Shown here piece by piece: positions 1-64,000 of a DNA stretch of 64,000 bases. This DNA comes from Gemmatimonadota bacterium (GTDB lineage Bacteria; Gemmatimonadota; Gemmatimonadetes; Gemmatimonadales; Gemmatimonadaceae). The stretch lies in assembly GCA_040389905.1 (NCBI GenBank), contig JAZJZK010000007.1, forward strand, positions 223,492 to 287,491, read 5' to 3'. The notes beneath the pieces are model-generated. The model worked only from the letters and a program-made list of their open reading frames with translations, did not search any database and was not told the DNA's origin. The position numbers were made by a program, and so were the translations under genes. How positions within the stretch are numbered: the first letter of the stretch is position 1; each line of letters starts with the position of its first letter.

Positions 1-177
1 GACGAAGCGAAAACGACGCTGACCATTCGGGTCGAAGGGGCAAGCTTCCCGAACTGGATTGGCTCGGACCAGATTCGCCGCTATGCATTCGTCAGGGACT
101 CGCTCATCATCACGACGCCACCCATGACCGCAAACGGTTCGCGCCTCACAACCCGGCTGGCGTGGGTGCGGTTGTGA
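1..177 (+). CDS. Lipocalin-like domain protein, C-terminal part (5' truncated by window)
   Basis: Frame 1 reads DEAKTTLTIRVEGASFPNWIGSDQIRRYAF...LAWVRL*; SFPNWxGxxQxR and the terminal LxWxR resemble bacterial lipocalin-like proteins. Not in the ORF track. Confidence 0.7.
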   Translation, partial: DEAKTTLTIRVEGASFPNWIGSDQIRRYAFVRDSLIITTPPMTANGSRLTTRLAWVRL

Positions 178-563
178 CGCATCGCTCTCCGTGGTCGAAC
201 TGGCGCATCACGGTGACGGTGCTCTTCCTTCTCGCCGTCGGCCTGACGGCGCTGAAAGACGTCGCAAACGAGATGCAGCACGACATGTCAGCAGGCCAGC
301 GTGTCGCGGCGCTGACGGAACTCACGTATGCGATCGCCGGCCTACTCGCAGCTGTCGGCTACCTGCGACGCGCGCCCTGGGCCCGTCCAGCGCTTTACGT
401 GTGGTGTGTCTTTTCGACGTTCACCGCGGGGCTTGCGACAATCGTTTGGGGCCACGCGGATATCAAGTCCGCCATCGGTGCTTCTGCCGGCGGTGTGATC
501 ATCTCGCTCCTGATACTCTGGGTGACGAAGGGTCAACTGGAGAACCCCGAGATACCGGTCTGA
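174..563 (+). CDS. Hypothetical 4-TM membrane protein
   Basis: Four hydrophobic segments; GTG start overlaps the upstream TGA (GTGA). Confidence 0.7.
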   Translation: MTHRSPWSNWRITVTVLFLLAVGLTALKDVANEMQHDMSAGQRVAALTELTYAIAGLLAAVGYLRRAPWARPALYVWCVFSTFTAGLATIVWGHADIKSAIGASAGGVIISLLILWVTKGQLENPEIPV

Positions 564-564
564 A

Positions 565-1104
565 ATGCCTCGCAATGTCGCTTTCCTCCGCGCCATCAAC
601 GTGGGCGGACATACGGTGAAGATGGATCAACTCCGCGAACTCTTCGCGGAGCTGGGCTTCAAGAATGTCGAGACGTTCATCGCGAGCGGGAACGTGCTGT
701 TCGATTCGCCTGGAAAGGCGACGCCGGCGATGGAAGCCAAGATCGAGAAGCATCTCCAGAAGGCACTCGGCTACAAGGTCGACACGTTCGTGCGGCCGCT
801 CGCCGATCTCGCAGCCGTCCTGACGCATCACCCGTTTGCGGAACTCGAGGCCGACGCGCATGCGCTCCACGTCGGGTTCATGCGATCCCCTCCGGCGGCG
901 GACACTGCGGCGAAGCTGTTCGCCCTCCAATCCGATTTCCACCGGTTTCACGTACATGACCGGGAGGTCTACTGGCTGACCTACCAGCCCACGGGGGAAT
1001 CGAAGATCGGGAACAACACGTTCGAGAAGACGCTTGGTTGTTCGGCGACGTTCCGGAATGCCAATACCGTCCGTCGGCTTGCCGCAAAGGTGAAGACGGC
1101 CTGA
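565..1104 (+). CDS. DUF1697 domain protein
   Basis: AFLRAINVGG...VKM..LR, ETFIASGNVLF and TFRNANTV motifs. Confidence 0.9.
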   Translation: MPRNVAFLRAINVGGHTVKMDQLRELFAELGFKNVETFIASGNVLFDSPGKATPAMEAKIEKHLQKALGYKVDTFVRPLADLAAVLTHHPFAELEADAHALHVGFMRSPPAADTAAKLFALQSDFHRFHVHDREVYWLTYQPTGESKIGNNTFEKTLGCSATFRNANTVRRLAAKVKTA

Positions 1105-1196
1105 AATAGACGTACAGGGCTTCTCGCGGGCTCAGCCATGGCGCGACCAGCCGCCGAGCACGATACTATGCCCGTGCCCACCCGGAGATCGGCAGC

Positions 1197-2201
1197 GTGA
1201 TATCCAGCATGGAATCAACCACGCGAGTTGTCGTACGCGCCGCGCTCTACTACGCGGTGCTCATCGGCCTCGGTGTCGGGGTATGGCAACTGCTCCCGCA
1301 CGGCGGTGCGATGGCACCGGCGTCGCTCGACGCGCTGTTCGGCGTTGGGCCCGTGAACAGCACAAAGGAACTCCCCGGCGGATCGCTCGACGAAGTCACG
1401 TTGGCCATCTCTGTCGCCGTTGCAATGCTCGCGTCGGTATTGCTCGCGCTGCCGGTCGCGTGGGTCTATCTCCTGACGCGCTCGAAGCGCGGCTATCAAC
1501 AGTCCGTCGTCCAGCTGCTGATCATTCTCCCCCTCGTCGTTTCCGGAATCGTCCTGCTTGTCAAGTACAGCGTGGCACTCGCCTTCAGTCTCGCCGGTAT
1601 TGTCGCGGCGGTGCGATTTCGCAATACGCTCGATGACAGCAAGGACGCCGTGTACGTCTTTCTTGCGACCGCCGTCGGCCTCGCGTCGGCGGTGAATCTT
1701 CCAGTCGCTCTCGTCATTTCGATCGGCTTCAACGCGACCGTGCTCGTCCTCTGGTACACCGACTTCGGCAATGCCCCGGTCGAATTGGATGGCCGCATTG
1801 CGGAAAAGCGCCTCCGTCGAGCCAAGCAGCTGGCGCGCACCGGAACCTTCGTCGCTCGTATCGATGACGAAGTGTTCAAGAACATGACCCGCGACCAGCT
1901 CGAAGGCGTTGCGGAACGTGCGTGGAAACGCGCACACACCAACGATGATGACGCGCCGTCGTCGGAGAACGAGACACGCATTCGTCTGCGCACGGCGGAC
2001 GCGGAGGCGCTGCGCCGCATCATCGAACCCAAGCTGCAGGATTACACGAGACAGTGGCGCGCGGGGCCCACGACCACCGATGGCGGCGTGGAGACAATCG
2101 AGTACTACGTCCAACTGCGGAAGCGAACGCCCGCTGACGAACTGTTGTCGCTCGTTCGGGCCGCCGGCTCGTCGCAGATCATCGACTCGGAGGTGACCTG
2201 A
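1197..2201 (+). CDS. DUF4956-family membrane protein with C-terminal soluble (ACT-like) region
   Basis: SVALAFSLAGIVAAVRFRNTLDDSKDAVYVFLATAVGLASA is the DUF4956 hallmark; several TM helices; start could be ATG 1209. Confidence 0.85.
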   Translation: MISSMESTTRVVVRAALYYAVLIGLGVGVWQLLPHGGAMAPASLDALFGVGPVNSTKELPGGSLDEVTLAISVAVAMLASVLLALPVAWVYLLTRSKRGYQQSVVQLLIILPLVVSGIVLLVKYSVALAFSLAGIVAAVRFRNTLDDSKDAVYVFLATAVGLASAVNLPVALVISIGFNATVLVLWYTDFGNAPVELDGRIAEKRLRRAKQLARTGTFVARIDDEVFKNMTRDQLEGVAERAWKRAHTNDDDAPSSENETRIRLRTADAEALRRIIEPKLQDYTRQWRAGPTTTDGGVETIEYYVQLRKRTPADELLSLVRAAGSSQIIDSEVT

Positions 2202-3247
2202 TGAGGTACCACACCGCCGCACTGCTTCTGCTGTTGTTGTCGGCCCCAGGCGGCGCGCAAACAGCTCCGCCAATCGACACCACCGTGCCGCGGCTGTTCC
2301 GGAGCGAAGCGCCGCTCGCCATCACGCTCACCGCCAACATGAAGCAGTTGCGGGACGACCGCTCCGAGACCTCCCCATACCGGCCTGCGACAATCACGTA
2401 TATCGGCGCGGATGCGAAGCCCGTCACCGTGCCGCTCAAGGTGAAGACGCACGGCATCTGGCGGTTGAAGCACTGCGAGTTCCCGCCCCTCCGCTTCAAT
2501 TTTGCGAACAAGCAGGTGAAAGGCACGCTGTTCCACGACCTCGAGAAGCCAAAGGTCGTCAGCACCTGCAAGAACACCGATCAGCACGAGCAACTGGTGC
2601 TCAGAGAGATGCAGCTCTATCGCATCTACCGCACGCTGACGCCGGCGAGCCATCGCGTTCGCACGCTTCGGATTTCCTACGCCGACAGCGCGACCGGAAA
2701 AGTCGAAGCGACCCGCTACGGCTTCCTCTTCGAGGACCCCGACAAGGTCGCCGAGCGGTTGGGTGGCAAGATGAGCAAGGTGAAGGGCGCGAGCGCCTCG
2801 GACGTCGAGCCGGAACTGTATTCGCTCGTGTTCGCGTTCGAGTACTTCATCTCCAATCTGGATTTCTCGTTCAATGGGCTGCACAACGGGCAACTCGTCG
2901 TGAAACCCGACGCGTCGCCGCTGCTGCCGGTGCCGTACGACTTCGACTTCAGCGGTGCCGTCAACGCGCCATATGCCACGGTCGATGCCAGGCTCGGGAC
3001 CAAGAAGGTGCGAGAGCGATTGTTTCGGGGATACTGCGAACTCAAGGATGACTTTCCGGCGGCATTCCAGAAACTTCGCGACCGCAAGGATGCGATCTAC
3101 GCGCTCTATCGCGACGACGTCGGCAAATTGCTCGATCCGGGCACCGTGCGCGAGACACTCGAGTACTACGACGAGTTCTACGATCGCATCAAGACCGACA
3201 CGGATGCGGAGCGGAACGTGTGGTCTACCTGTGTGGGGCGGCGCTGA
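2201..3247 (+). CDS. Secreted protein, probable CotH-like/atypical kinase fold
   Basis: Signal peptide; KTHG..R..CEFPPL, FLFED, FEYFISNLDFS...LHN (catalytic-loop-like) and PVPYDFDFSG (DFG-like). TGATG coupling to the upstream gene. Confidence 0.65.
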   Translation: MRYHTAALLLLLLSAPGGAQTAPPIDTTVPRLFRSEAPLAITLTANMKQLRDDRSETSPYRPATITYIGADAKPVTVPLKVKTHGIWRLKHCEFPPLRFNFANKQVKGTLFHDLEKPKVVSTCKNTDQHEQLVLREMQLYRIYRTLTPASHRVRTLRISYADSATGKVEATRYGFLFEDPDKVAERLGGKMSKVKGASASDVEPELYSLVFAFEYFISNLDFSFNGLHNGQLVVKPDASPLLPVPYDFDFSGAVNAPYATVDARLGTKKVRERLFRGYCELKDDFPAAFQKLRDRKDAIYALYRDDVGKLLDPGTVRETLEYYDEFYDRIKTDTDAERNVWSTCVGRR

Positions 3248-5964
3248 CGAGCGCACCGAAGGACGCCGCGACTCCACGCATTGCCGTCCGGTACGAGCTC
3301 CGCTCGGCCGGCCAACTCGACGCCCTCGTGGCGGCGGAGTTGCCGGCCGGTGCGCGCGCCACGGCCGCGCGACGGACGATGCACCGAGACTTCTACATCG
3401 ACACGAAGGACGAAACGCTTCGGCGGCGCGGCGTCACCTGTCGCTTGCGGTTGGGGACGGACGATGCGCATCGCTTGTCACTCCGGATCGACGGCGCCGC
3501 CGGCGAGCGGCCGACGCGAGTGGACGACCGCGTGCGCTCCGCCACGCTCCGCGAGGCACTCGCTGAAAACACATCCGCGGGGCGACGGATCCGCGCGCTG
3601 ATCGATCCGGATGCTCTTATCGTCGTTCATGATCTCGAGGTCGAGCGATGGACGCGATTTGCATTTCCCGGCCTGCTGCGCGGTCCGCGGGTGGAATTGC
3701 ATTTCGATGCGATCACCATCCGGCAGCGAGACAGCGCGCGAACGTTCTACCAGTTGTGCGGACATCAGCGCCGTGGAGCCGGCACCGAGCTGGAGTCCAT
3801 TGCGTCGCTCTTCGAGCGACAATTCGCCGTGCGACCGGTGCCCGGAGACTTTCGCGAGCTCGTCGAGCTGTTGGCGCGATGGAAGCGCGACGGATCGGCG
3901 GCGGTGCAGCTGGAAGATACGGATGATCTCCGGTCGCACGATGGAGCACTCGGCGGATCGATTCTGCTGAACCCGGAACTCAGCCTCGTCGCCTTTCAGT
4001 GGCGCGTGCTGGCGATGGCGCAATATGACGTGACGCCGCTCCGTGAGCGCTTGAGATTCCTGGGCATCGTCACGAACAACATCGACGAACTCTACATGGT
4101 GCGCATGCCGGCACTCACCAGTGAATGGCGCGCGCGTGTTACCGAAGAGGTGGAGCGACTGTTGTCGGCCCAATCCGCGTGCGCTGCCGACTGCCTGCGT
4201 GAGGCAGAACGCCTGGGCGTGCACATCGTGAAGTGGGATGCGCTGACTGCTGCGGAGCGAGACGCGCTCAGCGACCTGTGTCGCGACGACATTCATCCGG
4301 GGCTCACGCCACTTGCCGTCACGCTGAGTCCCGGTCATCCGCTCCCACATCTCGCGCACCTCGGCCTCTCGCTTGCCGTTGTCTTTCGCCGCGACGAAGG
4401 CGGTCGGCCACACCTGGCCGAGTTCGAACTCCCATCGGATGTCGCACGACTCCTGCCGGTTCCCGGTCGCGCGTCCGACGTCATCGCCATTGAGGACGTG
4501 CTGCGCGCCAACGTGCACCTGCTGCACCCGAACGCGTACGTCGAAGGCGCATATCTCTTTCGTGTCACCCGCCGAGGCGACCTCGCGCTCGACGAGGAAG
4601 GGGCGGAGGATCTCCTCGTCGCGGTAGAGACGGCAACGGAGCGCCGTCCATACAATCCCGCCATTCGCGTGGAGGTCGAGCGGACGACGCCGTCTCTCGT
4701 GCGGGAGTTGATCCTCGAGAGTCTCCGGCGCGACGCGGTGTCGCAGGGGATGCTGCCCTGCGTCAACGATGTCCAGGTGGTCGACGGTCTTCTCGATCTC
4801 CGCTGCCTCGCCGAACTGCCGCTCCCCGCGCGCAGCGATCTGGAGTATCCACCGCTCGTGGGACGATCTCCGGTGGATGCACAGCGCTCGATGTTCGATG
4901 TTGTGCGCGGCGGTGACCTGCTCGTCCAACACCCATTCGACGCGTTCGATGCGACCGTTGTTCGTTTCGTTCGCGAGGCAGCCGACGATTCCGCGGTCAC
5001 GGCGATCAAGATCACACTGTATCGCGTCGGTGATCCCTCGCCGATCGTGGGTGCGTTGCTCGACGCGGCCAAGGCGGGGAAGCGCGTCGTTGCCTTTGTC
5101 GAGCTCAAGGCCCGTTTCGACGAAGAGCACAATGTCGCGTGGGCACGCGCCCTCGAACGCGCCGGCGGCAATGTTGTCTACGGCCTCGTTGGACTGAAGA
5201 CGCACGCGAAGGTCGCCCTGGTCGTCCGCAGGGAAGGGGAGAAGCTCCAGCGATACGTGCACGTCGGCACGGGGAACTACAACGCGCGCGCCGGCCGTCA
5301 GTACACCGACCTCAGTCTTTTCTCCGCACGCGATGACATCACGAGTGATATTGCGGACCTGTTCAACGAGTTGACCGGATCGTCTCGCGCGCCGAAAGGA
5401 CTCGCGCATGGCGCACTCGTGGCGCCGCATCAATTGCTGCCGGCGATGCTGGCGCTGATCGAACGGGAAACCGCGCACGCTCGGGCATCACGTTCCGCGT
5501 CGATTGCGATCAAGGTGAACGGCCTCACCGATCCCGAGATCATCGAGGCGCTCTATGAGGCGTCCGCCGCGGGCGTCCGCATCGACATGGTCGTGCGGGG
5601 CATCTGCACGCTGCGGCCGGGCCTCGAGCCGAGGTCCGCCAACATTCGCGTGGTGTCCGTGGTCGGACGCTTCCTCGAACATTCGCGCATCTACCGCTTC
5701 GCGAATGGTGGTGATCCGACGTACCTGATTGGCTCCGCGGATCTCCGTCCTCGGAACTTGCGCCGCCGCGTCGAGCTCCTCGTGCCGATCGCGAACGCGC
5801 GGCACCGGCAGCAATTGGACCGCATCCTGGATCTCTACCTCAACGACGCGACGGCATGGGAGATGGACGGGAACGGCAACTACCGGCAGCGAGTTGCCGG
5901 CGGCCCGGGGGCGCAGGAGATTCTGGCTCGGAGCGCTGACACCATTCTCGAGGGCGCGTCGTAA
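3220..5964 (+). CDS. ppk1: Polyphosphate kinase 1 with fused N-terminal CYTH-like domain
   Basis: PPK1 motifs TLYR, VELKARFDEE, KTHAK (phospho-His), YVHVGTGNYN, RFLEHSRIY, GSAD..RNL.RRVE; N-terminal ~230 aa contain DFYIDT.DE.LRRRGVTCRLR (CYTH-like). Start uncertain (GTG 3220 or CTG 3244). Confidence 0.9.
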   Translation: MVYLCGAALTSAPKDAATPRIAVRYELRSAGQLDALVAAELPAGARATAARRTMHRDFYIDTKDETLRRRGVTCRLRLGTDDAHRLSLRIDGAAGERPTRVDDRVRSATLREALAENTSAGRRIRALIDPDALIVVHDLEVERWTRFAFPGLLRGPRVELHFDAITIRQRDSARTFYQLCGHQRRGAGTELESIASLFERQFAVRPVPGDFRELVELLARWKRDGSAAVQLEDTDDLRSHDGALGGSILLNPELSLVAFQWRVLAMAQYDVTPLRERLRFLGIVTNNIDELYMVRMPALTSEWRARVTEEVERLLSAQSACAADCLREAERLGVHIVKWDALTAAERDALSDLCRDDIHPGLTPLAVTLSPGHPLPHLAHLGLSLAVVFRRDEGGRPHLAEFELPSDVARLLPVPGRASDVIAIEDVLRANVHLLHPNAYVEGAYLFRVTRRGDLALDEEGAEDLLVAVETATERRPYNPAIRVEVERTTPSLVRELILESLRRDAVSQGMLPCVNDVQVVDGLLDLRCLAELPLPARSDLEYPPLVGRSPVDAQRSMFDVVRGGDLLVQHPFDAFDATVVRFVREAADDSAVTAIKITLYRVGDPSPIVGALLDAAKAGKRVVAFVELKARFDEEHNVAWARALERAGGNVVYGLVGLKTHAKVALVVRREGEKLQRYVHVGTGNYNARAGRQYTDLSLFSARDDITSDIADLFNELTGSSRAPKGLAHGALVAPHQLLPAMLALIERETAHARASRSASIAIKVNGLTDPEIIEALYEASAAGVRIDMVVRGICTLRPGLEPRSANIRVVSVVGRFLEHSRIYRFANGGDPTYLIGSADLRPRNLRRRVELLVPIANARHRQQLDRILDLYLNDATAWEMDGNGNYRQRVAGGPGAQEILARSADTILEGAS

Positions 5965-5998
5965 GTTTCGACATCACCGCCTACCGAGGACAAGGACA

Positions 5999-6331
5999 AT
6001 GGCTCTTCCACATCTCTTTCTGGGCACGCTTCGCGAGCACTACCTCATGCTGTTCGGGGCTGCCGGTGTGATCGGAGTTGCGACGGGATTCGTCGGCTCG
6101 TGGATCGGTGCGTACTACGGTGCTCGCCGCGCCATTCGGGCGGCCCAACTCGAGCGCTCTCGCGAGACGGAAGTTGCGATGCAGCTGGCGCCCGTGATGC
6201 AGGCACTCGACGCGATTGCGCTCGAGGTCGAACGGGTGTCGGAGGGGCAACGCTTTGCGACGAAGATGCTCACTGAGCGGCAGCCGGTCATGCTGCCGCG
6301 GAGTGAACCGAGGAACATCACGCCGCACTGA
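5999..6331 (+). CDS. Small membrane-anchored coiled-coil hypothetical protein
   Basis: SD-like AAGGA before ATG; one TM helix, then LDAIALEVERVSEGQRFATKML. Confidence 0.7.
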   Translation: MALPHLFLGTLREHYLMLFGAAGVIGVATGFVGSWIGAYYGARRAIRAAQLERSRETEVAMQLAPVMQALDAIALEVERVSEGQRFATKMLTERQPVMLPRSEPRNITPH

Positions 6332-6374
6332 GGCGGTCGGCACGTTCGTCCCTGAGGACAGAGTCTTCTCGTTC

Positions 6375-6511
6375 TTACCGCAGAGCGCGCAGAGGAGCAA
6401 AGGGTCGCAGAGGAAACCAGAACGGGCAGGCCATTCGTTTCACTCAGGACCTGCACCTGTTGTCTCGCTTTTCCTCTGCGTGCCTCTGCTCCTCTGCGCC
6501 CTCTGCGGTAA
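6375..6511. repeat. Long inverted repeat with ~9-nt periodic arms (GCAGAGG-rich)
   Basis: ttaccgcagagcgcgcagaggagcaaagggtcgcagaggaaa (6375-6416) pairs with tttcctctgcgtgcctctgctcctctgcgccctctgcggtaa (6470-6511). Confidence 0.9.
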
Positions 6512-6552
6512 AATGACAACGCCCGTAGAATCAACTCGTGTGCTCGGATTCG

Positions 6553-6582
6553 TTGACAGTACTGTGTGTTGTAACACATTAT
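6553..6582 (+). promoter_or_regulatory. Sigma70-type promoter with overlapping palindromic operator (probable MarR autoregulation)
   Basis: TTGACA (6553-6558), 18 nt, CATTAT (6577-6582); palindrome TGTGTT-gt-AACACA at 6565-6578. Confidence 0.75.
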
Positions 6583-6588
6583 ACGCCG

Positions 6589-7068
6589 ATGCCCGACCTC
6601 CGCCACGAGATCAAACAAAGCAAACCGTTCTCGAGCCTCGAGCAGGAAGCGCTGCTCAGCCTCGAGCGTACGGCGGCGGTGCTCTTGCACGCGATGGCTG
6701 AGACCTTCAAGGGCCACGGAATTACGCCGACGCAGTACAACGTCCTCCGCATACTCCGCGGCGCCGGTCCTGACGGATTGTGCCGCAATGACATCCGCGA
6801 TCGCCTTGTGACGCAGGTGCCCGACGTCACTCGACTCCTCGATCGTCTCGAGGAGGCTCGCCTCGCGGAGCGGGAGCGCGCGTCCGACGACCGCCGAGTG
6901 GTGACAACGCGAATCACGGCCCAAGGGCTCGACCTCTTGCGAGGACTCGATGAACCCGTCACCCAGGCCCATCATCAGCAGTTCGGACATATGTCGCCCG
7001 ACCAACTGCGCTCACTGATCGACCTGCTCGCAGTCGCCCGATCAGCATCACGAGGAGAATCACAATGA
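6589..7068 (+). CDS. MarR-family transcriptional regulator
   Basis: ITPTQYNVLRILRG, VTRLLDRLE and DDRRVVTTRIT winged-helix motifs. Confidence 0.92.
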   Translation: MPDLRHEIKQSKPFSSLEQEALLSLERTAAVLLHAMAETFKGHGITPTQYNVLRILRGAGPDGLCRNDIRDRLVTQVPDVTRLLDRLEEARLAERERASDDRRVVTTRITAQGLDLLRGLDEPVTQAHHQQFGHMSPDQLRSLIDLLAVARSASRGESQ

Positions 7069-8006
7069 CCGACAGCCCGAGTTCTGACACCGCTGACGCG
7101 CTCGAGGACCGCGATCCCGTCATGGACGTCGGCGTTGCGCCGGCGGGTTGGCGCCTGCCGCCAGCGACGCGTTTGGGGCACGTCACGCTGCAGGTGGCCG
7201 ATCTATCCCGATCCATCGCGTACTACGGCACGGTGCTCGGCCTCACCGTCCTGTCGAAGACGGACGTAAGCGCAATTCTCGGCAGTGAGTACGACCGGAC
7301 GCCCCTCGTGGAGCTTCGCGAGCGCAAAGGCGCCTCGCCGATGCCGCATCATGGTCGTCTGGGGCTCTATCATTTTGCCATCCTGCTTCCTGACCGGGCG
7401 GCGCTCGGTCGCTTTATCACCCATCTCTCGGAACTCGGTCTGCGCGTTGGCGCATCCGATCATCTCGTGAGCGAGGCGCTGTACCTTCACGATCCGGACG
7501 GTCTGGGCATCGAAGTCTATCGCGACCGCCCACGCATTGAATGGCGCGCGGTCGACCGGGAGCTCGTGATGGCCAGCGAGCCGCTCGACCTCGCCGATGT
7601 CGCGCGCTCCGCCAATGGCCTTGCGTGGACGGGCATGCCCGCCGGCACAACGATGGGTCATGTTCACTTGCACGTCGCGGACCTCACACGCGCTGCGAGC
7701 TTCTATCACGATGGGCTCGGCCTCGACAAGATGGTGTGGACCTACCAAGGCGCGTTGTTCCTCGCGGCGGGTGGATACCATCATCACCTCGGCCTCAATA
7801 CCTGGGCGGGTCCGCGAGCTCCTCAGCCGACCGACGATGACGCGCGATTACTCGAGTGGCGCGTGTTGCTGCCGTCGAGCGAGGACTTGAGCGCCGCCGC
7901 CTCGAATCTGGTGGCTGGCCGTCATGACGTCATCGCTGACGGCGGCGACTTCCTTGCAACGGACCCATGGGGAACGTCCGTACGTCTCACGCGCACTCCG
8001 TGCTGA
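7065..8006 (+). CDS. VOC-family dioxygenase/glyoxalase (CatE-like)
   Basis: GLYHFAILLP, SDHLVSEALYLHDPDGLGIEVYRD, MGHVHLHV, GGYHHHLGLNTW; ATGA overlap with marR. Confidence 0.9.
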   Translation: MTDSPSSDTADALEDRDPVMDVGVAPAGWRLPPATRLGHVTLQVADLSRSIAYYGTVLGLTVLSKTDVSAILGSEYDRTPLVELRERKGASPMPHHGRLGLYHFAILLPDRAALGRFITHLSELGLRVGASDHLVSEALYLHDPDGLGIEVYRDRPRIEWRAVDRELVMASEPLDLADVARSANGLAWTGMPAGTTMGHVHLHVADLTRAASFYHDGLGLDKMVWTYQGALFLAAGGYHHHLGLNTWAGPRAPQPTDDDARLLEWRVLLPSSEDLSAAASNLVAGRHDVIADGGDFLATDPWGTSVRLTRTPC

Positions 8007-8524
8007 GTCTCAGATCCATCGCAGGGTGGGAGGAGGCGATCCTCGCGAGCATTTCCGGGGCGCAGGGCACGCTCGAGGAGCGCGATCGTCAGATTGAGCG
8101 TTCGGGTGTCTATGCCGAGTATCCCGCGATCGTCCACGCCTATCAGGAATTGATGGACGATCCGGATTCGAGTCTGGAGGCGGTCAAACGCGCGCTGTTC
8201 CTGATGTGGCGTGGCGCGACGGGGCTACCGGCCATCACCGCGATTGCGCCCTTGCCCGACCAGACCATGCACGCGGTCGTGGACGCCGTGGCGACGCGGG
8301 TGCGTCGAGAAGCATTCGATGACGAGCTCGAGTGGATGCTGGTGTGGTATCACTCGCAGAGCCCGGATCTTCTCGATCTCTATGGTGCGACGAGCGGTAC
8401 GCTCCAGCTCGCGACTGCACGGCCCGCCGACTCATGGCGGCGGGCTGGTATCACGAGCGAGCAGATGGCCTTGCGGGGACAGATGGGAAGGTACTGGAGC
8501 GCCATGGTAGCCGGCGCTCCATAA
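8000..8524 (+). CDS. Hypothetical protein
   Basis: GTG overlaps the end of the VOC gene; helical, protein-like composition. Confidence 0.65.
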   Translation: MLSLRSIAGWEEAILASISGAQGTLEERDRQIERSGVYAEYPAIVHAYQELMDDPDSSLEAVKRALFLMWRGATGLPAITAIAPLPDQTMHAVVDAVATRVRREAFDDELEWMLVWYHSQSPDLLDLYGATSGTLQLATARPADSWRRAGITSEQMALRGQMGRYWSAMVAGAP

Positions 8525-8532
8525 AAATCGTC

Positions 8533-8850
8533 CTACTCCGCGACGGCTTCGGCGACCTCGCCTGCTTCGCCGGCATCGGCGGGAGCGGTAGCCACCTTCG
8601 GGCGGCGACCCCAGTGGCTCCGCGGCTCGACTGGACGCGCCCGCGCCTCGAGCACGTTTGTGTAGAAGGCGACAATCCTCGTCTTGACTGCCTTTTGAGT
8701 GTCGGCGGTTGCCGCCTGAAACGGGGCATACCGCTGACGATCGCCGGAAACGTCGAACCACCACCAGGCGTCATCGGGAGTGGAACGTCGCGCTTCGACC
8801 TTGCACGAAAACTTCCGCCCATCCTCTTCGAACTCGAACCCTCGGATCAT
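8533..8850 (-). CDS. Hypothetical protein
   Basis: SD GAGGAG upstream; WWWF and RYAPF motifs; acidic tail. Confidence 0.7.
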   Translation of the reverse strand: MIRGFEFEEDGRKFSCKVEARRSTPDDAWWWFDVSGDRQRYAPFQAATADTQKAVKTRIVAFYTNVLEARARPVEPRSHWGRRPKVATAPADAGEAGEVAEAVAE

Positions 8851-8993
8851 CGCTGCTCCTCACGAGTGAACCGAAATATACCCGGATTCGCACGGCCCCG
8901 CTCGACCCTGGCGGCGCGACCAGTGGCGAAGAACGAGTCAACCTGCGATTTTACATACAGTTAGCCACAGTGTCACGAGTCGAGGATTTGGAG

Positions 8994-9173
8994 ATGAAGG
9001 AAAAGCGTGCGCAGGAATTGCGCGATGCGTGGGGCGACGCCCCCTGTGAGCATCCGCAACTCGCGAAGGTCTACGATCTTGGCGCGCACACGGGCAGCTT
9101 CGCCTGCGTAAAATGCGGCAAGCCATTTTCCTTTCGCGAGAAGGCGGAGCTGGCAGCCGCGCGTCGCGCGTAA
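8994..9173 (+). CDS. Small putative zinc-ribbon protein (59 aa)
   Basis: GGAG before ATG; CEH...CVKCG. Confidence 0.7.
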   Translation: MKEKRAQELRDAWGDAPCEHPQLAKVYDLGAHTGSFACVKCGKPFSFREKAELAAARRA

Positions 9174-9179
9174 CGAGCG

Positions 9180-9341
9180 ATGAGCAAACTTCTCGGATTT
9201 GTCGGCGCGGTACTGGTGAGCTCGGTGGGCTGGTGGCTGGGAAGCTTCGTCGGCATCATGACGGCGGTGATCCTGTCGGCCGTTGGTACCGGTGTCGGCA
9301 TCTACGCCGGCAAGCGGATCGCCAGTCACTACGACTTCTGA
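9180..9341 (+). CDS. Small glycine-rich 2-TM protein (53 aa)
   Basis: MSKLLGFVGAVLVSSVGWWLGSFVGIMTAVILSAVGTGVGIYAGKRIASHYDF*; fills the gap between neighbours; below the ORF-track cutoff. Confidence 0.75.
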   Translation: MSKLLGFVGAVLVSSVGWWLGSFVGIMTAVILSAVGTGVGIYAGKRIASHYDF

Positions 9342-9352
9342 CGGAGTCTTCG

Positions 9353-9748
9353 ATGCAACAGCACTTGCTCGCCGCTCTCGTGCTCACGCTTCCGCTTTCA
9401 GTCCAGGCCCAATCGCGCTGGAAGGACATCGGGAAGACGAGTAGTGGCAACGTCGTCTCCGTCGATCCGAAGACGATCAAGAAGAGCGCCGGCCGCGTCT
9501 CTGCCACCGTGCGTGTGGTCTTTACCCCGCCGGTGAAAGCCGCGAACGGCACCTGGGCGAGTTCGGTCACCACAGCAACGTTCGAGTGCGCGACCAAGAA
9601 GCTCGCCGCGAAGGAGAACGTCTACTACTCGGACGTGAAGAGCACAAAGGTCGTCGAGCGGAAGGTCAACAAGATTCCCGGCTACGGACCCGCGCTCGGC
9701 GGCTCACTCGGCATGGTGGCGCTGGACTACCTCTGCTCCCTCAAGTAG
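9353..9748 (+). CDS. Secreted protein, surface-adhesin E-like
   Basis: Signal peptide; W..IG...G..V.VD..TIKK; FEC...K; terminal LC. Confidence 0.6.
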   Translation: MQQHLLAALVLTLPLSVQAQSRWKDIGKTSSGNVVSVDPKTIKKSAGRVSATVRVVFTPPVKAANGTWASSVTTATFECATKKLAAKENVYYSDVKSTKVVERKVNKIPGYGPALGGSLGMVALDYLCSLK

Positions 9749-9749
9749 T

Positions 9750-10193
9750 TCATCGCTTTTTCGCCAGGATCGTCCCGCGACAGGTGGCCGCACCGCACGA
9801 GCACGGAAAGCGGCGCTTCGCGGCCGGCGTGTGCCGCTCGTCGAGCACGTACGCGTAGTCGTAGGCGAGCTCTTCGCCGGGCACGATGTCGCGAATCGTC
9901 TCGATCCAGATGCGCGCATCTTCGATGACGGCATCGCAATTCGGATCGCATGAGTGATTGATGAACCGCGCATCGTTGCCATCGACGGCGGCATCGATCA
10001 CGACATCATCGTCGATGGCGAAGAGAAAGGTGTGGTGCCGCTCACCCTCGACATCCGGATAGCGAGCGTCGGCCTGGGCAGGCGTCAATCGTTCGCCGGC
10101 GTACTCGATGAGGCGCACGCCAGCAGGAATGTGATGTATCGCGAAGGCGCCAAGCCCCTGCATCGGCGACTCTCGAATTTCGAACTGTGTCAT
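9750..10193 (-). CDS. SET-domain protein-lysine methyltransferase
   Basis: GLGAFA, RFINHSCDPN, GEELAYDY and post-SET CSCGAATCRG. Confidence 0.95.
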   Translation of the reverse strand: MTQFEIRESPMQGLGAFAIHHIPAGVRLIEYAGERLTPAQADARYPDVEGERHHTFLFAIDDDVVIDAAVDGNDARFINHSCDPNCDAVIEDARIWIETIRDIVPGEELAYDYAYVLDERHTPAAKRRFPCSCGAATCRGTILAKKR

Positions 10194-10277
10194 GCTGTTT
10201 TGCCTCGCTTGAACAGCAACGGCCTACGCCTCACCCCAAATCCCGCCTCCGGACCCCCGGATGGTTAACTTGCATGA

Positions 10278-12014
10278 ATGACATCGCCAACTGAAACCGG
10301 TTTTTCGGGCCTCGGCCTCGACCCGCGCCTCGAAAATGCGCTCGCCCTCCTTGGCTACGAGGAGCCGACGCCCGTCCAGCGCGAGGCCATTCCGCCCCTC
10401 CTCGCGGGGCGTGACCTGCTCGGACAAGCTGCCACGGGAACAGGCAAGACCGCGGCCTTCGCCCTGCCGCTCATCCATCTGCTTGACCCGAAGCTCGAGC
10501 CACGCGAGCGCACAGCCGCGCTCATCCTCGTTCCCACGCGCGAGCTGGCCATGCAGGTGGCCGAAGCGGTCCACAAGTATGGCAAGGCCCTGGGAATCGT
10601 TGCGCTGCCCATCTACGGCGGTGCTCCGATGGAAGCACAGCTCCGCTCCCTCAAGCGCGGTGTGGACGTCGTTGTTGCGACGCCTGGCCGCGCACTCGAT
10701 CACATCCGCCGCAAGACGCTCCGCCTCGATAGCGTGAAGATCGTCATCCTCGATGAGGCCGACGAAATGCTCGACATGGGCTTCGCCGAAGACCTCGAAG
10801 CCATCCTCTCCGCGACGCCGGAGACCCGTCAGACGGCGCTCTTCTCCGCAACGTTGCCGCCGCGCATCGCGGACATCGCCAACAAGCACCTCAAGAACCC
10901 GGTTCGCGTGCGGATCGACCGCGAGGTCGTGCCGGCTGGTTCCGCGCCGCGCGTGCGTCAGGTCGCATACATCGTCGGCCGAGCGCACAAGATCGCCACG
11001 CTGGGGCGCGTGCTCGATGTGGAGAATCCCACGTCGGCCATCGTGTTCTGCCGCACGCGGACGGAAGTGGACGAGCTCACCGAGTCGCTGAATGGTCGCG
11101 GCTATCGCGCCGAGGCGTTGCATGGCGGGCTGTCGCAGGAACAGCGTGATCGCGTCATGAAGAAGTTTCGCGCGAACACCGCCGATCTGCTCGTCGCCAC
11201 CGACGTCGCCGCGCGCGGCCTCGATGTCGAGCACGTGTCGCACGTCGTCAACTATGACGTGCCAACGTCGGCGGAGGCATACGTCCACCGCATTGGGCGC
11301 ACCGGTCGCGCCGGCCGCGAGGGCGTCGCCATCACGCTGGCCGAGCCGCGCGAGCATCGCTTGTTGCGCAACATTGAATACCTCACGAAGCAGAAGATCG
11401 AGATTGCAACCGTCCCAACCGTGGCTGATCTCCGTGCGCGCCGCATCGAGATGACCAAGGCATCACTTCGCGAGGTCATCCTCGGCGGAGAGCTGGACAG
11501 CTTTCGGGCTGTCGTGGATTCCTTGTCCCAGGAGTTCGACATCATGGACGTCGCCGCTGCGGCCGTGAAAATGGCCGACTCGAAAGACGGAGCGGACGCC
11601 GAGGAGATTCCGTCGGTTTCGTTGCGTCCCGAGCGGCAGGTCTCGCGCCATGACCGCGAACGCGTACCGACGCCCAAGTCGGCTGCGCGGCGTCACGAGG
11701 CGGTGAAGTTCACGAGCAAGACCGCTGCAAAGGGCGACAAGAAGCGCATTACCCCCGAATGGGATGTTGCCCGGCTCTACATTGGCGCCGGGCGCAATTC
11801 GAAGATCCGCCCGGCTGACCTCGTCGGCGCGATCGTGAACGAAGCCGGCATCGACGCGCGGGCGATCGGGGCTATCCAGATCACGGATCGTTTTTCTCTC
11901 GTGGAAGTACCAGACGAAATAGCGGACGGCATCATCGAGACCCTCCGCGCCACCACGATCAAGGGCAAACGCGTGCCCGTTCGGCGCGATCGTGAGCAGG
12001 GGGGCGCTGGTTAA
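10278..12014 (+). CDS. deaD: DEAD-box RNA helicase (DeaD/CsdA-type, C-terminal DbpA RNA-binding domain)
   Basis: Q motif, ATGTGKT, PTRELA, DEAD, SAT, HRIGRTGRAG; C-terminal RLYIGAGR...RPADLVGAI. Confidence 0.9.
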   Translation: MTSPTETGFSGLGLDPRLENALALLGYEEPTPVQREAIPPLLAGRDLLGQAATGTGKTAAFALPLIHLLDPKLEPRERTAALILVPTRELAMQVAEAVHKYGKALGIVALPIYGGAPMEAQLRSLKRGVDVVVATPGRALDHIRRKTLRLDSVKIVILDEADEMLDMGFAEDLEAILSATPETRQTALFSATLPPRIADIANKHLKNPVRVRIDREVVPAGSAPRVRQVAYIVGRAHKIATLGRVLDVENPTSAIVFCRTRTEVDELTESLNGRGYRAEALHGGLSQEQRDRVMKKFRANTADLLVATDVAARGLDVEHVSHVVNYDVPTSAEAYVHRIGRTGRAGREGVAITLAEPREHRLLRNIEYLTKQKIEIATVPTVADLRARRIEMTKASLREVILGGELDSFRAVVDSLSQEFDIMDVAAAAVKMADSKDGADAEEIPSVSLRPERQVSRHDRERVPTPKSAARRHEAVKFTSKTAAKGDKKRITPEWDVARLYIGAGRNSKIRPADLVGAIVNEAGIDARAIGAIQITDRFSLVEVPDEIADGIIETLRATTIKGKRVPVRRDREQGGAG

Positions 12015-12080
12015 CCGTGTCCCTTACCTGACGCCGTCGCCAGATTCCTTATTCCTATGCCACCGTTTCAGATTTCAACA

Positions 12081-12572
12081 ATGCGCCTTCGCCTCGCCGC
12101 CGCTGTTCTCGCCATTGGAATCGTCGTCGCCTGTAATCTCGATACCGGAACGGGGACATCCGTCATCAGCACCAATCCGGTGATTCCCATCGATTCACAG
12201 ACCTTTGCCACGTCGCTCGGCATCAATCTTTCTCAGTTCACCAAGACAGCGAGCGGGCTGTACTATCGCGACGTCGTGGTCGGTACCGGCACGGTCTACA
12301 CCGTGAACCACACCGTCGGGGTGTACTACATTGGCCAACTCGCCGACGGAACGCAGTTCGATGCGAGGTCAGCGCCATCGGCGGTGTTTTCTTTCATTCT
12401 CGGGGCAGGGAATGTCATCATGGGATGGGATGAGGGTTTGGTCGGCATGCGCATTGGTGGAAAGCGCGTGCTGATCGTGCCGCCCTCACTTGGTTATGGG
12501 GCCGTCAACAACGGGTCCATTCCCGGGAATTCGAATATGGTTTTCACTGTCGACGCCGTCAGCTTTCAGTAA
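12081..12572 (+). CDS. FKBP-type peptidyl-prolyl isomerase, lipoprotein
   Basis: Lipobox VVAC; VIMGWDEGLVGM.IGGKRVLIVPPSLGYG. Confidence 0.92.
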   Translation: MRLRLAAAVLAIGIVVACNLDTGTGTSVISTNPVIPIDSQTFATSLGINLSQFTKTASGLYYRDVVVGTGTVYTVNHTVGVYYIGQLADGTQFDARSAPSAVFSFILGAGNVIMGWDEGLVGMRIGGKRVLIVPPSLGYGAVNNGSIPGNSNMVFTVDAVSFQ

Positions 12573-12589
12573 CGTCCTGCAGGGAAGCG

Positions 12590-12862
12590 ATGAACACCTA
12601 CGTCTACTACATCGCAGAGAAGATCGAGGGCGCAATGGAGATGCAGCGCTTCGCGCATCCTATTCATGTGGGCATCGTCTCGGCCAGCGATCATGAGACG
12701 GCCTACGGCGCCGTGCTGGAGGATCTTCGTCCGACCTTCGCCGATGAGCCGCAGCAGCTCGAGGTTCGCTTCGAGGCGCTGACCCCGCCACGCGCCGGTT
12801 CCGGCGTGTGGCGGCACGGCAAGCCCATCGATACCGACATCACGTTCACGGCCGCAGACTAG
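12590..12862 (+). CDS. Hypothetical protein
   Basis: SD-like AGGGAAG; normal codon usage. Confidence 0.6.
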   Translation: MNTYVYYIAEKIEGAMEMQRFAHPIHVGIVSASDHETAYGAVLEDLRPTFADEPQQLEVRFEALTPPRAGSGVWRHGKPIDTDITFTAAD

Positions 12863-13103
12863 CCGGGGGTCGATCTTCCCCTCGATGCGGCACTACCATT
12901 CGTGGCGCTTGTCCTTTGGGGCTACGACGGCGTCCGCTACTCCATCACCGAGGCGTGCATCACGCAAGTGCGCCAATCGTTCGGCGCATTGCTCGACGCG
13001 CGCGTCGATGCTCCACCGGCCCAGGTCGGCGAAGGCTACGCGTCTCCGCTCGATGCGCACGCGAGGGAGCGGGTGTCACGGGACTGAGCGGTGCGGAGTG
13101 CGG

Positions 13104-13697
13104 TCAGCGAACGATCGTGAGTGGCGACGTCTGCTGGAGCGCGACGACCTTCTGGTCGGACGAGTTGAGGACGCCCTTTACCCACTCCCAGTCGCGCGCG
13201 ACGCCTGCGTTTTCCATCAACATGAGCGCGACCTCAGCAGCGTCGCCCGGATCCATTCGCAGGCAGCCATGCGACGCGGCCGAACCGAGCGATTCGGTCG
13301 CGTCCGTGCCGTGGATGTAGTAATCCGGCTCCTGGAAGAAGATCTTGACCCCCTTCATCGGATTGGCCGGATGTCCCGGTGCTTTCGGTGTCTTCCCGCG
13401 CGCCCACTTTTCGTCGGGCGGAACCCACCGCGGGTTCCATATCAGCTTCTTGATGGTGAAGCTTCCCGTCGGAGTGGGGTGCGAAGGCGCGCCGATCGCC
13501 ACGTCGTACGTCTTCACCACCGAGTCGTCGCGCATGACGGTCAGCTTGCGCTCGCTGAGACTCGCTTCGAGCCTCACGCCGCCTCCGGCCATGGCGGGTG
13601 TGCGCATCGCGCCGATGCCAAACACAAGCGCGCCCGCCAAGGGAACGGCGAAGATCGCGATGACGGTTTTTGTGCGGCGTTGGATTCGTCGGATCAT
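13104..13697 (-). CDS. L,D-transpeptidase (YkuD family)
   Basis: VAIG....PTPTG.F, YYIHGT...GSAASHGCLRM; N-terminal signal/anchor. Confidence 0.93.
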   Translation of the reverse strand: MIRRIQRRTKTVIAIFAVPLAGALVFGIGAMRTPAMAGGGVRLEASLSERKLTVMRDDSVVKTYDVAIGAPSHPTPTGSFTIKKLIWNPRWVPPDEKWARGKTPKAPGHPANPMKGVKIFFQEPDYYIHGTDATESLGSAASHGCLRMDPGDAAEVALMLMENAGVARDWEWVKGVLNSSDQKVVALQQTSPLTIVR

Positions 13698-13804
13698 TGA
13701 CGCTGGGAGAGGGTTCGATAAACAGATGGCAAAGCATGTTCCACTTCACCGTGTCGCAACGCACCTTTCAGCGAGCACAAACATCTTCAGCGATTCATCA
13801 TTCA

Positions 13805-16471
13805 ATGCGCACTACTTCACGACTATTGCCCCTTGCGGCAGCGGCCTGTTTCGCTGCACAGGCCGCCTGCGGAACCCCGGTTCAGATCGCTCCGGTCACC
13901 GCCGTCGCGCCGCCGCCCGTCGAATCCCCGATTAGTGAAGCGAACGTCCGCCGGCTGCTGACAGCGCTTGCGGACGACTCGCTCGAGGGCCGCGGAACCG
14001 GAACGCGCGGCTCGGAAAAGGCGGCGCGGCTCATCGCCAACGAGATGCGCGCGATCGGGCTCGAGCCCGCCGGCGACAGTGGCTACTTCCAGCGGGTGCC
14101 CGTCGCGATGGTCACACGCGGCACGAGAGAGGGCCCTGCACTCTTCTCGAGCTTTGCCACGCGCGACACGATGCCGAGGGACAAGCGGCGCAACGCGGTC
14201 AACGTCGTGGGAATTCTTCGCGGCACCGATCCGGTGCTCAAGGATTCCGTGATTCTCGTCGACGCGCACTATGACCACAACGGAATCGGGCGTCCCGTGG
14301 CGGGTGACTCGATCAACAACGGCGCGGACGATGACGCCTCTGGCACCGTCGCGGTGCTCGAGATCGCCCGTGCGATGACACGCGGGCCCAAGCCGAAGCG
14401 CACCGTCATCTTCGCCGCAACCACGGGCGAGGAAGTCGGGCTACTGGGCACGCGGTGGTATCTCCAACATCCTGTTGCACCGATCACGAGCATGACGGCG
14501 AATCTGGAGATCGAGATGATTGGTCGGCCGGATACCGCGGCTGGCGGCTTTGGACGTGCGTGGCTCACTGGGTTCGAGCGAACAACGATGGGCTCGATGT
14601 TCGCCACCGCCGGCTTGCCGATTGTCGCCGACAGGCGTCTCGCGCAGAGTTTCTACACGCGCAGTGACAACATTGCCTTCGCGCGCGCAGGCATTCCGGC
14701 GCACACACTCTCCTCGTACAACATGCACGAGGACTATCACACGGTGCGCGACGACGCGAGCCGAGTGGATTTTGCGCACATGACGCTGGTCATTCGCGCT
14801 GGCGCGGAAGCCACGCAACTACTGGCAAACGGCCCAGCACCCACCTGGAACCCCGGCGGACGTCCACCGGAGCAGCAGCCGCCTGCGGCGCGCCCAGCGC
14901 TCCCCACCACGCCAACCGCCGTCACAGACGCCGAGCGACTCGCGCGCTACGTGACCGTGAAGTTGGAAGCGGACACCACGGCACTCACGAAGAACGAGCG
15001 ACGCATGTTGCCGTTGCTCGTCGACGCCGCCCGCGAGATGCACGAGATCTTCTGGCAGCAGGTGATTGGGCCGAGTGACTCGGTACTGTCGCGGCTTACG
15101 AGCCCCGACGCGCGCAAGCTCGCCGAGGTGAATGTCGGCCCGTGGGACCGGCTCGATAACAACTTCGCATTCGTCCAGGGTGCTGGCGTCAAGCCGCACG
15201 GAGCGAACTTCTATCCACGGAACATGACGAAGGAGGAGTTCGAGAAGGCCGTCGCCGGCGGCGGAGCGCGTGCAGACAGTCTCAAGTCGTTGTACACCAT
15301 GGTGCGTCGCGACGCCTCCGGTGCGCTCAAGGCCATTCCGTATTCCACCTATTTCGCCGCCGCGAACAAGCGGGCAGCAGACAAGGTTCGAGAAGCGGCC
15401 AGGTTCGCCGACGATGCGGGTCTGCGCCGCTACCTTCGACTGCTCGCCACCGCGCTGACGACCGACAATTATCGGCCCAGCGACATGGCATGGATGGACA
15501 TGAAGAAGAACACGCTCGATATCGTGCTCGGCCCCATCGAGACGTACGAGGACGAACTGTTCGGCTACAAGGCGGCCAACGAAGCGTTCGTACTGGTCAA
15601 AGACCAGGCGTGGAGCAAGCGGCTGTCGAAGTTCGCCGCGCAGTTGCCGGCGCTTCAGCGTGGCATTCCCGTCGAGGCGAAGTACAAGGCGGAGAAGCCG
15701 GGCACGGACGCCGACCTCAATGCCTACGACGTCGTCTATGTCGCGGGACAGGCGAACGTCGCGTCCAAGACGATCGCGATCAACCTGCCGAATGACGAAG
15801 AAGTCACGCTCAAGAAGGGCTCTCGACGCCTGCAACTCAAGAATGCCGTGCGCGCAAAATTCGATCGCATTCTTGTGCCCCTCGCGAAAGAGCTGATCGA
15901 CGACGACCAACTCGCTCGCGTCACGTTCGATGCCTTCTTCGAGAACGTCATGTTCCACGAAGTAGCGCACGGCCTCGGCATCAAGAATACGCTCGACGGA
16001 AAGGGAACGGTGCGCGCCGCGCTCAAGGAAAAGGCGGGCGCGCTCGAAGAAGGCAAGGCGGACATTCTCGGCCTCTACATGATCCGGCAGCTGAACGCGC
16101 AGGGACAGATGGGGAAGGAAGCGGTCGAGGACAACTATGTCACCTTCCTCTCGAGCCTCTTCCGGTCCGTGCGCTTTGGCGCGGCTGACGCGCATGGTCG
16201 AGCAAATGTCGTCGCCTTCAACTTCCTGCAGCGCGCCGGCGCGTTCACGCGGAATGCCAATGGCAAGTATCGCGTGGACTTCGCGAAGATGCATGCGGGT
16301 GCAGACGAACTGTCTCGCCAGATTCTCGTGCTCCAGGGCAACGGCGACTACGCCGGGGTCGCGAAGCTGTACGCTGATTTCGGGACGATCAGTCCCGAGC
16401 TGCAAAAGGATCTCGACCGTGTGAAGGCGAAGGGGATTCCGATCGATATCGTGTACGATCAGCGTCGATAA
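13805..16471 (+). CDS. Fusion of M28 aminopeptidase and M49 (DPP III-like) Zn-peptidase; probable lipoprotein
   Basis: M28: AHYDH, NGADDDASG, GEEVG, RSDN, DYHT; Pro-rich linker; M49-like: GPIETYED, HEVAHG, EEGKAD. Confidence 0.85.
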   Translation: MRTTSRLLPLAAAACFAAQAACGTPVQIAPVTAVAPPPVESPISEANVRRLLTALADDSLEGRGTGTRGSEKAARLIANEMRAIGLEPAGDSGYFQRVPVAMVTRGTREGPALFSSFATRDTMPRDKRRNAVNVVGILRGTDPVLKDSVILVDAHYDHNGIGRPVAGDSINNGADDDASGTVAVLEIARAMTRGPKPKRTVIFAATTGEEVGLLGTRWYLQHPVAPITSMTANLEIEMIGRPDTAAGGFGRAWLTGFERTTMGSMFATAGLPIVADRRLAQSFYTRSDNIAFARAGIPAHTLSSYNMHEDYHTVRDDASRVDFAHMTLVIRAGAEATQLLANGPAPTWNPGGRPPEQQPPAARPALPTTPTAVTDAERLARYVTVKLEADTTALTKNERRMLPLLVDAAREMHEIFWQQVIGPSDSVLSRLTSPDARKLAEVNVGPWDRLDNNFAFVQGAGVKPHGANFYPRNMTKEEFEKAVAGGGARADSLKSLYTMVRRDASGALKAIPYSTYFAAANKRAADKVREAARFADDAGLRRYLRLLATALTTDNYRPSDMAWMDMKKNTLDIVLGPIETYEDELFGYKAANEAFVLVKDQAWSKRLSKFAAQLPALQRGIPVEAKYKAEKPGTDADLNAYDVVYVAGQANVASKTIAINLPNDEEVTLKKGSRRLQLKNAVRAKFDRILVPLAKELIDDDQLARVTFDAFFENVMFHEVAHGLGIKNTLDGKGTVRAALKEKAGALEEGKADILGLYMIRQLNAQGQMGKEAVEDNYVTFLSSLFRSVRFGAADAHGRANVVAFNFLQRAGAFTRNANGKYRVDFAKMHAGADELSRQILVLQGNGDYAGVAKLYADFGTISPELQKDLDRVKAKGIPIDIVYDQRR

Positions 16472-16498
16472 CCGCGACGAAGGGAACGGCGTCGTTTT

Positions 16499-16615
16499 CA
16501 ACTGCCAAGGAGCGGATTTTACAGATGCGACGGGTCTGACGGATCTGCAGCGTTTGAAAAGTTGTTTTATCCGGCTCTATCCGTTGCATCCGTCCAATCC
16601 GCTCCTCGTCAGTTG
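16499..16615. repeat. Intergenic imperfect inverted repeat with CGGAT/ATCCG-periodic arms
   Basis: caactg..aggagcggatt ... aatccgctcct..cagttg; related to the elements at 40242 and 50842. Confidence 0.75.
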
Positions 16616-16666
16616 CCGTTTCGCATTCGCCTACTGTAAGGGTGTCGACATTTTCAAAATCCGCGC

Positions 16667-19237
16667 ATGACACTGTTTCCGTTGCTGTTTCTCCTGTTGG
16701 CGTCCCCCGCTCCCGCGGCGGATACACTGACCGGACCCGGCGTCTCCCACTCGCTGGCGTCGCAACGCGCGAAGCAGATTTCCCGCGTTCGGTATGCGTT
16801 GCGCCTCGACGTCACGCGTCGCGATACGCTCTACGGACACGCGCGCGTGCAGTTCGACAGGAGCGGCGCATCCGACCTGGTGCTCGACTTTCGTGGACTT
16901 GGATTCTCGAACGTCTCGGTGAACGGTGTCGCGGTTACTCCGCGCACGCTCAACGGCCACCTCGTGTTTCCCGCGGCGTCGCTGCGGGCGGCCGCCAATG
17001 ACATCGAGATGGACTTCACGTCCTCCATCGCGCCCGCTGGCGCGAGCGTCATTCGCGTTCACGATGCCGTCGATGGCGCCGACTATCTCTACACCCTGCT
17101 CGTTCCCGCCGACGCCAATCAACTCTTCCCCTGCTTCGATCAGCCGGACCTGAAGGGCCGCGTCACGCTGGAGCTCACAACGCCTCGCAACTGGACCGCC
17201 GTCGCCAACGGCAAGCTGACACGCGTGGATTCTGCGGCGGCCCTCACATTCCGCTTCGCCGAGTCCGAGCCAATCAGTACGTATCTCGTTGCGTTCGCGG
17301 CCGGACCGTGGAGTGTAAAGTCCTCCGTGGTCGACGGGCATCCGATCTCGATCTACGTGCGTGCCTCGCGGGCGCGTGAGGCCGAAGCGGATACGCTGAT
17401 GGCGCTGAACGGACACGCAATCTCCTGGCTGGAGCGGTACACCGATCGAGCGTTTCCTTTTCAGAAGTTCGATCTGGTACTGTGCCCCGCGTTCCCCTTT
17501 GGAGGCATGGAACATCCAGGCGCCGTGTTCTACAACGAAGAGAGCTTCATCTATCGGGAACGACCGACACTTTCGCAAACGCTTGGAAGGGAGGCGACGA
17601 TCTTCCACGAGGTCGCGCACCAATGGTTTGGCGACTATGCCACAATGCGCTGGTTCGACGATCTCTGGCTCAAGGAGGGGTTTGCCACCTACCTCGCGGC
17701 GGTAATGCAGTCCGCGCTGACACCGTCGGCGAATGCGTGGAAGACATTCTACCTGCGCAACAAGCCCGCGGCCTACGGTGTGGACGCGTCGGAGGGCACG
17801 ACCCCCGTCTGGCAGCGGCTTGGAAACCTCGATCAGGCGAAGAGCAACTACGGCGCAATCGTGTACAACAAGGCGCCGGGAATCCTCAAACAGCTCAACT
17901 TTCTTGTGGGTGACTCGGCGTTTCGCGACGGGCTTCGATCGTATCTGCGCGAACATCCGTACGGAAATGCCACGTGGGAGGACCTGCTGGCCGCTGTGGG
18001 AGGGGCAGGGCACCGGTCACTCGAGGACTGGGGCAAGAACTACATCCTGCGCCCGGGAATGCCCGTGCTGACGCAGCGGTTCACTGCGAAGAACGGCCGA
18101 CTCACCGCACTCACGCTCGAGCAGTCACCCGCGCGCGCCCTTTCCGGACCGTCGTCGTGGCCGGCGCGGGTGGAAGTGCTGCTCGGGTACGCCGATGCTC
18201 CGCCAGTCCGTCTGCCCGTGGAACTCGCGGGGCGCACGACGCACGTGCCGACCAAGGGACTCCGAGCACCTGACTACGTCTTTGCGAACGTGGGTGACTA
18301 TGGGTATGTACTCGTCCATCTCGACGATGTAAGCACGCGCTGGATCGAATCGCACATCGGCGAAGTCAAAGACGAATTCCTTCGTGCGATGCTGTGGGGA
18401 GCGCTCTGGGATCAGGTGAGGGACGCGCGCCTCGATCCGGTGCGCTTCATTCGCTCGGCACTTCGCGAACTGCCTCGCGAGCAGGACGAGCAGATCGTGC
18501 CCGTCATCCTCGGCCGTGTTTCGCGCGCCCTCTCGGCATATGTGTCGGCGTCGTCCCGCGAGGCGCTGCTTCCGGAGCTCGAGGGCACGTTGTTGTCGAT
18601 CGCGGGCGACACCGCAAAGAGCTACGGCATTCGGAAGAACAACCTCGACACGTATATCGGTCTGGCGCGCTCGCCGGCGGCGCTCCGCACCATCGATGCA
18701 CTGCTCGACAGCGCCATGGCCGCTGGCGCGCCCCTTCGCCCACCGACTCGCTGGGCGATCGTGACGACGCTCGTCGGGCGCGGCGCGCCGACCGCCGACG
18801 TGCGGCTCGCCGCCGAGAGCCGGCGTGATTCGACAACGGAGGGGCGTCGGAGGGCGTTCGTCGCCGGCGCTTCGCGTCCCGACTCCGCGACCAAGGCGTC
18901 GTACTGGAATCGCTACTTCTCCGACAAGGAACTGAACGAAGACTGGGTTACCGCGAGCCTACGGAGCTTTCACGACCCGGAACGTGATGACCTGACGCGC
19001 CAGTACATGATTCCGGCGCTCGACAGCCTTCCCTGGGTGCAGCGCAATCGCCGGATCTTCTTTCTCGGCAATTGGGTCGGTGCCACGTTGGACGGCCAGC
19101 GTTCGGCGTCGGCCCTTGCCACCCTCGACGATATGCTGCGGCGTCGGAAGGACATGCCGCGCGATTTACGGGAGAAGATTCTCCAATCGCGCGATGAACT
19201 CGAGCGCACCGTAGCGATCCGGCGCGCATTTCGCTGA
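16667..19237 (+). CDS. pepN: M1-family aminopeptidase N, secreted
   Basis: FPCFDQPDLK, GGMEH, HEVAHQWFG...LWLKEGFA, VYNKA; signal peptide. Confidence 0.92.
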   Translation: MTLFPLLFLLLASPAPAADTLTGPGVSHSLASQRAKQISRVRYALRLDVTRRDTLYGHARVQFDRSGASDLVLDFRGLGFSNVSVNGVAVTPRTLNGHLVFPAASLRAAANDIEMDFTSSIAPAGASVIRVHDAVDGADYLYTLLVPADANQLFPCFDQPDLKGRVTLELTTPRNWTAVANGKLTRVDSAAALTFRFAESEPISTYLVAFAAGPWSVKSSVVDGHPISIYVRASRAREAEADTLMALNGHAISWLERYTDRAFPFQKFDLVLCPAFPFGGMEHPGAVFYNEESFIYRERPTLSQTLGREATIFHEVAHQWFGDYATMRWFDDLWLKEGFATYLAAVMQSALTPSANAWKTFYLRNKPAAYGVDASEGTTPVWQRLGNLDQAKSNYGAIVYNKAPGILKQLNFLVGDSAFRDGLRSYLREHPYGNATWEDLLAAVGGAGHRSLEDWGKNYILRPGMPVLTQRFTAKNGRLTALTLEQSPARALSGPSSWPARVEVLLGYADAPPVRLPVELAGRTTHVPTKGLRAPDYVFANVGDYGYVLVHLDDVSTRWIESHIGEVKDEFLRAMLWGALWDQVRDARLDPVRFIRSALRELPREQDEQIVPVILGRVSRALSAYVSASSREALLPELEGTLLSIAGDTAKSYGIRKNNLDTYIGLARSPAALRTIDALLDSAMAAGAPLRPPTRWAIVTTLVGRGAPTADVRLAAESRRDSTTEGRRRAFVAGASRPDSATKASYWNRYFSDKELNEDWVTASLRSFHDPERDDLTRQYMIPALDSLPWVQRNRRIFFLGNWVGATLDGQRSASALATLDDMLRRRKDMPRDLREKILQSRDELERTVAIRRAFR

Positions 19238-19349
19238 TGTGACCGGCATGCATGCAACCAAATCGTCGTTCGCTCGTCCTAATGGAGAGCGCACTGGAAT
19301 TCGTACCGCACTCAGGCGTACATTCTGGCGCACCCGCCGATTTCCCGCC

Positions 19350-19886
19350 ATGCTGCATCCCCTCCTCGTCAGTCTCCTCTCAGCGAACCTCGTCGCTGCT
19401 GCGCCCTTGCCACGGGTGGCCGCGTCTTCATTGTTCGCGCCTCGCGCCAACCCCCCGATGGGCCTGGTCGACAGCATCGTCGTGGAGAAGAAGGCGCACA
19501 AGCTCACGCTCTTTCGCGACGGCAAGCCCACCCGCACATACCTGATCGCGCTCGGTGGCAATCCAGTCGGTGACAAGCTGAAGGCTGGTGACCGCCGCAC
19601 GCCCGAAGGAATCTTCTTCATCGACGAGCGTCAGCCGAACAGTCGCTACCACCTGGCGTTGCACATTTCGTATCCCGACGCGGCACACCGCGCGCGGTCG
19701 CAGGCGATCGGAGCGGAGCCCGGTGGCGACATCATGATTCACGGCCTCCCCAACGGCATGGGCGCCGCTGGCGCCACGCATCGCCAAGCGGATTGGACGA
19801 ATGGCTGCGTCGCGCTCACCGATCAGGAAATCGAGGAGATCTGGAGCGTGGTGCCGATCGGGACGCCGGTGGAGATCAAGCCGTAA
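19350..19886 (+). CDS. L,D-transpeptidase/carboxypeptidase (YkuD, YafK/DpaA-like subtype)
   Basis: GDK...GD.RTPEG, LHISYP, GGDIMIHG, DWTNGCVAL. Confidence 0.9.
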   Translation: MLHPLLVSLLSANLVAAAPLPRVAASSLFAPRANPPMGLVDSIVVEKKAHKLTLFRDGKPTRTYLIALGGNPVGDKLKAGDRRTPEGIFFIDERQPNSRYHLALHISYPDAAHRARSQAIGAEPGGDIMIHGLPNGMGAAGATHRQADWTNGCVALTDQEIEEIWSVVPIGTPVEIKP

Positions 19887-19953
19887 GGGCGATGCTCGCG
19901 AGCTGCGCTCGCAGGACGGCACACCGCGAGCGGAACCCTGCGCCAATCCGACA

Positions 19954-20463
19954 ATGACTCTCGCCGAACAATTCATCTCGCAGTCGCGGCACTATCTCGC
20001 GCACGAGTACCCGACCAAGATCCAGCGCTGTCTCGACGTGCTGCCCGCCGATGCACTGTGGGCGCGCGCGGACGCGAGCTCGAATAGCATCGGGAACCTG
20101 CTCCTGCATTTGTCCGGCAACATCCGCCAGTGGATCGTGAGCAGCATTGGCGGCGCGCCCGATCAGCGCCTGAGGTCAACGGAATTCGCGGCGACCGAGG
20201 GTGGTGACGCCGCGACGTTGTTCTCCGGATTGCGCGCCACGCTGGATGAAGCGGATGCGGTGCTGGCACGACTCACCGAAACCGATCTCGCAGCGCGGCG
20301 CGTCATCCAGGGCCGCGACGTGAGCGTCTTTGACGCGATCTACCATGTCGTCGAGCACTTCTCGACCCACACGGGTCAGATCGTGCTATTGACGAAGACC
20401 TACGCGCCCGGCGCGGTCAAGTTCTACGAAGACGCCGGCGGACTGGCGACGCCGCTCTACTAA
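19954..20463 (+). CDS. DinB/DUF1572-family protein
   Basis: NSIGNLLLHLSGNIRQW, R..EF, HVVEHFSTHTGQI. Confidence 0.9.
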   Translation: MTLAEQFISQSRHYLAHEYPTKIQRCLDVLPADALWARADASSNSIGNLLLHLSGNIRQWIVSSIGGAPDQRLRSTEFAATEGGDAATLFSGLRATLDEADAVLARLTETDLAARRVIQGRDVSVFDAIYHVVEHFSTHTGQIVLLTKTYAPGAVKFYEDAGGLATPLY

Positions 20464-20478
20464 TCGGATAGGGTCACG

Positions 20479-20509
20479 AAAAACGCCGTCCGCACTGCGG
20501 ACGGCGTTT
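20479..20509. terminator. Bidirectional intrinsic terminator between convergent genes
   Basis: aaaaacgccgtccgca-c-tgcggacggcgttt. Confidence 0.85.
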
Positions 20510-20535
20510 GGCGCTAAGTCGACGCCTTCGGATTT

Positions 20536-20597
20536 GTCGATGGCTCTTTTTGGGCTGGATGCCAGTCCGGGTACACAGTTCCGGGTACCTCGTACGT
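20536..20597 (-). repeat. GTAC-rich dispersed repeat, single copy
   Basis: Reverse complement reads acgtacgaggtacccggaactgtgtacccggactggcatccagcccaaaaagagccatcgac, matching copies at 34.6-34.85 kb and 45.8-46.5 kb. Confidence 0.9.
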
Positions 20598-20604
20598 CAG
20601 TGCC

Positions 20605-21558
20605 CTAGTAGATGTACACTTTGGTGCCTACCGGGACGTTCTCGTACAGCCACTCGATGTCCTCATCGCGTAACCGCACGCAACCGTGCGTCACCGCGGA
20701 GCCAATTGACTTCGCGTACGGGGTGCCGTGGAGCAAATACCCATCGCCGAGGTCGAGGCGAAAGTGTCCCAGCTCGCCCTGGATGACGCGGTGCTTGGTG
20801 CCCTGAGGCGGAATAAACAGCGTGTTGTCGAACACCACATGTTCGTCCAGGATCATCGGTTCGAACTCTGTACTTCCAGGGCGAATGATGCCCACCTCGT
20901 CGCCTTTCGTCAGCAGCTTGGTGCCGTCCTTCAGCTTGATGACGGTGTTACGGTGAAGTGCAGTCAGCTTCAGGCCATGCTCGAGCGCGACTTCCGCAAA
21001 GTGCCAGTCCGGTGGGATCCACACCGGGTCCTTGTCCTTGCGCCGAACGGTGCGCACACCGCGCGGCGTCTCGAAGCGCCACACCTGCTTGCCGAAGGTC
21101 AGCGTCGCGTTCATCGCGGTGGCGGCCGGTGCGACGAGCAACGTATCGTCGCCGTCGACCACCCGCAACGTCTTCTCGAACAAGTCGACCGTGATGCGAT
21201 AGCCATCGGATTTGAGCGCTGCGGACCGCGCAGATTCCCACGAAAGACTATCCTTGCGTGACTTGAAGGAGCGCGCCGTCGTCGGAGCGGCGGTTGCCAC
21301 GACATCCGCGTCGACTGGTGAGTCGGCCGCAGCTGCCGAGTCCGCCGCGATTTCGTCACTGCGCCGTCCGATCTTTCTCAGCAGCGAAACGAACCAGTTG
21401 TGGTCGGCCTTCACGTTTGCCGTGGAGTCCGGCACGTTTCGCGTTCGGGCGCCCGCGCCTTCAAGAACGCGCCCGCTGTCCTGCGCCGCCGCCGCCGTGG
21501 CCGTGGTCGCCAGGAGAATGGCGGTGGAGATGTATCGATTGCTCTTGAGTCGCTTCAT
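20605..21558 (-). CDS. L,D-transpeptidase (YkuD family), secreted
   Basis: FETPRG, PVWIPPDW, YLLHGT...IGSAVTHGCVRL...VPVGTKVYIY. Confidence 0.92.
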   Translation of the reverse strand: MKRLKSNRYISTAILLATTATAAAAQDSGRVLEGAGARTRNVPDSTANVKADHNWFVSLLRKIGRRSDEIAADSAAAADSPVDADVVATAAPTTARSFKSRKDSLSWESARSAALKSDGYRITVDLFEKTLRVVDGDDTLLVAPAATAMNATLTFGKQVWRFETPRGVRTVRRKDKDPVWIPPDWHFAEVALEHGLKLTALHRNTVIKLKDGTKLLTKGDEVGIIRPGSTEFEPMILDEHVVFDNTLFIPPQGTKHRVIQGELGHFRLDLGDGYLLHGTPYAKSIGSAVTHGCVRLRDEDIEWLYENVPVGTKVYIY

Positions 21559-21574
21559 ATGCCCTTCACTACAC

Positions 21575-21605
21575 TACGGGGGACGTGACGTTCACGTCCC
21601 CCGTA
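21575..21605. other. Perfect 14-bp hairpin between the OMP and L,D-transpeptidase genes
   Basis: tacgggggacgtga-cgt-tcacgtcccccgta; no U-tract on the coding (-) strand. Confidence 0.75.
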
Positions 21606-21640
21606 ATATGCACAACTCGCGCCGAATGTTTAGCTCGAGA

Positions 21641-22495
21641 CTACTTGTAGAACTGGAGGCCAGCGATGATCGGCCAGTAGTGCGATGCGCCGCCACCGTT
21701 CGTGTTGATCGTCGTGTACTTGCTCTCCACGAAGAGATGGGTGTCCATCAGGGTGAAGGCGAGGCCAAGACCGGCGTTGTAGTTGTAGAAGGTGCTCGTT
21801 TCACCGCGCGTCGCGACAGAGACGTTATACGGATTCTGCGATCCCGTGCCGATGAACGTGTTCGTGCCGGCCGTGATGACGTTGTTCTGGCCGTTCTTGT
21901 ACGGAATGAAATTCTGGAACTTGTCGAGACCGCCGCCACCGAGCAGGTAGAACACGGGGTTCAGCTTGCTCGTACGTTCGATCGGGAAGCGCAAGACGAG
22001 ATCCGCATTGCCTTCATACAACCGAGGGCTGGGGCAGCCGGCGCAATCCGTCGTGCGATGGCCGAAGAAATTGCCGAGGGCTTCTGCGCGAATACCGAGT
22101 GCGCCGTCCTTCGGGAACCAACCAACCTGGCCAGAGATCGCCGGGCCGTCCTTCGTCGAGTTGCGCCAGTTGTTCATCGGAACTGCCACACCGCCGCCAA
22201 GCGCGAAGTACAATCCCGGCAAGGGCTGAATTGGAAGTGCGAGCTTCACGGTGTCATACCGCATCCGTTCCACCGTCCGAACGATCGTATCGGGCCGAGT
22301 GCGAATGGTCACGGTGTCAACGCGTACACGGAATACGGTGTCTACGCGGGGTGGAGCGGTTTCTACCGGTGGCGCATCCTTACGCACCGGAATCTTCTTC
22401 TGGGACGATGCCTGCGCCGAGGCTGAGTCCGCACTACCGAGTGAGATGGCGGCAGCGAGGCCGAGTGCACACAACGCAAAGTTCCTGGTCTTCAT
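21641..22495 (-). CDS. Outer-membrane beta-barrel protein with N-terminal DTV-repeat stalk
   Basis: SD GGAGG; signal peptide; alternating beta strands; ends IIAGLQFYK. Confidence 0.75.
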   Translation of the reverse strand: MKTRNFALCALGLAAAISLGSADSASAQASSQKKIPVRKDAPPVETAPPRVDTVFRVRVDTVTIRTRPDTIVRTVERMRYDTVKLALPIQPLPGLYFALGGGVAVPMNNWRNSTKDGPAISGQVGWFPKDGALGIRAEALGNFFGHRTTDCAGCPSPRLYEGNADLVLRFPIERTSKLNPVFYLLGGGGLDKFQNFIPYKNGQNNVITAGTNTFIGTGSQNPYNVSVATRGETSTFYNYNAGLGLAFTLMDTHLFVESKYTTINTNGGGASHYWPIIAGLQFYK

Positions 22496-22848
22496 CCTAA
22501 TCCTCCGTCGCCTTCGCCCTATGTTCTCGTTCCCCGCGGGCGAGGTTGCGGGTGCGACGACGGTCGTCGCATGTTCTGCCGGGCTCGGTGAATGGCAGAC
22601 CTCGTGCCGCGGCGGCTTAAATCGGCAGGAAAGTTCAAAAAAAACTTTTCCGGACCCCATTCAACCGCCTCAAGTATAACCGATGAGACCGGTTAAGGCA
22701 CCGTGAAGCGGGTGCCCCACGCCGTTCCAGCCACCGTGGTGGTCTGGAATTGTGTCCTCTCCGGGTGCCCTTCGCCACCTGCTGATCAGCGGGAGCATGG
22801 AGTATCTTGCGTCGGCATCGCCATCAACCTCTCCCGCCCGAACCTCGC

Positions 22849-23976
22849 ATGTCCGAGAACCGCCTGAAGACGCTTCACGACGCGGGTCAGTCCATCTGGC
22901 TCGACTTCATCGACCGTGCGATCCTCCGAAACGGTGATCTCGCGCGCCGCATTCGCGACGACGCGCTCACCGGGATGACGTCCAACCCCACGATCTTCGA
23001 AAAAGCGCTCGCGGAAGGCACCGCCTACGACGACCAGCTCAAGGGCGCGCCCGCCACACACTCGGCATTGCAGCTCTTCGAGCTGGTCGAAACGTCGGAC
23101 GTGCGCGATGCCTGCGACCTGTTCATGCCCGTGTACGCGGCGACGAACGGCGCCGACGGATACGTCTCGATTGAAGTGTCGCCGGGCGCGGCGAACAATG
23201 CGAAGGAGACGATCGACGAGGCACAGCGCCTCTGGGCGATGGTCGGCCGGCCGAACGTCATGATCAAGGTACCTGGCACCGCCGAAGGCGCGATCGCGGT
23301 TCGCACACTCATCGGCGCAGGGCTCAATGTCAATATCACGCTTCTCTTCGCCATCGAAGCGCATCACCGCGTTATCGATGCCTACATTAGTGGGCTCGAG
23401 GACCGCCTCACGGCGGGTAAGCCCATCGACCGGATTGCGTCGGTTGCCTCGTTCTTCGTCAGTCGCGTCGATACCGAAATCGATAAACGCCTGAACACCA
23501 TGGCGGAAGCCGCCGATGGCGATACGCGCGAAACGCTGCTGGCTCTGCGCGGCAAAGGCGCCGTCGCGAACGCGCAACTCGCGTATAAGCTCTTCCTCGA
23601 CGAATTCTCCTCCGAGCGCTGGGCGCCGCTTGCCGCCGCCGGTGCCCGGTTGCAGCGCCCGCTGTGGGCTAGCACCAGCTCGAAGAATCCCGCCTATCGC
23701 GATGTCATCTACGTCGAGCAACTGATCGGGCCGCATACCGTGAATACGATGCCACCAGCCACGATCGAGGCGTTCCGCGATCACGGTGAAACGGCACGAA
23801 CGGTGGACGCCGACTTCGGCGCCGCGGAGAAGGCAATCCGAGACCTCGGTTCCGTTGGCATCGACATGACCGAGGTGACGAACAAACTACTCTCCGAGGG
23901 GCTTGCGAGCTTCCAGAAGAGCTTTGATTCGCTCACCGCCGGTCTCGAGAAAAAGAGAAGCGAATTAGCCAGGTGA
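22849..23976 (+). CDS. tal: Transaldolase (long type)
   Basis: QSIWLD, GMTSNPTIF, NVMIKVP, VASFFVSRVD, QRPLWASTS. Confidence 0.95.
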   Translation: MSENRLKTLHDAGQSIWLDFIDRAILRNGDLARRIRDDALTGMTSNPTIFEKALAEGTAYDDQLKGAPATHSALQLFELVETSDVRDACDLFMPVYAATNGADGYVSIEVSPGAANNAKETIDEAQRLWAMVGRPNVMIKVPGTAEGAIAVRTLIGAGLNVNITLLFAIEAHHRVIDAYISGLEDRLTAGKPIDRIASVASFFVSRVDTEIDKRLNTMAEAADGDTRETLLALRGKGAVANAQLAYKLFLDEFSSERWAPLAAAGARLQRPLWASTSSKNPAYRDVIYVEQLIGPHTVNTMPPATIEAFRDHGETARTVDADFGAAEKAIRDLGSVGIDMTEVTNKLLSEGLASFQKSFDSLTAGLEKKRSELAR

Positions 23977-24082
23977 CAGGAGACAGGGGACAGGGGACAG
24001 GAACAGCGTCGTGCAGTGCCTAGCCCCTCATCCCCAGCTCCTTGTCCCTGTCCCCTGACACCTGACCCCTGTCCCCTGTCTC
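23975..24082. repeat. Inverted heptamer tandem arms (GGGGACA)n...(TGTCCCC)n
   Basis: About 4 units on the left and about 5 degenerate units on the right; fills the tal-pyk gap. Confidence 0.9.
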
Positions 24083-24085
24083 AAA

Positions 24086-25489
24086 GTGCCCTACCCTCGC
24101 ACCAAGATCGTCTGCACGCTCGGACCCGCATCGGCAAATCGCGACACGCTCCGTGCACTCATGGAGGCCGGACTCAGCGTCGCTCGGCTGAATTTTTCAC
24201 ACGGGACGCACGAACAGCACGCCGCCACGGTGGCACTCGTGCGGGCTGTGGCAAAGGAACTGGATCGCCCCGTCGCCATCCTCGGCGACCTCCAGGGGCC
24301 CCGCATCCGCATCGGTGATCTGGCCACCCCGCGGGACGTCATCGATGGCGAAGACATCGTGCTCGTCGCCGGAGAGGACGCGGACGAAGGACAGTTTCCC
24401 ACGACGTACGACAACCTCTGTAAAGACCTGAAAGTGGGTGATCGGGTCCTTGTCGACGACGGCCTCATCGAGCTCATGACGCTCGAAGTCACGGAGCGAA
24501 CGGTCACGACGCGCGTATTGCACGGAGGGCAGATCAAGAGCCACAAGGGCATGAATCTGCCTGGCGTGGCCGTGAGCGCCCCCTCGATCACCGAGAAGGA
24601 TTGGGCCGACGTGGACTTCGCGATCGAGCATGGGCTCGAGTATCTCGCGCTCAGCTTCGTACGCCAGGCGCAGGACATTGCCGAGCTGCGCGAGAAGCTC
24701 CCGAAAGGCATGCTGATCGTCGCGAAGATCGAGAAGGATTCGGCGCTCGAGAACATCGAGAGCATCATTCGGAGCTCCGATGCGGTCATGGTCGCGCGCG
24801 GCGACCTCGGCGTCGAACTTCCCTTCGAGGAAGTACCAATCGCGCAGAAGCGCATCATTTCCCTGTGCAACAAGCTCGGCCGCCCGGTGATCACCGCGAC
24901 GCAGATGCTCGAGTCGATGATCAAGAACCCGCGTCCGACGCGCGCCGAGGCCAGCGACGTGGCCAACGCGATTCTCGACGGCACCGACGCCGTGATGCTC
25001 TCGGCGGAGACCGCCTCGGGGCAGTATCCCCGGCTCGCCGTTGAGGCGATGTCGCGCATCATCATGGAAATCGAGAAGCACCCGCGCGGCAAGTCGGCGG
25101 ATGCGCGCATCGTGAGCGAGGAAGCTGTTTCGACGGAGCAGGCGATTGCCGCCGCGGCGACGTCGGCGGTGCGGAGCCTTGGCGCACCGGCCCTGATTGT
25201 CTTTACGAAGAGCGGGTTTTCTGCGCGGATCGTCGCATCGCACCGGCCAGGCGTGCCCATTCTCGTGCTCACCGACCAGGAGCGCACCTATCGCCAGTTG
25301 GCGCTCGTGTGGGGCGTCATTCCGTGTCTGGTCCAGCATTGCGACACCTATTGGGACATGGTGAAGCTCGCCCTCGCGGCTGTGCGCGAGCGTGGCTTGG
25401 CACGCGAGGGCGATCGCGTCGTCGTTACGGCCGGCGTGCCCTTCGACGTCCCCGGCACGACGAACCTGATGAAGGTCGAGACAGTATGA
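24086..25489 (+). CDS. pyk: Pyruvate kinase
   Basis: RTKIVCTLGPA, RLNFSHG, AKIE, MVARGDLG, TATQMLESM. Confidence 0.97.
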   Translation: MPYPRTKIVCTLGPASANRDTLRALMEAGLSVARLNFSHGTHEQHAATVALVRAVAKELDRPVAILGDLQGPRIRIGDLATPRDVIDGEDIVLVAGEDADEGQFPTTYDNLCKDLKVGDRVLVDDGLIELMTLEVTERTVTTRVLHGGQIKSHKGMNLPGVAVSAPSITEKDWADVDFAIEHGLEYLALSFVRQAQDIAELREKLPKGMLIVAKIEKDSALENIESIIRSSDAVMVARGDLGVELPFEEVPIAQKRIISLCNKLGRPVITATQMLESMIKNPRPTRAEASDVANAILDGTDAVMLSAETASGQYPRLAVEAMSRIIMEIEKHPRGKSADARIVSEEAVSTEQAIAAAATSAVRSLGAPALIVFTKSGFSARIVASHRPGVPILVLTDQERTYRQLALVWGVIPCLVQHCDTYWDMVKLALAAVRERGLAREGDRVVVTAGVPFDVPGTTNLMKVETV

Positions 25490-25505
25490 GTCTTTCCACC
25501 ATCCG

Positions 25506-26282
25506 GTGAAGCTGACTTTTCTCGGAACCGGCACGAGCTTCGGCGTCCCACAAATCGGATGCCGTTGCGATGTGTGTCATTCTCGCGACCCGCGCGACCG
25601 ACGCACGCGGGTCGGGGCGGCTGTCGAAACGGATTCCGGCGCCATCATCCTCATCGACACGCCACCAGAGCTCCGGCTTCAACTGATCCAGGCGGGCATC
25701 GATCACGTGGATGCCGTGCTGTTCACGCATGATCACGCCGATCATACGCACGGCATCGACGATCTCCGGGCGATTACTGCCCGCGCCGACACACATTTGC
25801 CGATGTACGGGTCGGCCGAAACATTGGCCGGCCTCGCACGCAAGTTCATCTACATCTTCGACGATAACATCAAGCCGGTGGCCGGCTCGTCGAAGCCGCA
25901 GGGTCATGCCATCCCGTTACACGCCGGCGAGTGCCGCCAGATTGCAGGTGTCGATGTCACCGCGATACCAGTCCCGCATGGCCCGGTCGAAGTCTTCGCG
26001 TACCGCATTGGTCCGCTCGCGTACGTGACGGACGCGAAGTCGGTGCCGGAGGCCGCCATCGCCCAGCTCCGCGGCGCACGCGTGCTGGTGGTCAACGCGC
26101 TCTTTCGACGACCGCACACGTCACACCTCAGCCTGCAGGAGGCGCTCGAGGTGAGTCGGCAAGTTGGTGCGGAGCGCACGTACCTCACTCACTTGACGCA
26201 TGACAATTACCATGCCGATCTCGAAGCGGAGCTGCCCGCGGGCGTGTCTCCTGCGTTCGATGGCCTGACAGTTCTGGTCTGA
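25506..26282 (+). CDS. MBL-fold metallohydrolase (PhnP-like)
   Basis: LGTGTS.GVP.IGC.C.VC, THDHADH, THLTH. Confidence 0.9.
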   Translation: MKLTFLGTGTSFGVPQIGCRCDVCHSRDPRDRRTRVGAAVETDSGAIILIDTPPELRLQLIQAGIDHVDAVLFTHDHADHTHGIDDLRAITARADTHLPMYGSAETLAGLARKFIYIFDDNIKPVAGSSKPQGHAIPLHAGECRQIAGVDVTAIPVPHGPVEVFAYRIGPLAYVTDAKSVPEAAIAQLRGARVLVVNALFRRPHTSHLSLQEALEVSRQVGAERTYLTHLTHDNYHADLEAELPAGVSPAFDGLTVLV

Positions 26283-26293
26283 GCCGTTCCGCG

Positions 26294-26362
26294 CGTTTTG
26301 TCGCTCTGAGCCCTTCGTCGCTTCCGCTCCTCGAGGGCAGGCTTCGCGAAGGGCCCGCACCT
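26294..26362 (+). repeat. REP-like element (TTTTGTCGCCCTGAG...GAAGGGCCCGCACCT family), expanded variant
   Basis: Both family ends are present with an internal insertion. Confidence 0.8.
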
Positions 26363-26381
26363 CAAGCCCCGAATATTCGCC

Positions 26382-27785
26382 ATGACAATCCTAAGCCTCG
26401 ACTACACCAACATGATGGCGCCGACGATCGACGGCGGCATTACCCCGGCCGAGTGGAGCGAGGTAGGCGCGGCATTCACTGCGGCGCACCAAGCGGTTGC
26501 CGACCAGCATGCCGCCGGGACGCTCGGGTTTCTCGATTTACCCGACGATCGCGCCCTGCACGCGCAGACGACTGAATTCGTCGCACGCGTGCGCAGCGGC
26601 GACAACGCGCCGACCGACGTCGTCGTGTTGGGGATCGGAGGCTCGGCGCTCGGTCCCATCGCGCTACGCACCGCGCTGTGCGCTCCCCAATGGAATCTGC
26701 TCGACGATGCCGCGCGCAAGGGCAGCCCGCGCCTGCACGTGCTCGACAACGTCGATCCCGCGAACATCTCCGCGCTGCTGGCTCGGCTCGATCTGTCGCG
26801 CAGCCTGTTCATCGTGACGTCGAAGTCGGGCGGCACCGCCGAGACGATGGCGCAGTACCTCGTGATTCGCGCGCGACTGGCGAGCGTCCTCGGCGACGAC
26901 GCCGCGAAACAGCACATCGTTTTCGTGACGGACCCCGAGAAGGGCGCCCTCCGGGCGATCGCGCGCGCCGATGGCATCGCGGCCCTCGATATCCCGTCGA
27001 ACGTGGGGGGCCGGTTCAGCGTGCTGTCGCCGGTCGGCATGCTGCCCGCCGCCCTCGTGGGGATCGACACCTCGCTGTTGCTCGCCGGCGCGGCCGACAT
27101 GCGCACGCGCTGCGCATCCGGTGTGCTCGCGAAGAACCGCGCAGGCACATACGCGGCGCTCCAATTCCTCGCCGATCAGCGGCATGGCCGCCACGTGCAC
27201 GTCTTCATGCCCTACAGCGATGCCCTTCGCGACATGGCCGATTGGTTCGTGCAACTCTGGGCCGAGAGTCTCGGCAAACATCGCACGCCGGGCGACGCTG
27301 GGGTTGGTCCGACCCCCCTCGCCGCACTGGGCGCGACCGACCAGCACAGCCAGGTCCAGCTCTTCATGGAAGGCCCGGGTGACAAGACGGTAACGTTTCT
27401 TTCCGTCGACGATGTGGCCAACGATGTCGAGATTCCGCGCCTGCACTCCGATATTCCGGAACTCGCATATCTGGGTGGTCATCGTCTGGGCGAGTTGCTC
27501 GATATCGAGCGGCGCGCCACCGCAGGGGCACTCGCGCGGCGCGGACGTCCCAACATGACCCTGATGCTCGAGACCTGCGACGCGTGGGAAATCGGCGGCC
27601 TGATCATGCTGCTCGAACTGGCGACGGCGTACGCCGGTCAACTGTACGGGGTCAGTGCCTTCGACCAGCCGGGCGTGGAGCTCGGCAAGCAGTTCACGTA
27701 CGGCCTGCTCGGTCGGGCGGACGCCGAAGCGGCGCGTCAGGAATGGAACCTGCTTCCGAAGACCGACCCGTCGCGAGTCATCTAG
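26382..27785 (+). CDS. pgi: Glucose-6-phosphate isomerase
   Basis: GIGGSALG, SKSGGTAET, GGRFSVLS, QLWAESLGK, DQHS, FDQPGVELGK. Confidence 0.96.
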   Translation: MTILSLDYTNMMAPTIDGGITPAEWSEVGAAFTAAHQAVADQHAAGTLGFLDLPDDRALHAQTTEFVARVRSGDNAPTDVVVLGIGGSALGPIALRTALCAPQWNLLDDAARKGSPRLHVLDNVDPANISALLARLDLSRSLFIVTSKSGGTAETMAQYLVIRARLASVLGDDAAKQHIVFVTDPEKGALRAIARADGIAALDIPSNVGGRFSVLSPVGMLPAALVGIDTSLLLAGAADMRTRCASGVLAKNRAGTYAALQFLADQRHGRHVHVFMPYSDALRDMADWFVQLWAESLGKHRTPGDAGVGPTPLAALGATDQHSQVQLFMEGPGDKTVTFLSVDDVANDVEIPRLHSDIPELAYLGGHRLGELLDIERRATAGALARRGRPNMTLMLETCDAWEIGGLIMLLELATAYAGQLYGVSAFDQPGVELGKQFTYGLLGRADAEAARQEWNLLPKTDPSRVI

Positions 27786-27851
27786 CGGCAACGTCAATTA
27801 ACTTTCAAGACTATCACGTATCGGCCCGGACGCGTCACTCTCGAGGAATAC

Positions 27852-29261
27852 ATGCACGACATAGATGCCCTGAATGCGCTCTTTGGCGACGCAGTCGCCG
27901 TCCACGATGGCCGCGTCACGGTCTCGCGCCCTGAGGCGATCGCGTCTCCGGCCATGGACGATCTCGTTCGGTCGGCCGTCTTCGGCGGTGGCGTCGAGAA
28001 GGAGTATGCGCGCTGGTTGATCTGGGAAATCGGTCAGGCCGTTGGCGTACGACCGGCATCGATCCACGACCTGTACATGGCGCGCGGGCGGAACGAGGTG
28101 CACGGGTTCACGGTGCCCGCCATCAACGTGCGAGTTGCGTCGTACGACACCGGCCGCGCGATTTTCCGGACGGCGATCGCCATGCATGCCGGCGCATTCA
28201 TCCTCGAGATCGCGCGCTCGGAAATCGCGTACACGGATCAACGGCCGGCAGAGTATGTGTCCGTCATGCTCGCCGCGGCGCTACGCGAGGGCTTCCGGGG
28301 TCCGCTCTTCATTCAGGGTGATCACTTCCAGGTGAATCACAAGAAGTACGCGACGAACCCAGGGCCCGAAGTCGACGCGGTGAAGGCGCTCGTACGCGAA
28401 GCCGTGGGCGCGGGCTTCTACAACATCGACATCGATACGTCGACGCTCGTCGACCTGAGCAAGGACACGCTGCCGGAACAACAGCGGCTCAACTATGAAG
28501 TGGGCATCGATATCCTTCGCGAAGTACGCGCGGTCGAACCGCCGGGCGTCACCATCTCGGTCGGCGGAGAAATCGGTGAAGTCGGCACGGAGAACTCCAC
28601 GGTCGAGGAGTTGCGAGCCTACATGGACGGCTTCGTCGCCGCGCTGCCCGCTGGCATGATGGGTCTATCCAAGATCAGCGTGCAGAGCGGAACGTCGCAC
28701 GGCGGCACCGTGTTGGCCGACGGCTCCATTGCGGAAGTCAAGCTCGACCTGGACACCCTCGAGACCCTCGGCAAGGTCGCACGAGACGATTACGGGCTCT
28801 CCGGTGCCGTGCAACACGGCGCGTCCACGCTCCCGGATACCGCCTTCAATAATTTTCCGCAACGCGAAACGGCAGAGATTCATCTCGCGACGAACTTCCA
28901 GACGATGGCATTCGACGCCGCCCCTGAGGGGCTGCGGAAGGACATGTACGATTGGCTGCTGGTGAATGCGAAGGACGAGCGCAAGGCGACGGACACGGAT
29001 GAGCAGTTCTTCTACAAGTCGCGCAAGAAGGCCATCGGGCCGTTCAAGCGACAACTATGGAATTTGCCCGGCGACGTCAAAGCTCAGCTGGCGAGTGCGT
29101 ACGACGCGAAGTTTCGCTTTCTCTTCGAACAGTTGGCGATCGGAAATACCGCGGCGATCGTCGCGAAATACGTTTCGCCTCCCGAGCAGCACCGTCCGAT
29201 GCCGGCAGACGCCACGCCCACGCACGCAGCCGCACCCGACGACGCCGACCTCTCGGACTGA
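27852..29261 (+). CDS. Class II fructose-bisphosphate aldolase (long form)
   Basis: FTVPAIN, QGDH, GEIGEVG, GTSHG, VQHGASTLP. Confidence 0.88.
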   Translation: MHDIDALNALFGDAVAVHDGRVTVSRPEAIASPAMDDLVRSAVFGGGVEKEYARWLIWEIGQAVGVRPASIHDLYMARGRNEVHGFTVPAINVRVASYDTGRAIFRTAIAMHAGAFILEIARSEIAYTDQRPAEYVSVMLAAALREGFRGPLFIQGDHFQVNHKKYATNPGPEVDAVKALVREAVGAGFYNIDIDTSTLVDLSKDTLPEQQRLNYEVGIDILREVRAVEPPGVTISVGGEIGEVGTENSTVEELRAYMDGFVAALPAGMMGLSKISVQSGTSHGGTVLADGSIAEVKLDLDTLETLGKVARDDYGLSGAVQHGASTLPDTAFNNFPQRETAEIHLATNFQTMAFDAAPEGLRKDMYDWLLVNAKDERKATDTDEQFFYKSRKKAIGPFKRQLWNLPGDVKAQLASAYDAKFRFLFEQLAIGNTAAIVAKYVSPPEQHRPMPADATPTHAAAPDDADLSD

Positions 29262-29891
29262 ATGACACCTGCAGTGGCCGACGACACCGCCGCGCTCTGG
29301 CTTCACGCGTTTCAGCGGGCAGTCGCACGGGCGTCGCACGATGTCAAGGATGCCCTGAATGGTGTCTCGGTCAACGTGGAAGTCGTGCGCTCCCGCGCGG
29401 CGCGACCCGACACCCCCGCCGCCGCGGTGCTACAGTTCTCCAACGCGGCGGGGCAGCAGTTGGATCGCCTGAGTACCTTGATCGATGCGATTCTCTCGCT
29501 GGCTCGGGCAGAACGCGAGCCAGTCGACGTTGCGGCAGTACTTCGCAGAATGACGATCCTGTGCGGCGCGTCGTCGTCACCCGCCGATGCGCACGTGAGG
29601 TTGATTAAAGGCGACTACACCGGCGCTGTGGTGACGAGCGCCCGTGGCGACGTTGTCCGTTTGGCACTGGTGGCGCCGTTGCTCGATCTCGTGCGGGGAG
29701 AGAATCGGGCGCACCCTGCATCGGAGGTGCAGTGCGCGCTCAGTGGTACGGCTGACGGAATTCTCGTTGAGATATCGGCTGCTGGACGCAGGGCGGTGAT
29801 GCCGGAGAGTATCGCCGACATCGTCCGAGCCGCCGGGATTCGGTGTACGGAAGGAGACCAGGGACTTTCACTCGCCTTTCCGCACGCGTGA
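29262..29891 (+). CDS. Sensor-less degenerate histidine-kinase/phosphotransferase-like protein
   Basis: H-box-like ASHDVKDALNGV and HisKA-like helices; no recognisable N/G1/G2 ATP-binding boxes. Confidence 0.6.
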   Translation: MTPAVADDTAALWLHAFQRAVARASHDVKDALNGVSVNVEVVRSRAARPDTPAAAVLQFSNAAGQQLDRLSTLIDAILSLARAEREPVDVAAVLRRMTILCGASSSPADAHVRLIKGDYTGAVVTSARGDVVRLALVAPLLDLVRGENRAHPASEVQCALSGTADGILVEISAAGRRAVMPESIADIVRAAGIRCTEGDQGLSLAFPHA

Positions 29892-29926
29892 GTCACGCGA
29901 GCGGTTCGGCTTCAGGACGAGGTGGG

Positions 29927-31414
29927 ATGAAGCACGCAAAGATTCTCATTGCCGATGACGAAGCGGCCATTACGACTGGATTGGGCGCCATTCTCGAGGA
30001 CGCCGGCTACAACGTCGAGGTCGTCGCCGATGGGCAGAAGGCACTCGAGATGCTGTCCGCGGAGCGCTATGGCGTCGTGCTCGCGGACCTCAAGATGCCG
30101 CGGTTGGACGGTCTCGCGCTGCTCGGTGAGCTCCAGCAACGGAAGATTCCGACAGAGTGCATCATCATCACGGGGCAGGCCACCGTGGATTCCGCCGTTC
30201 AGGCGATGCAACAGGGTGCCTACGACTACATCGAGAAGCCGCTCAATGCGGAGAAGCTCAACCGCCTCAAGGCACTCATTCCGAAAGCCCTCGACAAATA
30301 CCAGGTCCAGCAAACCAACCGCGAGTTGGCATCAAAGCTGGAGGGGCTCACGCATTACGGTGAGCTCACCGGCCAGAGCGACTCCATGCGCTCCGTCTAT
30401 CAGGTCATCGAAGCGGTGGCGCCGAGTACCGCGAGCGTCCTGATCCTTGGAGAGAGTGGCACGGGGAAGGAACTCGTCGCGCGCGCCCTCCACACGAAGA
30501 GCGATCGAGCGAAGGGGCCATTCTTCGCGCTGAACTGCGCGGCGCTCCCGAAGGAGATCCTGGAAAACGAACTGTTCGGCCACGAAAAAGGCGCGTTTAC
30601 CGGCTCGATTTCGGAAAAGCAGGGCGCCTTCGAGATGTCGAGTGGAGGCACGATCTTCCTCGATGAGATGGCGGAGATGCCCACCGATATTCAGGTCAAG
30701 CTCCTGCGTGCGATCGAGACGAAGCAGATCCGCAGGCTCGGCGGGAAGAAGGAGATTACCGTCGATATTCGCATCCTTGCGGCCACCAACAAGAACCTCC
30801 AGAAGGCGATCGCCGACGGCGAGTTGCGCGAGGATCTGTACTACCGGTTGGCCGTCGTCGAAATCGATTTGCCGCCCCTCCGCGAGCGTGCGGATGACAT
30901 CCAGTTGCTTGCGAACGAATTCCTCGGTCGCTTTGCGCAGCAGAACGGAAAACCACTCAACAAGTTCGATGACGCGGCCTGGGAGTGGATGCTGAGCTAT
31001 CACTGGCCCGGCAACGTGCGTGAACTCAAGAACGCCGTGGAACGGGCGGTCATCATGGCCCGCGGTAGCACGATTTCCGCGTCCGATATCATTCCGCGCC
31101 ACCTCCGTGGCGGTGAGATGCCGACCGCGCTCACTATTCCCGTTGGCGCGACGGCAGCGGAAGCGCGGCAGCAACTCGTGCTTAGAACCTTCGCCTCGAC
31201 GGCGGGTGATGCCGCCCGAACCGGGAAGGTCCTCGGCATCTCGGAACGCGAAGTGCGTAGTGAGCTCAGCGCGCTGATCAACGGCCCGGCCGATGCACTG
31301 GTCGAGGCGGAGTCCGAAACGGACGCGAGCAGCGAGAAAGCCACGAAGAAGAAAGAGCCGGCAACGCCATCGCGTCCGCCGGCGAAGAAACCACCGATCA
31401 AGAAGGGGCGTTGA
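29927..31414 (+). CDS. Sigma54-dependent response regulator (NtrC/AtoC family)
   Basis: REC (ADD, DLKMP, KP); GESGTGKE, ELFGHEKGAFTGS, FLDE, LREDLYYRL, WPGNVRELKN; degenerate HTH and Lys/Pro tail. Confidence 0.93.
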   Translation: MKHAKILIADDEAAITTGLGAILEDAGYNVEVVADGQKALEMLSAERYGVVLADLKMPRLDGLALLGELQQRKIPTECIIITGQATVDSAVQAMQQGAYDYIEKPLNAEKLNRLKALIPKALDKYQVQQTNRELASKLEGLTHYGELTGQSDSMRSVYQVIEAVAPSTASVLILGESGTGKELVARALHTKSDRAKGPFFALNCAALPKEILENELFGHEKGAFTGSISEKQGAFEMSSGGTIFLDEMAEMPTDIQVKLLRAIETKQIRRLGGKKEITVDIRILAATNKNLQKAIADGELREDLYYRLAVVEIDLPPLRERADDIQLLANEFLGRFAQQNGKPLNKFDDAAWEWMLSYHWPGNVRELKNAVERAVIMARGSTISASDIIPRHLRGGEMPTALTIPVGATAAEARQQLVLRTFASTAGDAARTGKVLGISEREVRSELSALINGPADALVEAESETDASSEKATKKKEPATPSRPPAKKPPIKKGR

Positions 31415-31437
31415 GCCCCGGAGCAGAGGAACTTGGC

Positions 31438-31911
31438 ATGCGACGGCACCACGAGTACGACGGCGAGCGGTACGTTGTCATCGAGAAGCACGGAAGCGAT
31501 GTGGGAAGCCTTCTCCTCGGCGTCCTGATCGGGGCAGGTGTGGCGCTGCTGTTCGCGCCGCAGTCCGGCCCTGAAACCAGGCGCGCCATTCGCCGCAAGG
31601 CGCAGGAGGCGACGGACGCGGTGAAAGGCGTCGCTGACGACGTGACCACCCAGGTGTCCGATACGTTCGAGGCCGCTCGCTCCCGCGTCGAAGAGCAGAT
31701 CGACTCGGCGCGCAATGCCATCGTGCGCAAGAAGCGTCAGGTAACGCGGGCCATGGAGGCCGGGCGCGAGGCGGCCGCCGAAGCGCGCGGAGAACTCGAA
31801 CAGCAAATCGCCGAAACAAAGGCGGCGTACAATGCCGGTGCCGATGTCGCGCGCACGGCGCGCGCCGTGGACGGGCGGCCGCCCGTATCGCGCGCTGACA
31901 CGAACCTGTAA
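31438..31911 (+). CDS. YtxH-domain protein
   Basis: LLGVLIGAGVALLFAPQSGPETRRAI; alternative TTG start at 31411 overlaps the upstream stop. Confidence 0.9.
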   Translation: MRRHHEYDGERYVVIEKHGSDVGSLLLGVLIGAGVALLFAPQSGPETRRAIRRKAQEATDAVKGVADDVTTQVSDTFEAARSRVEEQIDSARNAIVRKKRQVTRAMEAGREAAAEARGELEQQIAETKAAYNAGADVARTARAVDGRPPVSRADTNL

Positions 31912-31995
31912 ACGCGAGACGACGCTCTGCCAGACCTCCCCACGGTCGCGGATCTCCGCGCTATTCCGCGCTCGTGGGCGTCGCGCGCGGGATGG

Positions 31996-32868
31996 ATGAT
32001 CCGCGACTATGCCAAGCGAGTGTGGGACAATTCCGGCGAAGACAATGTGCTCTTCCTGGCAGGTGGCATTGCATTCAACATCCTGCTGGCCGCCGTTCCC
32101 TTCGTGCTGCTACTGGTCTGGTTCCTCACCTTTCTGTTGAACCAGTCCTCGGCAAACGCGAACGAAGTCGTCATTCACTACATCGACAAGCTGCTTCCCG
32201 AGCATCGCGAACTGGCCACGGCACCGGAACACATGTTGATCAACAACATGCTCGCCGGACACAACCAGCTCCCGATCTGGAGCTCGATCGGCTTCGTCTG
32301 GTTTTCGACACGACTGTTCGGATCGCTTCGCACGGTACTGGCGAGCGTCTTCGACATCGAGAACGAGCGCAGCATCATCGGCGGAAAAATCTTCGACATC
32401 CAGATCACGATCTTGTCGACGGTATTGATCACGGCCAACACGCTCATCAGTGGATACGTGCTGCTCGCCACGAAGAGCAGCGTGCGATTGCTGGAGGACC
32501 TTGGCATCCGCCACGACGTGATGGGGCGGGCAACAGCAGCGGGGACGCACCTCGTGGCGTCCGGACTGCTGGCCACGATGTTCTTCTCGCTCTACAAGTT
32601 CTTGCCCGTTCGTCGCGTGCGCACGCGCACCGCATGGGTGGCCGCCGGCTTCACGACAGTGATGTTCGAACTCGCGAAATTCGCTTTCGCCGCGTATGCG
32701 GTGCAATTCAAGCCGGCGTCGCTCTATAGCGGATCGGTCGCGACCATCGTGCTCGTGGTCGTCTGGGTCTACTATGCCGCACTCATCTTCATCCTCGGTG
32801 GGGAAGTGGGGCAGGTGTACGAGCTGAGGCGCACGCGTAAACGGCAACGCGAGGTCTTCCTCGACTGA
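31996..32868 (+). CDS. YihY/virulence factor BrkB family membrane protein
   Basis: LAGGIAFNILLAAVPF, YKFLP, YSGS...WVYYAALIFILGGE. Confidence 0.9.
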   Translation: MIRDYAKRVWDNSGEDNVLFLAGGIAFNILLAAVPFVLLLVWFLTFLLNQSSANANEVVIHYIDKLLPEHRELATAPEHMLINNMLAGHNQLPIWSSIGFVWFSTRLFGSLRTVLASVFDIENERSIIGGKIFDIQITILSTVLITANTLISGYVLLATKSSVRLLEDLGIRHDVMGRATAAGTHLVASGLLATMFFSLYKFLPVRRVRTRTAWVAAGFTTVMFELAKFAFAAYAVQFKPASLYSGSVATIVLVVVWVYYAALIFILGGEVGQVYELRRTRKRQREVFLD

Positions 32869-32903
32869 CGAAGTGCTCGCTGCATCGCGTTGAAGCGGGC
32901 ACG

Positions 32904-32918
32904 TGGCTCAAAGGTTGC
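32904..32918 (+). promoter_or_regulatory. Putative sigma54 (-24/-12) promoter
   Basis: TGGCTC-AAAGG-TTGC with exact GG-N10-GC spacing, 40 nt before the lipoprotein ATG. Confidence 0.6.
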
Positions 32919-32958
32919 CTTTGAACGGCGCGAACGCGCCACCCAGGGAGGCAACCCC

Positions 32959-33231
32959 ATGCGCAAGATGCTACTCGGCGCCGTCTTACTCACTCTGCCA
33001 CTCGCAGCGTGCAAGAAAGTCGGCGATGACACGTACCAGGTGAAGACACCAACCGTCGGTTTGGACACCCATACCGTGACGACGCCCAGCGTCGACGTTG
33101 GTTCGAAGATCGACACCATCAATACCCCGACGATCGGAACGAAGAAGGACACGATCATCATCGACAAGCCGGTGGTCGGCACGAAGAAGACGGAAGTGAA
33201 GGTGCCGACGGTGACCGTGAAGAAGCCCTGA
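32959..33231 (+). CDS. Small Thr/Val/Lys-rich repeat lipoprotein
   Basis: SD GGAGG; lipobox LAAC; about five P(T/S/V)(V/I) repeats. Confidence 0.85.
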   Translation: MRKMLLGAVLLTLPLAACKKVGDDTYQVKTPTVGLDTHTVTTPSVDVGSKIDTINTPTIGTKKDTIIIDKPVVGTKKTEVKVPTVTVKKP

Positions 33232-33235
33232 CGTA

Positions 33236-33356
33236 GGGGACAGGGGACAGGGGACAGGGGACAGGGGACAGGGGACAGGGGACAGGAAGGGCACACCGAA
33301 CTAGCTTCGTTGTGCTGTTCCTGTCCCCTGTCCCCTGTCCCCTGTCCCCTGTCACC
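33236..33356. repeat. Inverted heptamer tandem arms (GGGGACA)7...(TGTCCCC)4
   Basis: Directly visible; same unit as 23975-24082. Confidence 0.95.
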
Positions 33357-34406
33357 TTGCCAACAGATATCCGCTCCGACACAGTCACCAAGCCGTCGCT
33401 CGCCATGCGCCAGGCTATGGCAAATGCCGAGGTTGGCGATGACGTCCTCGACGGCGATCCCACGGTTGCCCGCGTAGAGTCTCGTGTTGCCGAGTTGCTG
33501 GGGAAGGAGGCCGCGCTCTACTTCCCCACGGGTTCGATGGCGAACATGACCGGCGTCGCCGTGTGGGCCTCACAGGGCTCCGAGGCGGTGCTCGACGCCG
33601 ATGCGCACATCATTCAGGGCGAGATGGCGGGCGTTGCCGCCCTCTTTGGCGTGCAGATCCGGCCTGCCCAGCCCGCGAACGGCCGCATCGTGATGGGGGC
33701 GGACGATCTACGCAGCGCGCTCCGGCCTCCCTCGAAGCACGATCCGGTCATCAGTGTGATCTGCCTGGAGAACACGCACAACGGCGCCGGCGGAAAGGTG
33801 TCGACACTGTCCGAGATGCGTGCGCTCGTTGACGTCGCCCGAGAGCACGGCATTCCCGTGCACCTCGATGGCGCGCGGCTGTGGAATGCGAGTGCAGCCA
33901 CTGGAACGTCGCTCGCCGATTTCGCTGCCTGCGCTGACACCGTGATGCTGAGCTTCTCGAAGGGCCTTGGTTGCCCTGTGGGCGCCATTCTCACCGGCGA
34001 CGCCAAGGCGATCCGGCGCGCGCACGCCATTCGGAAGCGATTGGGCGGCGGGATGCGCCAGTCCGGCATCATCGCCGCGGCGGCGCTGTACGGGCTGGAG
34101 AACAACCTCGAGCGCCTGCCGGAAGATCACTTGAAGGCGCGGACCTTCGCTGAGCTCGTGAGCGGCGCCGGCGGCGCGCGCGTCGTCTGGCCGGATACGA
34201 ATATCGTGATGATCGACCTGCCGTCGGGACTCTCGAGTGGCATGGTTGCAACGCGCGCGGCGGAAAACGGCGTGCTCATCAGCGAGTGGAATCCCACCCG
34301 CGTGCGCGCGGTGGCGCATCTCGACGTGAGCGCTGCCGAGATGATGCAGGCGGCGGCCGTGGTTCGGGCGGCGATCGAGGGGTGCGCAGCTCAAGTCCGC
34401 GAGTGA
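33357..34406 (+). CDS. ltaE: Low-specificity L-threonine aldolase (PLP)
   Basis: DIRSDTVTKP, VGDDV, ENTHN, HLDGARLWNA, SKGLG, GGGMRQSG; TTG start assumed right after the repeat. Confidence 0.92.
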   Translation: MPTDIRSDTVTKPSLAMRQAMANAEVGDDVLDGDPTVARVESRVAELLGKEAALYFPTGSMANMTGVAVWASQGSEAVLDADAHIIQGEMAGVAALFGVQIRPAQPANGRIVMGADDLRSALRPPSKHDPVISVICLENTHNGAGGKVSTLSEMRALVDVAREHGIPVHLDGARLWNASAATGTSLADFAACADTVMLSFSKGLGCPVGAILTGDAKAIRRAHAIRKRLGGGMRQSGIIAAAALYGLENNLERLPEDHLKARTFAELVSGAGGARVVWPDTNIVMIDLPSGLSSGMVATRAAENGVLISEWNPTRVRAVAHLDVSAAEMMQAAAVVRAAIEGCAAQVRE

Positions 34407-34409
34407 GGC

Positions 34410-34438
34410 TTGGAGCGTGTTCGGCGCCACATTATATT
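34410..34438 (+). promoter_or_regulatory. Putative sigma70 promoter of SRP RNA
   Basis: TTGGAG-17 nt-TATATT ending about 5 nt before the RNA stem. Confidence 0.6.
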
Positions 34439-34442
34439 TCGC

Positions 34443-34544
34443 GTGTCCCAGGTCCCGAAGGGCGGCAGCCTTCTAACTCCGTCAGGACCCCGAAGGTAGC
34501 AGCGGCATGAGGTGTCTGACGTCGCTTCGTCAGGCCTGGGATAC
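34443..34544 (+). ncRNA. ffs: Signal recognition particle RNA (small bacterial 4.5S type)
   Basis: ~100-nt hairpin closed by gtgtcccagg/cctgggatac; domain IV motif TCAGG-ACC-loop-GGT-AGCAGC; lies upstream of dnaX-ybaB-recR, a common location. Confidence 0.88.
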
Positions 34545-34610
34545 CCAACGCGGGGAGCGGCTCTCATCGAGAGTTGGCTCCCCGCGTTTGCTATCGGACT
34601 GCGAAACGAA

Positions 34611-34846
34611 CGTACGGAAGTACCCAGTACACCCAAGACGTACGACGTACCCTGCCCCCTGTATCGGGACTGGCATCCAACCCAAGAGGAGCCATCGACA
34701 CAGTCGATGGCGACGACCCAATGCCAAACGCCGTCCGAAGTCGAGGACGGCGTTATTCGTGATGCGACTCTCTGATGGCTCTTCTTGACCGGTATGCCAG
34801 TCCGGGTACCCGATTCCGGGTACCTCGTACGTCGGTGGTTGTACTG
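34611..34846. repeat. GTAC-rich repeat, inverted pair (REPIN/MITE-like)
   Basis: Forward copy ~34620-34700 and reverse copy ~34774-34846 with an internal aacgccgtcc/ggacggcgtt hairpin. Confidence 0.85.
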
Positions 34847-34884
34847 TGCACCCGGTGCGCCAGTTCTGCTTGTAGATTTCGTGT

Positions 34885-36699
34885 ATGGCTCTGGCCCTCG
34901 CTAGGAAGTACCGCCCCAAGACCTTCGCCGACGTCGCCGTGCAGGGTCACGTCGCCGCGACGCTCAAGGGTGCCATCGCCCGGAATCGTGTCGCGCACGG
35001 CTACCTGCTTTGCGGCCCGCGCGGCGTCGGGAAGACGACGCTCGCTCGCGTGCTGGCGATGGCACTCAACTGCGACCGGCGGGGCGACCCGGCCCTCGGT
35101 GGTGAGCCATGCGGCGAATGCCCGTCATGCACACGCATCTGGTCCGGTTCGTCCAGTCTCGACGTCGTCGAGATCGATGCGGCGTCGAACCGCGGCGTTG
35201 ATGACGCCCGCGAGCTTCGTGAGCGCGCCATGTATGCACCGTCGGGCGATGAGACGTACAAGGTCTACATCGTGGACGAAGCCCACATGCTCACGCGCGA
35301 GGCCTGGAACACTCTCCTGAAGGTGCTCGAGGAGCCACCGCCGCGCGTGGTGTTCGTGTTCGCCACCACCGAGCCGCAGAAGATCGCCCAGGCGGCGGCT
35401 CCCGTGTTGAGTCGCCTGCAGCGCTTCGATTTCAAGCGGATCGGCCCAGCGGAAATCCGGATTCGTCTCGAGCGCGTGCTCGCTGACGAGGGCGTGACGG
35501 CGCATCCCGATGCCCTCGCGATGATCGCTCGTGCGGCCGACGGCTCCATGCGCGACGCGCTCTCGCTGACCGACCAGGTGCTGTCGATGGGCGACGGTGA
35601 CGTTGCTCCCGAGCGCGTGCGCGACGCACTTGGCCTCGTCCCGGAAGACGAATTCGTCGCGCTGCTCGACTTGCTGGCCGACCGCCGAGCGGGTGACGTG
35701 TTTGCGTTCGTCGGTCGTCTTGCGGATGCGGGGATCGATTTCGGCCAGTTCCTCACGGGATTTGCCGACATGGTGCGCGCGCAACTGGCGGTCACGCTCG
35801 GCGGCGTGGCCGCCGAAACGAGCGACCGAATTCGCGACGCGCTCGCGGCACGAACCGAGGTGTATTCCGCGGGAGATCTTTTGCGCATGCTCGCGGCGCT
35901 GACGGAACTCGAGCCCAGATTCCGGAAGAGTGGGCAGCAGCAGTTGCTCCTCGAGGCCCTGCTCGTTCGCTTCGCGTTGCTGGATCGCACGGTGTCACTG
36001 GAAGCGATGCTGCGCCACGTCGGTGGCGGAGGGACCGGCGGCGCGCTGCCGGACGAGGAGCGCACGCCCCGGCGGTCGGCGCCGCCAATGCCTGCTCCCG
36101 CCCCCGTGCAGGCCGCACCGGCAACCGCACCGGCGCCCGCCTCGACAGCGGAGAAGGCCGTTCCGCCGCGTCCGCAGGGCGACGCATCAGCCGATTGGCG
36201 CGTCGCGATCAAGGACGCAGACCGTCCAGCGCTCACAGTTCCGGAAGCGCCGCCGGCGCCGCTCAGGCCGGCCTCTCCGGCGAAACCGGCGCAGGCGCCG
36301 CCGGGCGCATCGATACCCGACGTCAGCGCGCTGGCGGAGCGGTGGGACGAGGTGGTTTCGGCGCTTCGGTCGGCAGGAAAGAGTCTCGCCGCGACGGCGC
36401 TTGCCCACTCGACGCCGACCTCCGTGACGGCCAAAGGCGAAGTCCTCATCTCGCTCGACGAAGCCAATCCCATTCACGAACAGGCGCTCGACAGCGTGAA
36501 GGGAGACATCACGGTGCTGCTGAATGGCTGGTATCCGGCCATCCAGCGTGTGGTCGTTCGCGCTCCGGCCAGCTCTACGACTCCGCCCACGCGGCTGACC
36601 GACGAAATGGTGCGTTCGGAGCGACTGACGTCGCTTCGGCGCAAGGATCCCGTTCTCGATCGTGCCGTCGACGTCCTCGATTTGGATCTCGCGGATTAG
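34885..36699 (+). CDS. dnaX: DNA polymerase III subunit gamma/tau
   Basis: LARKYRP, GPRGVGKTT, Zn-binding Cys cluster, EIDAASN, DEAHML, LEEPP. Confidence 0.97.
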   Translation: MALALARKYRPKTFADVAVQGHVAATLKGAIARNRVAHGYLLCGPRGVGKTTLARVLAMALNCDRRGDPALGGEPCGECPSCTRIWSGSSSLDVVEIDAASNRGVDDARELRERAMYAPSGDETYKVYIVDEAHMLTREAWNTLLKVLEEPPPRVVFVFATTEPQKIAQAAAPVLSRLQRFDFKRIGPAEIRIRLERVLADEGVTAHPDALAMIARAADGSMRDALSLTDQVLSMGDGDVAPERVRDALGLVPEDEFVALLDLLADRRAGDVFAFVGRLADAGIDFGQFLTGFADMVRAQLAVTLGGVAAETSDRIRDALAARTEVYSAGDLLRMLAALTELEPRFRKSGQQQLLLEALLVRFALLDRTVSLEAMLRHVGGGGTGGALPDEERTPRRSAPPMPAPAPVQAAPATAPAPASTAEKAVPPRPQGDASADWRVAIKDADRPALTVPEAPPAPLRPASPAKPAQAPPGASIPDVSALAERWDEVVSALRSAGKSLAATALAHSTPTSVTAKGEVLISLDEANPIHEQALDSVKGDITVLLNGWYPAIQRVVVRAPASSTTPPTRLTDEMVRSERLTSLRRKDPVLDRAVDVLDLDLAD

Positions 36700-36727
36700 G
36701 TGACGTTCCGCCGGTGAGCGATTCGCT

Positions 36728-36766
36728 CGTTTTGTCGCCCTGAGCGACGCGAAGGGCCCGCACCTG
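36728..36766 (+). repeat. REP-like element
   Basis: cgttttgtcgccctgagcgacgcgaagggcccgcacctg. Confidence 0.85.
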
Positions 36767-37068
36767 ACGAACGCGGGGTCGCACAACTGGTATTCCGTGT
36801 TGTTTGGAGTATTTCACCTCGGCGGGCCACAACGACCCAACGGGAGGAGCGCCAACGCTTTTGATCCTCGGGACGCGTCTCGCACTGTAGGAGCGTCCCG
36901 GAAAATCCGCTCAATCCGTAGAATCCGCTCCCCAAACCTGGGTCGGTGTGGCTAGCGCTGGCGGATCAACGCTCGCCAACGCGAGCAGGTACTCTCCGTT
37001 CCACCTGTAGTTGCCACGACACCGCGACGCGGCATAGCTTACCACGTTCACACTGAGTCGCGCAGGCA

Positions 37069-37380
37069 ATGGCAGATTTCATGAAAATCCTGCAACAAGC
37101 GCAGGAGATGCAGGGTAAGTTTCAGGCGCTGCAGAGCGACCTTCAGAAGGAGATGGTGTCGGCGTCTGCGGGTGGTGGGATGGTGAGGGTCGAAGCGAAC
37201 GGTCAGGGTACGGTGCGGTCGATCAAGATCGATCCGAGCGTGGTCAACGCGTCGGATGTCGAGATGCTCGAGGACCTGATCCTCGTCGCGGTCACGGAGG
37301 CGCAGAAAAAGGCACAGGACATCGCGCAGCGCGAGATGGGCAAGCTGACCGGCGGTCTGCCGTTCAAGCTCCCGTTCTAG
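37069..37380 (+). CDS. ybaB: YbaB/EbfC nucleoid-associated protein
   Basis: QAQEMQ, SAGGGMV.V..NG, DVEMLEDLI; position between dnaX and recR. Confidence 0.95.
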   Translation: MADFMKILQQAQEMQGKFQALQSDLQKEMVSASAGGGMVRVEANGQGTVRSIKIDPSVVNASDVEMLEDLILVAVTEAQKKAQDIAQREMGKLTGGLPFKLPF

Positions 37381-37392
37381 TCTCGGGCGACC

Positions 37393-37980
37393 ATGTCGGC
37401 AATCGATGAGCTCACCGGAGAGCTGGCCAGGCTACCCGGCATCGGGCGCAAGACCGCGCTTCGGCTCACATATCATCTCCTCAAGCAGCCACCGGAGCAG
37501 AGTCGCCGGCTGGCAGACGCATTGAGGACGCTGTCCGAAAAGATCAGGCCCTGCTCGCGGTGCTTCAATTTGACGGAAGAGGTGTTGTGCGTCATCTGTC
37601 GTGATGCGCGGCGGGATCCCGCGCTGATCTGTGTGGTCGAGGAGGCCGCGGACATCAGTGCGATCGAACGTGCAGGCGAGTATCGTGGACACTATCATGT
37701 GCTGGGCGGTCGGCTCTCACCTCTCGACGGCGTGACACCGGATGACCTGAACATTCCGCAGCTGCTCGTCCGGGTCGAAGGCGGTGCGGTGCGCGAGGTG
37801 ATCCTGGCCACCAACCCGAGTCTCGAGGGCGAGGCGACGGCGCTTTACGTTCAGCGCCAGTTGGCAGCGCATGAGCTGTCGGTCACACGGATTGCGCGCG
37901 GGCTGCCGGTTGGTGGTGATCTGGAGTACGCAGATGGCGTGACGATTGCCCAGGCGCTGTCGGCGCGGAGGGCCATGTGA
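37393..37980 (+). CDS. recR: Recombination mediator RecR
   Basis: LPGIGRKTA.RL, C4 finger, ICVVE, YHVLGG.LSPLDG, EGEATA. Confidence 0.97.
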   Translation: MSAIDELTGELARLPGIGRKTALRLTYHLLKQPPEQSRRLADALRTLSEKIRPCSRCFNLTEEVLCVICRDARRDPALICVVEEAADISAIERAGEYRGHYHVLGGRLSPLDGVTPDDLNIPQLLVRVEGGAVREVILATNPSLEGEATALYVQRQLAAHELSVTRIARGLPVGGDLEYADGVTIAQALSARRAM

Positions 37981-38273
37981 GGGTTGTTGACCGCACACGG
38001 CTGGCGGGCGTCGCCTTCCTTGGCGGTTTGGCAGCGGGTATGCTAGTGTGGAGTGCGCAAGTGCAACGAAGCCGGCGCGATCTATTCAACCGGTCGCCGA
38101 TCAAGCGTCTGGCTGCGTTGGGGTACCTCGGGAGTCAGTTCAGTTTCGAAACGGCGCGCCTGCTCACCGAGTACGTTCGGTGGGAGAAGCGTCCGATGCT
38201 CCGTCAGCGCGGCCAGCATCTGCTGCGTCGCTTGGAAGCTCACCTCGATCAGGCAAGATCCTCATGCCCGTAG
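37977..38273 (+). CDS. Small membrane-anchored hypothetical protein (HEAT-like helices)
   Basis: GTGA overlap with recR; TM helix, then RLAALGYL; overlaps the mglB start. Confidence 0.7.
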   Translation: MRVVDRTRLAGVAFLGGLAAGMLVWSAQVQRSRRDLFNRSPIKRLAALGYLGSQFSFETARLLTEYVRWEKRPMLRQRGQHLLRRLEAHLDQARSSCP

Positions 38274-38752
38274 GCGCAGCGAGCTGGTCGTTCACCGAAG
38301 ACGACTTCGCCGCGATCACCGAGTCGCTCAACCGCTTTCTCTACGAGAGCAACGCGCGCTGCTCGATGCTCGTCGACCGAAGTGGGCAACTCGTGGCGAC
38401 CGTTGGCGAACAGCCGAAATTCGACGCGACGGCGTTCGCCACGCTCACGGCGGCGGATTTCAGCGCGAACGACCAATTGGCGAAACTGGTTGGTGAGACG
38501 GACTTCAACTCGCTGTTCCATCAGGGCGAGAAAGAATCGATGTATCTCGCCGATGTGGCGCGACGCGTGATTCTCGTGGTGCTGTTCGACAACCGGACGA
38601 CCCTCGGCCTGGTCCGACTCAAGATGAAGGGAACGGTGGAAGAGCTCACGACGTTGTTCCAGCAGGTGTTCTCTCGCCCGACGCAGGCGCAAGGCGGCGC
38701 TCCCGGCCTGCTCGCCGGCGCCGATGATGAAATCGACAAGCTGTTCCAATAG
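38264..38752 (+). CDS. mglB: MglB roadblock/LC7 GTPase-activating protein
   Basis: LVDRSGQLVA, FATLTAADFSA..LAKLVGE..F..LFHQGE, TTLGLVRLK, DDEIDKLF. Confidence 0.93.
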   Translation: MPVGAASWSFTEDDFAAITESLNRFLYESNARCSMLVDRSGQLVATVGEQPKFDATAFATLTAADFSANDQLAKLVGETDFNSLFHQGEKESMYLADVARRVILVVLFDNRTTLGLVRLKMKGTVEELTTLFQQVFSRPTQAQGGAPGLLAGADDEIDKLFQ

Positions 38753-38764
38753 GAGACGACAGCC

Positions 38765-39442
38765 ATGTCGATGATCAACTACGCGTCACGCGAGATCAAC
38801 TGCAAAATCGTGTACTACGGCTCGGGACTCGGCGGCAAGACCACGAATCTCGAGCATGTGTACGGCAAGGTGCAGCCGGATACCCGCGGCAAGCTCATCT
38901 CCCTCGCCACCGAAACCGAGCGCACGCTGTTTTTCGATTTCCTGCCGGTGGATCTCGGAACCATCCGCGGTTTCAAGACCCGCTTCCACCTGTATACGGT
39001 GCCGGGGCAGGTCTACTACAACGCGAGCCGAAAGCTCATCCTCAAGGGTGTCGATGGCCTCGTCTTCGTCGCGGATTCGCAGGTCGAGCGCATGGAAGCG
39101 AATCAGGAAGCGATGCAGAATCTTTACGACAACATGGCCGAGTACGGCTATGATTTGACGAAGATGCCGTTCATTATCCAGTACAACAAGCGCGATCTTC
39201 CGAACGCGGCACCGTTGAGTGAGCTCCAGGCCGCACTCAACCCCGGTTGGGAAGTCACGGACCCCGCAAAGCAGCGTGTCACGCCGGATCCGTATCATGC
39301 CGGCGAGAATCTCATCGAACAGCTGCCCACGGGTGAGTGGGTCGAGCGGGCGCAGTATTTCGAGGCCGTTGCGATGACGGGTGATGGTGTGTTCGAGACG
39401 CTCCGTGGCGTCAGCAAGCTGGTGCTCAAGTCCCTCGCATGA
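38765..39442 (+). CDS. mglA: MglA small Ras-like GTPase
   Basis: [44 protein letters not shown]. Confidence 0.95.
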
Positions 39443-40122
39443 ACCTTCCCAACGCCGTCACCGCCGGTCGCATCGCTGTCACGCCGCTCATCGCGTGGCT
39501 GCCACTTGCGCCGTCGTCGGCGTTGCGCCTCATCGCATTCCTGCTGTTCCTCATCGCCGCGATCACGGATTACATCGACGGGCAGCTTGCGCGGTCACGC
39601 AAGGAAGAAACCGATCTCGGTCGCTTGCTCGACCCCCTCGCGGACAAGCTGTTGCTCGTGGGCACCTGCATTCCGATGTTCATGCTCATGCGCCCCGTTT
39701 CGAGCGTCGCGAACTCGTGGCCGTCCAAGGCATTGGAGAACATCTTCCCGTTCCGCACCCCCTTCGGCGACGTTCCGCTCGCGTGGTGGGTGCTTGCCGT
39801 TGTACTCGGTCGCGAGCTGTTCATGACGATCTTCCGCCAGGTCGCGGCTCGTCGGGGCATTGTCATCTCGGCAATCGGGCCCGCGAAATGGAAGACGGCG
39901 CTGCAACTCATCTGGATCGGCGCGGCGTATTGCTGGTTCTTTGCGGCGACGCTTGCAGCCACCGAGGGGTGGGACACGACGCTGTGGAACAGCTTCGCCA
40001 ACTTCAACGGCATCGTCGGCGTGGCGGCCATGACGGGCTCGGTGCTGCTGACGCTGTATTCCCTCGTGCTCTACATGCGGTCGTATTCCCGCGTGTTCAC
40101 CGGGGCTCCGACGCGCGTCTAG
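39439..40122 (+). CDS. pgsA: CDP-alcohol phosphatidyltransferase (PgsA-like)
   Basis: NLPN..T..R, TDYIDG.LAR...[17 protein letters not shown]. Confidence 0.88.
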
Positions 40123-40145
40123 CTCGCGGCGACTATTCCTCCGTT

Positions 40146-40195
40146 CGTTTTGTCGCCTGCCTGCCCTCGAGGAGCGCAGGGAAGGGCCCGCACCT
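40146..40195 (+). repeat. REP-like element, variant
   Basis: cgttttgtcgcc...gaagggcccgcacct. Confidence 0.8.
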
Positions 40196-40241
40196 ATCGT
40201 TGTGAGCCCAGATGAAACCCACCCCGAAATCTGAACGACGG

Positions 40242-40375
40242 TGCACCGGCACATTGAACGCGGATTGAGCGGATTGAAAGCGGATAAGTTCTGATTTCAA
40301 ACTTCCTTCTTGAAGTAGCTTTATCAGATGTGATCCGCCTCCATCTGCTCGATCCGCGTTCAATGTGCCGGTGCA
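40242..40375. mobile_element. MITE-like element, 134 bp, perfect 24-bp terminal inverted repeats
   Basis: tgcaccggcacattgaacgcggat...atccgcgttcaatgtgccggtgca; AT-richer core; second copy at 50842-50971. Confidence 0.7.
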
Positions 40376-40396
40376 AAGATCCTAGGATGGCCAAGG

Positions 40397-41644
40397 ATGA
40401 AAATTGAAGTCGTAACCATCGGCGACGAGCTGTTGCTCGGCTTCACCATCGACACCAACGCCGCACACCTCGCACGCACACTCGCCGCAGAAGGCGTCGA
40501 GATCGAGCGCCGGACAACATGCGGCGATACCGCGGAGTCCATCGCCACCGCCGTGCGCGAGGCGCTCGATCGCACCGGCGCCGTAATCACCACCGGCGGC
40601 CTTGGGCCCACGAGCGACGACCTCACCAAACCCTCCATCGCCGCGCTCTTCGGGCGCGAGATGGTCCTCGACCAGGAGCATCTCGACTGGATGCGGGAGC
40701 GGTGGCGGACGCGCTTTCAACGGCCGATGCCCGAATCGAATGTCCAGCAAGCCATGCTGCCGGCAGGTGCTCGTAAGTTGACCAACAATCACGGCTCGGC
40801 GCCCGGTATCTGGCTCGAGGATGAGCAGGGGCGGTGGGTCGCGATGCTTCCCGGTGTTCCCCGCGAAATGCGGGGAATGCTCGCCGACACCCTGCTTCCC
40901 CTGGTGCGCGAGCGACTCGGTGGCGACCATCGCGTCGTGCGGTCGCGCACGTTGCGTACGACTGGAATCGGCGAGTCGCATATCGCCGATCTGGTGGCCA
41001 CAATACCCGGTGGAGTCGGCGACGTCGGGCTGGCGTACCTGCCAAACGCCGATGGAACCGACCTGCGTCTTACCGTGCGCGGCGCCACCTCAGCGGATGC
41101 GGATGCCCGGCTCGGCGAAGCCGCGGCGAAGCTCTCTACAGTGGTTGGGGCGGCAACCTACGGAGAGGACCGAGCCGATCTGGCTGCCGTCGTGCTGGAC
41201 CTCTGTCGCGCACGCAGCATTTCCATCGGCGTCGCCGAAAGCTGCACCGGCGGCATGCTCGGCGCGCGGTTGACGGCTGTCCCCGGCAGCAGTGATGTCG
41301 TTCGAGGCGGCGTGATTTCCTATGACGACGCCATCAAGACGTCACTGCTCGGCGTTCCGGTCGACCTGTTGCAAGAGCACGGCGCGGTGAGCGAAGCGGT
41401 CGCGCGCGCGATGGCGGCCGGGGCGCGCGAACGGCTCGGCGTGCGGGCCGCGCTGGCGATTACCGGCATCGCGGGGCCCGGCGGCGGTTCGGAAACGAAG
41501 CCCGTGGGATTGGTCTGGATTTCGTTGGACCTCGACGGAGCCGTTGAGTCGCGCCGCTATATGATGGTCGGCGACCGCGGAGAGATACGGCACCGCTCGG
41601 CGCAGGCTGCCATGGAAATGCTTCGCCGCCGGCTGACAAGCTAA
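40397..41644 (+). CDS. cinA: CinA (MoCo-binding-like domain plus NMN deamidase)
   Basis: IGDELL.G..IDTN, GGLGPT.DD.T, LPGVP.EM, AESCTGG, ITGIAGPGG. Confidence 0.95.
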   Translation: MKIEVVTIGDELLLGFTIDTNAAHLARTLAAEGVEIERRTTCGDTAESIATAVREALDRTGAVITTGGLGPTSDDLTKPSIAALFGREMVLDQEHLDWMRERWRTRFQRPMPESNVQQAMLPAGARKLTNNHGSAPGIWLEDEQGRWVAMLPGVPREMRGMLADTLLPLVRERLGGDHRVVRSRTLRTTGIGESHIADLVATIPGGVGDVGLAYLPNADGTDLRLTVRGATSADADARLGEAAAKLSTVVGAATYGEDRADLAAVVLDLCRARSISIGVAESCTGGMLGARLTAVPGSSDVVRGGVISYDDAIKTSLLGVPVDLLQEHGAVSEAVARAMAAGARERLGVRAALAITGIAGPGGGSETKPVGLVWISLDLDGAVESRRYMMVGDRGEIRHRSAQAAMEMLRRRLTS

Positions 41645-41672
41645 GCGGGTCCGCATCTTATGCCGTTGCGCT

Positions 41673-41711
41673 TGTTTTGTCGCCCTGAGCGAAGCGAAGG
41701 GCCCGGACCTG
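41673..41711 (+). repeat. REP-like element
   Basis: tgttttgtcgccctgagcgaagcgaagggcccggacctg. Confidence 0.85.
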
Positions 41712-41747
41712 TTGCTGCCGCTCATCCTATCCGCGACATTTAACCCT

Positions 41748-42296
41748 ATGTCCGAAGAACAGAATCTCGAAGCAGACGAAGTCCCCGAGCTCGAAGAGGA
41801 GCAGGTGGAGCAGGCCGCGCAGGTTGACCACGTGCAACCCGCCGCAGCCGAAGACCCGCCAGTGACAGACGAGCAGCGCGACAAGTACCTCCGTCTCGCT
41901 GCCGAATACGACAACTACCGGCGCCGGACAGTCAAAGAGCGGCAGGAAGCGCATCTCCGCGGTCAGGCTGACATGCTCAAGGGCCTCATCGACCCACTCG
42001 ATGACATCGGCCGCTTCGCGCACGTCGATCCCGCGACGACCGATTCCCAGACGCTTGTCGACGGCGTGGCCATGGTCGAGAAGAAGCTCGCCAAGACGCT
42101 CGCTGGCCATGGTCTCGAGATCGTCAATCCGCTCGACCATCCCTTCGACCCGGCGCTCCACGAGGCCGTGATGACCGAGCCCGCCGGCTCGGAAGAAGAA
42201 GATCACCTGGTCGCTCGCGTGTTCCAAGTCGGCTACGTGTTCAACGGACAGTTGCTGCGTCCGGCGCGCGTAGTCGTGAAGCAATGGAACGGTTGA
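41748..42296 (+). CDS. grpE: Nucleotide exchange factor GrpE
   Basis: [35 protein letters not shown]. Confidence 0.96.
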
Positions 42297-42303
42297 CTAC
42301 GTA

Positions 42304-43458
42304 GTGCCTGCCATGGGCAGTCAAGACTACTACGCCGTACTCGGCGTTCCTGCGAGCGCGTCGCAGGACGAGATCAAGAAGCAGTATCGCAAACTCGCGG
42401 CGAAGCACCACCCGGACAAGAATCCGAACGACCCCAAGGCCGCCGACGTCTTCAAGGGGATTTCCGAGGCGTACCAAACGCTCGGTGATGCTGACAAGCG
42501 CAAGCAGTACGACGAAATGCGCAGGCTTGGCGCGTTCGGAGGGTTCGGTGGTGGCGGAGGCCGCGCGGGAGGTCAGCAAGGCCGCCCTGGCGCGCAGTAC
42601 GGTTATCCGCCGCCGGGCTCCACGGGCAACATCCGCATGGAAGATTTCGACATCGGCGGCCTCGGCGGCCTTGGCGACATCTTCAGTTCGATGTTTGGCG
42701 GCGGCGCTGCGAAGACGGGCGCAGGCAAAACACGCGGCCCGCAACGCGGCAACGATATCGAATCGACGTTGGACGTTGCTTTCCGCACGGCGGTGCTGGG
42801 CGGCAAGGTCGGCGTCGAGCTCGACCTGAACGAAGAATGCGGCACCTGCCACGGCAACGGCGCCGCACCGGGCGCGAAGATGGTGACGTGCACCGAGTGC
42901 AATGGTCGCGGAACCATCAGCTTCGGGCAGGGCGGCTTTGCGGTTCAGCGGCCGTGCCCCGTTTGCCTCGGTCGGGGTCAGACCCCAACGGAACGGTGTC
43001 CGACCTGCGCCGGTGCCGGTGAAGTCCGCACCCGCAAGAAGGTGCAGATCACGGTGCCCACCGGTGTCGACACCGGCACGAAGATCAGGCTCAAGGGGCA
43101 GGGCGCGAAAGGCATCAAGGGCGGCCAGGCCGGCGACCTGCTCATCACGTTTCACGTGAGCCCAGACAAGTTCTACAAGCGCGAGGGCCTCGATTTGATC
43201 GCGCCCGTTCCCCTCAGCATCGTCGATGCGACGCTGGGCAAGACCGTCAACGTGAAATCGGTGGACGGAACCAAAGTCTCGATCAAGATTCCGCCAGGTA
43301 CGCAGAACGGAAAACGCTTCCGCGTGCGTGGGCAGGGCATCGAGAAGGATGGTTCACGCGGCGACCTGATCATGCAGGCGGACGTGAAAGTCCCGGAGAA
43401 GCTGACGCCCGAGCAGGAAGAGGCGCTGAAGGTCTTTGCCGAGGCGATGAAGAAGTAG
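42304..43458 (+). CDS. dnaJ: Chaperone DnaJ
   Basis: J domain with HPD, G/F region, four CxxCxGxG motifs; start GTG 42304 or ATG 42313. Confidence 0.95.
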
Positions 43459-43479
43459 AGGGGCTCGCTCGAAGCGCCT

Positions 43480-44571
43480 TTACGCCGCCAGAATCGGCAG
43501 TTCGCGCCGCGCGCGCTCGATCACGCCGCCGCCGAGCACCGTGTTTCCAGCATACATGACGACTGACTGCCCAGGCGTAATCGCCGACGCACCGTCGGCG
43601 AGCGCGATCTCCACCTCGTCCGCATCAATCCGAACGAGTGCGCCGCGCACCGGCCGAGCGCGATGACGAATCTGCACCTCGACCTCGTCTCCCACCGCGG
43701 GCGCATCCACCAGCCAGTTGATCTCGCGCGCCACCACACCGCGTCCAATCAACGCCTCGCGCGGTCCGATCACCACGTCGCGAGATGCGGGACGAATCTC
43801 CACCACGAACATCGGCTCGCGAAATCCGCCGGGCAAACCTCGGCGCTGGCCGACGGTAAAGCGTGCGAAGCCATCATGCTCGCCGAGCACCGCGCCGGAC
43901 ATCGAGACGAATGCTCCCGGCCGTAGTGACGGTGCATCCGCGCCGAGTGTTCGTGCGATGATCTTCGTGTGATCGCCGTCGGGAACGAAGCAGATATCCT
44001 GGCTCTCGGGCTTTTCCGCGATCAGTTCCAACCCGAGCGAATGCGCAACGGCGCGCGTCTCCGCCTTGGTCTGTGCGCCAACCGGCAGGATCATGCGCGA
44101 CAACACCGCCCGATTGATGCCCCAGAGGAAGTACGACTGGTCCTTCGCCGGATCGAGCCCGCGGTGCAGCACTGCATTTCGCACCTGGGCGTAGTGCCCC
44201 GTTGCGACCCAACGCGCGTCGATCCCGTCGGCCTTTCGCACCAGGTCGCGGAACTTGGTGAACGTGTTGCAGCGCACGCACGGAATGGGCGTCCGTCCCC
44301 GCGCGTATTCGTCCACGAAATCCTGCACCACGTCGCTCCCGAAGGCACTCTCGAGATTGAGCACGTAGTGCGGCACGCCGAGCTGCTCGCAGATGCGGCG
44401 CGCGTCGTTCACGCTGTCCAGGGAGCAGCAGGGCCGGTCGGGCAAATCTTCGCCGTGGCAGAACAGCTTCATCGTCGCGCCGACGACGTCATATCCCTGC
44501 TCGACGAGCAACGCCGCAGCGACAGACGAGTCCACGCCTCCACTCATCGCGACCAGCACACGCTCGCGCAT
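43480..44571 (-). CDS. mnmA: tRNA 2-thiouridylase MnmA
   Basis: AMSGGVDS, PIPCVRCN, ATGHYA, KDQSYFL, ESQDICF, TVGQRRG, TPGQ. Confidence 0.97.
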   Translation of the reverse strand: MRERVLVAMSGGVDSSVAAALLVEQGYDVVGATMKLFCHGEDLPDRPCCSLDSVNDARRICEQLGVPHYVLNLESAFGSDVVQDFVDEYARGRTPIPCVRCNTFTKFRDLVRKADGIDARWVATGHYAQVRNAVLHRGLDPAKDQSYFLWGINRAVLSRMILPVGAQTKAETRAVAHSLGLELIAEKPESQDICFVPDGDHTKIIARTLGADAPSLRPGAFVSMSGAVLGEHDGFARFTVGQRRGLPGGFREPMFVVEIRPASRDVVIGPREALIGRGVVAREINWLVDAPAVGDEVEVQIRHRARPVRGALVRIDADEVEIALADGASAITPGQSVVMYAGNTVLGGGVIERARRELPILAA

Positions 44572-44578
44572 CAGGTAA

Positions 44579-45736
44579 TCACGCCGTCGCGAGACGGCGC
44601 GCCTTCTCCACGAGCATGGGGAACACTTCTCCCACCCGCTCGACGCACGCATCGGTGTTCATGCATCCGAGGCTCATCCGAATCGCGGACGAGGCCAGGT
44701 CTGCCGGGACGCCGATGGCCGCGAGCACGTGGGACGGCGTGATGCTCCCGCTCTGGCATGCCGAACCGGCGGAGCAGGCAATGCCGCGGAGGTCGAGCGC
44801 CATGAGCAATGACTCGCTGTCGGTGCCTGGCACGGAGACGTTCAGGATGTGCGGCGCGCGCGGCGCACCGCGTCCGTGGATAACCGCGTCCGGAATGCGC
44901 TCCAGCAATATCGATTCGAGCCGGTCGCGGAGTGTCTCGAGCGTCTTCCACTCATGCTCACGCTCGGCGACCGCGAGTTCGGCGGCACGCGCCAACCCGA
45001 CCGCCATCGCGACGTTCTCAGTGCCGGGGCGGCGGCCGCGGTCCTGCGCGCCGCCGAACATGAGCGGCTCGATCGGGGTGCCGCGCCGAACGTACAGTGC
45101 GCCGATTCCCTTCGGTGCTCCGATCTTGTGACCGGAGAGCGAGAGGACGTCGAACGGAGTCGTGCGTGCATTGATGTCGATCTTTCCAAAGGCCTGCACG
45201 GCGTCCGTGTGAAACACGACGCCGCGCGCCTTCGCTCGCTCCGCAAGCTCGGCGATTGGCTGGATGACGCCGATCTCGTTGTTGACCCACATCACCGAGC
45301 ACACGGCGACGTCATCTCGCACCAATTCATCGAACGATGCGCCATCGACCAGCCCGTCGCGCGTCATGGCGACGATGCGTTCGTCACCCCCCTCCTTCGC
45401 GATCTGATGGGCCGCCGCCAGAACTGCCTTGTGCTCGATCGGCGTGGTGACGACGCCTGGCCGTCCCTTTCCATGCTGCGCTCGCCAGACCCCAAGGAGC
45501 GCCATGTTGTCTGCTTCGGTACCACAGGAGGTGAAGATCACTTCGTCAGCGGATGCGCCTAGACATCGAGCGACCCGCTCGTGCGCCTCGTCGAGCGCGG
45601 TGCGCGCCTCGCGGCCCCACCGGTGCACGCTGGACGGGTTGCCGAAGCGTGGGCCGAAAAACGGCTGCATGGCTTCGAGCACCTCGTCGCGCACGGGCGT
45701 GGTGGCCGCGTGGTCGAGATAAATGGGGGCTGGCAT
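44579..45736 (-). CDS. iscS: Cysteine desulfurase (IscS/NifS group I)
   Basis: IYLDHAATTP, NPSSVH, HTDAVQ, SGHKIGAPKG, SAGSAC. Confidence 0.93.
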   Translation of the reverse strand: MPAPIYLDHAATTPVRDEVLEAMQPFFGPRFGNPSSVHRWGREARTALDEAHERVARCLGASADEVIFTSCGTEADNMALLGVWRAQHGKGRPGVVTTPIEHKAVLAAAHQIAKEGGDERIVAMTRDGLVDGASFDELVRDDVAVCSVMWVNNEIGVIQPIAELAERAKARGVVFHTDAVQAFGKIDINARTTPFDVLSLSGHKIGAPKGIGALYVRRGTPIEPLMFGGAQDRGRRPGTENVAMAVGLARAAELAVAEREHEWKTLETLRDRLESILLERIPDAVIHGRGAPRAPHILNVSVPGTDSESLLMALDLRGIACSAGSACQSGSITPSHVLAAIGVPADLASSAIRMSLGCMNTDACVERVGEVFPMLVEKARRLATA

Positions 45737-45765
45737 AGAGAGGAAAGATAATCAAATCGACAGCG

Positions 45766-46539
45766 AACCTACGTACTCAGTACCAAGTACAACCACATAC
45801 GTACCAAGTACCCGGACCCGGTACCCGGACTGGCACCCGAGCCAAAGAGAGCCATCGAACCTTCGGTGAGTGCGACGGGACACACGTACGAGGTACCTGG
45901 AACCGTGTACCCGGGACTGGCCCTCCAGCCAAGAGGAGCCATAGACAGCTCCTGCGCGCTACGACGTGATACCTCACGACAACCGGCCCAAGCAGGCCCC
46001 ATCGATACATTCGATGCCATCAAGCGGGTCGATGGCTCTCCTTGGGTTGAATGCCAATCAGGGTACCAGGTTCCGGGTACCTCGTACGTTTGTGGTTGTA
46101 CTGAGTACGTATGTACGTCAGTTCAGCCCCTTATGTCCCGTAGAACTTCGCGAAACCTACGTACTCAGTACCAAGTACAACCACATACGTACCAAGTACC
46201 CGGACCCGGTACCCGGACTGGCACCCGAGCCAAAGAGAGCCATCGAACCTTCGGTGAGTGCGACGGGACACACGTACGAGGTACCTGGAACCGTGTACCC
46301 GGACTGGCCCTCCTGCCAAGAGGAGCCATAGACAGCTCCTGCGCGCTACGACGTGATTTCTCACGACAACCAGCCCAAGCAGGCCCGATGGATGCATTCG
46401 ATGCCATCAAGCGGGTCGATGGCTCTTCTTGGGTTGAATGCCAATCAGGGTACCAGGTTCCGGGTACTTCGTACGTTTGTGGTTGTACTGAGTGCGTATG
46501 TACGTCAGTTCAGCCCCTTAAGTCCCGTAGAACTTCGCG
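45766..46539. repeat. Tandem duplication (388/387-bp units), each with three GTAC-rich repeats (two forward, one reverse) plus the last codons of kynA
   Basis: Unit 1 45766-46153 and unit 2 46154-46540 are near-identical (a few substitutions, one 1-nt indel). Confidence 0.95.
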
Positions 46540-47258
46540 CGTACTTCCCAGAGTGCAGGAAAGAACTTCTGGTCGATCGTCTTCAGCAGGTATTTAGCCC
46601 CGAGCGTCCCACCCGTGCCCCCAGTCATCGGCCCGAGCACCCGCTCGACCAGCTGCACGTGACTGAAGCGCCACTGCGCGAACTGTTGTTCGTACTCGAG
46701 CAGCGATTCGGCGAGAAAGAAGAGCGTCGTCGGCCGCTCACCCACGTACAGCGATTCGAGCGTCGCGTCCGAGACGCGCAGCAGATCGAGGAAAAGCTCC
46801 TGCAGCGTCGGCCGGCCGAGCGCACGTTCGACGACGGCGGGGATCGGCCCATGCTCGGCGAGCACATGGAGAAAATGCGGGTCGCGCATGCCCGACACGG
46901 CCTCGATCGCGCGAAACTGCACGCTCTGTGAGCCGCTCGACGTGCCAAGGTGGCGGCGGAATTCCGCGAAGTGCTGCGGTGGCAGCGTCTCGAGCGCCGA
47001 AAGCTGCGCGGACACGATCCGCATCAGCGCATTGATGCGGCCCATTCGAAAAACGGCGAACTCCGCTTCACGAGCGACGAAGTGGTCGATCAACAGGTCG
47101 AGCTCGTGGAGGATCTCCTTGAACCACAGCTCACTCGCCTGGTGCACGACGATGAACAGGAGCTCATCGGGGTGCGGCGATCGCGTGCGCTGCAACTCGA
47201 GCAGTTCGTCGAGCGCGAGATACGATCCGTACGTGACGTCGCTGTGATCGTCGCTCAA
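46518..47258 (-). CDS. kynA: Tryptophan 2,3-dioxygenase family protein
   Basis: TYGSYL.LD.LL, DELLFIVVHQASELWFK, SSGSQSVQFR, GTGGT.G..YL; TTG start overlaps the bshB1 stop. Confidence 0.88.
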   Translation of the reverse strand: MSDDHSDVTYGSYLALDELLELQRTRSPHPDELLFIVVHQASELWFKEILHELDLLIDHFVAREAEFAVFRMGRINALMRIVSAQLSALETLPPQHFAEFRRHLGTSSGSQSVQFRAIEAVSGMRDPHFLHVLAEHGPIPAVVERALGRPTLQELFLDLLRVSDATLESLYVGERPTTLFFLAESLLEYEQQFAQWRFSHVQLVERVLGPMTGGTGGTLGAKYLLKTIDQKFFPALWEVRAKFYGT

Positions 47259-47974
47259 AACGTTGCGACCTCGAGCGCGTTGATATCGTCCACGCGCATC
47301 ATTTCGGTGGTGTAGAAAGGTTCGCCGTAGCGCGTGCGGATGAGCGCCCCGTACGTCGCCGCATAGTGCCGGACCATGTCGTAGAGCGGCTCGCCGTTGG
47401 GATACACCTCACCGGCTTGCGTTTCGCCATCGAACTGCGACGCATAACACTTCACGGCCGCCAGCTTCTGCTCGAACTCGTCGCTGATGTCGACGACGAA
47501 TGTCGGCTTCACGAAGTCCTGCCGGTACGTCAGCGAATGCAGAATCTTGAGCGGCCGGTGCTTTGGCACATCCGGCGCGATCTTCTTGAGGCCAGCCACG
47601 AAGCACGCGTCGCGCACGAGCTGCGCGGTGATGCGATGATCCGGATGGCGGCCCTCGAGGGAAGGCGCGATCACCACGCGGGGCGCGAAGCGGCGAATGA
47701 CGCGGGCCAACGCCTCACGCGTCGCCGGCGTGTTCTCGACACCTGCATCCGGAAGCCCAAGTGTCTCTCGCGCGCTACAGCCAAGTACCGCGGCCGCGCG
47801 ATCGGCCTCCTCGCCGCGAAGCTGTGCGGAGCCGCGCGTGCCCAGCTCACCCTGCGTGAGGTCGAGAATGGCCGTTCGCTGGCCCCTTTTCACGGCCTTG
47901 ATCAGCGTGCCGCCACACGTGAGTTCGACGTCGTCTCGGTGTGCCGCAATGGCCAGGATGTCGACTGGGGTCAT
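47255..47974 (-). CDS. bshB1: Bacillithiol biosynthesis deacetylase BshB1-like (PIG-L family)
   Basis: AHRDDVELTCGGT, DLTQGELGTRG, RHPDH, FVVDIS, YGEPF. Confidence 0.85.
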   Translation of the reverse strand: MTPVDILAIAAHRDDVELTCGGTLIKAVKRGQRTAILDLTQGELGTRGSAQLRGEEADRAAAVLGCSARETLGLPDAGVENTPATREALARVIRRFAPRVVIAPSLEGRHPDHRITAQLVRDACFVAGLKKIAPDVPKHRPLKILHSLTYRQDFVKPTFVVDISDEFEQKLAAVKCYASQFDGETQAGEVYPNGEPLYDMVRHYAATYGALIRTRYGEPFYTTEMMRVDDINALEVATF

Positions 47975-47993
47975 CGCGAGAATATAGCCGGAA

Positions 47994-48082
47994 TGTCACC
48001 CCGAGCGAGCAAAGCGAGTCGAGGGGTCTGCACCTCGCAAACAGCGGAACGTGCAGATCCCTCGACTTCGCTCGGGATGACA
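47994..48082. repeat. REP doublet (TGTCATCCCGAGCGAAGTCGAGGGATCT family)
   Basis: Two inverted palindromic units; near reverse complement of 50714-50804. Confidence 0.9.
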
Positions 48083-48104
48083 ACCCGGCATCCTTCCCCC
48101 TGTC

Positions 48105-49385
48105 CTACTCGTATCGCAGCGCCACCACTGGGTCCATCTTCGCCGCACGAATCGCCGGCAGCATGCCGAAGACGATTCCTGTGACGGCGCTGATGCCCAG
48201 CGACGCTGCCACCGTGCTCCACGACGTCGTCGCCGGGATCGATGGCCACGCCGTCCGCACGCCGATTGCCACGAGAATGCCGAGTACGAGCCCCACAGAC
48301 GCCCCGATTCCCGTCAGCGTCACCGCCTCGACGAGGAACTGCCAGAGGATCGTCCACTTGGTCGCGCCGAGTGCCTTGCGCACACCGATCTCACGCGTGC
48401 GTTCGGTGACGGAGATCATCATGATCGCAATCACGCCAATACCGCCGACGAGCAGCCCAACGGACGACAGCGCGAGCCCGACAACGAAGAACGTGCCGAA
48501 CAGCTGGTTATAGATCGACCAGAGCCTGTCCTGCGTGACGATGTCGAAGTTGCTCACCTGACTCGGCCGGAGGCCGCGGTGCCCGCGAAGTGTCGCCGTG
48601 ACATCGTCCACCGCTTCCTCGACGGTGACGCCGGTCATCGGCTTCACGATGAGGTTGTTGCCGCGCATGTACAGATTCAGGTGCCGGCGTGCTGCTTCGA
48701 AGGGCACGATCGCCTTGGGCGAGTCCCCCCCACCTGCCGACGTCGGCGTACCCATCGGGCTGGCGGTGTAGTGGTACAGACCAATGACGGAGAATTGCAC
48801 GTCATCCACCATGATGATCTTATCAATGGGGTCGGAGTCACCGAACAGGTTCTGCGCCAGCTTGTCGTTCACGAGGATGACCCGCGCTCCAGCGGCATTC
48901 TCCGATTCGCTGAAGTTCCGGCCCGGATAGATGTCGCCGCCGTCCACTTCCGTCCAGTTGGCGGTGTAGGCCTCCATGCCGGCATTCACAGTCTTGTCCT
49001 TGTACCTGAACTTCGCGCCGGTACCAACATGCGAGGTGACCGCGCGGATATTGGGTAGGCGCTGGATTGCGGCCACTTCTTCGAGCGTAATGGGCGGGTT
49101 GCGGCGCTCGGGGCAGGTCTCGACCGTGCCGTCGCACGAGTTGAATCCACCGATTGGCCTGCGGTAGACGAAGAACGACGTCGGGCCCGCGGCTTCGATG
49201 TCGCGACGGAACGATTCGTTGATGCCCTGCACGACGGATGACATGGCGACGACGACAAACACGCCGAGCGCGACGCCCATGATGGTGAGACCCGCGCGCA
49301 CTTTGTTGGCCCGCAACGCCTCGAGTGCGATGCCGACGCCCTCGAAAATCTGCGTGAACGGCGTCAGGATGGAGCGTATCGACAT
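48105..49385 (-). CDS. MacB/FtsX-type ABC permease (type B, pair 3)
   Basis: NKVRAGLT..G, periplasmic domain, GGIGV..IMMISVTERTREIGVRKALGA, DPV.ALRYE. Confidence 0.93.
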   Translation of the reverse strand: MSIRSILTPFTQIFEGVGIALEALRANKVRAGLTIMGVALGVFVVVAMSSVVQGINESFRRDIEAAGPTSFFVYRRPIGGFNSCDGTVETCPERRNPPITLEEVAAIQRLPNIRAVTSHVGTGAKFRYKDKTVNAGMEAYTANWTEVDGGDIYPGRNFSESENAAGARVILVNDKLAQNLFGDSDPIDKIIMVDDVQFSVIGLYHYTASPMGTPTSAGGGDSPKAIVPFEAARRHLNLYMRGNNLIVKPMTGVTVEEAVDDVTATLRGHRGLRPSQVSNFDIVTQDRLWSIYNQLFGTFFVVGLALSSVGLLVGGIGVIAIMMISVTERTREIGVRKALGATKWTILWQFLVEAVTLTGIGASVGLVLGILVAIGVRTAWPSIPATTSWSTVAASLGISAVTGIVFGMLPAIRAAKMDPVVALRYE

Positions 49386-50623
49386 TATTCCTGCCTCAGC
49401 GCGTCAATAGGATCGAGCGACGCCGCTCGGCGCGCCGGATAGACCCCCGAAACGATTCCGACGACGGTGCCCAGCAGCGTTGCGACGACGAGCGACCACG
49501 GCGCAATTGCTGCGGGCAGTGGCGTATTCATCGCGATGACCTTGGCTCCGAGGATGCCGAGCGCGATCCCAAGAATGGCGCCGAGCGTGCTCAGTGTCGC
49601 CGCTTCCACGAGGAATTGGCGGAGGATGTCCTTTCGCCGCGCACCGAGCGCCTTCCGGATCCCGATCTCGCGCGTCCGCTCGGCAACGGCCACGAGCATG
49701 ATGTTCATGATGACCATGCCGCCCACGACGAGTCCGATGGCAGGAAGTGCCGTGCCGGCGATCGTCATGATCTCCTTGGTCTTCTGGAAGCTGGTGAGTG
49801 CAGACGCCGACGTTTCCATCACGAAGTTGTCCGGAACGGCCGGACGTAGTCCGCGATGGGCGCGCAGCACTTCCCGCACCGTCTCCATCGCATCGTTCAT
49901 CATGAGGTCGTTCGGCGCCTGCACCAGCAGTCCATCGATGTCACCGCGCGGGTTCGTAAGGCGGTGAAGGGGTGAGTTGAAGGGGGCGTACGCCGTCTTG
50001 TCGAGGGACTGGCCAAAGAGGCTGCCCTGATGCTCGATCACGCCGACGACGCTGTACGGAATTCCGCCGATCCGCAGTTCGCGGCCAATGGGGTTCAGTC
50101 CAGCGAAGAAGAACTTCGCGACCTCGTCACCGATGACGACGACCGTCGACCCGAGTTCCGCTTCCTGCTGCGAGAAAATACGGCCGCTGGAGAGGTCGTA
50201 CTTCTTGATCGTGAAGTAGTCGCCCTCGACTGCGTGCGCATCGATCTGCCGCGGGCGAGAGTAGACACTCGTCGCCCAGAGGGTTTCCTGGCTCTCGACA
50301 GCGTAACGCGTGCCGGAGGGCAGGGTGCTGCGAACGAGCGCCACATCCCGGTGAAACACCCGAGGACGCCGCTGCCACTCGCGCCACTCCTCCTCGGTCG
50401 TGTTGTCGCCGAACCAGGGGTAGCGCCGCAGGGTGAAGGTATTCGCCCCAAGCATGCGGCCCATGAAATCCTCTTCGACGTACTTGCTCATGCCCGTGAC
50501 GATCGACACCACGGCGATGAGGAACATCACGCCGATCATCACGCCGAGCAGGGTGAAGAAGCTCTTCAGCTTCTGCACGCGGATCTGCTGGAGCGCGAGC
50601 CAGACGGCCTCTGAGAATGGCAT
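49385..50623 (-). CDS. MacB/FtsX-type ABC permease (type A, pair 3)
   Basis: MPFSEAV..ALQQI.VQKLKSFFTLLG, MNIMLVAVAERTREIGIRKALGA, DPIDALRQE; start placed at 50623 by comparison with paralogs. Confidence 0.93.
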   Translation of the reverse strand: MPFSEAVWLALQQIRVQKLKSFFTLLGVMIGVMFLIAVVSIVTGMSKYVEEDFMGRMLGANTFTLRRYPWFGDNTTEEEWREWQRRPRVFHRDVALVRSTLPSGTRYAVESQETLWATSVYSRPRQIDAHAVEGDYFTIKKYDLSSGRIFSQQEAELGSTVVVIGDEVAKFFFAGLNPIGRELRIGGIPYSVVGVIEHQGSLFGQSLDKTAYAPFNSPLHRLTNPRGDIDGLLVQAPNDLMMNDAMETVREVLRAHRGLRPAVPDNFVMETSASALTSFQKTKEIMTIAGTALPAIGLVVGGMVIMNIMLVAVAERTREIGIRKALGARRKDILRQFLVEAATLSTLGAILGIALGILGAKVIAMNTPLPAAIAPWSLVVATLLGTVVGIVSGVYPARRAASLDPIDALRQE

Positions 50624-50713
50624 TTCCTGGTGGCTGGAGAGAGGTATCCGGGCTATACGGGCGGGGCGGTCGGAAAGTGTCAGCGCGCTGGTTTGGGCGC
50701 GCATCCGCACGGA

Positions 50714-50804
50714 TGCCATCCCGAGCGAAGTCGAGGGATCTGTACCTTCAGTCTGGGGTTTGTGGTGCAGACCCCTCGACTCGCTTCGCTCGCTCGGGGT
50801 GACA
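50714..50804. repeat. REP doublet, inverted relative to 47994-48082
   Basis: tgccatcccgagcgaagtcgagggatct...cccctcgactcgcttcgctcgctcggggtgaca. Confidence 0.9.
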
Positions 50805-50841
50805 GCCGCGGGTGGTTCCACTTGTTTTGTCGCTCTGAGGT

Positions 50842-50971
50842 TGCACCGGAACATTGAACGCGGATTGAGCGAATTGAAGCGGATAAGTTCTGATTGAACA
50901 GCATTCTTGAAGTTGTTCTATCAGGTTTGATCCGCCTAAATCGGCTCAATCCGCGTTCAATGTGCCGGTGC
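50842..50971. mobile_element. MITE-like element, second copy
   Basis: Same termini and related core as 40242-40375; directly follows a truncated REP (50823-50839). Confidence 0.7.
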
Positions 50972-50975
50972 GCCT

Positions 50976-52232
50976 CTATTCGTACCGAAGCGCCGTCACC
51001 GGATCCAGCTTCGCCGCCCGCGCCGCCGGGATCATCCCGAACAACACCCCAGTGAACGCGCTGGTCGCCAGCGCCGCGACGACCGCCAACGGCGGCACGC
51101 TCGCCGCAATCGGCGTCGCGGACTTGATCACGAATGCCATCAGCGCACCCAACGCCAGGCCGATGATCGCGCCGATGCCCGTGAGCGTCACCGCTTCAAC
51201 GAGGAACTGCCAGAGGATCGTGCCCCGCGTCGCCCCCAGCGCCTTCCGTACGCCGATCTCGCGCGTCCGCTCCGTGACGGAGATCATCATGATCGCGATG
51301 ACGCCCACCCCGCCGACGATGAGGCCCACCGCCGACAGCACGACCATCACGAGGAAGAATGCCCCGAAGATTTTGTTGTAAACATCGAACAGCTGGTCCT
51401 GCGTGATGATGGCGAACGTGTTGTCCGAACCCGGCCGCAGTCCGCGCCGAGCGCGCAGCGAAGCGATGACGTCGTCGATCGTCTCCGCGCGTGACGCGCC
51501 TGCGGCTGGAATGACCGCCAGGCCGATGTCGTTCATGCGCGCCTTCAGCACCTTGCGAGCAGACTCGATCGGGATGATGACGCGCCCCTTGTTGCCCCCG
51601 GCGAGAAAGCTCGCCTGGTAGTGATAGATGCCGAGCACCTTGAAGGGCTGGCCCCCCACCTCGATCGTCTTGTCGATCGGATCGGATTCACCGAACAGCT
51701 GCGTGGCGAGCACGTCGTTGATCACGGCCACGCGGTCGCCCGAGGTGGCCTCGTTCGCCGTGAAGTTCCGACCGGGATAGATGTCGCCGCCGCCGTCGAT
51801 TTGCTGCCAGTTTCCGGTGAAGCCGGTGACCTGGATGCCAGTGGGGCGCTTGTCCTTGTACCCGACCGCAACACCCATGTCGAGGCGCGCTCCGGCGGTG
51901 CGGACGGTGGAGAGCCGGTTGAGCGTTTCCATGTCCGAGAGCGTGACCGGCGGATTGCGCAGCCATTTGCACGTCGCGTCGGTGCCGTCGCACGCCTCGA
52001 AGGTGATGGGATAGCGCGAGACGAAGAACGTCGTCGGTCCCGTGCTCTCGAAATCCTTCGCGACGCTGTCGTTGATACCGTGGATGGCCGCGGAGATGAC
52101 CACGACCACGAACACGCCGACGGCGATACCGAGGATCGTGAGGCCTGCGCGGACTTTGTTCGCACGAATCGAGTCGAGGGCGATGGTCACGCCTTCGCGA
52201 ATCGTATGCATGCGCTGTGAGAAGGTCGCCAT
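50976..52232 (-). CDS. MacB/FtsX-type ABC permease (type B, pair 2)
   Basis: Same motifs as the other type B permeases; CDGTDATC in the periplasmic domain. Confidence 0.93.
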   Translation of the reverse strand: MATFSQRMHTIREGVTIALDSIRANKVRAGLTILGIAVGVFVVVVISAAIHGINDSVAKDFESTGPTTFFVSRYPITFEACDGTDATCKWLRNPPVTLSDMETLNRLSTVRTAGARLDMGVAVGYKDKRPTGIQVTGFTGNWQQIDGGGDIYPGRNFTANEATSGDRVAVINDVLATQLFGESDPIDKTIEVGGQPFKVLGIYHYQASFLAGGNKGRVIIPIESARKVLKARMNDIGLAVIPAAGASRAETIDDVIASLRARRGLRPGSDNTFAIITQDQLFDVYNKIFGAFFLVMVVLSAVGLIVGGVGVIAIMMISVTERTREIGVRKALGATRGTILWQFLVEAVTLTGIGAIIGLALGALMAFVIKSATPIAASVPPLAVVAALATSAFTGVLFGMIPAARAAKLDPVTALRYE

Positions 52233-52235
52233 GAG

Positions 52236-53480
52236 CTACTCCTGCCTCAGCGCGTCGATGGGATCGAGCCGCGATGCGCGGCTCGCCGGATAGACGCCCG
52301 CGATGATGCCGACGCCGGCACCAATCGAGATGCCCACCACCACGGACCAGAGCTCGACCGCCGCCGGTAATGGTGTCACCGCCGCGATCAGTTGGGCGAA
52401 GGCGAAGCCCGTGGCGACGCCGAGGGCCGCACCCACGGTGCTCAGCGTCGCGCTTTCCACGAGGAACTGCGACATGATGTCCCGCCGCTTCGCACCGAGC
52501 GCCTTGCGGATACCGATTTCGCGCGTGCGCTCGGCGACGGCCACCAGCATGATGTTCATGATCACGATTGCTCCGACGACCAACCCGATGGCCGGCAGCG
52601 CCACGCCCGCCATCACCAGGTAGCCCTTGATCTTGTTCCAGAACTCGAGCGCCGACTCCGACGTCTCCAGCTCGAAATTGTCTTTCTGGTTCGGTCGCAG
52701 GCCATGCCGCGCCCGCATCACCTGTCGCACCGACTCCATCGCCTCGAGCATCCCCTCTCGGCTCGGCGTCTGGAACATCACAGCGTCGATGACACCGTGG
52801 GCGTTCACGTATCGATTCAGCGGCGACTTGTGTGGCGCGATGATGAACTTGTCGAAGGAGAGTCCGAACGCGCTCCCCTGCTTTTCCATCAGCCCGACGA
52901 CCGTATACGGAATACCTCGAATCGTGAGCTCGCGGTTGACTGGATCGAGGGCAGGGAAGAAGTAGTCGGCAACGTCCTGCCCGATGACGATCACGTTCAT
53001 CCCGCGCTCGTATTCCTGCGGCGAAAACAGCCGGCCACTTACCGGTGCCATTCGCTTGATGTTGAAATAGTCTTCCGTGACGGTATACGTCTGCACCTGC
53101 TGTGGCTTCGCCACGTAGCGCGACTGCGCACTCAGGTTGTCATTGCCGAGGACTGCCCAGTGCACGCCTTCGGGCAAGGCGTCGACGACGGGCTGCACAT
53201 CGCTATCCTTGATGCGCGGCCGGCGGCGCATCTGACGGAAATAGTCGTCGTCGTGATCGCCGATGTTGATGTTCGGGCGGTATCGGAGCTCGAACGAGTT
53301 GATCGCCATGATCTTGCCGACGAGCTGGTCGGTCATGTAGCGGCTCATGCCGCCGACGATTGAGACAACGGCGATCAGAAATGTGACACCGATCATCACG
53401 CCCAGGAGGGTGAAGAAGCTCTTGAGCTTCTGGACCCAGATCTGCTGGAGCGCGAGGCGAATTGCGTCGAAAAACGGCAT
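52236..53480 (-). CDS. MacB/FtsX-type ABC permease (type A, pair 2)
   Basis: Same motifs as the other type A permeases. Confidence 0.93.
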   Translation of the reverse strand: MPFFDAIRLALQQIWVQKLKSFFTLLGVMIGVTFLIAVVSIVGGMSRYMTDQLVGKIMAINSFELRYRPNINIGDHDDDYFRQMRRRPRIKDSDVQPVVDALPEGVHWAVLGNDNLSAQSRYVAKPQQVQTYTVTEDYFNIKRMAPVSGRLFSPQEYERGMNVIVIGQDVADYFFPALDPVNRELTIRGIPYTVVGLMEKQGSAFGLSFDKFIIAPHKSPLNRYVNAHGVIDAVMFQTPSREGMLEAMESVRQVMRARHGLRPNQKDNFELETSESALEFWNKIKGYLVMAGVALPAIGLVVGAIVIMNIMLVAVAERTREIGIRKALGAKRRDIMSQFLVESATLSTVGAALGVATGFAFAQLIAAVTPLPAAVELWSVVVGISIGAGVGIIAGVYPASRASRLDPIDALRQE

Positions 53481-53556
53481 GGTCGTGTTGGAGTTGCGGT
53501 ACAGCGGGACCTACGCGTTGCGTCCGGTAGAAGTGTCAGTCGGACACTTGCTCGAG

Positions 53557-53680
53557 GTTACGTAGTCATTCACGTCCTTTTTCACGGGGCTTTTCACGTC
53601 GTTATTCACGTGGCTCGTAAGTGCCGTGAATACAAACGTGAAAAGAAACGTGAAAAAGAACGTGAAAACAAACGTGTAAC
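53557..53680. repeat. Inverted 12-mer tandem arms (TTTTCACG..)n...(ACGTGAAAA..)n
   Basis: ttcacg four times at 12-13 nt spacing, then cgtgaa four times at 12-nt spacing. Confidence 0.85.
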
Positions 53681-53731
53681 GGCGTGGCTACGAACCGCGG
53701 TGGGGTCGGAGTCGTTGAAAAATGACGAACC

Positions 53732-54988
53732 CTACTCGTACCGCAGCGCGGCCACCGGGTCCAGCTTCGCCGCCTTGGCTGCCGGCAACATCCCGAACAA
53801 CACCCCGGTGAACGCCGAAGACAGCAGCGCCGCCAGCACTGCCATCGGCGGCACACTCGCCGCAACGGGCGTCATGGACTTGATCGCGAACGCCATCACC
53901 GCACCGAAGAAGAGTCCAATCACCGCCCCGATTCCCGTGAGCGTGACTGCCTCGACGAGAAACTGCCACAGAATGGTGCTGCGCGTCGCTCCGAGCGCCT
54001 TCCGAACCCCGATTTCCCGCGTGCGTTCCGTGACCGAGATCATCATGATGGCGATAACGCCGACGCCGCCGACGATCAGACCAACGCCCGAGAGCACCAC
54101 CATGACCAGGAAGAACGCGCCGAAGACCTTGTTGTAGATCTCGAACAACTGGTCTTGCGTGATGATCGCGAAGTCATTGTCGGCCGCCGGCCGCAGTCCG
54201 TGCCTGCCGCGCATCAACGCGATCACATCATCGATCGCATCTGCACGAGTGGACCCCGTGGCGGGAATGACCGACACACCCATCTGGTCGTAGTCCTGAC
54301 CGAGGTGTTTCTTCGCTGCCTCGATCGCGATGATGCCTTTGGGGCTATCACCGCCGCCGAGGAAGCTTGCCTTGTAGTGATAAACGCCGATCACCTTGAA
54401 GGGCTCGCTGCCAATGTTCACCGTCTTGTCGATCGGATCGGATTCACCGAACAACTGCTTCGCCAGTTCCTCGTTGACGATCACCACGCGGTCGCCGGCG
54501 TTCGCTTCCGCCTGCGTGAAGTTGCGCCCGGGATAAAGATCGCCGCCGCCGTCGATCTGCTGCCAGTTACCCGTGTAGCCGTCGATCGAAACGCCAGTGA
54601 CCCGCTTGTCCCGGTAGGATGCGTTGCGCGATGTCTGAATCTGTGCGCCAGCCGTTCGCACCGATGACAAATCGGCGATCGCCTCGACGTCAGCGAGCTT
54701 CAACGGCGGATTTCGCCGGTACTTGCACGTATTCTCGGTGCCGTCACACGCTTCGAAGCTGATCGGAAAACGCGAGACGAAGAAGGTCGTCGGCCCTGCG
54801 CTCTCGAAGTCCTTGGCGACGCTCTCGTTGATGCCGTGAATCGCGGCGGAGATGACGACGACGACGAACACGCCGACCGCGATCCCAAGGATGGTGAGAC
54901 TTGCGCGCACCTTGTTGGCGCGGATGGAGTCGAGGGCAATCGACACGCCCTCGCGGATCGTGTGCGTGCGCTCTGAAAACGTGGCCAT
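53732..54988 (-). CDS. MacB/FtsX-type ABC permease (type B, pair 1)
   Basis: Same motifs; CDGTENTC. Confidence 0.93.
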   Translation of the reverse strand: MATFSERTHTIREGVSIALDSIRANKVRASLTILGIAVGVFVVVVISAAIHGINESVAKDFESAGPTTFFVSRFPISFEACDGTENTCKYRRNPPLKLADVEAIADLSSVRTAGAQIQTSRNASYRDKRVTGVSIDGYTGNWQQIDGGGDLYPGRNFTQAEANAGDRVVIVNEELAKQLFGESDPIDKTVNIGSEPFKVIGVYHYKASFLGGGDSPKGIIAIEAAKKHLGQDYDQMGVSVIPATGSTRADAIDDVIALMRGRHGLRPAADNDFAIITQDQLFEIYNKVFGAFFLVMVVLSGVGLIVGGVGVIAIMMISVTERTREIGVRKALGATRSTILWQFLVEAVTLTGIGAVIGLFFGAVMAFAIKSMTPVAASVPPMAVLAALLSSAFTGVLFGMLPAAKAAKLDPVAALRYE

Positions 54989-54991
54989 GGT

Positions 54992-56236
54992 CTACTCCTG
55001 CCTCAATGCATCGATGGGATCCAGCCGAGACGCGCGACTCGCTGGATACACGCCAGCGATGATCCCAACGCCGGCACCGATCGAGATGCCGACGACCACC
55101 GACCAGATTTCAACCGCGGCCGGAAGTGGACTCACGAGGGAAATAATCTTCGCGAAGGCAAAGCCCGTCGCCACGCCGAGTGCCGCGCCGACGGTGCTCA
55201 GCGTCGCACTCTCGACGAGAAACTGCGACATGATGTCGCGGCGCTTCGCACCGAGTGCCTTCCGGATGCCGATTTCGCGCGTGCGCTCCGCGACAGCGAC
55301 GAGCATGATGTTCATGATGACGATCGCGCCGACGACCAACCCGATCGCGGGTAGGGCCACGCCCGCCATGACGAGATAGCCCTTGATCTTGTTCCAGAAT
55401 TCCAGCGCGGAATCGGACGTCTGGAGCTCGAAGTTGTCTTTCTGGTTGGGCCGCAGTTGGTGTCGAATGCGCATGACCTCGCGCACCTTGTCCATCGTCG
55501 TGATCAGCTCACCGCTACTCGGCGTCTGGATGATGATCGAGTTGATGACGCCGTGCAGGTTGACGAGGCGGTTCAGCGGAGAGGTGTGGGGCGCGATGAT
55601 GAATTGGTCGAACGACTGGCCGAATGCGCTGCCCTGCGTTTCCATCACGCCGACGACCGTGTAGGGAATGCCCTTGACGATCAATTCGCGGCCGATCGGG
55701 TCGAGTCCGGCGAAGTAGTGCTTCGCGACGTCCTGCCCGACGACGATGGAGTTCGTGCCGTGCGCGAACTCCTGCGGGCTGAAAAGGCGGCCAGACACGG
55801 GCGCCATGCGCTTGATGTCGAAGTAGTCGCTGGTCACGGTAAAAACCCGCACCGCCTTGGGCTTGAGCTGGTATTTCGACTCAGCCATCTGGCTGCCGAT
55901 ACCCACGGCCGCCCAGCGCACGTCCTTCGGCAGCACGGCGACCACGGGCTCGATGTCCGATTCCAAGATGCGCGGACGCCGCCGCACCTCGCGCTGATGT
56001 TCCTCGGAGTTATCGCCGATGTTGATGCTCGGCCGCTGGCGCAGCTCGAACGAGTTGATCGCCATGATCTTCCCAACGAGCTCGTCGCTCATGTAGCGGT
56101 TCATCCCGCCAACGATCGAGACGACGGCGATGAGGAACGTGACGCCGATCATGACGCCGAGGAGGGTGAAGAAGCTCTTGAGCTTCTGGACCCAGATCGT
56201 CTGGAGGGCAAGGCGGACGGCTTCTATGAACGGCAT
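54992..56236 (-). CDS. MacB/FtsX-type ABC permease (type A, pair 1)
   Basis: Same motifs. Confidence 0.93.
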   Translation of the reverse strand: MPFIEAVRLALQTIWVQKLKSFFTLLGVMIGVTFLIAVVSIVGGMNRYMSDELVGKIMAINSFELRQRPSINIGDNSEEHQREVRRRPRILESDIEPVVAVLPKDVRWAAVGIGSQMAESKYQLKPKAVRVFTVTSDYFDIKRMAPVSGRLFSPQEFAHGTNSIVVGQDVAKHYFAGLDPIGRELIVKGIPYTVVGVMETQGSAFGQSFDQFIIAPHTSPLNRLVNLHGVINSIIIQTPSSGELITTMDKVREVMRIRHQLRPNQKDNFELQTSDSALEFWNKIKGYLVMAGVALPAIGLVVGAIVIMNIMLVAVAERTREIGIRKALGAKRRDIMSQFLVESATLSTVGAALGVATGFAFAKIISLVSPLPAAVEIWSVVVGISIGAGVGIIAGVYPASRASRLDPIDALRQE

Positions 56237-56254
56237 TGTCTAAGCGACTGGGGA

Positions 56255-56503
56255 TAGGAGCTAGGTGCTAGGTGCTAGGTGCTAGGAGCTAGGTGCTAGG
56301 TGCAAAGGGACAGCCGCTCGTTTTGTCGCCCTGAGCGTAGCGAAGGGCCTGCACCTCACGCCGTGGAACTGCACGTGCAGATCCCTCGACTTCGCTCGGG
56401 ATGACATCCAGTCTGTATGCTACCTGAATGACGAACGAGCCGCGCTGAAAGTCAGCGCGGCTCGCAGTTTTTCCTAGCCCCTAACTCCTAGCGCCTAGCC
56501 CCT
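56255..56503. repeat. Composite repeat: (TAGGTGC)n...(CCTAGCC)n heptamer arms enclosing two REP units (56319-56356, 56375-56406) and a 13-bp hairpin
   Basis: Directly visible. Confidence 0.88.
56436..56464. terminator. Strong hairpin, possible terminator/attenuator after the ABC ATPase gene
   Basis: cgagccgcgctga-aag-tcagcgcggctcg; only a weak U-tail on the - strand. Confidence 0.55.
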
Positions 56504-56513
56504 GAAAAACTAC

Positions 56514-57326
56514 TTACTTCAAGACCGGAGCCGGGATTCCCAGCTTCTCCACGAACGTCGACCGGCGATCATCAGAAGAAACCAAGCCGTCCCGGAGCAC
56601 GACGATACGCCGCGCGTGCGCTGCGATGTCGGGCTCGTGCGTGACCATGATGACCGTCTGGCCCTGATCCGCCAGGTTTTCGAACACACGCATGATTTCC
56701 TCGGACGTCGTCGAGTCGAGGTTACCAGTCGGTTCGTCAGCGAGCAGGATGGAGGGGTTGTTCACGAGCGCCCGTGCGATGGCAACGCGCTGGCGCTGAC
56801 CGCCGGACAACTCGTTCGGACGGTGATCCATGCGCTTGTCGAGCTGGACGCGCGTGAGCGCTTCCGCGGCGCGACGCTTGCGCTCGTCGGCCGGGACGCC
56901 GGCGTAGACCAGCGGAAGCTCCACGTTGTGCAGCGCGGTTGCGCGGGGAAGCAGGTTGAACGTCTGGAAGACGAAGCCGATTTCCTTGTTGCGGACGCGG
57001 GCGAGCTCGTCGTCGCTCATCTTCGAGACTTCCTTGCCATTGAGCCAGTATTCGCCGGCGTTCGGCGTGTCCAGACAGCCGATGACGTTCATCAGCGTGG
57101 ACTTGCCGGAGCCGGACGGGCCCATGATGGCGACGTATTCGTTGCGCATGATCGCGAGGTCGACCCCGCGCAGCGCGCGGACGACTTCGCCACCCATGTC
57201 GTACTCACGCTTGATGCCACGGGTGACGATGACCCAATCCTTGCCCGGCATCGCGCCCGGAACCGAGACCACCGCCTGCCGCTCGGCCGTCATGCCAAGC
57301 GGCGCTTCTACTGTGTCGTTGCTCAC
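56514..57326 (-). CDS. ABC transporter ATP-binding protein (MacB/LolD family)
   Basis: [46 protein letters not shown]. Confidence 0.96.
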
Positions 57327-58606
57327 GTTTTTGCTGCCGTCGCCGGCTTCTTGGGGTCGACCTTCGGTTCGCGAACGAGCGCACCGTCCTTCAGCTCGCG
57401 GATTGCCTGGTACGTGCCAGCCACGATCTTGTCACCAGCCTTCAGGCCGTTGATGACTTCGAAGTGCTTCTCACCAGCAATCCCTACCTTTACGGGCCGG
57501 AAGGTCACTTTGTTGTCCGTGCCCACTACAAAGACACCTTCAACGTCTTTCTTGCCGACTTCCTTCTTCGGTTTGGCCTTTCCGAGCCCGACCGCGGTAT
57601 CACCCTTGGTCAGGGCCTCGTTCTCACGAACGGTCAGCGCGATGATCGGGATCGAGAGCGCCTGCTTCCGGGTGTCCGTGATGATCTTCGCCGTGGCGGA
57701 GAAGTCCGGACGCGTCTCGGCCGGCGTGTTCACGAGCTGGATGGTGACTTCGTAGTCCACCGCCTGATCGGTCCCGGTCGCCGTCGCGCCCTTGACCGCG
57801 CTGTTCGAGATCTTGGTCACCTTGCCGATGAAGGTCGTATCGGGGAAGGCATCGATCTGGATGACCGCGGAGTCGCCAATCGTGATGCGTGCGACATCCG
57901 TTTCGTCAACCTTGACCTTGGTCTCCAGCACGCTCATGTCGGCGATCGTGAGCAGCGTGGCGGCGTCCTTGTTCATCGTGCCCTGGATTGCCGTTTCGCC
58001 ATTCTCGACGACAAGGCGCGTCACGCGGCCCGACATTGGCGCGTAAATGGACGTCTTGCCAAGAGCGCTCTGAGCGTCGCGGAGCAGCGCGGTCGACTGG
58101 TCGACCTGGTGCTTCGCCGCATCGAACTGTGCCTTGTTCACTTCCACCGCCGTGCGGAGCTGTTCCATCTGCTCTTCAGCGATGAGCTGCGGGTTGGTCT
58201 TCTTGATCTTCGCGGTGCGGTCCAGACTGTTCTGCGCCTGGAGCAGATTGGCGTTCGCCTGCGCCATCTGCGCCTTGGACGACGCGACGGACGCTTCCAT
58301 GCGTTCCACCGCCGCCTGCGCCTGCTGCGCATCGATCTGGAGCAGGAACTGGCCCTTGGTGACCATCTGGCCTTCCTTCACTGCCAGCCTGACAATTTTG
58401 CCGGTGATGTCGGAGCTGAGGTCGACCTTGGTCTGCGGGCGGACCTGGCCGCTGGCGGTGACCGAGGCGATCAGATCGCGGGCCTGGACCAGTTCCGTGC
58501 GCACTTCAACGGCCTTGTTGCCGCGCTTCGCGGCAGTCAGGGCAGCGATGGCGCCGAGCACCACGATCACCCCGCCAAACACGCCAAACTTCACTTTCTT
58601 GCTCAT
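57323..58606 (-). CDS. Efflux periplasmic adaptor (MacA-like MFP)
   Basis: N-terminal anchor, ASGQVRP, V..GQ.V.KGQ.L, coiled coil, IYAPMSG.V, VDETDV. Confidence 0.93.
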
Positions 58607-58628
58607 ATGATTATCTCGGTGGGGAGAA

Positions 58629-60092
58629 CTAGCGGAGGGGATGGCCGACCGCGTTCTCGAGCGCGGCAAAGGCCTTATGGTAGTCGTACACGGCGTTGAC
58701 GCGATCGATCAGCGCCTGCTCGTAGCTGCCACGGGAGGTGACGACATCGAGGAAGGTGGATGCGCCGACCTTGTACCGCTCTTCGGCGTACGCCAATTCT
58801 TCCTTTGCCTTCGCCGCGTTCTGCTCCTGCAGCTTGACCGTCTGCACGGCGGTCGTGAGCGTGCGGTAGGCCTGCGTCACATCGGCGGTCAGCGCCAAAT
58901 CCTTTGCCTTCACGTTGTACTGCGCGTCCTCGCGGCTCACCTGCGCCTGCTGCACTCGCTCCTCGCGGGAGAAGTTGTCGAACAGGGGAAGGGAAAGCTG
59001 CGCGCTCAGCGCCAGTGGTGAGCGCTGGAAGTTGAAGGGGAACTGGCTGTTGCGGTCGCGAATGGCATCGGCCTGCGCGGTCGTGAACTGATATTTCGAC
59101 CCGTTGCAATTCGCGCTCGGCAACCCGACCCGAGTGCGGATCGAGTCCTGTTGAAAGCAATCGATCTGCGCGCCGATAATGCCGGCCTGCGCCTGATTGA
59201 CCAGGTAGTCGCTGTTCGTGTACTGGTATGAGTTGCCGCCCAGGCCCGTGCTCAGTGACAACGTGGGGGTGTACGCCGACTTGGCGACTTCCAGGTTGAG
59301 CCCCGCCGACCGGTCGCGCGCGCGGAGCGCGACGATCGCCGGGTTGCGGCTCCGCGCGTCGTCGAGCAACGAGGCGAGCTGGAAGTTGGGTTCCACAATC
59401 TGGAAATCCGTAACCAGCTTCGCGTTCTCCGGCTGCGGCACGCCCATCTGCTGGTAGAGCCGCAGCTTCTCGATTTCGACGTTGTTGCGCTCACGAAGCA
59501 GCGCCACCTGCGTCTGGCCGAGTGCGACTTCGGCGCGACGGATGTCGAGGGAGGTTCCGGATCCGACTTCCACCTTTGCCTTCGCGAGGTCGAGCTGCGT
59601 CTGGGCCGTGAGGACCAGTGTGTCCTGCAATGCGGCGCGCGCCTGGGCCTGGAGTACGCTCAGGTACTGCTGTGTCACCGTGGCGCGGAGGTTTTCCGCC
59701 GATCCCGCCACATCTGCCTCGACCGCATCCCGATTGGCCACTGCGGCCTTGGGCGTCAGGAACGTGGAGCGATTGACGCGGTAGCTGAGGCCAATGCTGT
59801 AACCCGACTGCAACGTTGCAGAACTGTTACTGAACGACTGGCCGCTGAACACCTGCTGGCCGGCCTGCTGATAGCGGCTGGAGAAAGAAGCATCGGCAGA
59901 GGGCAGCAGGCCGCCGCGCGCGCTGCGAATGGCGGCGTCCGCCGTGCGACGCGCGTTCGCCTGTGAGAGATACACGGGATTGTTACGCCGGGCGAGCGTG
60001 ATCGCGTCGTCCAGAGTGAGCGTGGCCGTGCCGGTCTGAGCCTGAAGTACGGGCGCCGCGGCTACAACGGCAAGCGCGAACAAAATACGCAT
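58629..60092 (-). CDS. TolC-family outer-membrane channel
   Basis: Signal peptide; LTLDDAI.LA..NNP, LSLPLFD, RYKVGASTFLDV. Confidence 0.93.
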   Translation of the reverse strand: MRILFALAVVAAAPVLQAQTGTATLTLDDAITLARRNNPVYLSQANARRTADAAIRSARGGLLPSADASFSSRYQQAGQQVFSGQSFSNSSATLQSGYSIGLSYRVNRSTFLTPKAAVANRDAVEADVAGSAENLRATVTQQYLSVLQAQARAALQDTLVLTAQTQLDLAKAKVEVGSGTSLDIRRAEVALGQTQVALLRERNNVEIEKLRLYQQMGVPQPENAKLVTDFQIVEPNFQLASLLDDARSRNPAIVALRARDRSAGLNLEVAKSAYTPTLSLSTGLGGNSYQYTNSDYLVNQAQAGIIGAQIDCFQQDSIRTRVGLPSANCNGSKYQFTTAQADAIRDRNSQFPFNFQRSPLALSAQLSLPLFDNFSREERVQQAQVSREDAQYNVKAKDLALTADVTQAYRTLTTAVQTVKLQEQNAAKAKEELAYAEERYKVGASTFLDVVTSRGSYEQALIDRVNAVYDYHKAFAALENAVGHPLR

Positions 60093-60218
60093 CGGAGGGA
60101 AGTTCCTGTTGTGATGGTCACCGTCCCGTACGGGGCAGTGGTTGGAGCGGTTTCAGACAAATCTTTGACGACCGAGCGGCACCTTTGGCAATCCTGTTTT
60201 CCGCTTGGGTTGTCGCGT

Positions 60219-60366
60219 TGTTCCGCTTGTTTTGTCGCCCTGAGCGAAGCAAAGGGCCCGCACCTGCTGTTCCGCCTGTTATGTCGCCCTGAACGAAGTG
60301 AAGGGCCCGCACCTGCTGTTCCGCGTGTTTTGTCGCCCTGAGCGAAGCGAAGGGCCCGCACCTGCT
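60219..60366 (+). repeat. Three tandem 49-bp REP-like units
   Basis: Units start at 60219, 60268 and 60317; same family as 36728 and 41673. Confidence 0.92.
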
Positions 60367-60370
60367 TTAG

Positions 60371-61120
60371 TTACGCAGTGTCGTCCGGTCCAGGCGCAAC
60401 GAAGACTCGGGCACGGACCTTTTCGCGGATATGGGCGTAGATCGCTGCACCCTTGGCCGCCGTCGCAAGGGTCGGCCGCCCGATCGAGCCTGAGCTCCCC
60501 TGCGGGATCTTCAGCCACCCTCGGCGGTATCGCCGCAGCTCTTCGCGCGACATCATATAGTCCTCCGCCAGATCCATCTGCACCAAGTGGGGGGCGAGAA
60601 AGAGCATGAGTGAAGTATCCACCTCGTCGCCGTGCATCGGCTCGGTCTGCCCCTCGAGGAACGCACGGGTATTGACCGCGAAAATGTCCACGACGCGCAC
60701 CCGCGCTTTCGTGGTAATGACGGTCGAAAGGGCTTCCTGGTGCGGATCGTGTTCGTGTGCGGTGAGTAGAATGAATTCCCTGACCCCGGTGGACTCCCAT
60801 GTATCGAGCAAATCGTTGAGCATGCGGTGCAACGTCTTCTTGCGCACTGACGCATTGCCGGCGAAGCCGCGCTCCGTGTCCACGTTGACGCCGTACTCGA
60901 TCGTCGGGGCGCGAAGCACGCCGAACTCCGCCGAGAGGTCGTCGGCCAGGTGTTCGACAATGAGGGTGTCCGCACCGAGGGGCAGATGCCGCCCGTGCTG
61001 TTCGCACGTGCCGACGGGAACGATCAGGCGGGTGTCGCGCTCGAGCGTGGCGCGAATTTCGTCGGGGCGCATTTCCTTGATGCGACGCGGCGTTGTCGTT
61101 TCGGGCGTGGAGTAGGTCAT
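60371..61120 (-). CDS. Creatininase/MftE-family amidohydrolase
   Basis: PVGTCEQHG.HLPLGADT, HGDEVDTS.ML...P.LV, G.IG.P..ATA.KG. Confidence 0.88.
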   Translation of the reverse strand: MTYSTPETTTPRRIKEMRPDEIRATLERDTRLIVPVGTCEQHGRHLPLGADTLIVEHLADDLSAEFGVLRAPTIEYGVNVDTERGFAGNASVRKKTLHRMLNDLLDTWESTGVREFILLTAHEHDPHQEALSTVITTKARVRVVDIFAVNTRAFLEGQTEPMHGDEVDTSLMLFLAPHLVQMDLAEDYMMSREELRRYRRGWLKIPQGSSGSIGRPTLATAAKGAAIYAHIREKVRARVFVAPGPDDTA

Positions 61121-61121
61121 T

Positions 61122-64000
61122 CTGAACGACGCAGCAAGTCAGATCCCGAAGACGGCCGACCGGCGTCCGCTGATTGCTCCGGCGGCGGTCGCCGTTGCGA
61201 TCCTGGCCTGTAGCAAGTGGCTAGCGGAGCCTCGCGTAGGTTATCTAGCGGTCTGCATCCTCGCCACCGTTGCAGCCGCGTACGCTGTGCGGAAATGGGC
61301 CGTCGTGGCCGGCAGGCTGCCCATTGTCATCGCGCTGTTCGCGCTCATCTACGCGTCGGCCGTTGGCGGGCGCGCGCAGCTTCGCCTGGTGCGCTTTTCC
61401 AGTGCACCGGAGCGGGTCGGAAGCGAAGAGGCAGCGGCGCAGCGAAAACGCCTGCAGTCCCGAATGGACGATGAGCTCGCAAGCCTGCGCACTGCGGCGT
61501 TAGCGGGCCGGAGTCTCCCACCCGATTCCCGCCGAGCTGTTGCCGTGCTCGAACGGGTGCTCGACGATATCGAGCATCGCGCCGTACTCGTGCGTCGAGG
61601 AGACTCACTGGTGGCATGGGCAGGCACGCTGCACGCCGACCCGGCGACCCTCACCTCGGTCAGCGGCGTCGTCCTTTCCCCCTTTGGGCTGACGGTCTAC
61701 GTGACGGACGACAGCGCGTCGGTCCACACCGTTGCTGCCTCGCTGCTCTACGCGCTGTCCCCTGCCGACCGCCTCACACGAGGAGTGTCGCAACGGCTGG
61801 CGAGCGACGAGGTGACGGAAGGATTCGATTTCGCGCCGCCCTCTGATTCCGCGGGCCCCAACGACCTGCGCTATGTCGATCAGGGTCGAGCGCTGTTCAT
61901 TGCGCGCCCGTTGATTCCCTCCGTCGGGGAGGTGCGCCTGCGGATGCTGGAACGTTCACGGGTGCGCGTGGGCATCGCGCTCCTGGTTGCGATGTTTGCG
62001 TTCCTGATCGGCGTGGCGCGGCGCGGTGGAAGTCCGCTGGCCGTCGTCGCGGGTGCCGGCGTAATGCTCGCCTGTCTCGCGGTGATTCCGCTGAACGAGT
62101 TTTCGACGCGCTCGCGACTGTTCGACCCGTCCGTCTACTACTACGGAGGCGGACGCGCCTACTCGGCGAATGCTGCGGCGCTCGGACTCACGTCCGCCAC
62201 GATCCTGCTGCTCGTCCTCATCGGGGTTCGTCGGTCGGGCTGGAAGCTGCCGCGCTCCGCCGCGGCCGCAATCGCAGTCGTGACGGTCGCCGTCGGACCC
62301 TTTGCGGTGCGTGCGCTCTCGAGAGGCATTCGGACTCCCCTGGAAGGCGCGGGTGGGGCATTGTGGCTGGTCTGGGAGGTGCCGCTCTGTCTCGTCGCAA
62401 CGGCCCTTCTCGTCCTTGCGCATTGGGCGGGCCGCCGCGCGATCGGCGACCGGCGCGGACTCCCGATTGGAACGGGGCCGGCGATCGCGCTCGTCGCCGC
62501 CGTCATGGCTCCGCTGCTCTGGGAAGCGCCAGGGCAATGGCCGCAGTGGTACGCGTTGGCATGGCCACTCGCGATTGGAGCCGTCGTGCTCTCGCGGTCG
62601 TCGCACCGTGCGTTGCTCGCCTGCGCGTCCGTCGCCGCGCTCGGTGCCACGACCGTCGTGTGGGGCAGCGCATCGCGCGGCCGAGTGGAGCTGGCAGAGC
62701 GCGACGTTCGCGGGCTGTCGCTCCCGGACGAATACGCGAACCTCCTCGCGGACCGATTGGCCTCTCGGCTACAGGGGCGCGACCTTCCGCTGACGTCGCA
62801 GGAGTTGCTCGAGAAGTACGTCACCTCCGATCTCGCGTCCGCCGGATACCCCGTCGCGTTGTGGTCGTGGCGGGAGGGTGCTCGCGTTGCCACGTTCCGC
62901 TCCGCGCCCCTCACGATCGCGGCCGACACCGTGGAAGGCGCCGCGCTGTTGGCGAAGCAGTTCAATCGGATCGTCACCACAAGCACCCGTGCCGCAGTCT
63001 ACGGCGTCCATGTCGTCGCGGTTCCGATGCAGGGTGGGGTCTTGACCATCATGGTCGGCCCCCGAACGCGCCTCATCGGCACAGACCCATATGCGCGGTG
63101 GTACGGATTGGCGGCGTCGGAGCTCAACGAGCCGCCGTATTCGCTGCAACTCGTTAATGATCCGCTCGCACAGCGCGACGACATTCGTTGGCGCCGTGAA
63201 GACACCGAGCTGCACGGAGACTGGGCGGTGCTGGCGCCTTCGGGGCCGGCGCGCGCGCACATCTTGGTGGATCTTCGCGGACTCGACACGCTCATTCCGC
63301 GTGGTGGTTTGCTGGTCCTCGTGGATTTGCTCGCGATCTCACTCGTCTGGTTCCTCGGCGCAACGGCGGACGGCCGAGTCGGCCGATGGCTACGCATGCG
63401 CCGCCGCCAGATTCGCAGCTATCGCGCACGCGTGTCCGTCGCGCTCTTCCTGTTCTTCCTCGGCCCGGCGTCCGTGTTTGCGGTGTGGTCGTGGAAGCAG
63501 CTCTCCTACGATGCGGAGGCGTCACGACGGCGGTTGGTGACGGAAACGATGCGCGCGTTCGCCGGTGATCCGCTGGATCCCGCCGTTCTCACGAGCGAAG
63601 CCCGCCGGCTGGACACGAAGTTTCTCGTGTACCGGCGAGGTGTGCTCGCTGGTGCCAGCGACTCGTTGTTTGCTGACTTCGCGCCGATGGGGCAGCTGCT
63701 GCGCCCGGATGTCTTCGTCAAATTGAACGTCGCGGACGAGCCGAGTGCAACGAAGCCGGAAAATCTGGACGGTGCGCGGGGAATGCTGGGCTATCGCGTC
63801 TGGCCCAATACTGGACGTTCCCTGGTGCTCGCGGCGCCGGCGCGCGTCGGTGATCTGCTCCTCGACCGTCGGCGTCGCGATCTCGGTGTGCTGGTCCTCT
63901 TCGCCACCGCCGTTGGTGCCGCGGCGGCGCTCTGGCTCAGTGCCATGGCAGCCAATCAGCTCGCGCGTCCCATCAGCGCGCTGCGCGAAGCGGCGCGTGC
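61122..64000 (+). CDS. Large multi-TM sensor protein, probably an NtrY-like HAMP histidine kinase (3' truncated by window)
   Basis: Frame opens after TAG 61113 and reads as protein in the stretches I translated (many TM helices, LFDPSVYY), ending in a TM plus LARPISALREAAR (HAMP start). Absent from the ORF track, presumably because there is no stop codon. Start codon uncertain; the kinase core lies outside the window. Confidence 0.75.
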   Translation, partial: MNDAASQIPKTADRRPLIAPAAVAVAILACSKWLAEPRVGYLAVCILATVAAAYAVRKWAVVAGRLPIVIALFALIYASAVGGRAQLRLVRFSSAPERVGSEEAAAQRKRLQSRMDDELASLRTAALAGRSLPPDSRRAVAVLERVLDDIEHRAVLVRRGDSLVAWAGTLHADPATLTSVSGVVLSPFGLTVYVTDDSASVHTVAASLLYALSPADRLTRGVSQRLASDEVTEGFDFAPPSDSAGPNDLRYVDQGRALFIARPLIPSVGEVRLRMLERSRVRVGIALLVAMFAFLIGVARRGGSPLAVVAGAGVMLACLAVIPLNEFSTRSRLFDPSVYYYGGGRAYSANAAALGLTSATILLLVLIGVRRSGWKLPRSAAAAIAVVTVAVGPFAVRALSRGIRTPLEGAGGALWLVWEVPLCLVATALLVLAHWAGRRAIGDRRGLPIGTGPAIALVAAVMAPLLWEAPGQWPQWYALAWPLAIGAVVLSRSSHRALLACASVAALGATTVVWGSASRGRVELAERDVRGLSLPDEYANLLADRLASRLQGRDLPLTSQELLEKYVTSDLASAGYPVALWSWREGARVATFRSAPLTIAADTVEGAALLAKQFNRIVTTSTRAAVYGVHVVAVPMQGGVLTIMVGPRTRLIGTDPYARWYGLAASELNEPPYSLQLVNDPLAQRDDIRWRREDTELHGDWAVLAPSGPARAHILVDLRGLDTLIPRGGLLVLVDLLAISLVWFLGATADGRVGRWLRMRRRQIRSYRARVSVALFLFFLGPASVFAVWSWKQLSYDAEASRRRLVTETMRAFAGDPLDPAVLTSEARRLDTKFLVYRRGVLAGASDSLFADFAPMGQLLRPDVFVKLNVADEPSATKPENLDGARGMLGYRVWPNTGRSLVLAAPARVGDLLLDRRRRDLGVLVLFATAVGAAAALWLSAMAANQLARPISALREAAR

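Follow-up and report, generated by a model that had tools for sequence, protein, structure and literature searches.

A three-gene module at positions 1197 to 5964 of the window, the 64,000 nt stretch of Gemmatimonadota DNA analysed here (contig JAZJZK010000007.1), was found to be a novel variant of a published, uncharacterised trio of VTC, DUF4956 and CotH genes, in which the polyphosphate (polyP) polymerase is PPK1. All three genes are on the forward strand. The first (1197..2201, starting at GTG 1197 or ATG 1209) encodes a DUF4956 inner-membrane protein of the long type (334 aa), the second (2201..3247) a likely exported protein of 348 aa, which belongs to a large family without a name and is predicted to adopt an atypical kinase fold of the CotH type, and the third (3244..5964) a CYTH-PPK1 fusion of 906 aa from CTG 3244 or 914 aa from GTG 3220. 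The touching or overlapping codons noted in an earlier, sequence-only reading of this DNA were confirmed, with the stop and start of genes 1 and 2 overlapping in TGATG (2199-2203) and genes 2 and 3 joined at CTGA (3244-3247). As the C-TGA junction is also present in close relatives, CTG 3244 is probably the start of gene 3. The window's genome carries an additional, housekeeping ppk1 adjoining a PHO4 transporter gene.

The product of gene 1 matched PF16316 over residues 85-188 (E 3.8e-9; 36.9 bits against a cut-off of 30.6), in agreement with the original domain call, and the match covers the N-terminal 109 of the 169 positions of the profile. PF16316 was matched by all 44 aligned relatives, among which FR and D residues following the fourth transmembrane (TM) segment are invariant. 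The hydropathy profile has five peaks above 1.7, to which inspection by eye adds a probable sixth, and suggests five to six TM helices and a cytoplasmic C-terminal domain. At E≤0.1, no DUF4956 member matched a membrane domain of eukaryotic VTC, and a sequence search of solved structures found no meaningful relative.

Gene 2 had been read as encoding a kinase-like protein. Its product gave no match in Pfam or NCBIfam at E≤1; PF08757 (CotH) was matched at the same threshold by none of the 37 aligned members of its family, and is carried by just 11-17% of members in two look-alike Atlas clusters. Sequence searches against the PDB and against plasmids, and a genome scan with this protein as the lone query, also gave no match. 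The CotH atypical kinase fold is predicted from an AlphaFold model (pLDDT 82.8), for which B. cereus CotH was the best match (E 5e-8, TM 0.52) in the Foldseek search that the sequence-only reading had suggested, and comparison of the model with CotH gave Z 19.6 with 269 residues aligned at rmsd 3.2, the next best match having Z 12.8. The residues N219-x-D221, H228-N229 and Y246-D247-F-D249 are invariant in all 37 aligned sequences. Export is likely, as a Sec signal peptide of 19 aa is predicted at 2201..2257 (forward strand; read by eye from a basic start, a Leu run and small residues before Gln), and the N-termini of relatives resemble this region. Bacillus CotH (PDB 5JD9/5JDA) is the top structural match, over ~270 residues, and a probable site of action outside the cytoplasm is common to the protein, CotH and the secreted atypical kinases Fam20C and CtkA. 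The protein differs from CotH in an identity of 13-14%, the lack of a PF08757 match and an insertion in the catalytic loop. The family, which includes tandem paralogues and comprises 1,581 clusters at 50% identity (E≤1e-30), thereby gains a candidate fold.

The third gene had been described as a PPK1 with an extra tunnel-type domain, and both parts were recovered. It matched TIGR03705 with 634 bits (cut-off 465.85) and, like bacterial PPK1 (E. coli, 1XDO), has all four Pfam domains (N, middle, C1 and C2) and intact catalytic residues (3967..5898, forward strand); it differs from an ordinary PPK1 in the added N-terminal CYTH domain and in being a second copy. All 13 active-site positions mapped via an alignment with 1XDO are kept, and at 12 of them no more than two of 55 proteins deviate; besides E. 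coli H435 and H592, they include ATP-site residues. H435 and H592, the catalytic pair of PPK1 (10.1101/567040), correspond to H662 and H821 of gene 3 (numbered from GTG 3220). In a tree built with FastTree, without support values, the module PPK1s group apart from the housekeeping copies. At least two PPK1 matches were found in 35 of the 46 genomes carrying CYTH-PPK1, and the fused copy was the sole match in 11.

The N-terminal part of gene 3 (3280..3888, forward strand) is a degenerate CYTH/triphosphate-tunnel domain. Its score of 21.4 bits is below the Pfam cut-off of 23.2 (PF01928), its Atlas model matched CYTH models with TM 0.74-0.77, and a profile built from 44 sequences matched E. coli YgiF (E 2.7e-5). 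In CYTH/TTM enzymes, the metal-binding glutamates are those of ExExK and of a C-terminal ExE. These glutamates are unconserved in alignments of 29 and 44 rows and are gone from the window, where QLCGH pairs with ELELE of YgiF (the N-terminal register being taken from the Pfam alignment and a variant at locus L160); the tunnel arginines are retained. Given this loss of glutamates, the CYTH domain was rejected as an active polymerase or phosphatase. The VTC domain PF09359 was matched neither by the gene 3 product nor anywhere in the window's genome. Relatives of 1,030-1,080 aa in other families have CYTH and a Nudix-like domain before PPK1, the latter read by eye and giving no Pfam or NCBIfam match. 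An assembly artefact as the source of the CYTH-PPK1 fusion was ruled out by its occurrence at 51 loci.

The linkage of gene 2's family with DUF4956 is far above chance, as DUF4956 lies within 1.5 kb in 43 of 94 loci against ~0.13 expected, a comparison in which kin are not independent. An exported kinase from either of two families was found near DUF4956 in 82 of 132 loci, and 47 of the 51 CYTH-PPK1 loci have DUF4956 within 6 kb or the kinase within 1.5 kb, though only 13 have both. The conservation presumed for the trio thus holds as linkage but not as an obligatory unit: the third gene at 58 loci with DUF4956 and the kinase is CYTH-PPK1 in 28 and bare PPK1 in nine, and 21 have no neighbouring PPK1. 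Several gene orders were seen among relatives. The ORF at 5999-6331 was rejected as a member of the module, being represented by 13 genes in 90 loci, from close relatives alone.

Single-ORF fusions of the DUF4956 TM part to PPK1 (924-942 aa) were detected in six genomes of three genera among 20 loci picked for long frames or absence of a known partner, with Pfam confirmation covering two. Polymerase and membrane domain, encoded by separate genes in the window, are thus fused in six relatives, which strengthens the tie between DUF4956 and PPK1 that had been proposed; at locus L307 the kinase gene lies immediately upstream of the fusion. All six fusions lack CYTH and the DUF4956 C-terminal domain. 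As CYTH is also missing from 9 of the 37 PPK1 genes adjoining DUF4956 and the kinase, it was rejected as an essential part, and with its glutamates lost the proposed hand-over through the CYTH tunnel is not supported as a required step. VTC was found in 15 of 251 genomes, in every case within ~3.3 kb of DUF4956, and none of these 15 is at a CYTH-PPK1 locus (coordinates compared by eye), indicating that two unrelated polyP polymerases partner DUF4956. The suspicion that PPK1 takes the position held by VTC in other DUF4956 loci was supported by the neighbourhood survey.

In Gram-positive pel loci, cotH and genes for a VTC-domain polyP polymerase and DUF4956 are accessory genes, represented by SIR_1592-1594 in S. 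intermedius (10.1101/768473, PMC12345266). The window has the same three roles, namely a DUF4956-type membrane protein, a cytoplasmic polyP polymerase and a secreted CotH-like kinase. However, the polymerase is PPK1 instead of VTC, the kinase, unlike that of the pel loci, falls outside Pfam CotH, and DUF4956 exceeds the short type adjoining VTC (loci L178 and L179) by ~110 aa. No pel genes were among the annotated neighbours of the module. Pel levels moved one way on deletion of SIR_1592 and the other way on deletion of SIR_1594, whereas no effect was reported for loss of the polymerase gene SIR_1593, and the authors did not succeed in finding such a trio beyond the Pel locus (PMC12345266). 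In a full-text literature search covering few subscription journals, no account of a module with DUF4956-PPK1 or CYTH-PPK1 came up.

In eukaryotes, the VTC complex (Vtc4/Vtc3/Vtc1) couples polyP synthesis to translocation. Like the DUF4956-PPK1 fusions of relatives, it has its polymerase attached to a membrane domain, and a tunnel-fold domain is common to VTC and the window, but in the window this domain is dead, the catalyst is PPK1, and matches to PF09359 and to the VTC membrane domain are absent from the module. VTC makes polyP as a membrane-integral complex (10.1101/567040).

The explanation tentatively preferred here, with somewhat less than an even chance of being correct, is that membrane-coupled polyP synthesis feeds an extracytoplasmic kinase. 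The dedicated second PPK1 would make polyP at DUF4956, which would hand it outward to the exported enzyme with the predicted CotH fold, and this kinase would take polyP as the donor for an acceptor that may be an envelope glycan, lipid or protein. As CYTH and the DUF4956 C-terminal domain both disappear in the DUF4956-PPK1 fusions, CYTH may be a dead polyP-binding or docking adaptor. This explanation is favoured by the DUF4956-PPK1 fusions, the two unrelated polymerases that partner DUF4956, the intact PPK1 active site, the separate grouping of the module PPK1s and the linkage to exported kinases. It is weakened by the loci that lack PPK1 or one of the partners, the pairing of the kinases with carriers, the missing match to a VTC membrane domain, the SIR_1593 deletion without reported effect and the genomes in which the fused copy is the sole PPK1 match. 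At loci without an adjacent PPK1, the housekeeping PPK1 would have to step in. The periplasm is generally regarded as free of ATP. The original interpretation, in which PPK1 makes polyP for translocation by DUF4956 to the kinase, is partly supported. The fusions and partner swaps, seen across the phylum, link DUF4956 to polyP synthesis and name candidate suppliers of the phosphoryl donor for exported CotH-type kinases, a question that becomes testable on small soluble proteins. If polyP is exported, a bacterial VTC-like machine would have been built twice, from unrelated enzymes.

The exported kinase families are also paired with homologues of TLC/NTT ATP/ADP carriers, in five fusions and, beside the kinase, in at least 12 of 107 kinase-Omp85 loci, so ATP may still be the donor. 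Homologues of the carriers known from free-living bacteria (PMC5381601) here occupy the place of DUF4956 beside or fused to the same kinase families, but no such carrier was found in the window's genome; the NTT fusions given in that paper include those to HEAT, cNBD, SAM-MTase and oxygenase, and the word kinase is absent from its main text. It is conceivable, though rather unlikely, that DUF4956 is itself a nucleotide conduit like NTT, with ATP passing out and ADP back to serve an exported kinase that uses ATP, and with the attached PPK1 regenerating ATP from polyP at the membrane. The PPK1 reaction is reversible, which would permit this, and the order at carrier loci L284, L285, L291 and L292 (Ser/Thr kinase, NTT, metallophosphoesterase, kinase-Omp85, NTT-HEAT) parallels that at DUF4956 locus L144 (Ser/Thr kinase, DUF4956, metallophosphoesterase, kinase-Omp85, CYTH-Nudix-PPK1). 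None of the 107 kinase-Omp85 loci has both DUF4956 and a carrier, the kinase motifs are common to proteins linked to either, and the 21 loci with DUF4956 and kinase but no PPK1 also fit a conduit. However, with cytoplasmic ATP plentiful, a conduit leaves unexplained the two unrelated polyP polymerases tied or fused to DUF4956, and a fused polymerase would presumably be unneeded by an ATP exporter. DUF4956 gave no match to carrier families, and PPK2 is the usual regenerator of ATP and GTP.

A phosphate-scavenging or signalling circuit without polymer export is likewise improbable. DUF4956, which would combine an MgtC-like membrane part and a regulatory domain, would detect or take up the phosphate set free by exported phosphatases and tune PPK1, and the kinase-fold protein would be a phosphotransferase, hydrolase or ligand binder. 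Such phosphatases recur near the module (51 copies, in a set of 90 loci, of a divergent gene of the PF01663 alkaline-phosphatase family, with metallophosphoesterases and phytase-like propellers), as do GGDEF, Ser/Thr kinase and response-regulator genes, and the DUF4956-PPK1 fusions adjoin CHAD, histidine-phosphatase, ppk1 and ppx genes. SIR_1592 has been described as MgtC-TM plus ACT (PMC12345266), and weak MgtC/SapB profile matches were seen in 1 of the 44 DUF4956 relatives (E 0.073) and in one short-type relative (E 0.019). However, the invariant kinase motifs and the fusion of the family to ATP-carrier homologues favour a donor-consuming kinase, the regulatory C-terminal domain is gone from the DUF4956-PPK1 fusions, and the PF01663 gene was not found by tblastn in the window's genome (84.6% complete). 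Loose clustering of phosphate-metabolism genes with no common machine would account for the absence of an adjacent DUF4956 at 51 of the 94 kinase loci and of the tested partner at 50 of the 132 DUF4956 loci, as well as for the tandem kinase paralogues, but is highly improbable given the stop/start overlaps, several gene orders, gene fusions and linkage far over chance.

A broader form of the preferred polyP-fed kinase is possible but doubtful. There would be two interchangeable periplasmic power supplies, ATP exported by NTT or polyP exported by DUF4956 from a docked or fused VTC or, convergently, PPK1, and CotH-fold kinases would have gained basic residues for polyP. Such a system would include a bacterial equivalent of the VTC polymerase-translocase that runs on PPK1, and its exported kinases would form a previously undescribed class that depends on polyP. 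An extra basic active-site residue in DUF4956-linked kinases, which also favours the preferred explanation, is seen in kinase-Omp85 proteins as an Arg preceding DxD (14 of 15 DUF4956-linked, 1 of 9 carrier-linked) and at beta-3 as Lys in 25 of 25 parsed DUF4956-linked kinases (10 of 35 were unparsed), where all four carrier-fused proteins from gene 2's family have Pro. As the distribution follows clades, with 8 of the 9 carrier-linked kinase-Omp85 rows forming one branch, these differences may be inherited rather than adaptive. Carrier- and DUF4956-linked kinase-Omp85 proteins have 77 conserved positions in common and no group-specific fixed difference at the thresholds used. Comparing the profiles of gene 2's family and of the kinase-Omp85 proteins gave a probability of 1.2%, and for the kinase-Omp85 model a Z of 13.7 was level with that for PI4KII (13.3). 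As the models of both families match CotH/PI4K/CtkA folds, the two may be related.

The three coupled open reading frames described in the sequence-only reading were all present in the forward strand of the window: gene 1 (1197–2201), encoding a DUF4956 membrane protein, gene 2 (2201–3247), encoding a probably exported protein with a predicted CotH-type kinase fold, and gene 3 (3244, or 3220, to 5964), encoding a CYTH-PPK1 fusion. ORF reading located a TGATG overlap between genes 1 and 2 and a CTGA overlap between genes 2 and 3. No sign of an insertion was found in the GC profile of the region, which is even at 61–66%, and the neighbours are ordinary, namely DUF1697 (565–1104), a MarR regulator (6589–7068) and a glyoxalase/VOC protein (7065–8006). 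A 110-aa small membrane-type ORF without a family match (5999–6331) follows the module in close relatives only. The window is part of contig C7 of a genome (G000) that is 84.6% complete, and its named relatives are Gemmatimonadota.

The gene 1 product matched DUF4956 in Pfam, and hydropathy indicated five clear hydrophobic segments and a probable sixth, followed by a soluble C-terminal domain. SIR_1592, its streptococcal counterpart, is an MgtC-type membrane domain with an ACT domain according to the available text of PMC12345266; the MgtC matches of DUF4956 proteins in our profile search were weak. The N-terminus of the gene 2 product, read from the sequence, resembles a signal peptide, and Pfam and NCBIfam profile searches returned no family match. 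With both aligners the top match of its structure model (pLDDT 82.8, built with 37 sequences) was Bacillus cereus CotH (one gave E 5e-8 at TM 0.52; the other gave Z 19.6 and rmsd 3.2 over 269 residues, with CtkA second at 12.8), and kinase-type motifs are invariant in the family alignment. By predicted fold this protein appears to work like CotH, yet it falls outside PF08757. The family is large, with 1,581 clusters matching at E<=1e-30, rising to 3,845 when the limit is relaxed to E<=0.001, and it has look-alikes in Bacteroidota and Acidobacteriota.

Gene 3 encodes a complete PPK1 with 13 of 13 mapped active-site positions present, and 12 of them show the same residue in 53 or more of the 55 proteins aligned (for the catalytic histidines and TTM background, see the available text of 10.1101/567040). 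A second, ordinary ppk1 in G000 adjoins a PHO4 transporter. The structure model and profile comparison identified the N-terminal domain of the gene 3 product as a CYTH fold, which retains tunnel arginines R48, R67, R69, R135 and R138. As the CYTH metal-binding glutamates are not conserved in alignments of 29 and 44 rows, and a second extra domain between CYTH and PPK1 in another family, Nudix-like by eye, is likewise degenerate, these additional domains have the look of phosphate-binding folds that are no longer active. One CYTH-Nudix-like protein (comparison locus L160:3576–5702) has a degenerate PPK1 part without the catalytic C domains and still adjoins DUF4956.

Close relatives were sampled as the 80 top-ranking of 524 loci in the genome collection; DUF4956 precedes the kinase in 60 of the 73 whose upstream flank reaches 800 nt or more. 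At the 58 DUF4956-kinase loci whose downstream flank is 800 nt or longer, the next gene encodes CYTH-PPK1 (28), PPK1 lacking CYTH (9) or neither (21). In a FastTree tree given without support values, the CYTH-less copies branch from within the CYTH-bearing group (row L090, labelled wrongly, is actually a CYTH fusion), suggesting repeated loss of CYTH from module PPK1s. The commonest further neighbour is a phosphatase gene of PF01663 in divergent orientation, with 51 copies across 90 loci. In most close relatives this alkaline-phosphatase-family gene, with a signal-like start, is divergent from DUF4956 (L064:3187–4761 and similar loci); it was not found in the 84.6% complete G000.

Of 251 genomes sampled from the phylum, 77 carry the kinase family, 108 DUF4956, 85 an Omp85 barrel joined to a kinase-like domain (kinase-Omp85), 89 TLC carrier homologues, 213 PPK1 and 15 VTC, an unrelated polyphosphate (polyP) polymerase. 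The CYTH profile matched 54, with 46 strong matches counted and eight weak-only matches dropped. As kin are not independent, these figures are descriptions and not tests. Linkage was scored after tandem, weak and fragment rows had been merged or dropped, using 94 of 96 kinase rows, 132 of 134 DUF4956 rows, 51 CYTH loci and 107 kinase-Omp85 loci; unpublished genomes G012, G103, G199 and G224 contribute single rows each to the tallies, and no claim depends on them alone. CYTH-PPK1 was near DUF4956 or the kinase at 47 of 51 loci, with both partners at only 13, and many remaining loci carry, in place of the soluble kinase, an Omp85 barrel that bears a further domain at its N-terminus. The model of this domain likewise matches CotH/PI4K/CtkA folds, and kinase-Omp85 at CYTH-PPK1 loci is often accompanied by a metallophosphoesterase and a phytase-like propeller. 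Each of the 15 VTC loci is within about 3.3 kb of DUF4956, none being a CYTH-PPK1 locus, and Pfam-confirmed VTC, DUF4956 and CotH genes occur together in L178 and L179.

The three-gene set is a real, conserved and uncharacterised module, a variant of the VTC/DUF4956/CotH trio in which the polymerase is PPK1 instead of VTC. The cotH/polymerase/DUF4956 genes are uncharacterised pel accessory genes in the available text of 10.1101/768473 and PMC12345266, and no description of a PPK1-based version was found in the literature searched.

A single gene joins the DUF4956 membrane part, without its C-terminal domain, to a CYTH-less PPK1 in 6 of 20 further loci; the L307 copy has the kinase gene immediately before it. 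These fusion genes (L304–L309; e.g. L307:3259–6072) lie tail-to-tail with CHAD, histidine-phosphatase, ppk1 and ppx genes. The gene 2 kinase family is also fused behind a TLC/NTT carrier, an ATP/ADP-carrier homologue, in protein record P0122 and at four of the 80 metagenome loci (single ORFs at L204:3–1754, L206:2961–5960, L207:11–2428 and L208:961–3444; for other NTT fusions, see the available text of PMC5381601), with Pro replacing the beta-3 Lys in these members. Kinase-Omp85 was near DUF4956 at 38 of 107 loci and near the carrier at 12 (chance expectation about 0.4 and 0.15, respectively), near both at none and near neither at 57, the 12 being a lower bound as 3 of 12 fetched 'neither' loci had carrier pairs. 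With a more sensitive profile, no carrier was found in the DUF4956/kinase sets (40 and 90 loci) or in G000. Given the fusions and the lack, among the 107 loci, of any with both partners, it looks as if a phosphoryl donor is supplied either by DUF4956 with its polymerase or by the carrier pair. Operons of a Ser/Thr kinase, NTT, sometimes a metallophosphoesterase, kinase-Omp85 and NTT-HEAT (L284–L289, L291, L292 and L297) mirror the DUF4956/PPK1 operons.

The sequence-only reading proposed that polyP made by PPK1 passes through the CYTH tunnel to DUF4956 for translocation to the periplasmic kinase-fold protein. Its parts were borne out and its theme is probably correct, but CYTH is not a necessary relay, as it is missing from 9 of the 37 PPK1 genes adjacent to DUF4956 and the kinase, and from the fusions. 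In the mechanism tentatively favoured here, polyP made by the polymerase tied to DUF4956 would be delivered as the phosphoryl donor for the kinase. The main ground is that DUF4956 is coupled to polyP polymerases of two unrelated kinds, in one case through gene fusion, and an ATP exporter would need neither. Basic residues in DUF4956-linked kinases agree with polyP delivery, but track clades.

Counting against polyP delivery, PPK1 is frequently missing from the locus, and the carrier-linked kinases retain the same 77 conserved positions. The deletion phenotypes of Streptococcus intermedius point the same way, as the available text of PMC12345266 reports none for the polymerase and opposite effects on Pel levels for the membrane protein and CotH. 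Supply of ATP by the DUF4956 module and a regulatory or scavenging circuit each have a low, and equal, probability; mere loose clustering of the genes is less likely still.

G000 itself encodes, on contig C50 (L184:5657–7426), a true CotH (PF08757) that stands alone and carries an Ig-like domain. In L187, L189 and L283, two or three paralogues of the gene 2 kinase family stand in tandem with DUF4956 not adjacent, and in one Longimicrobiales record (P0121) the family is fused to an ApbE flavin transferase, which may be a read-through.
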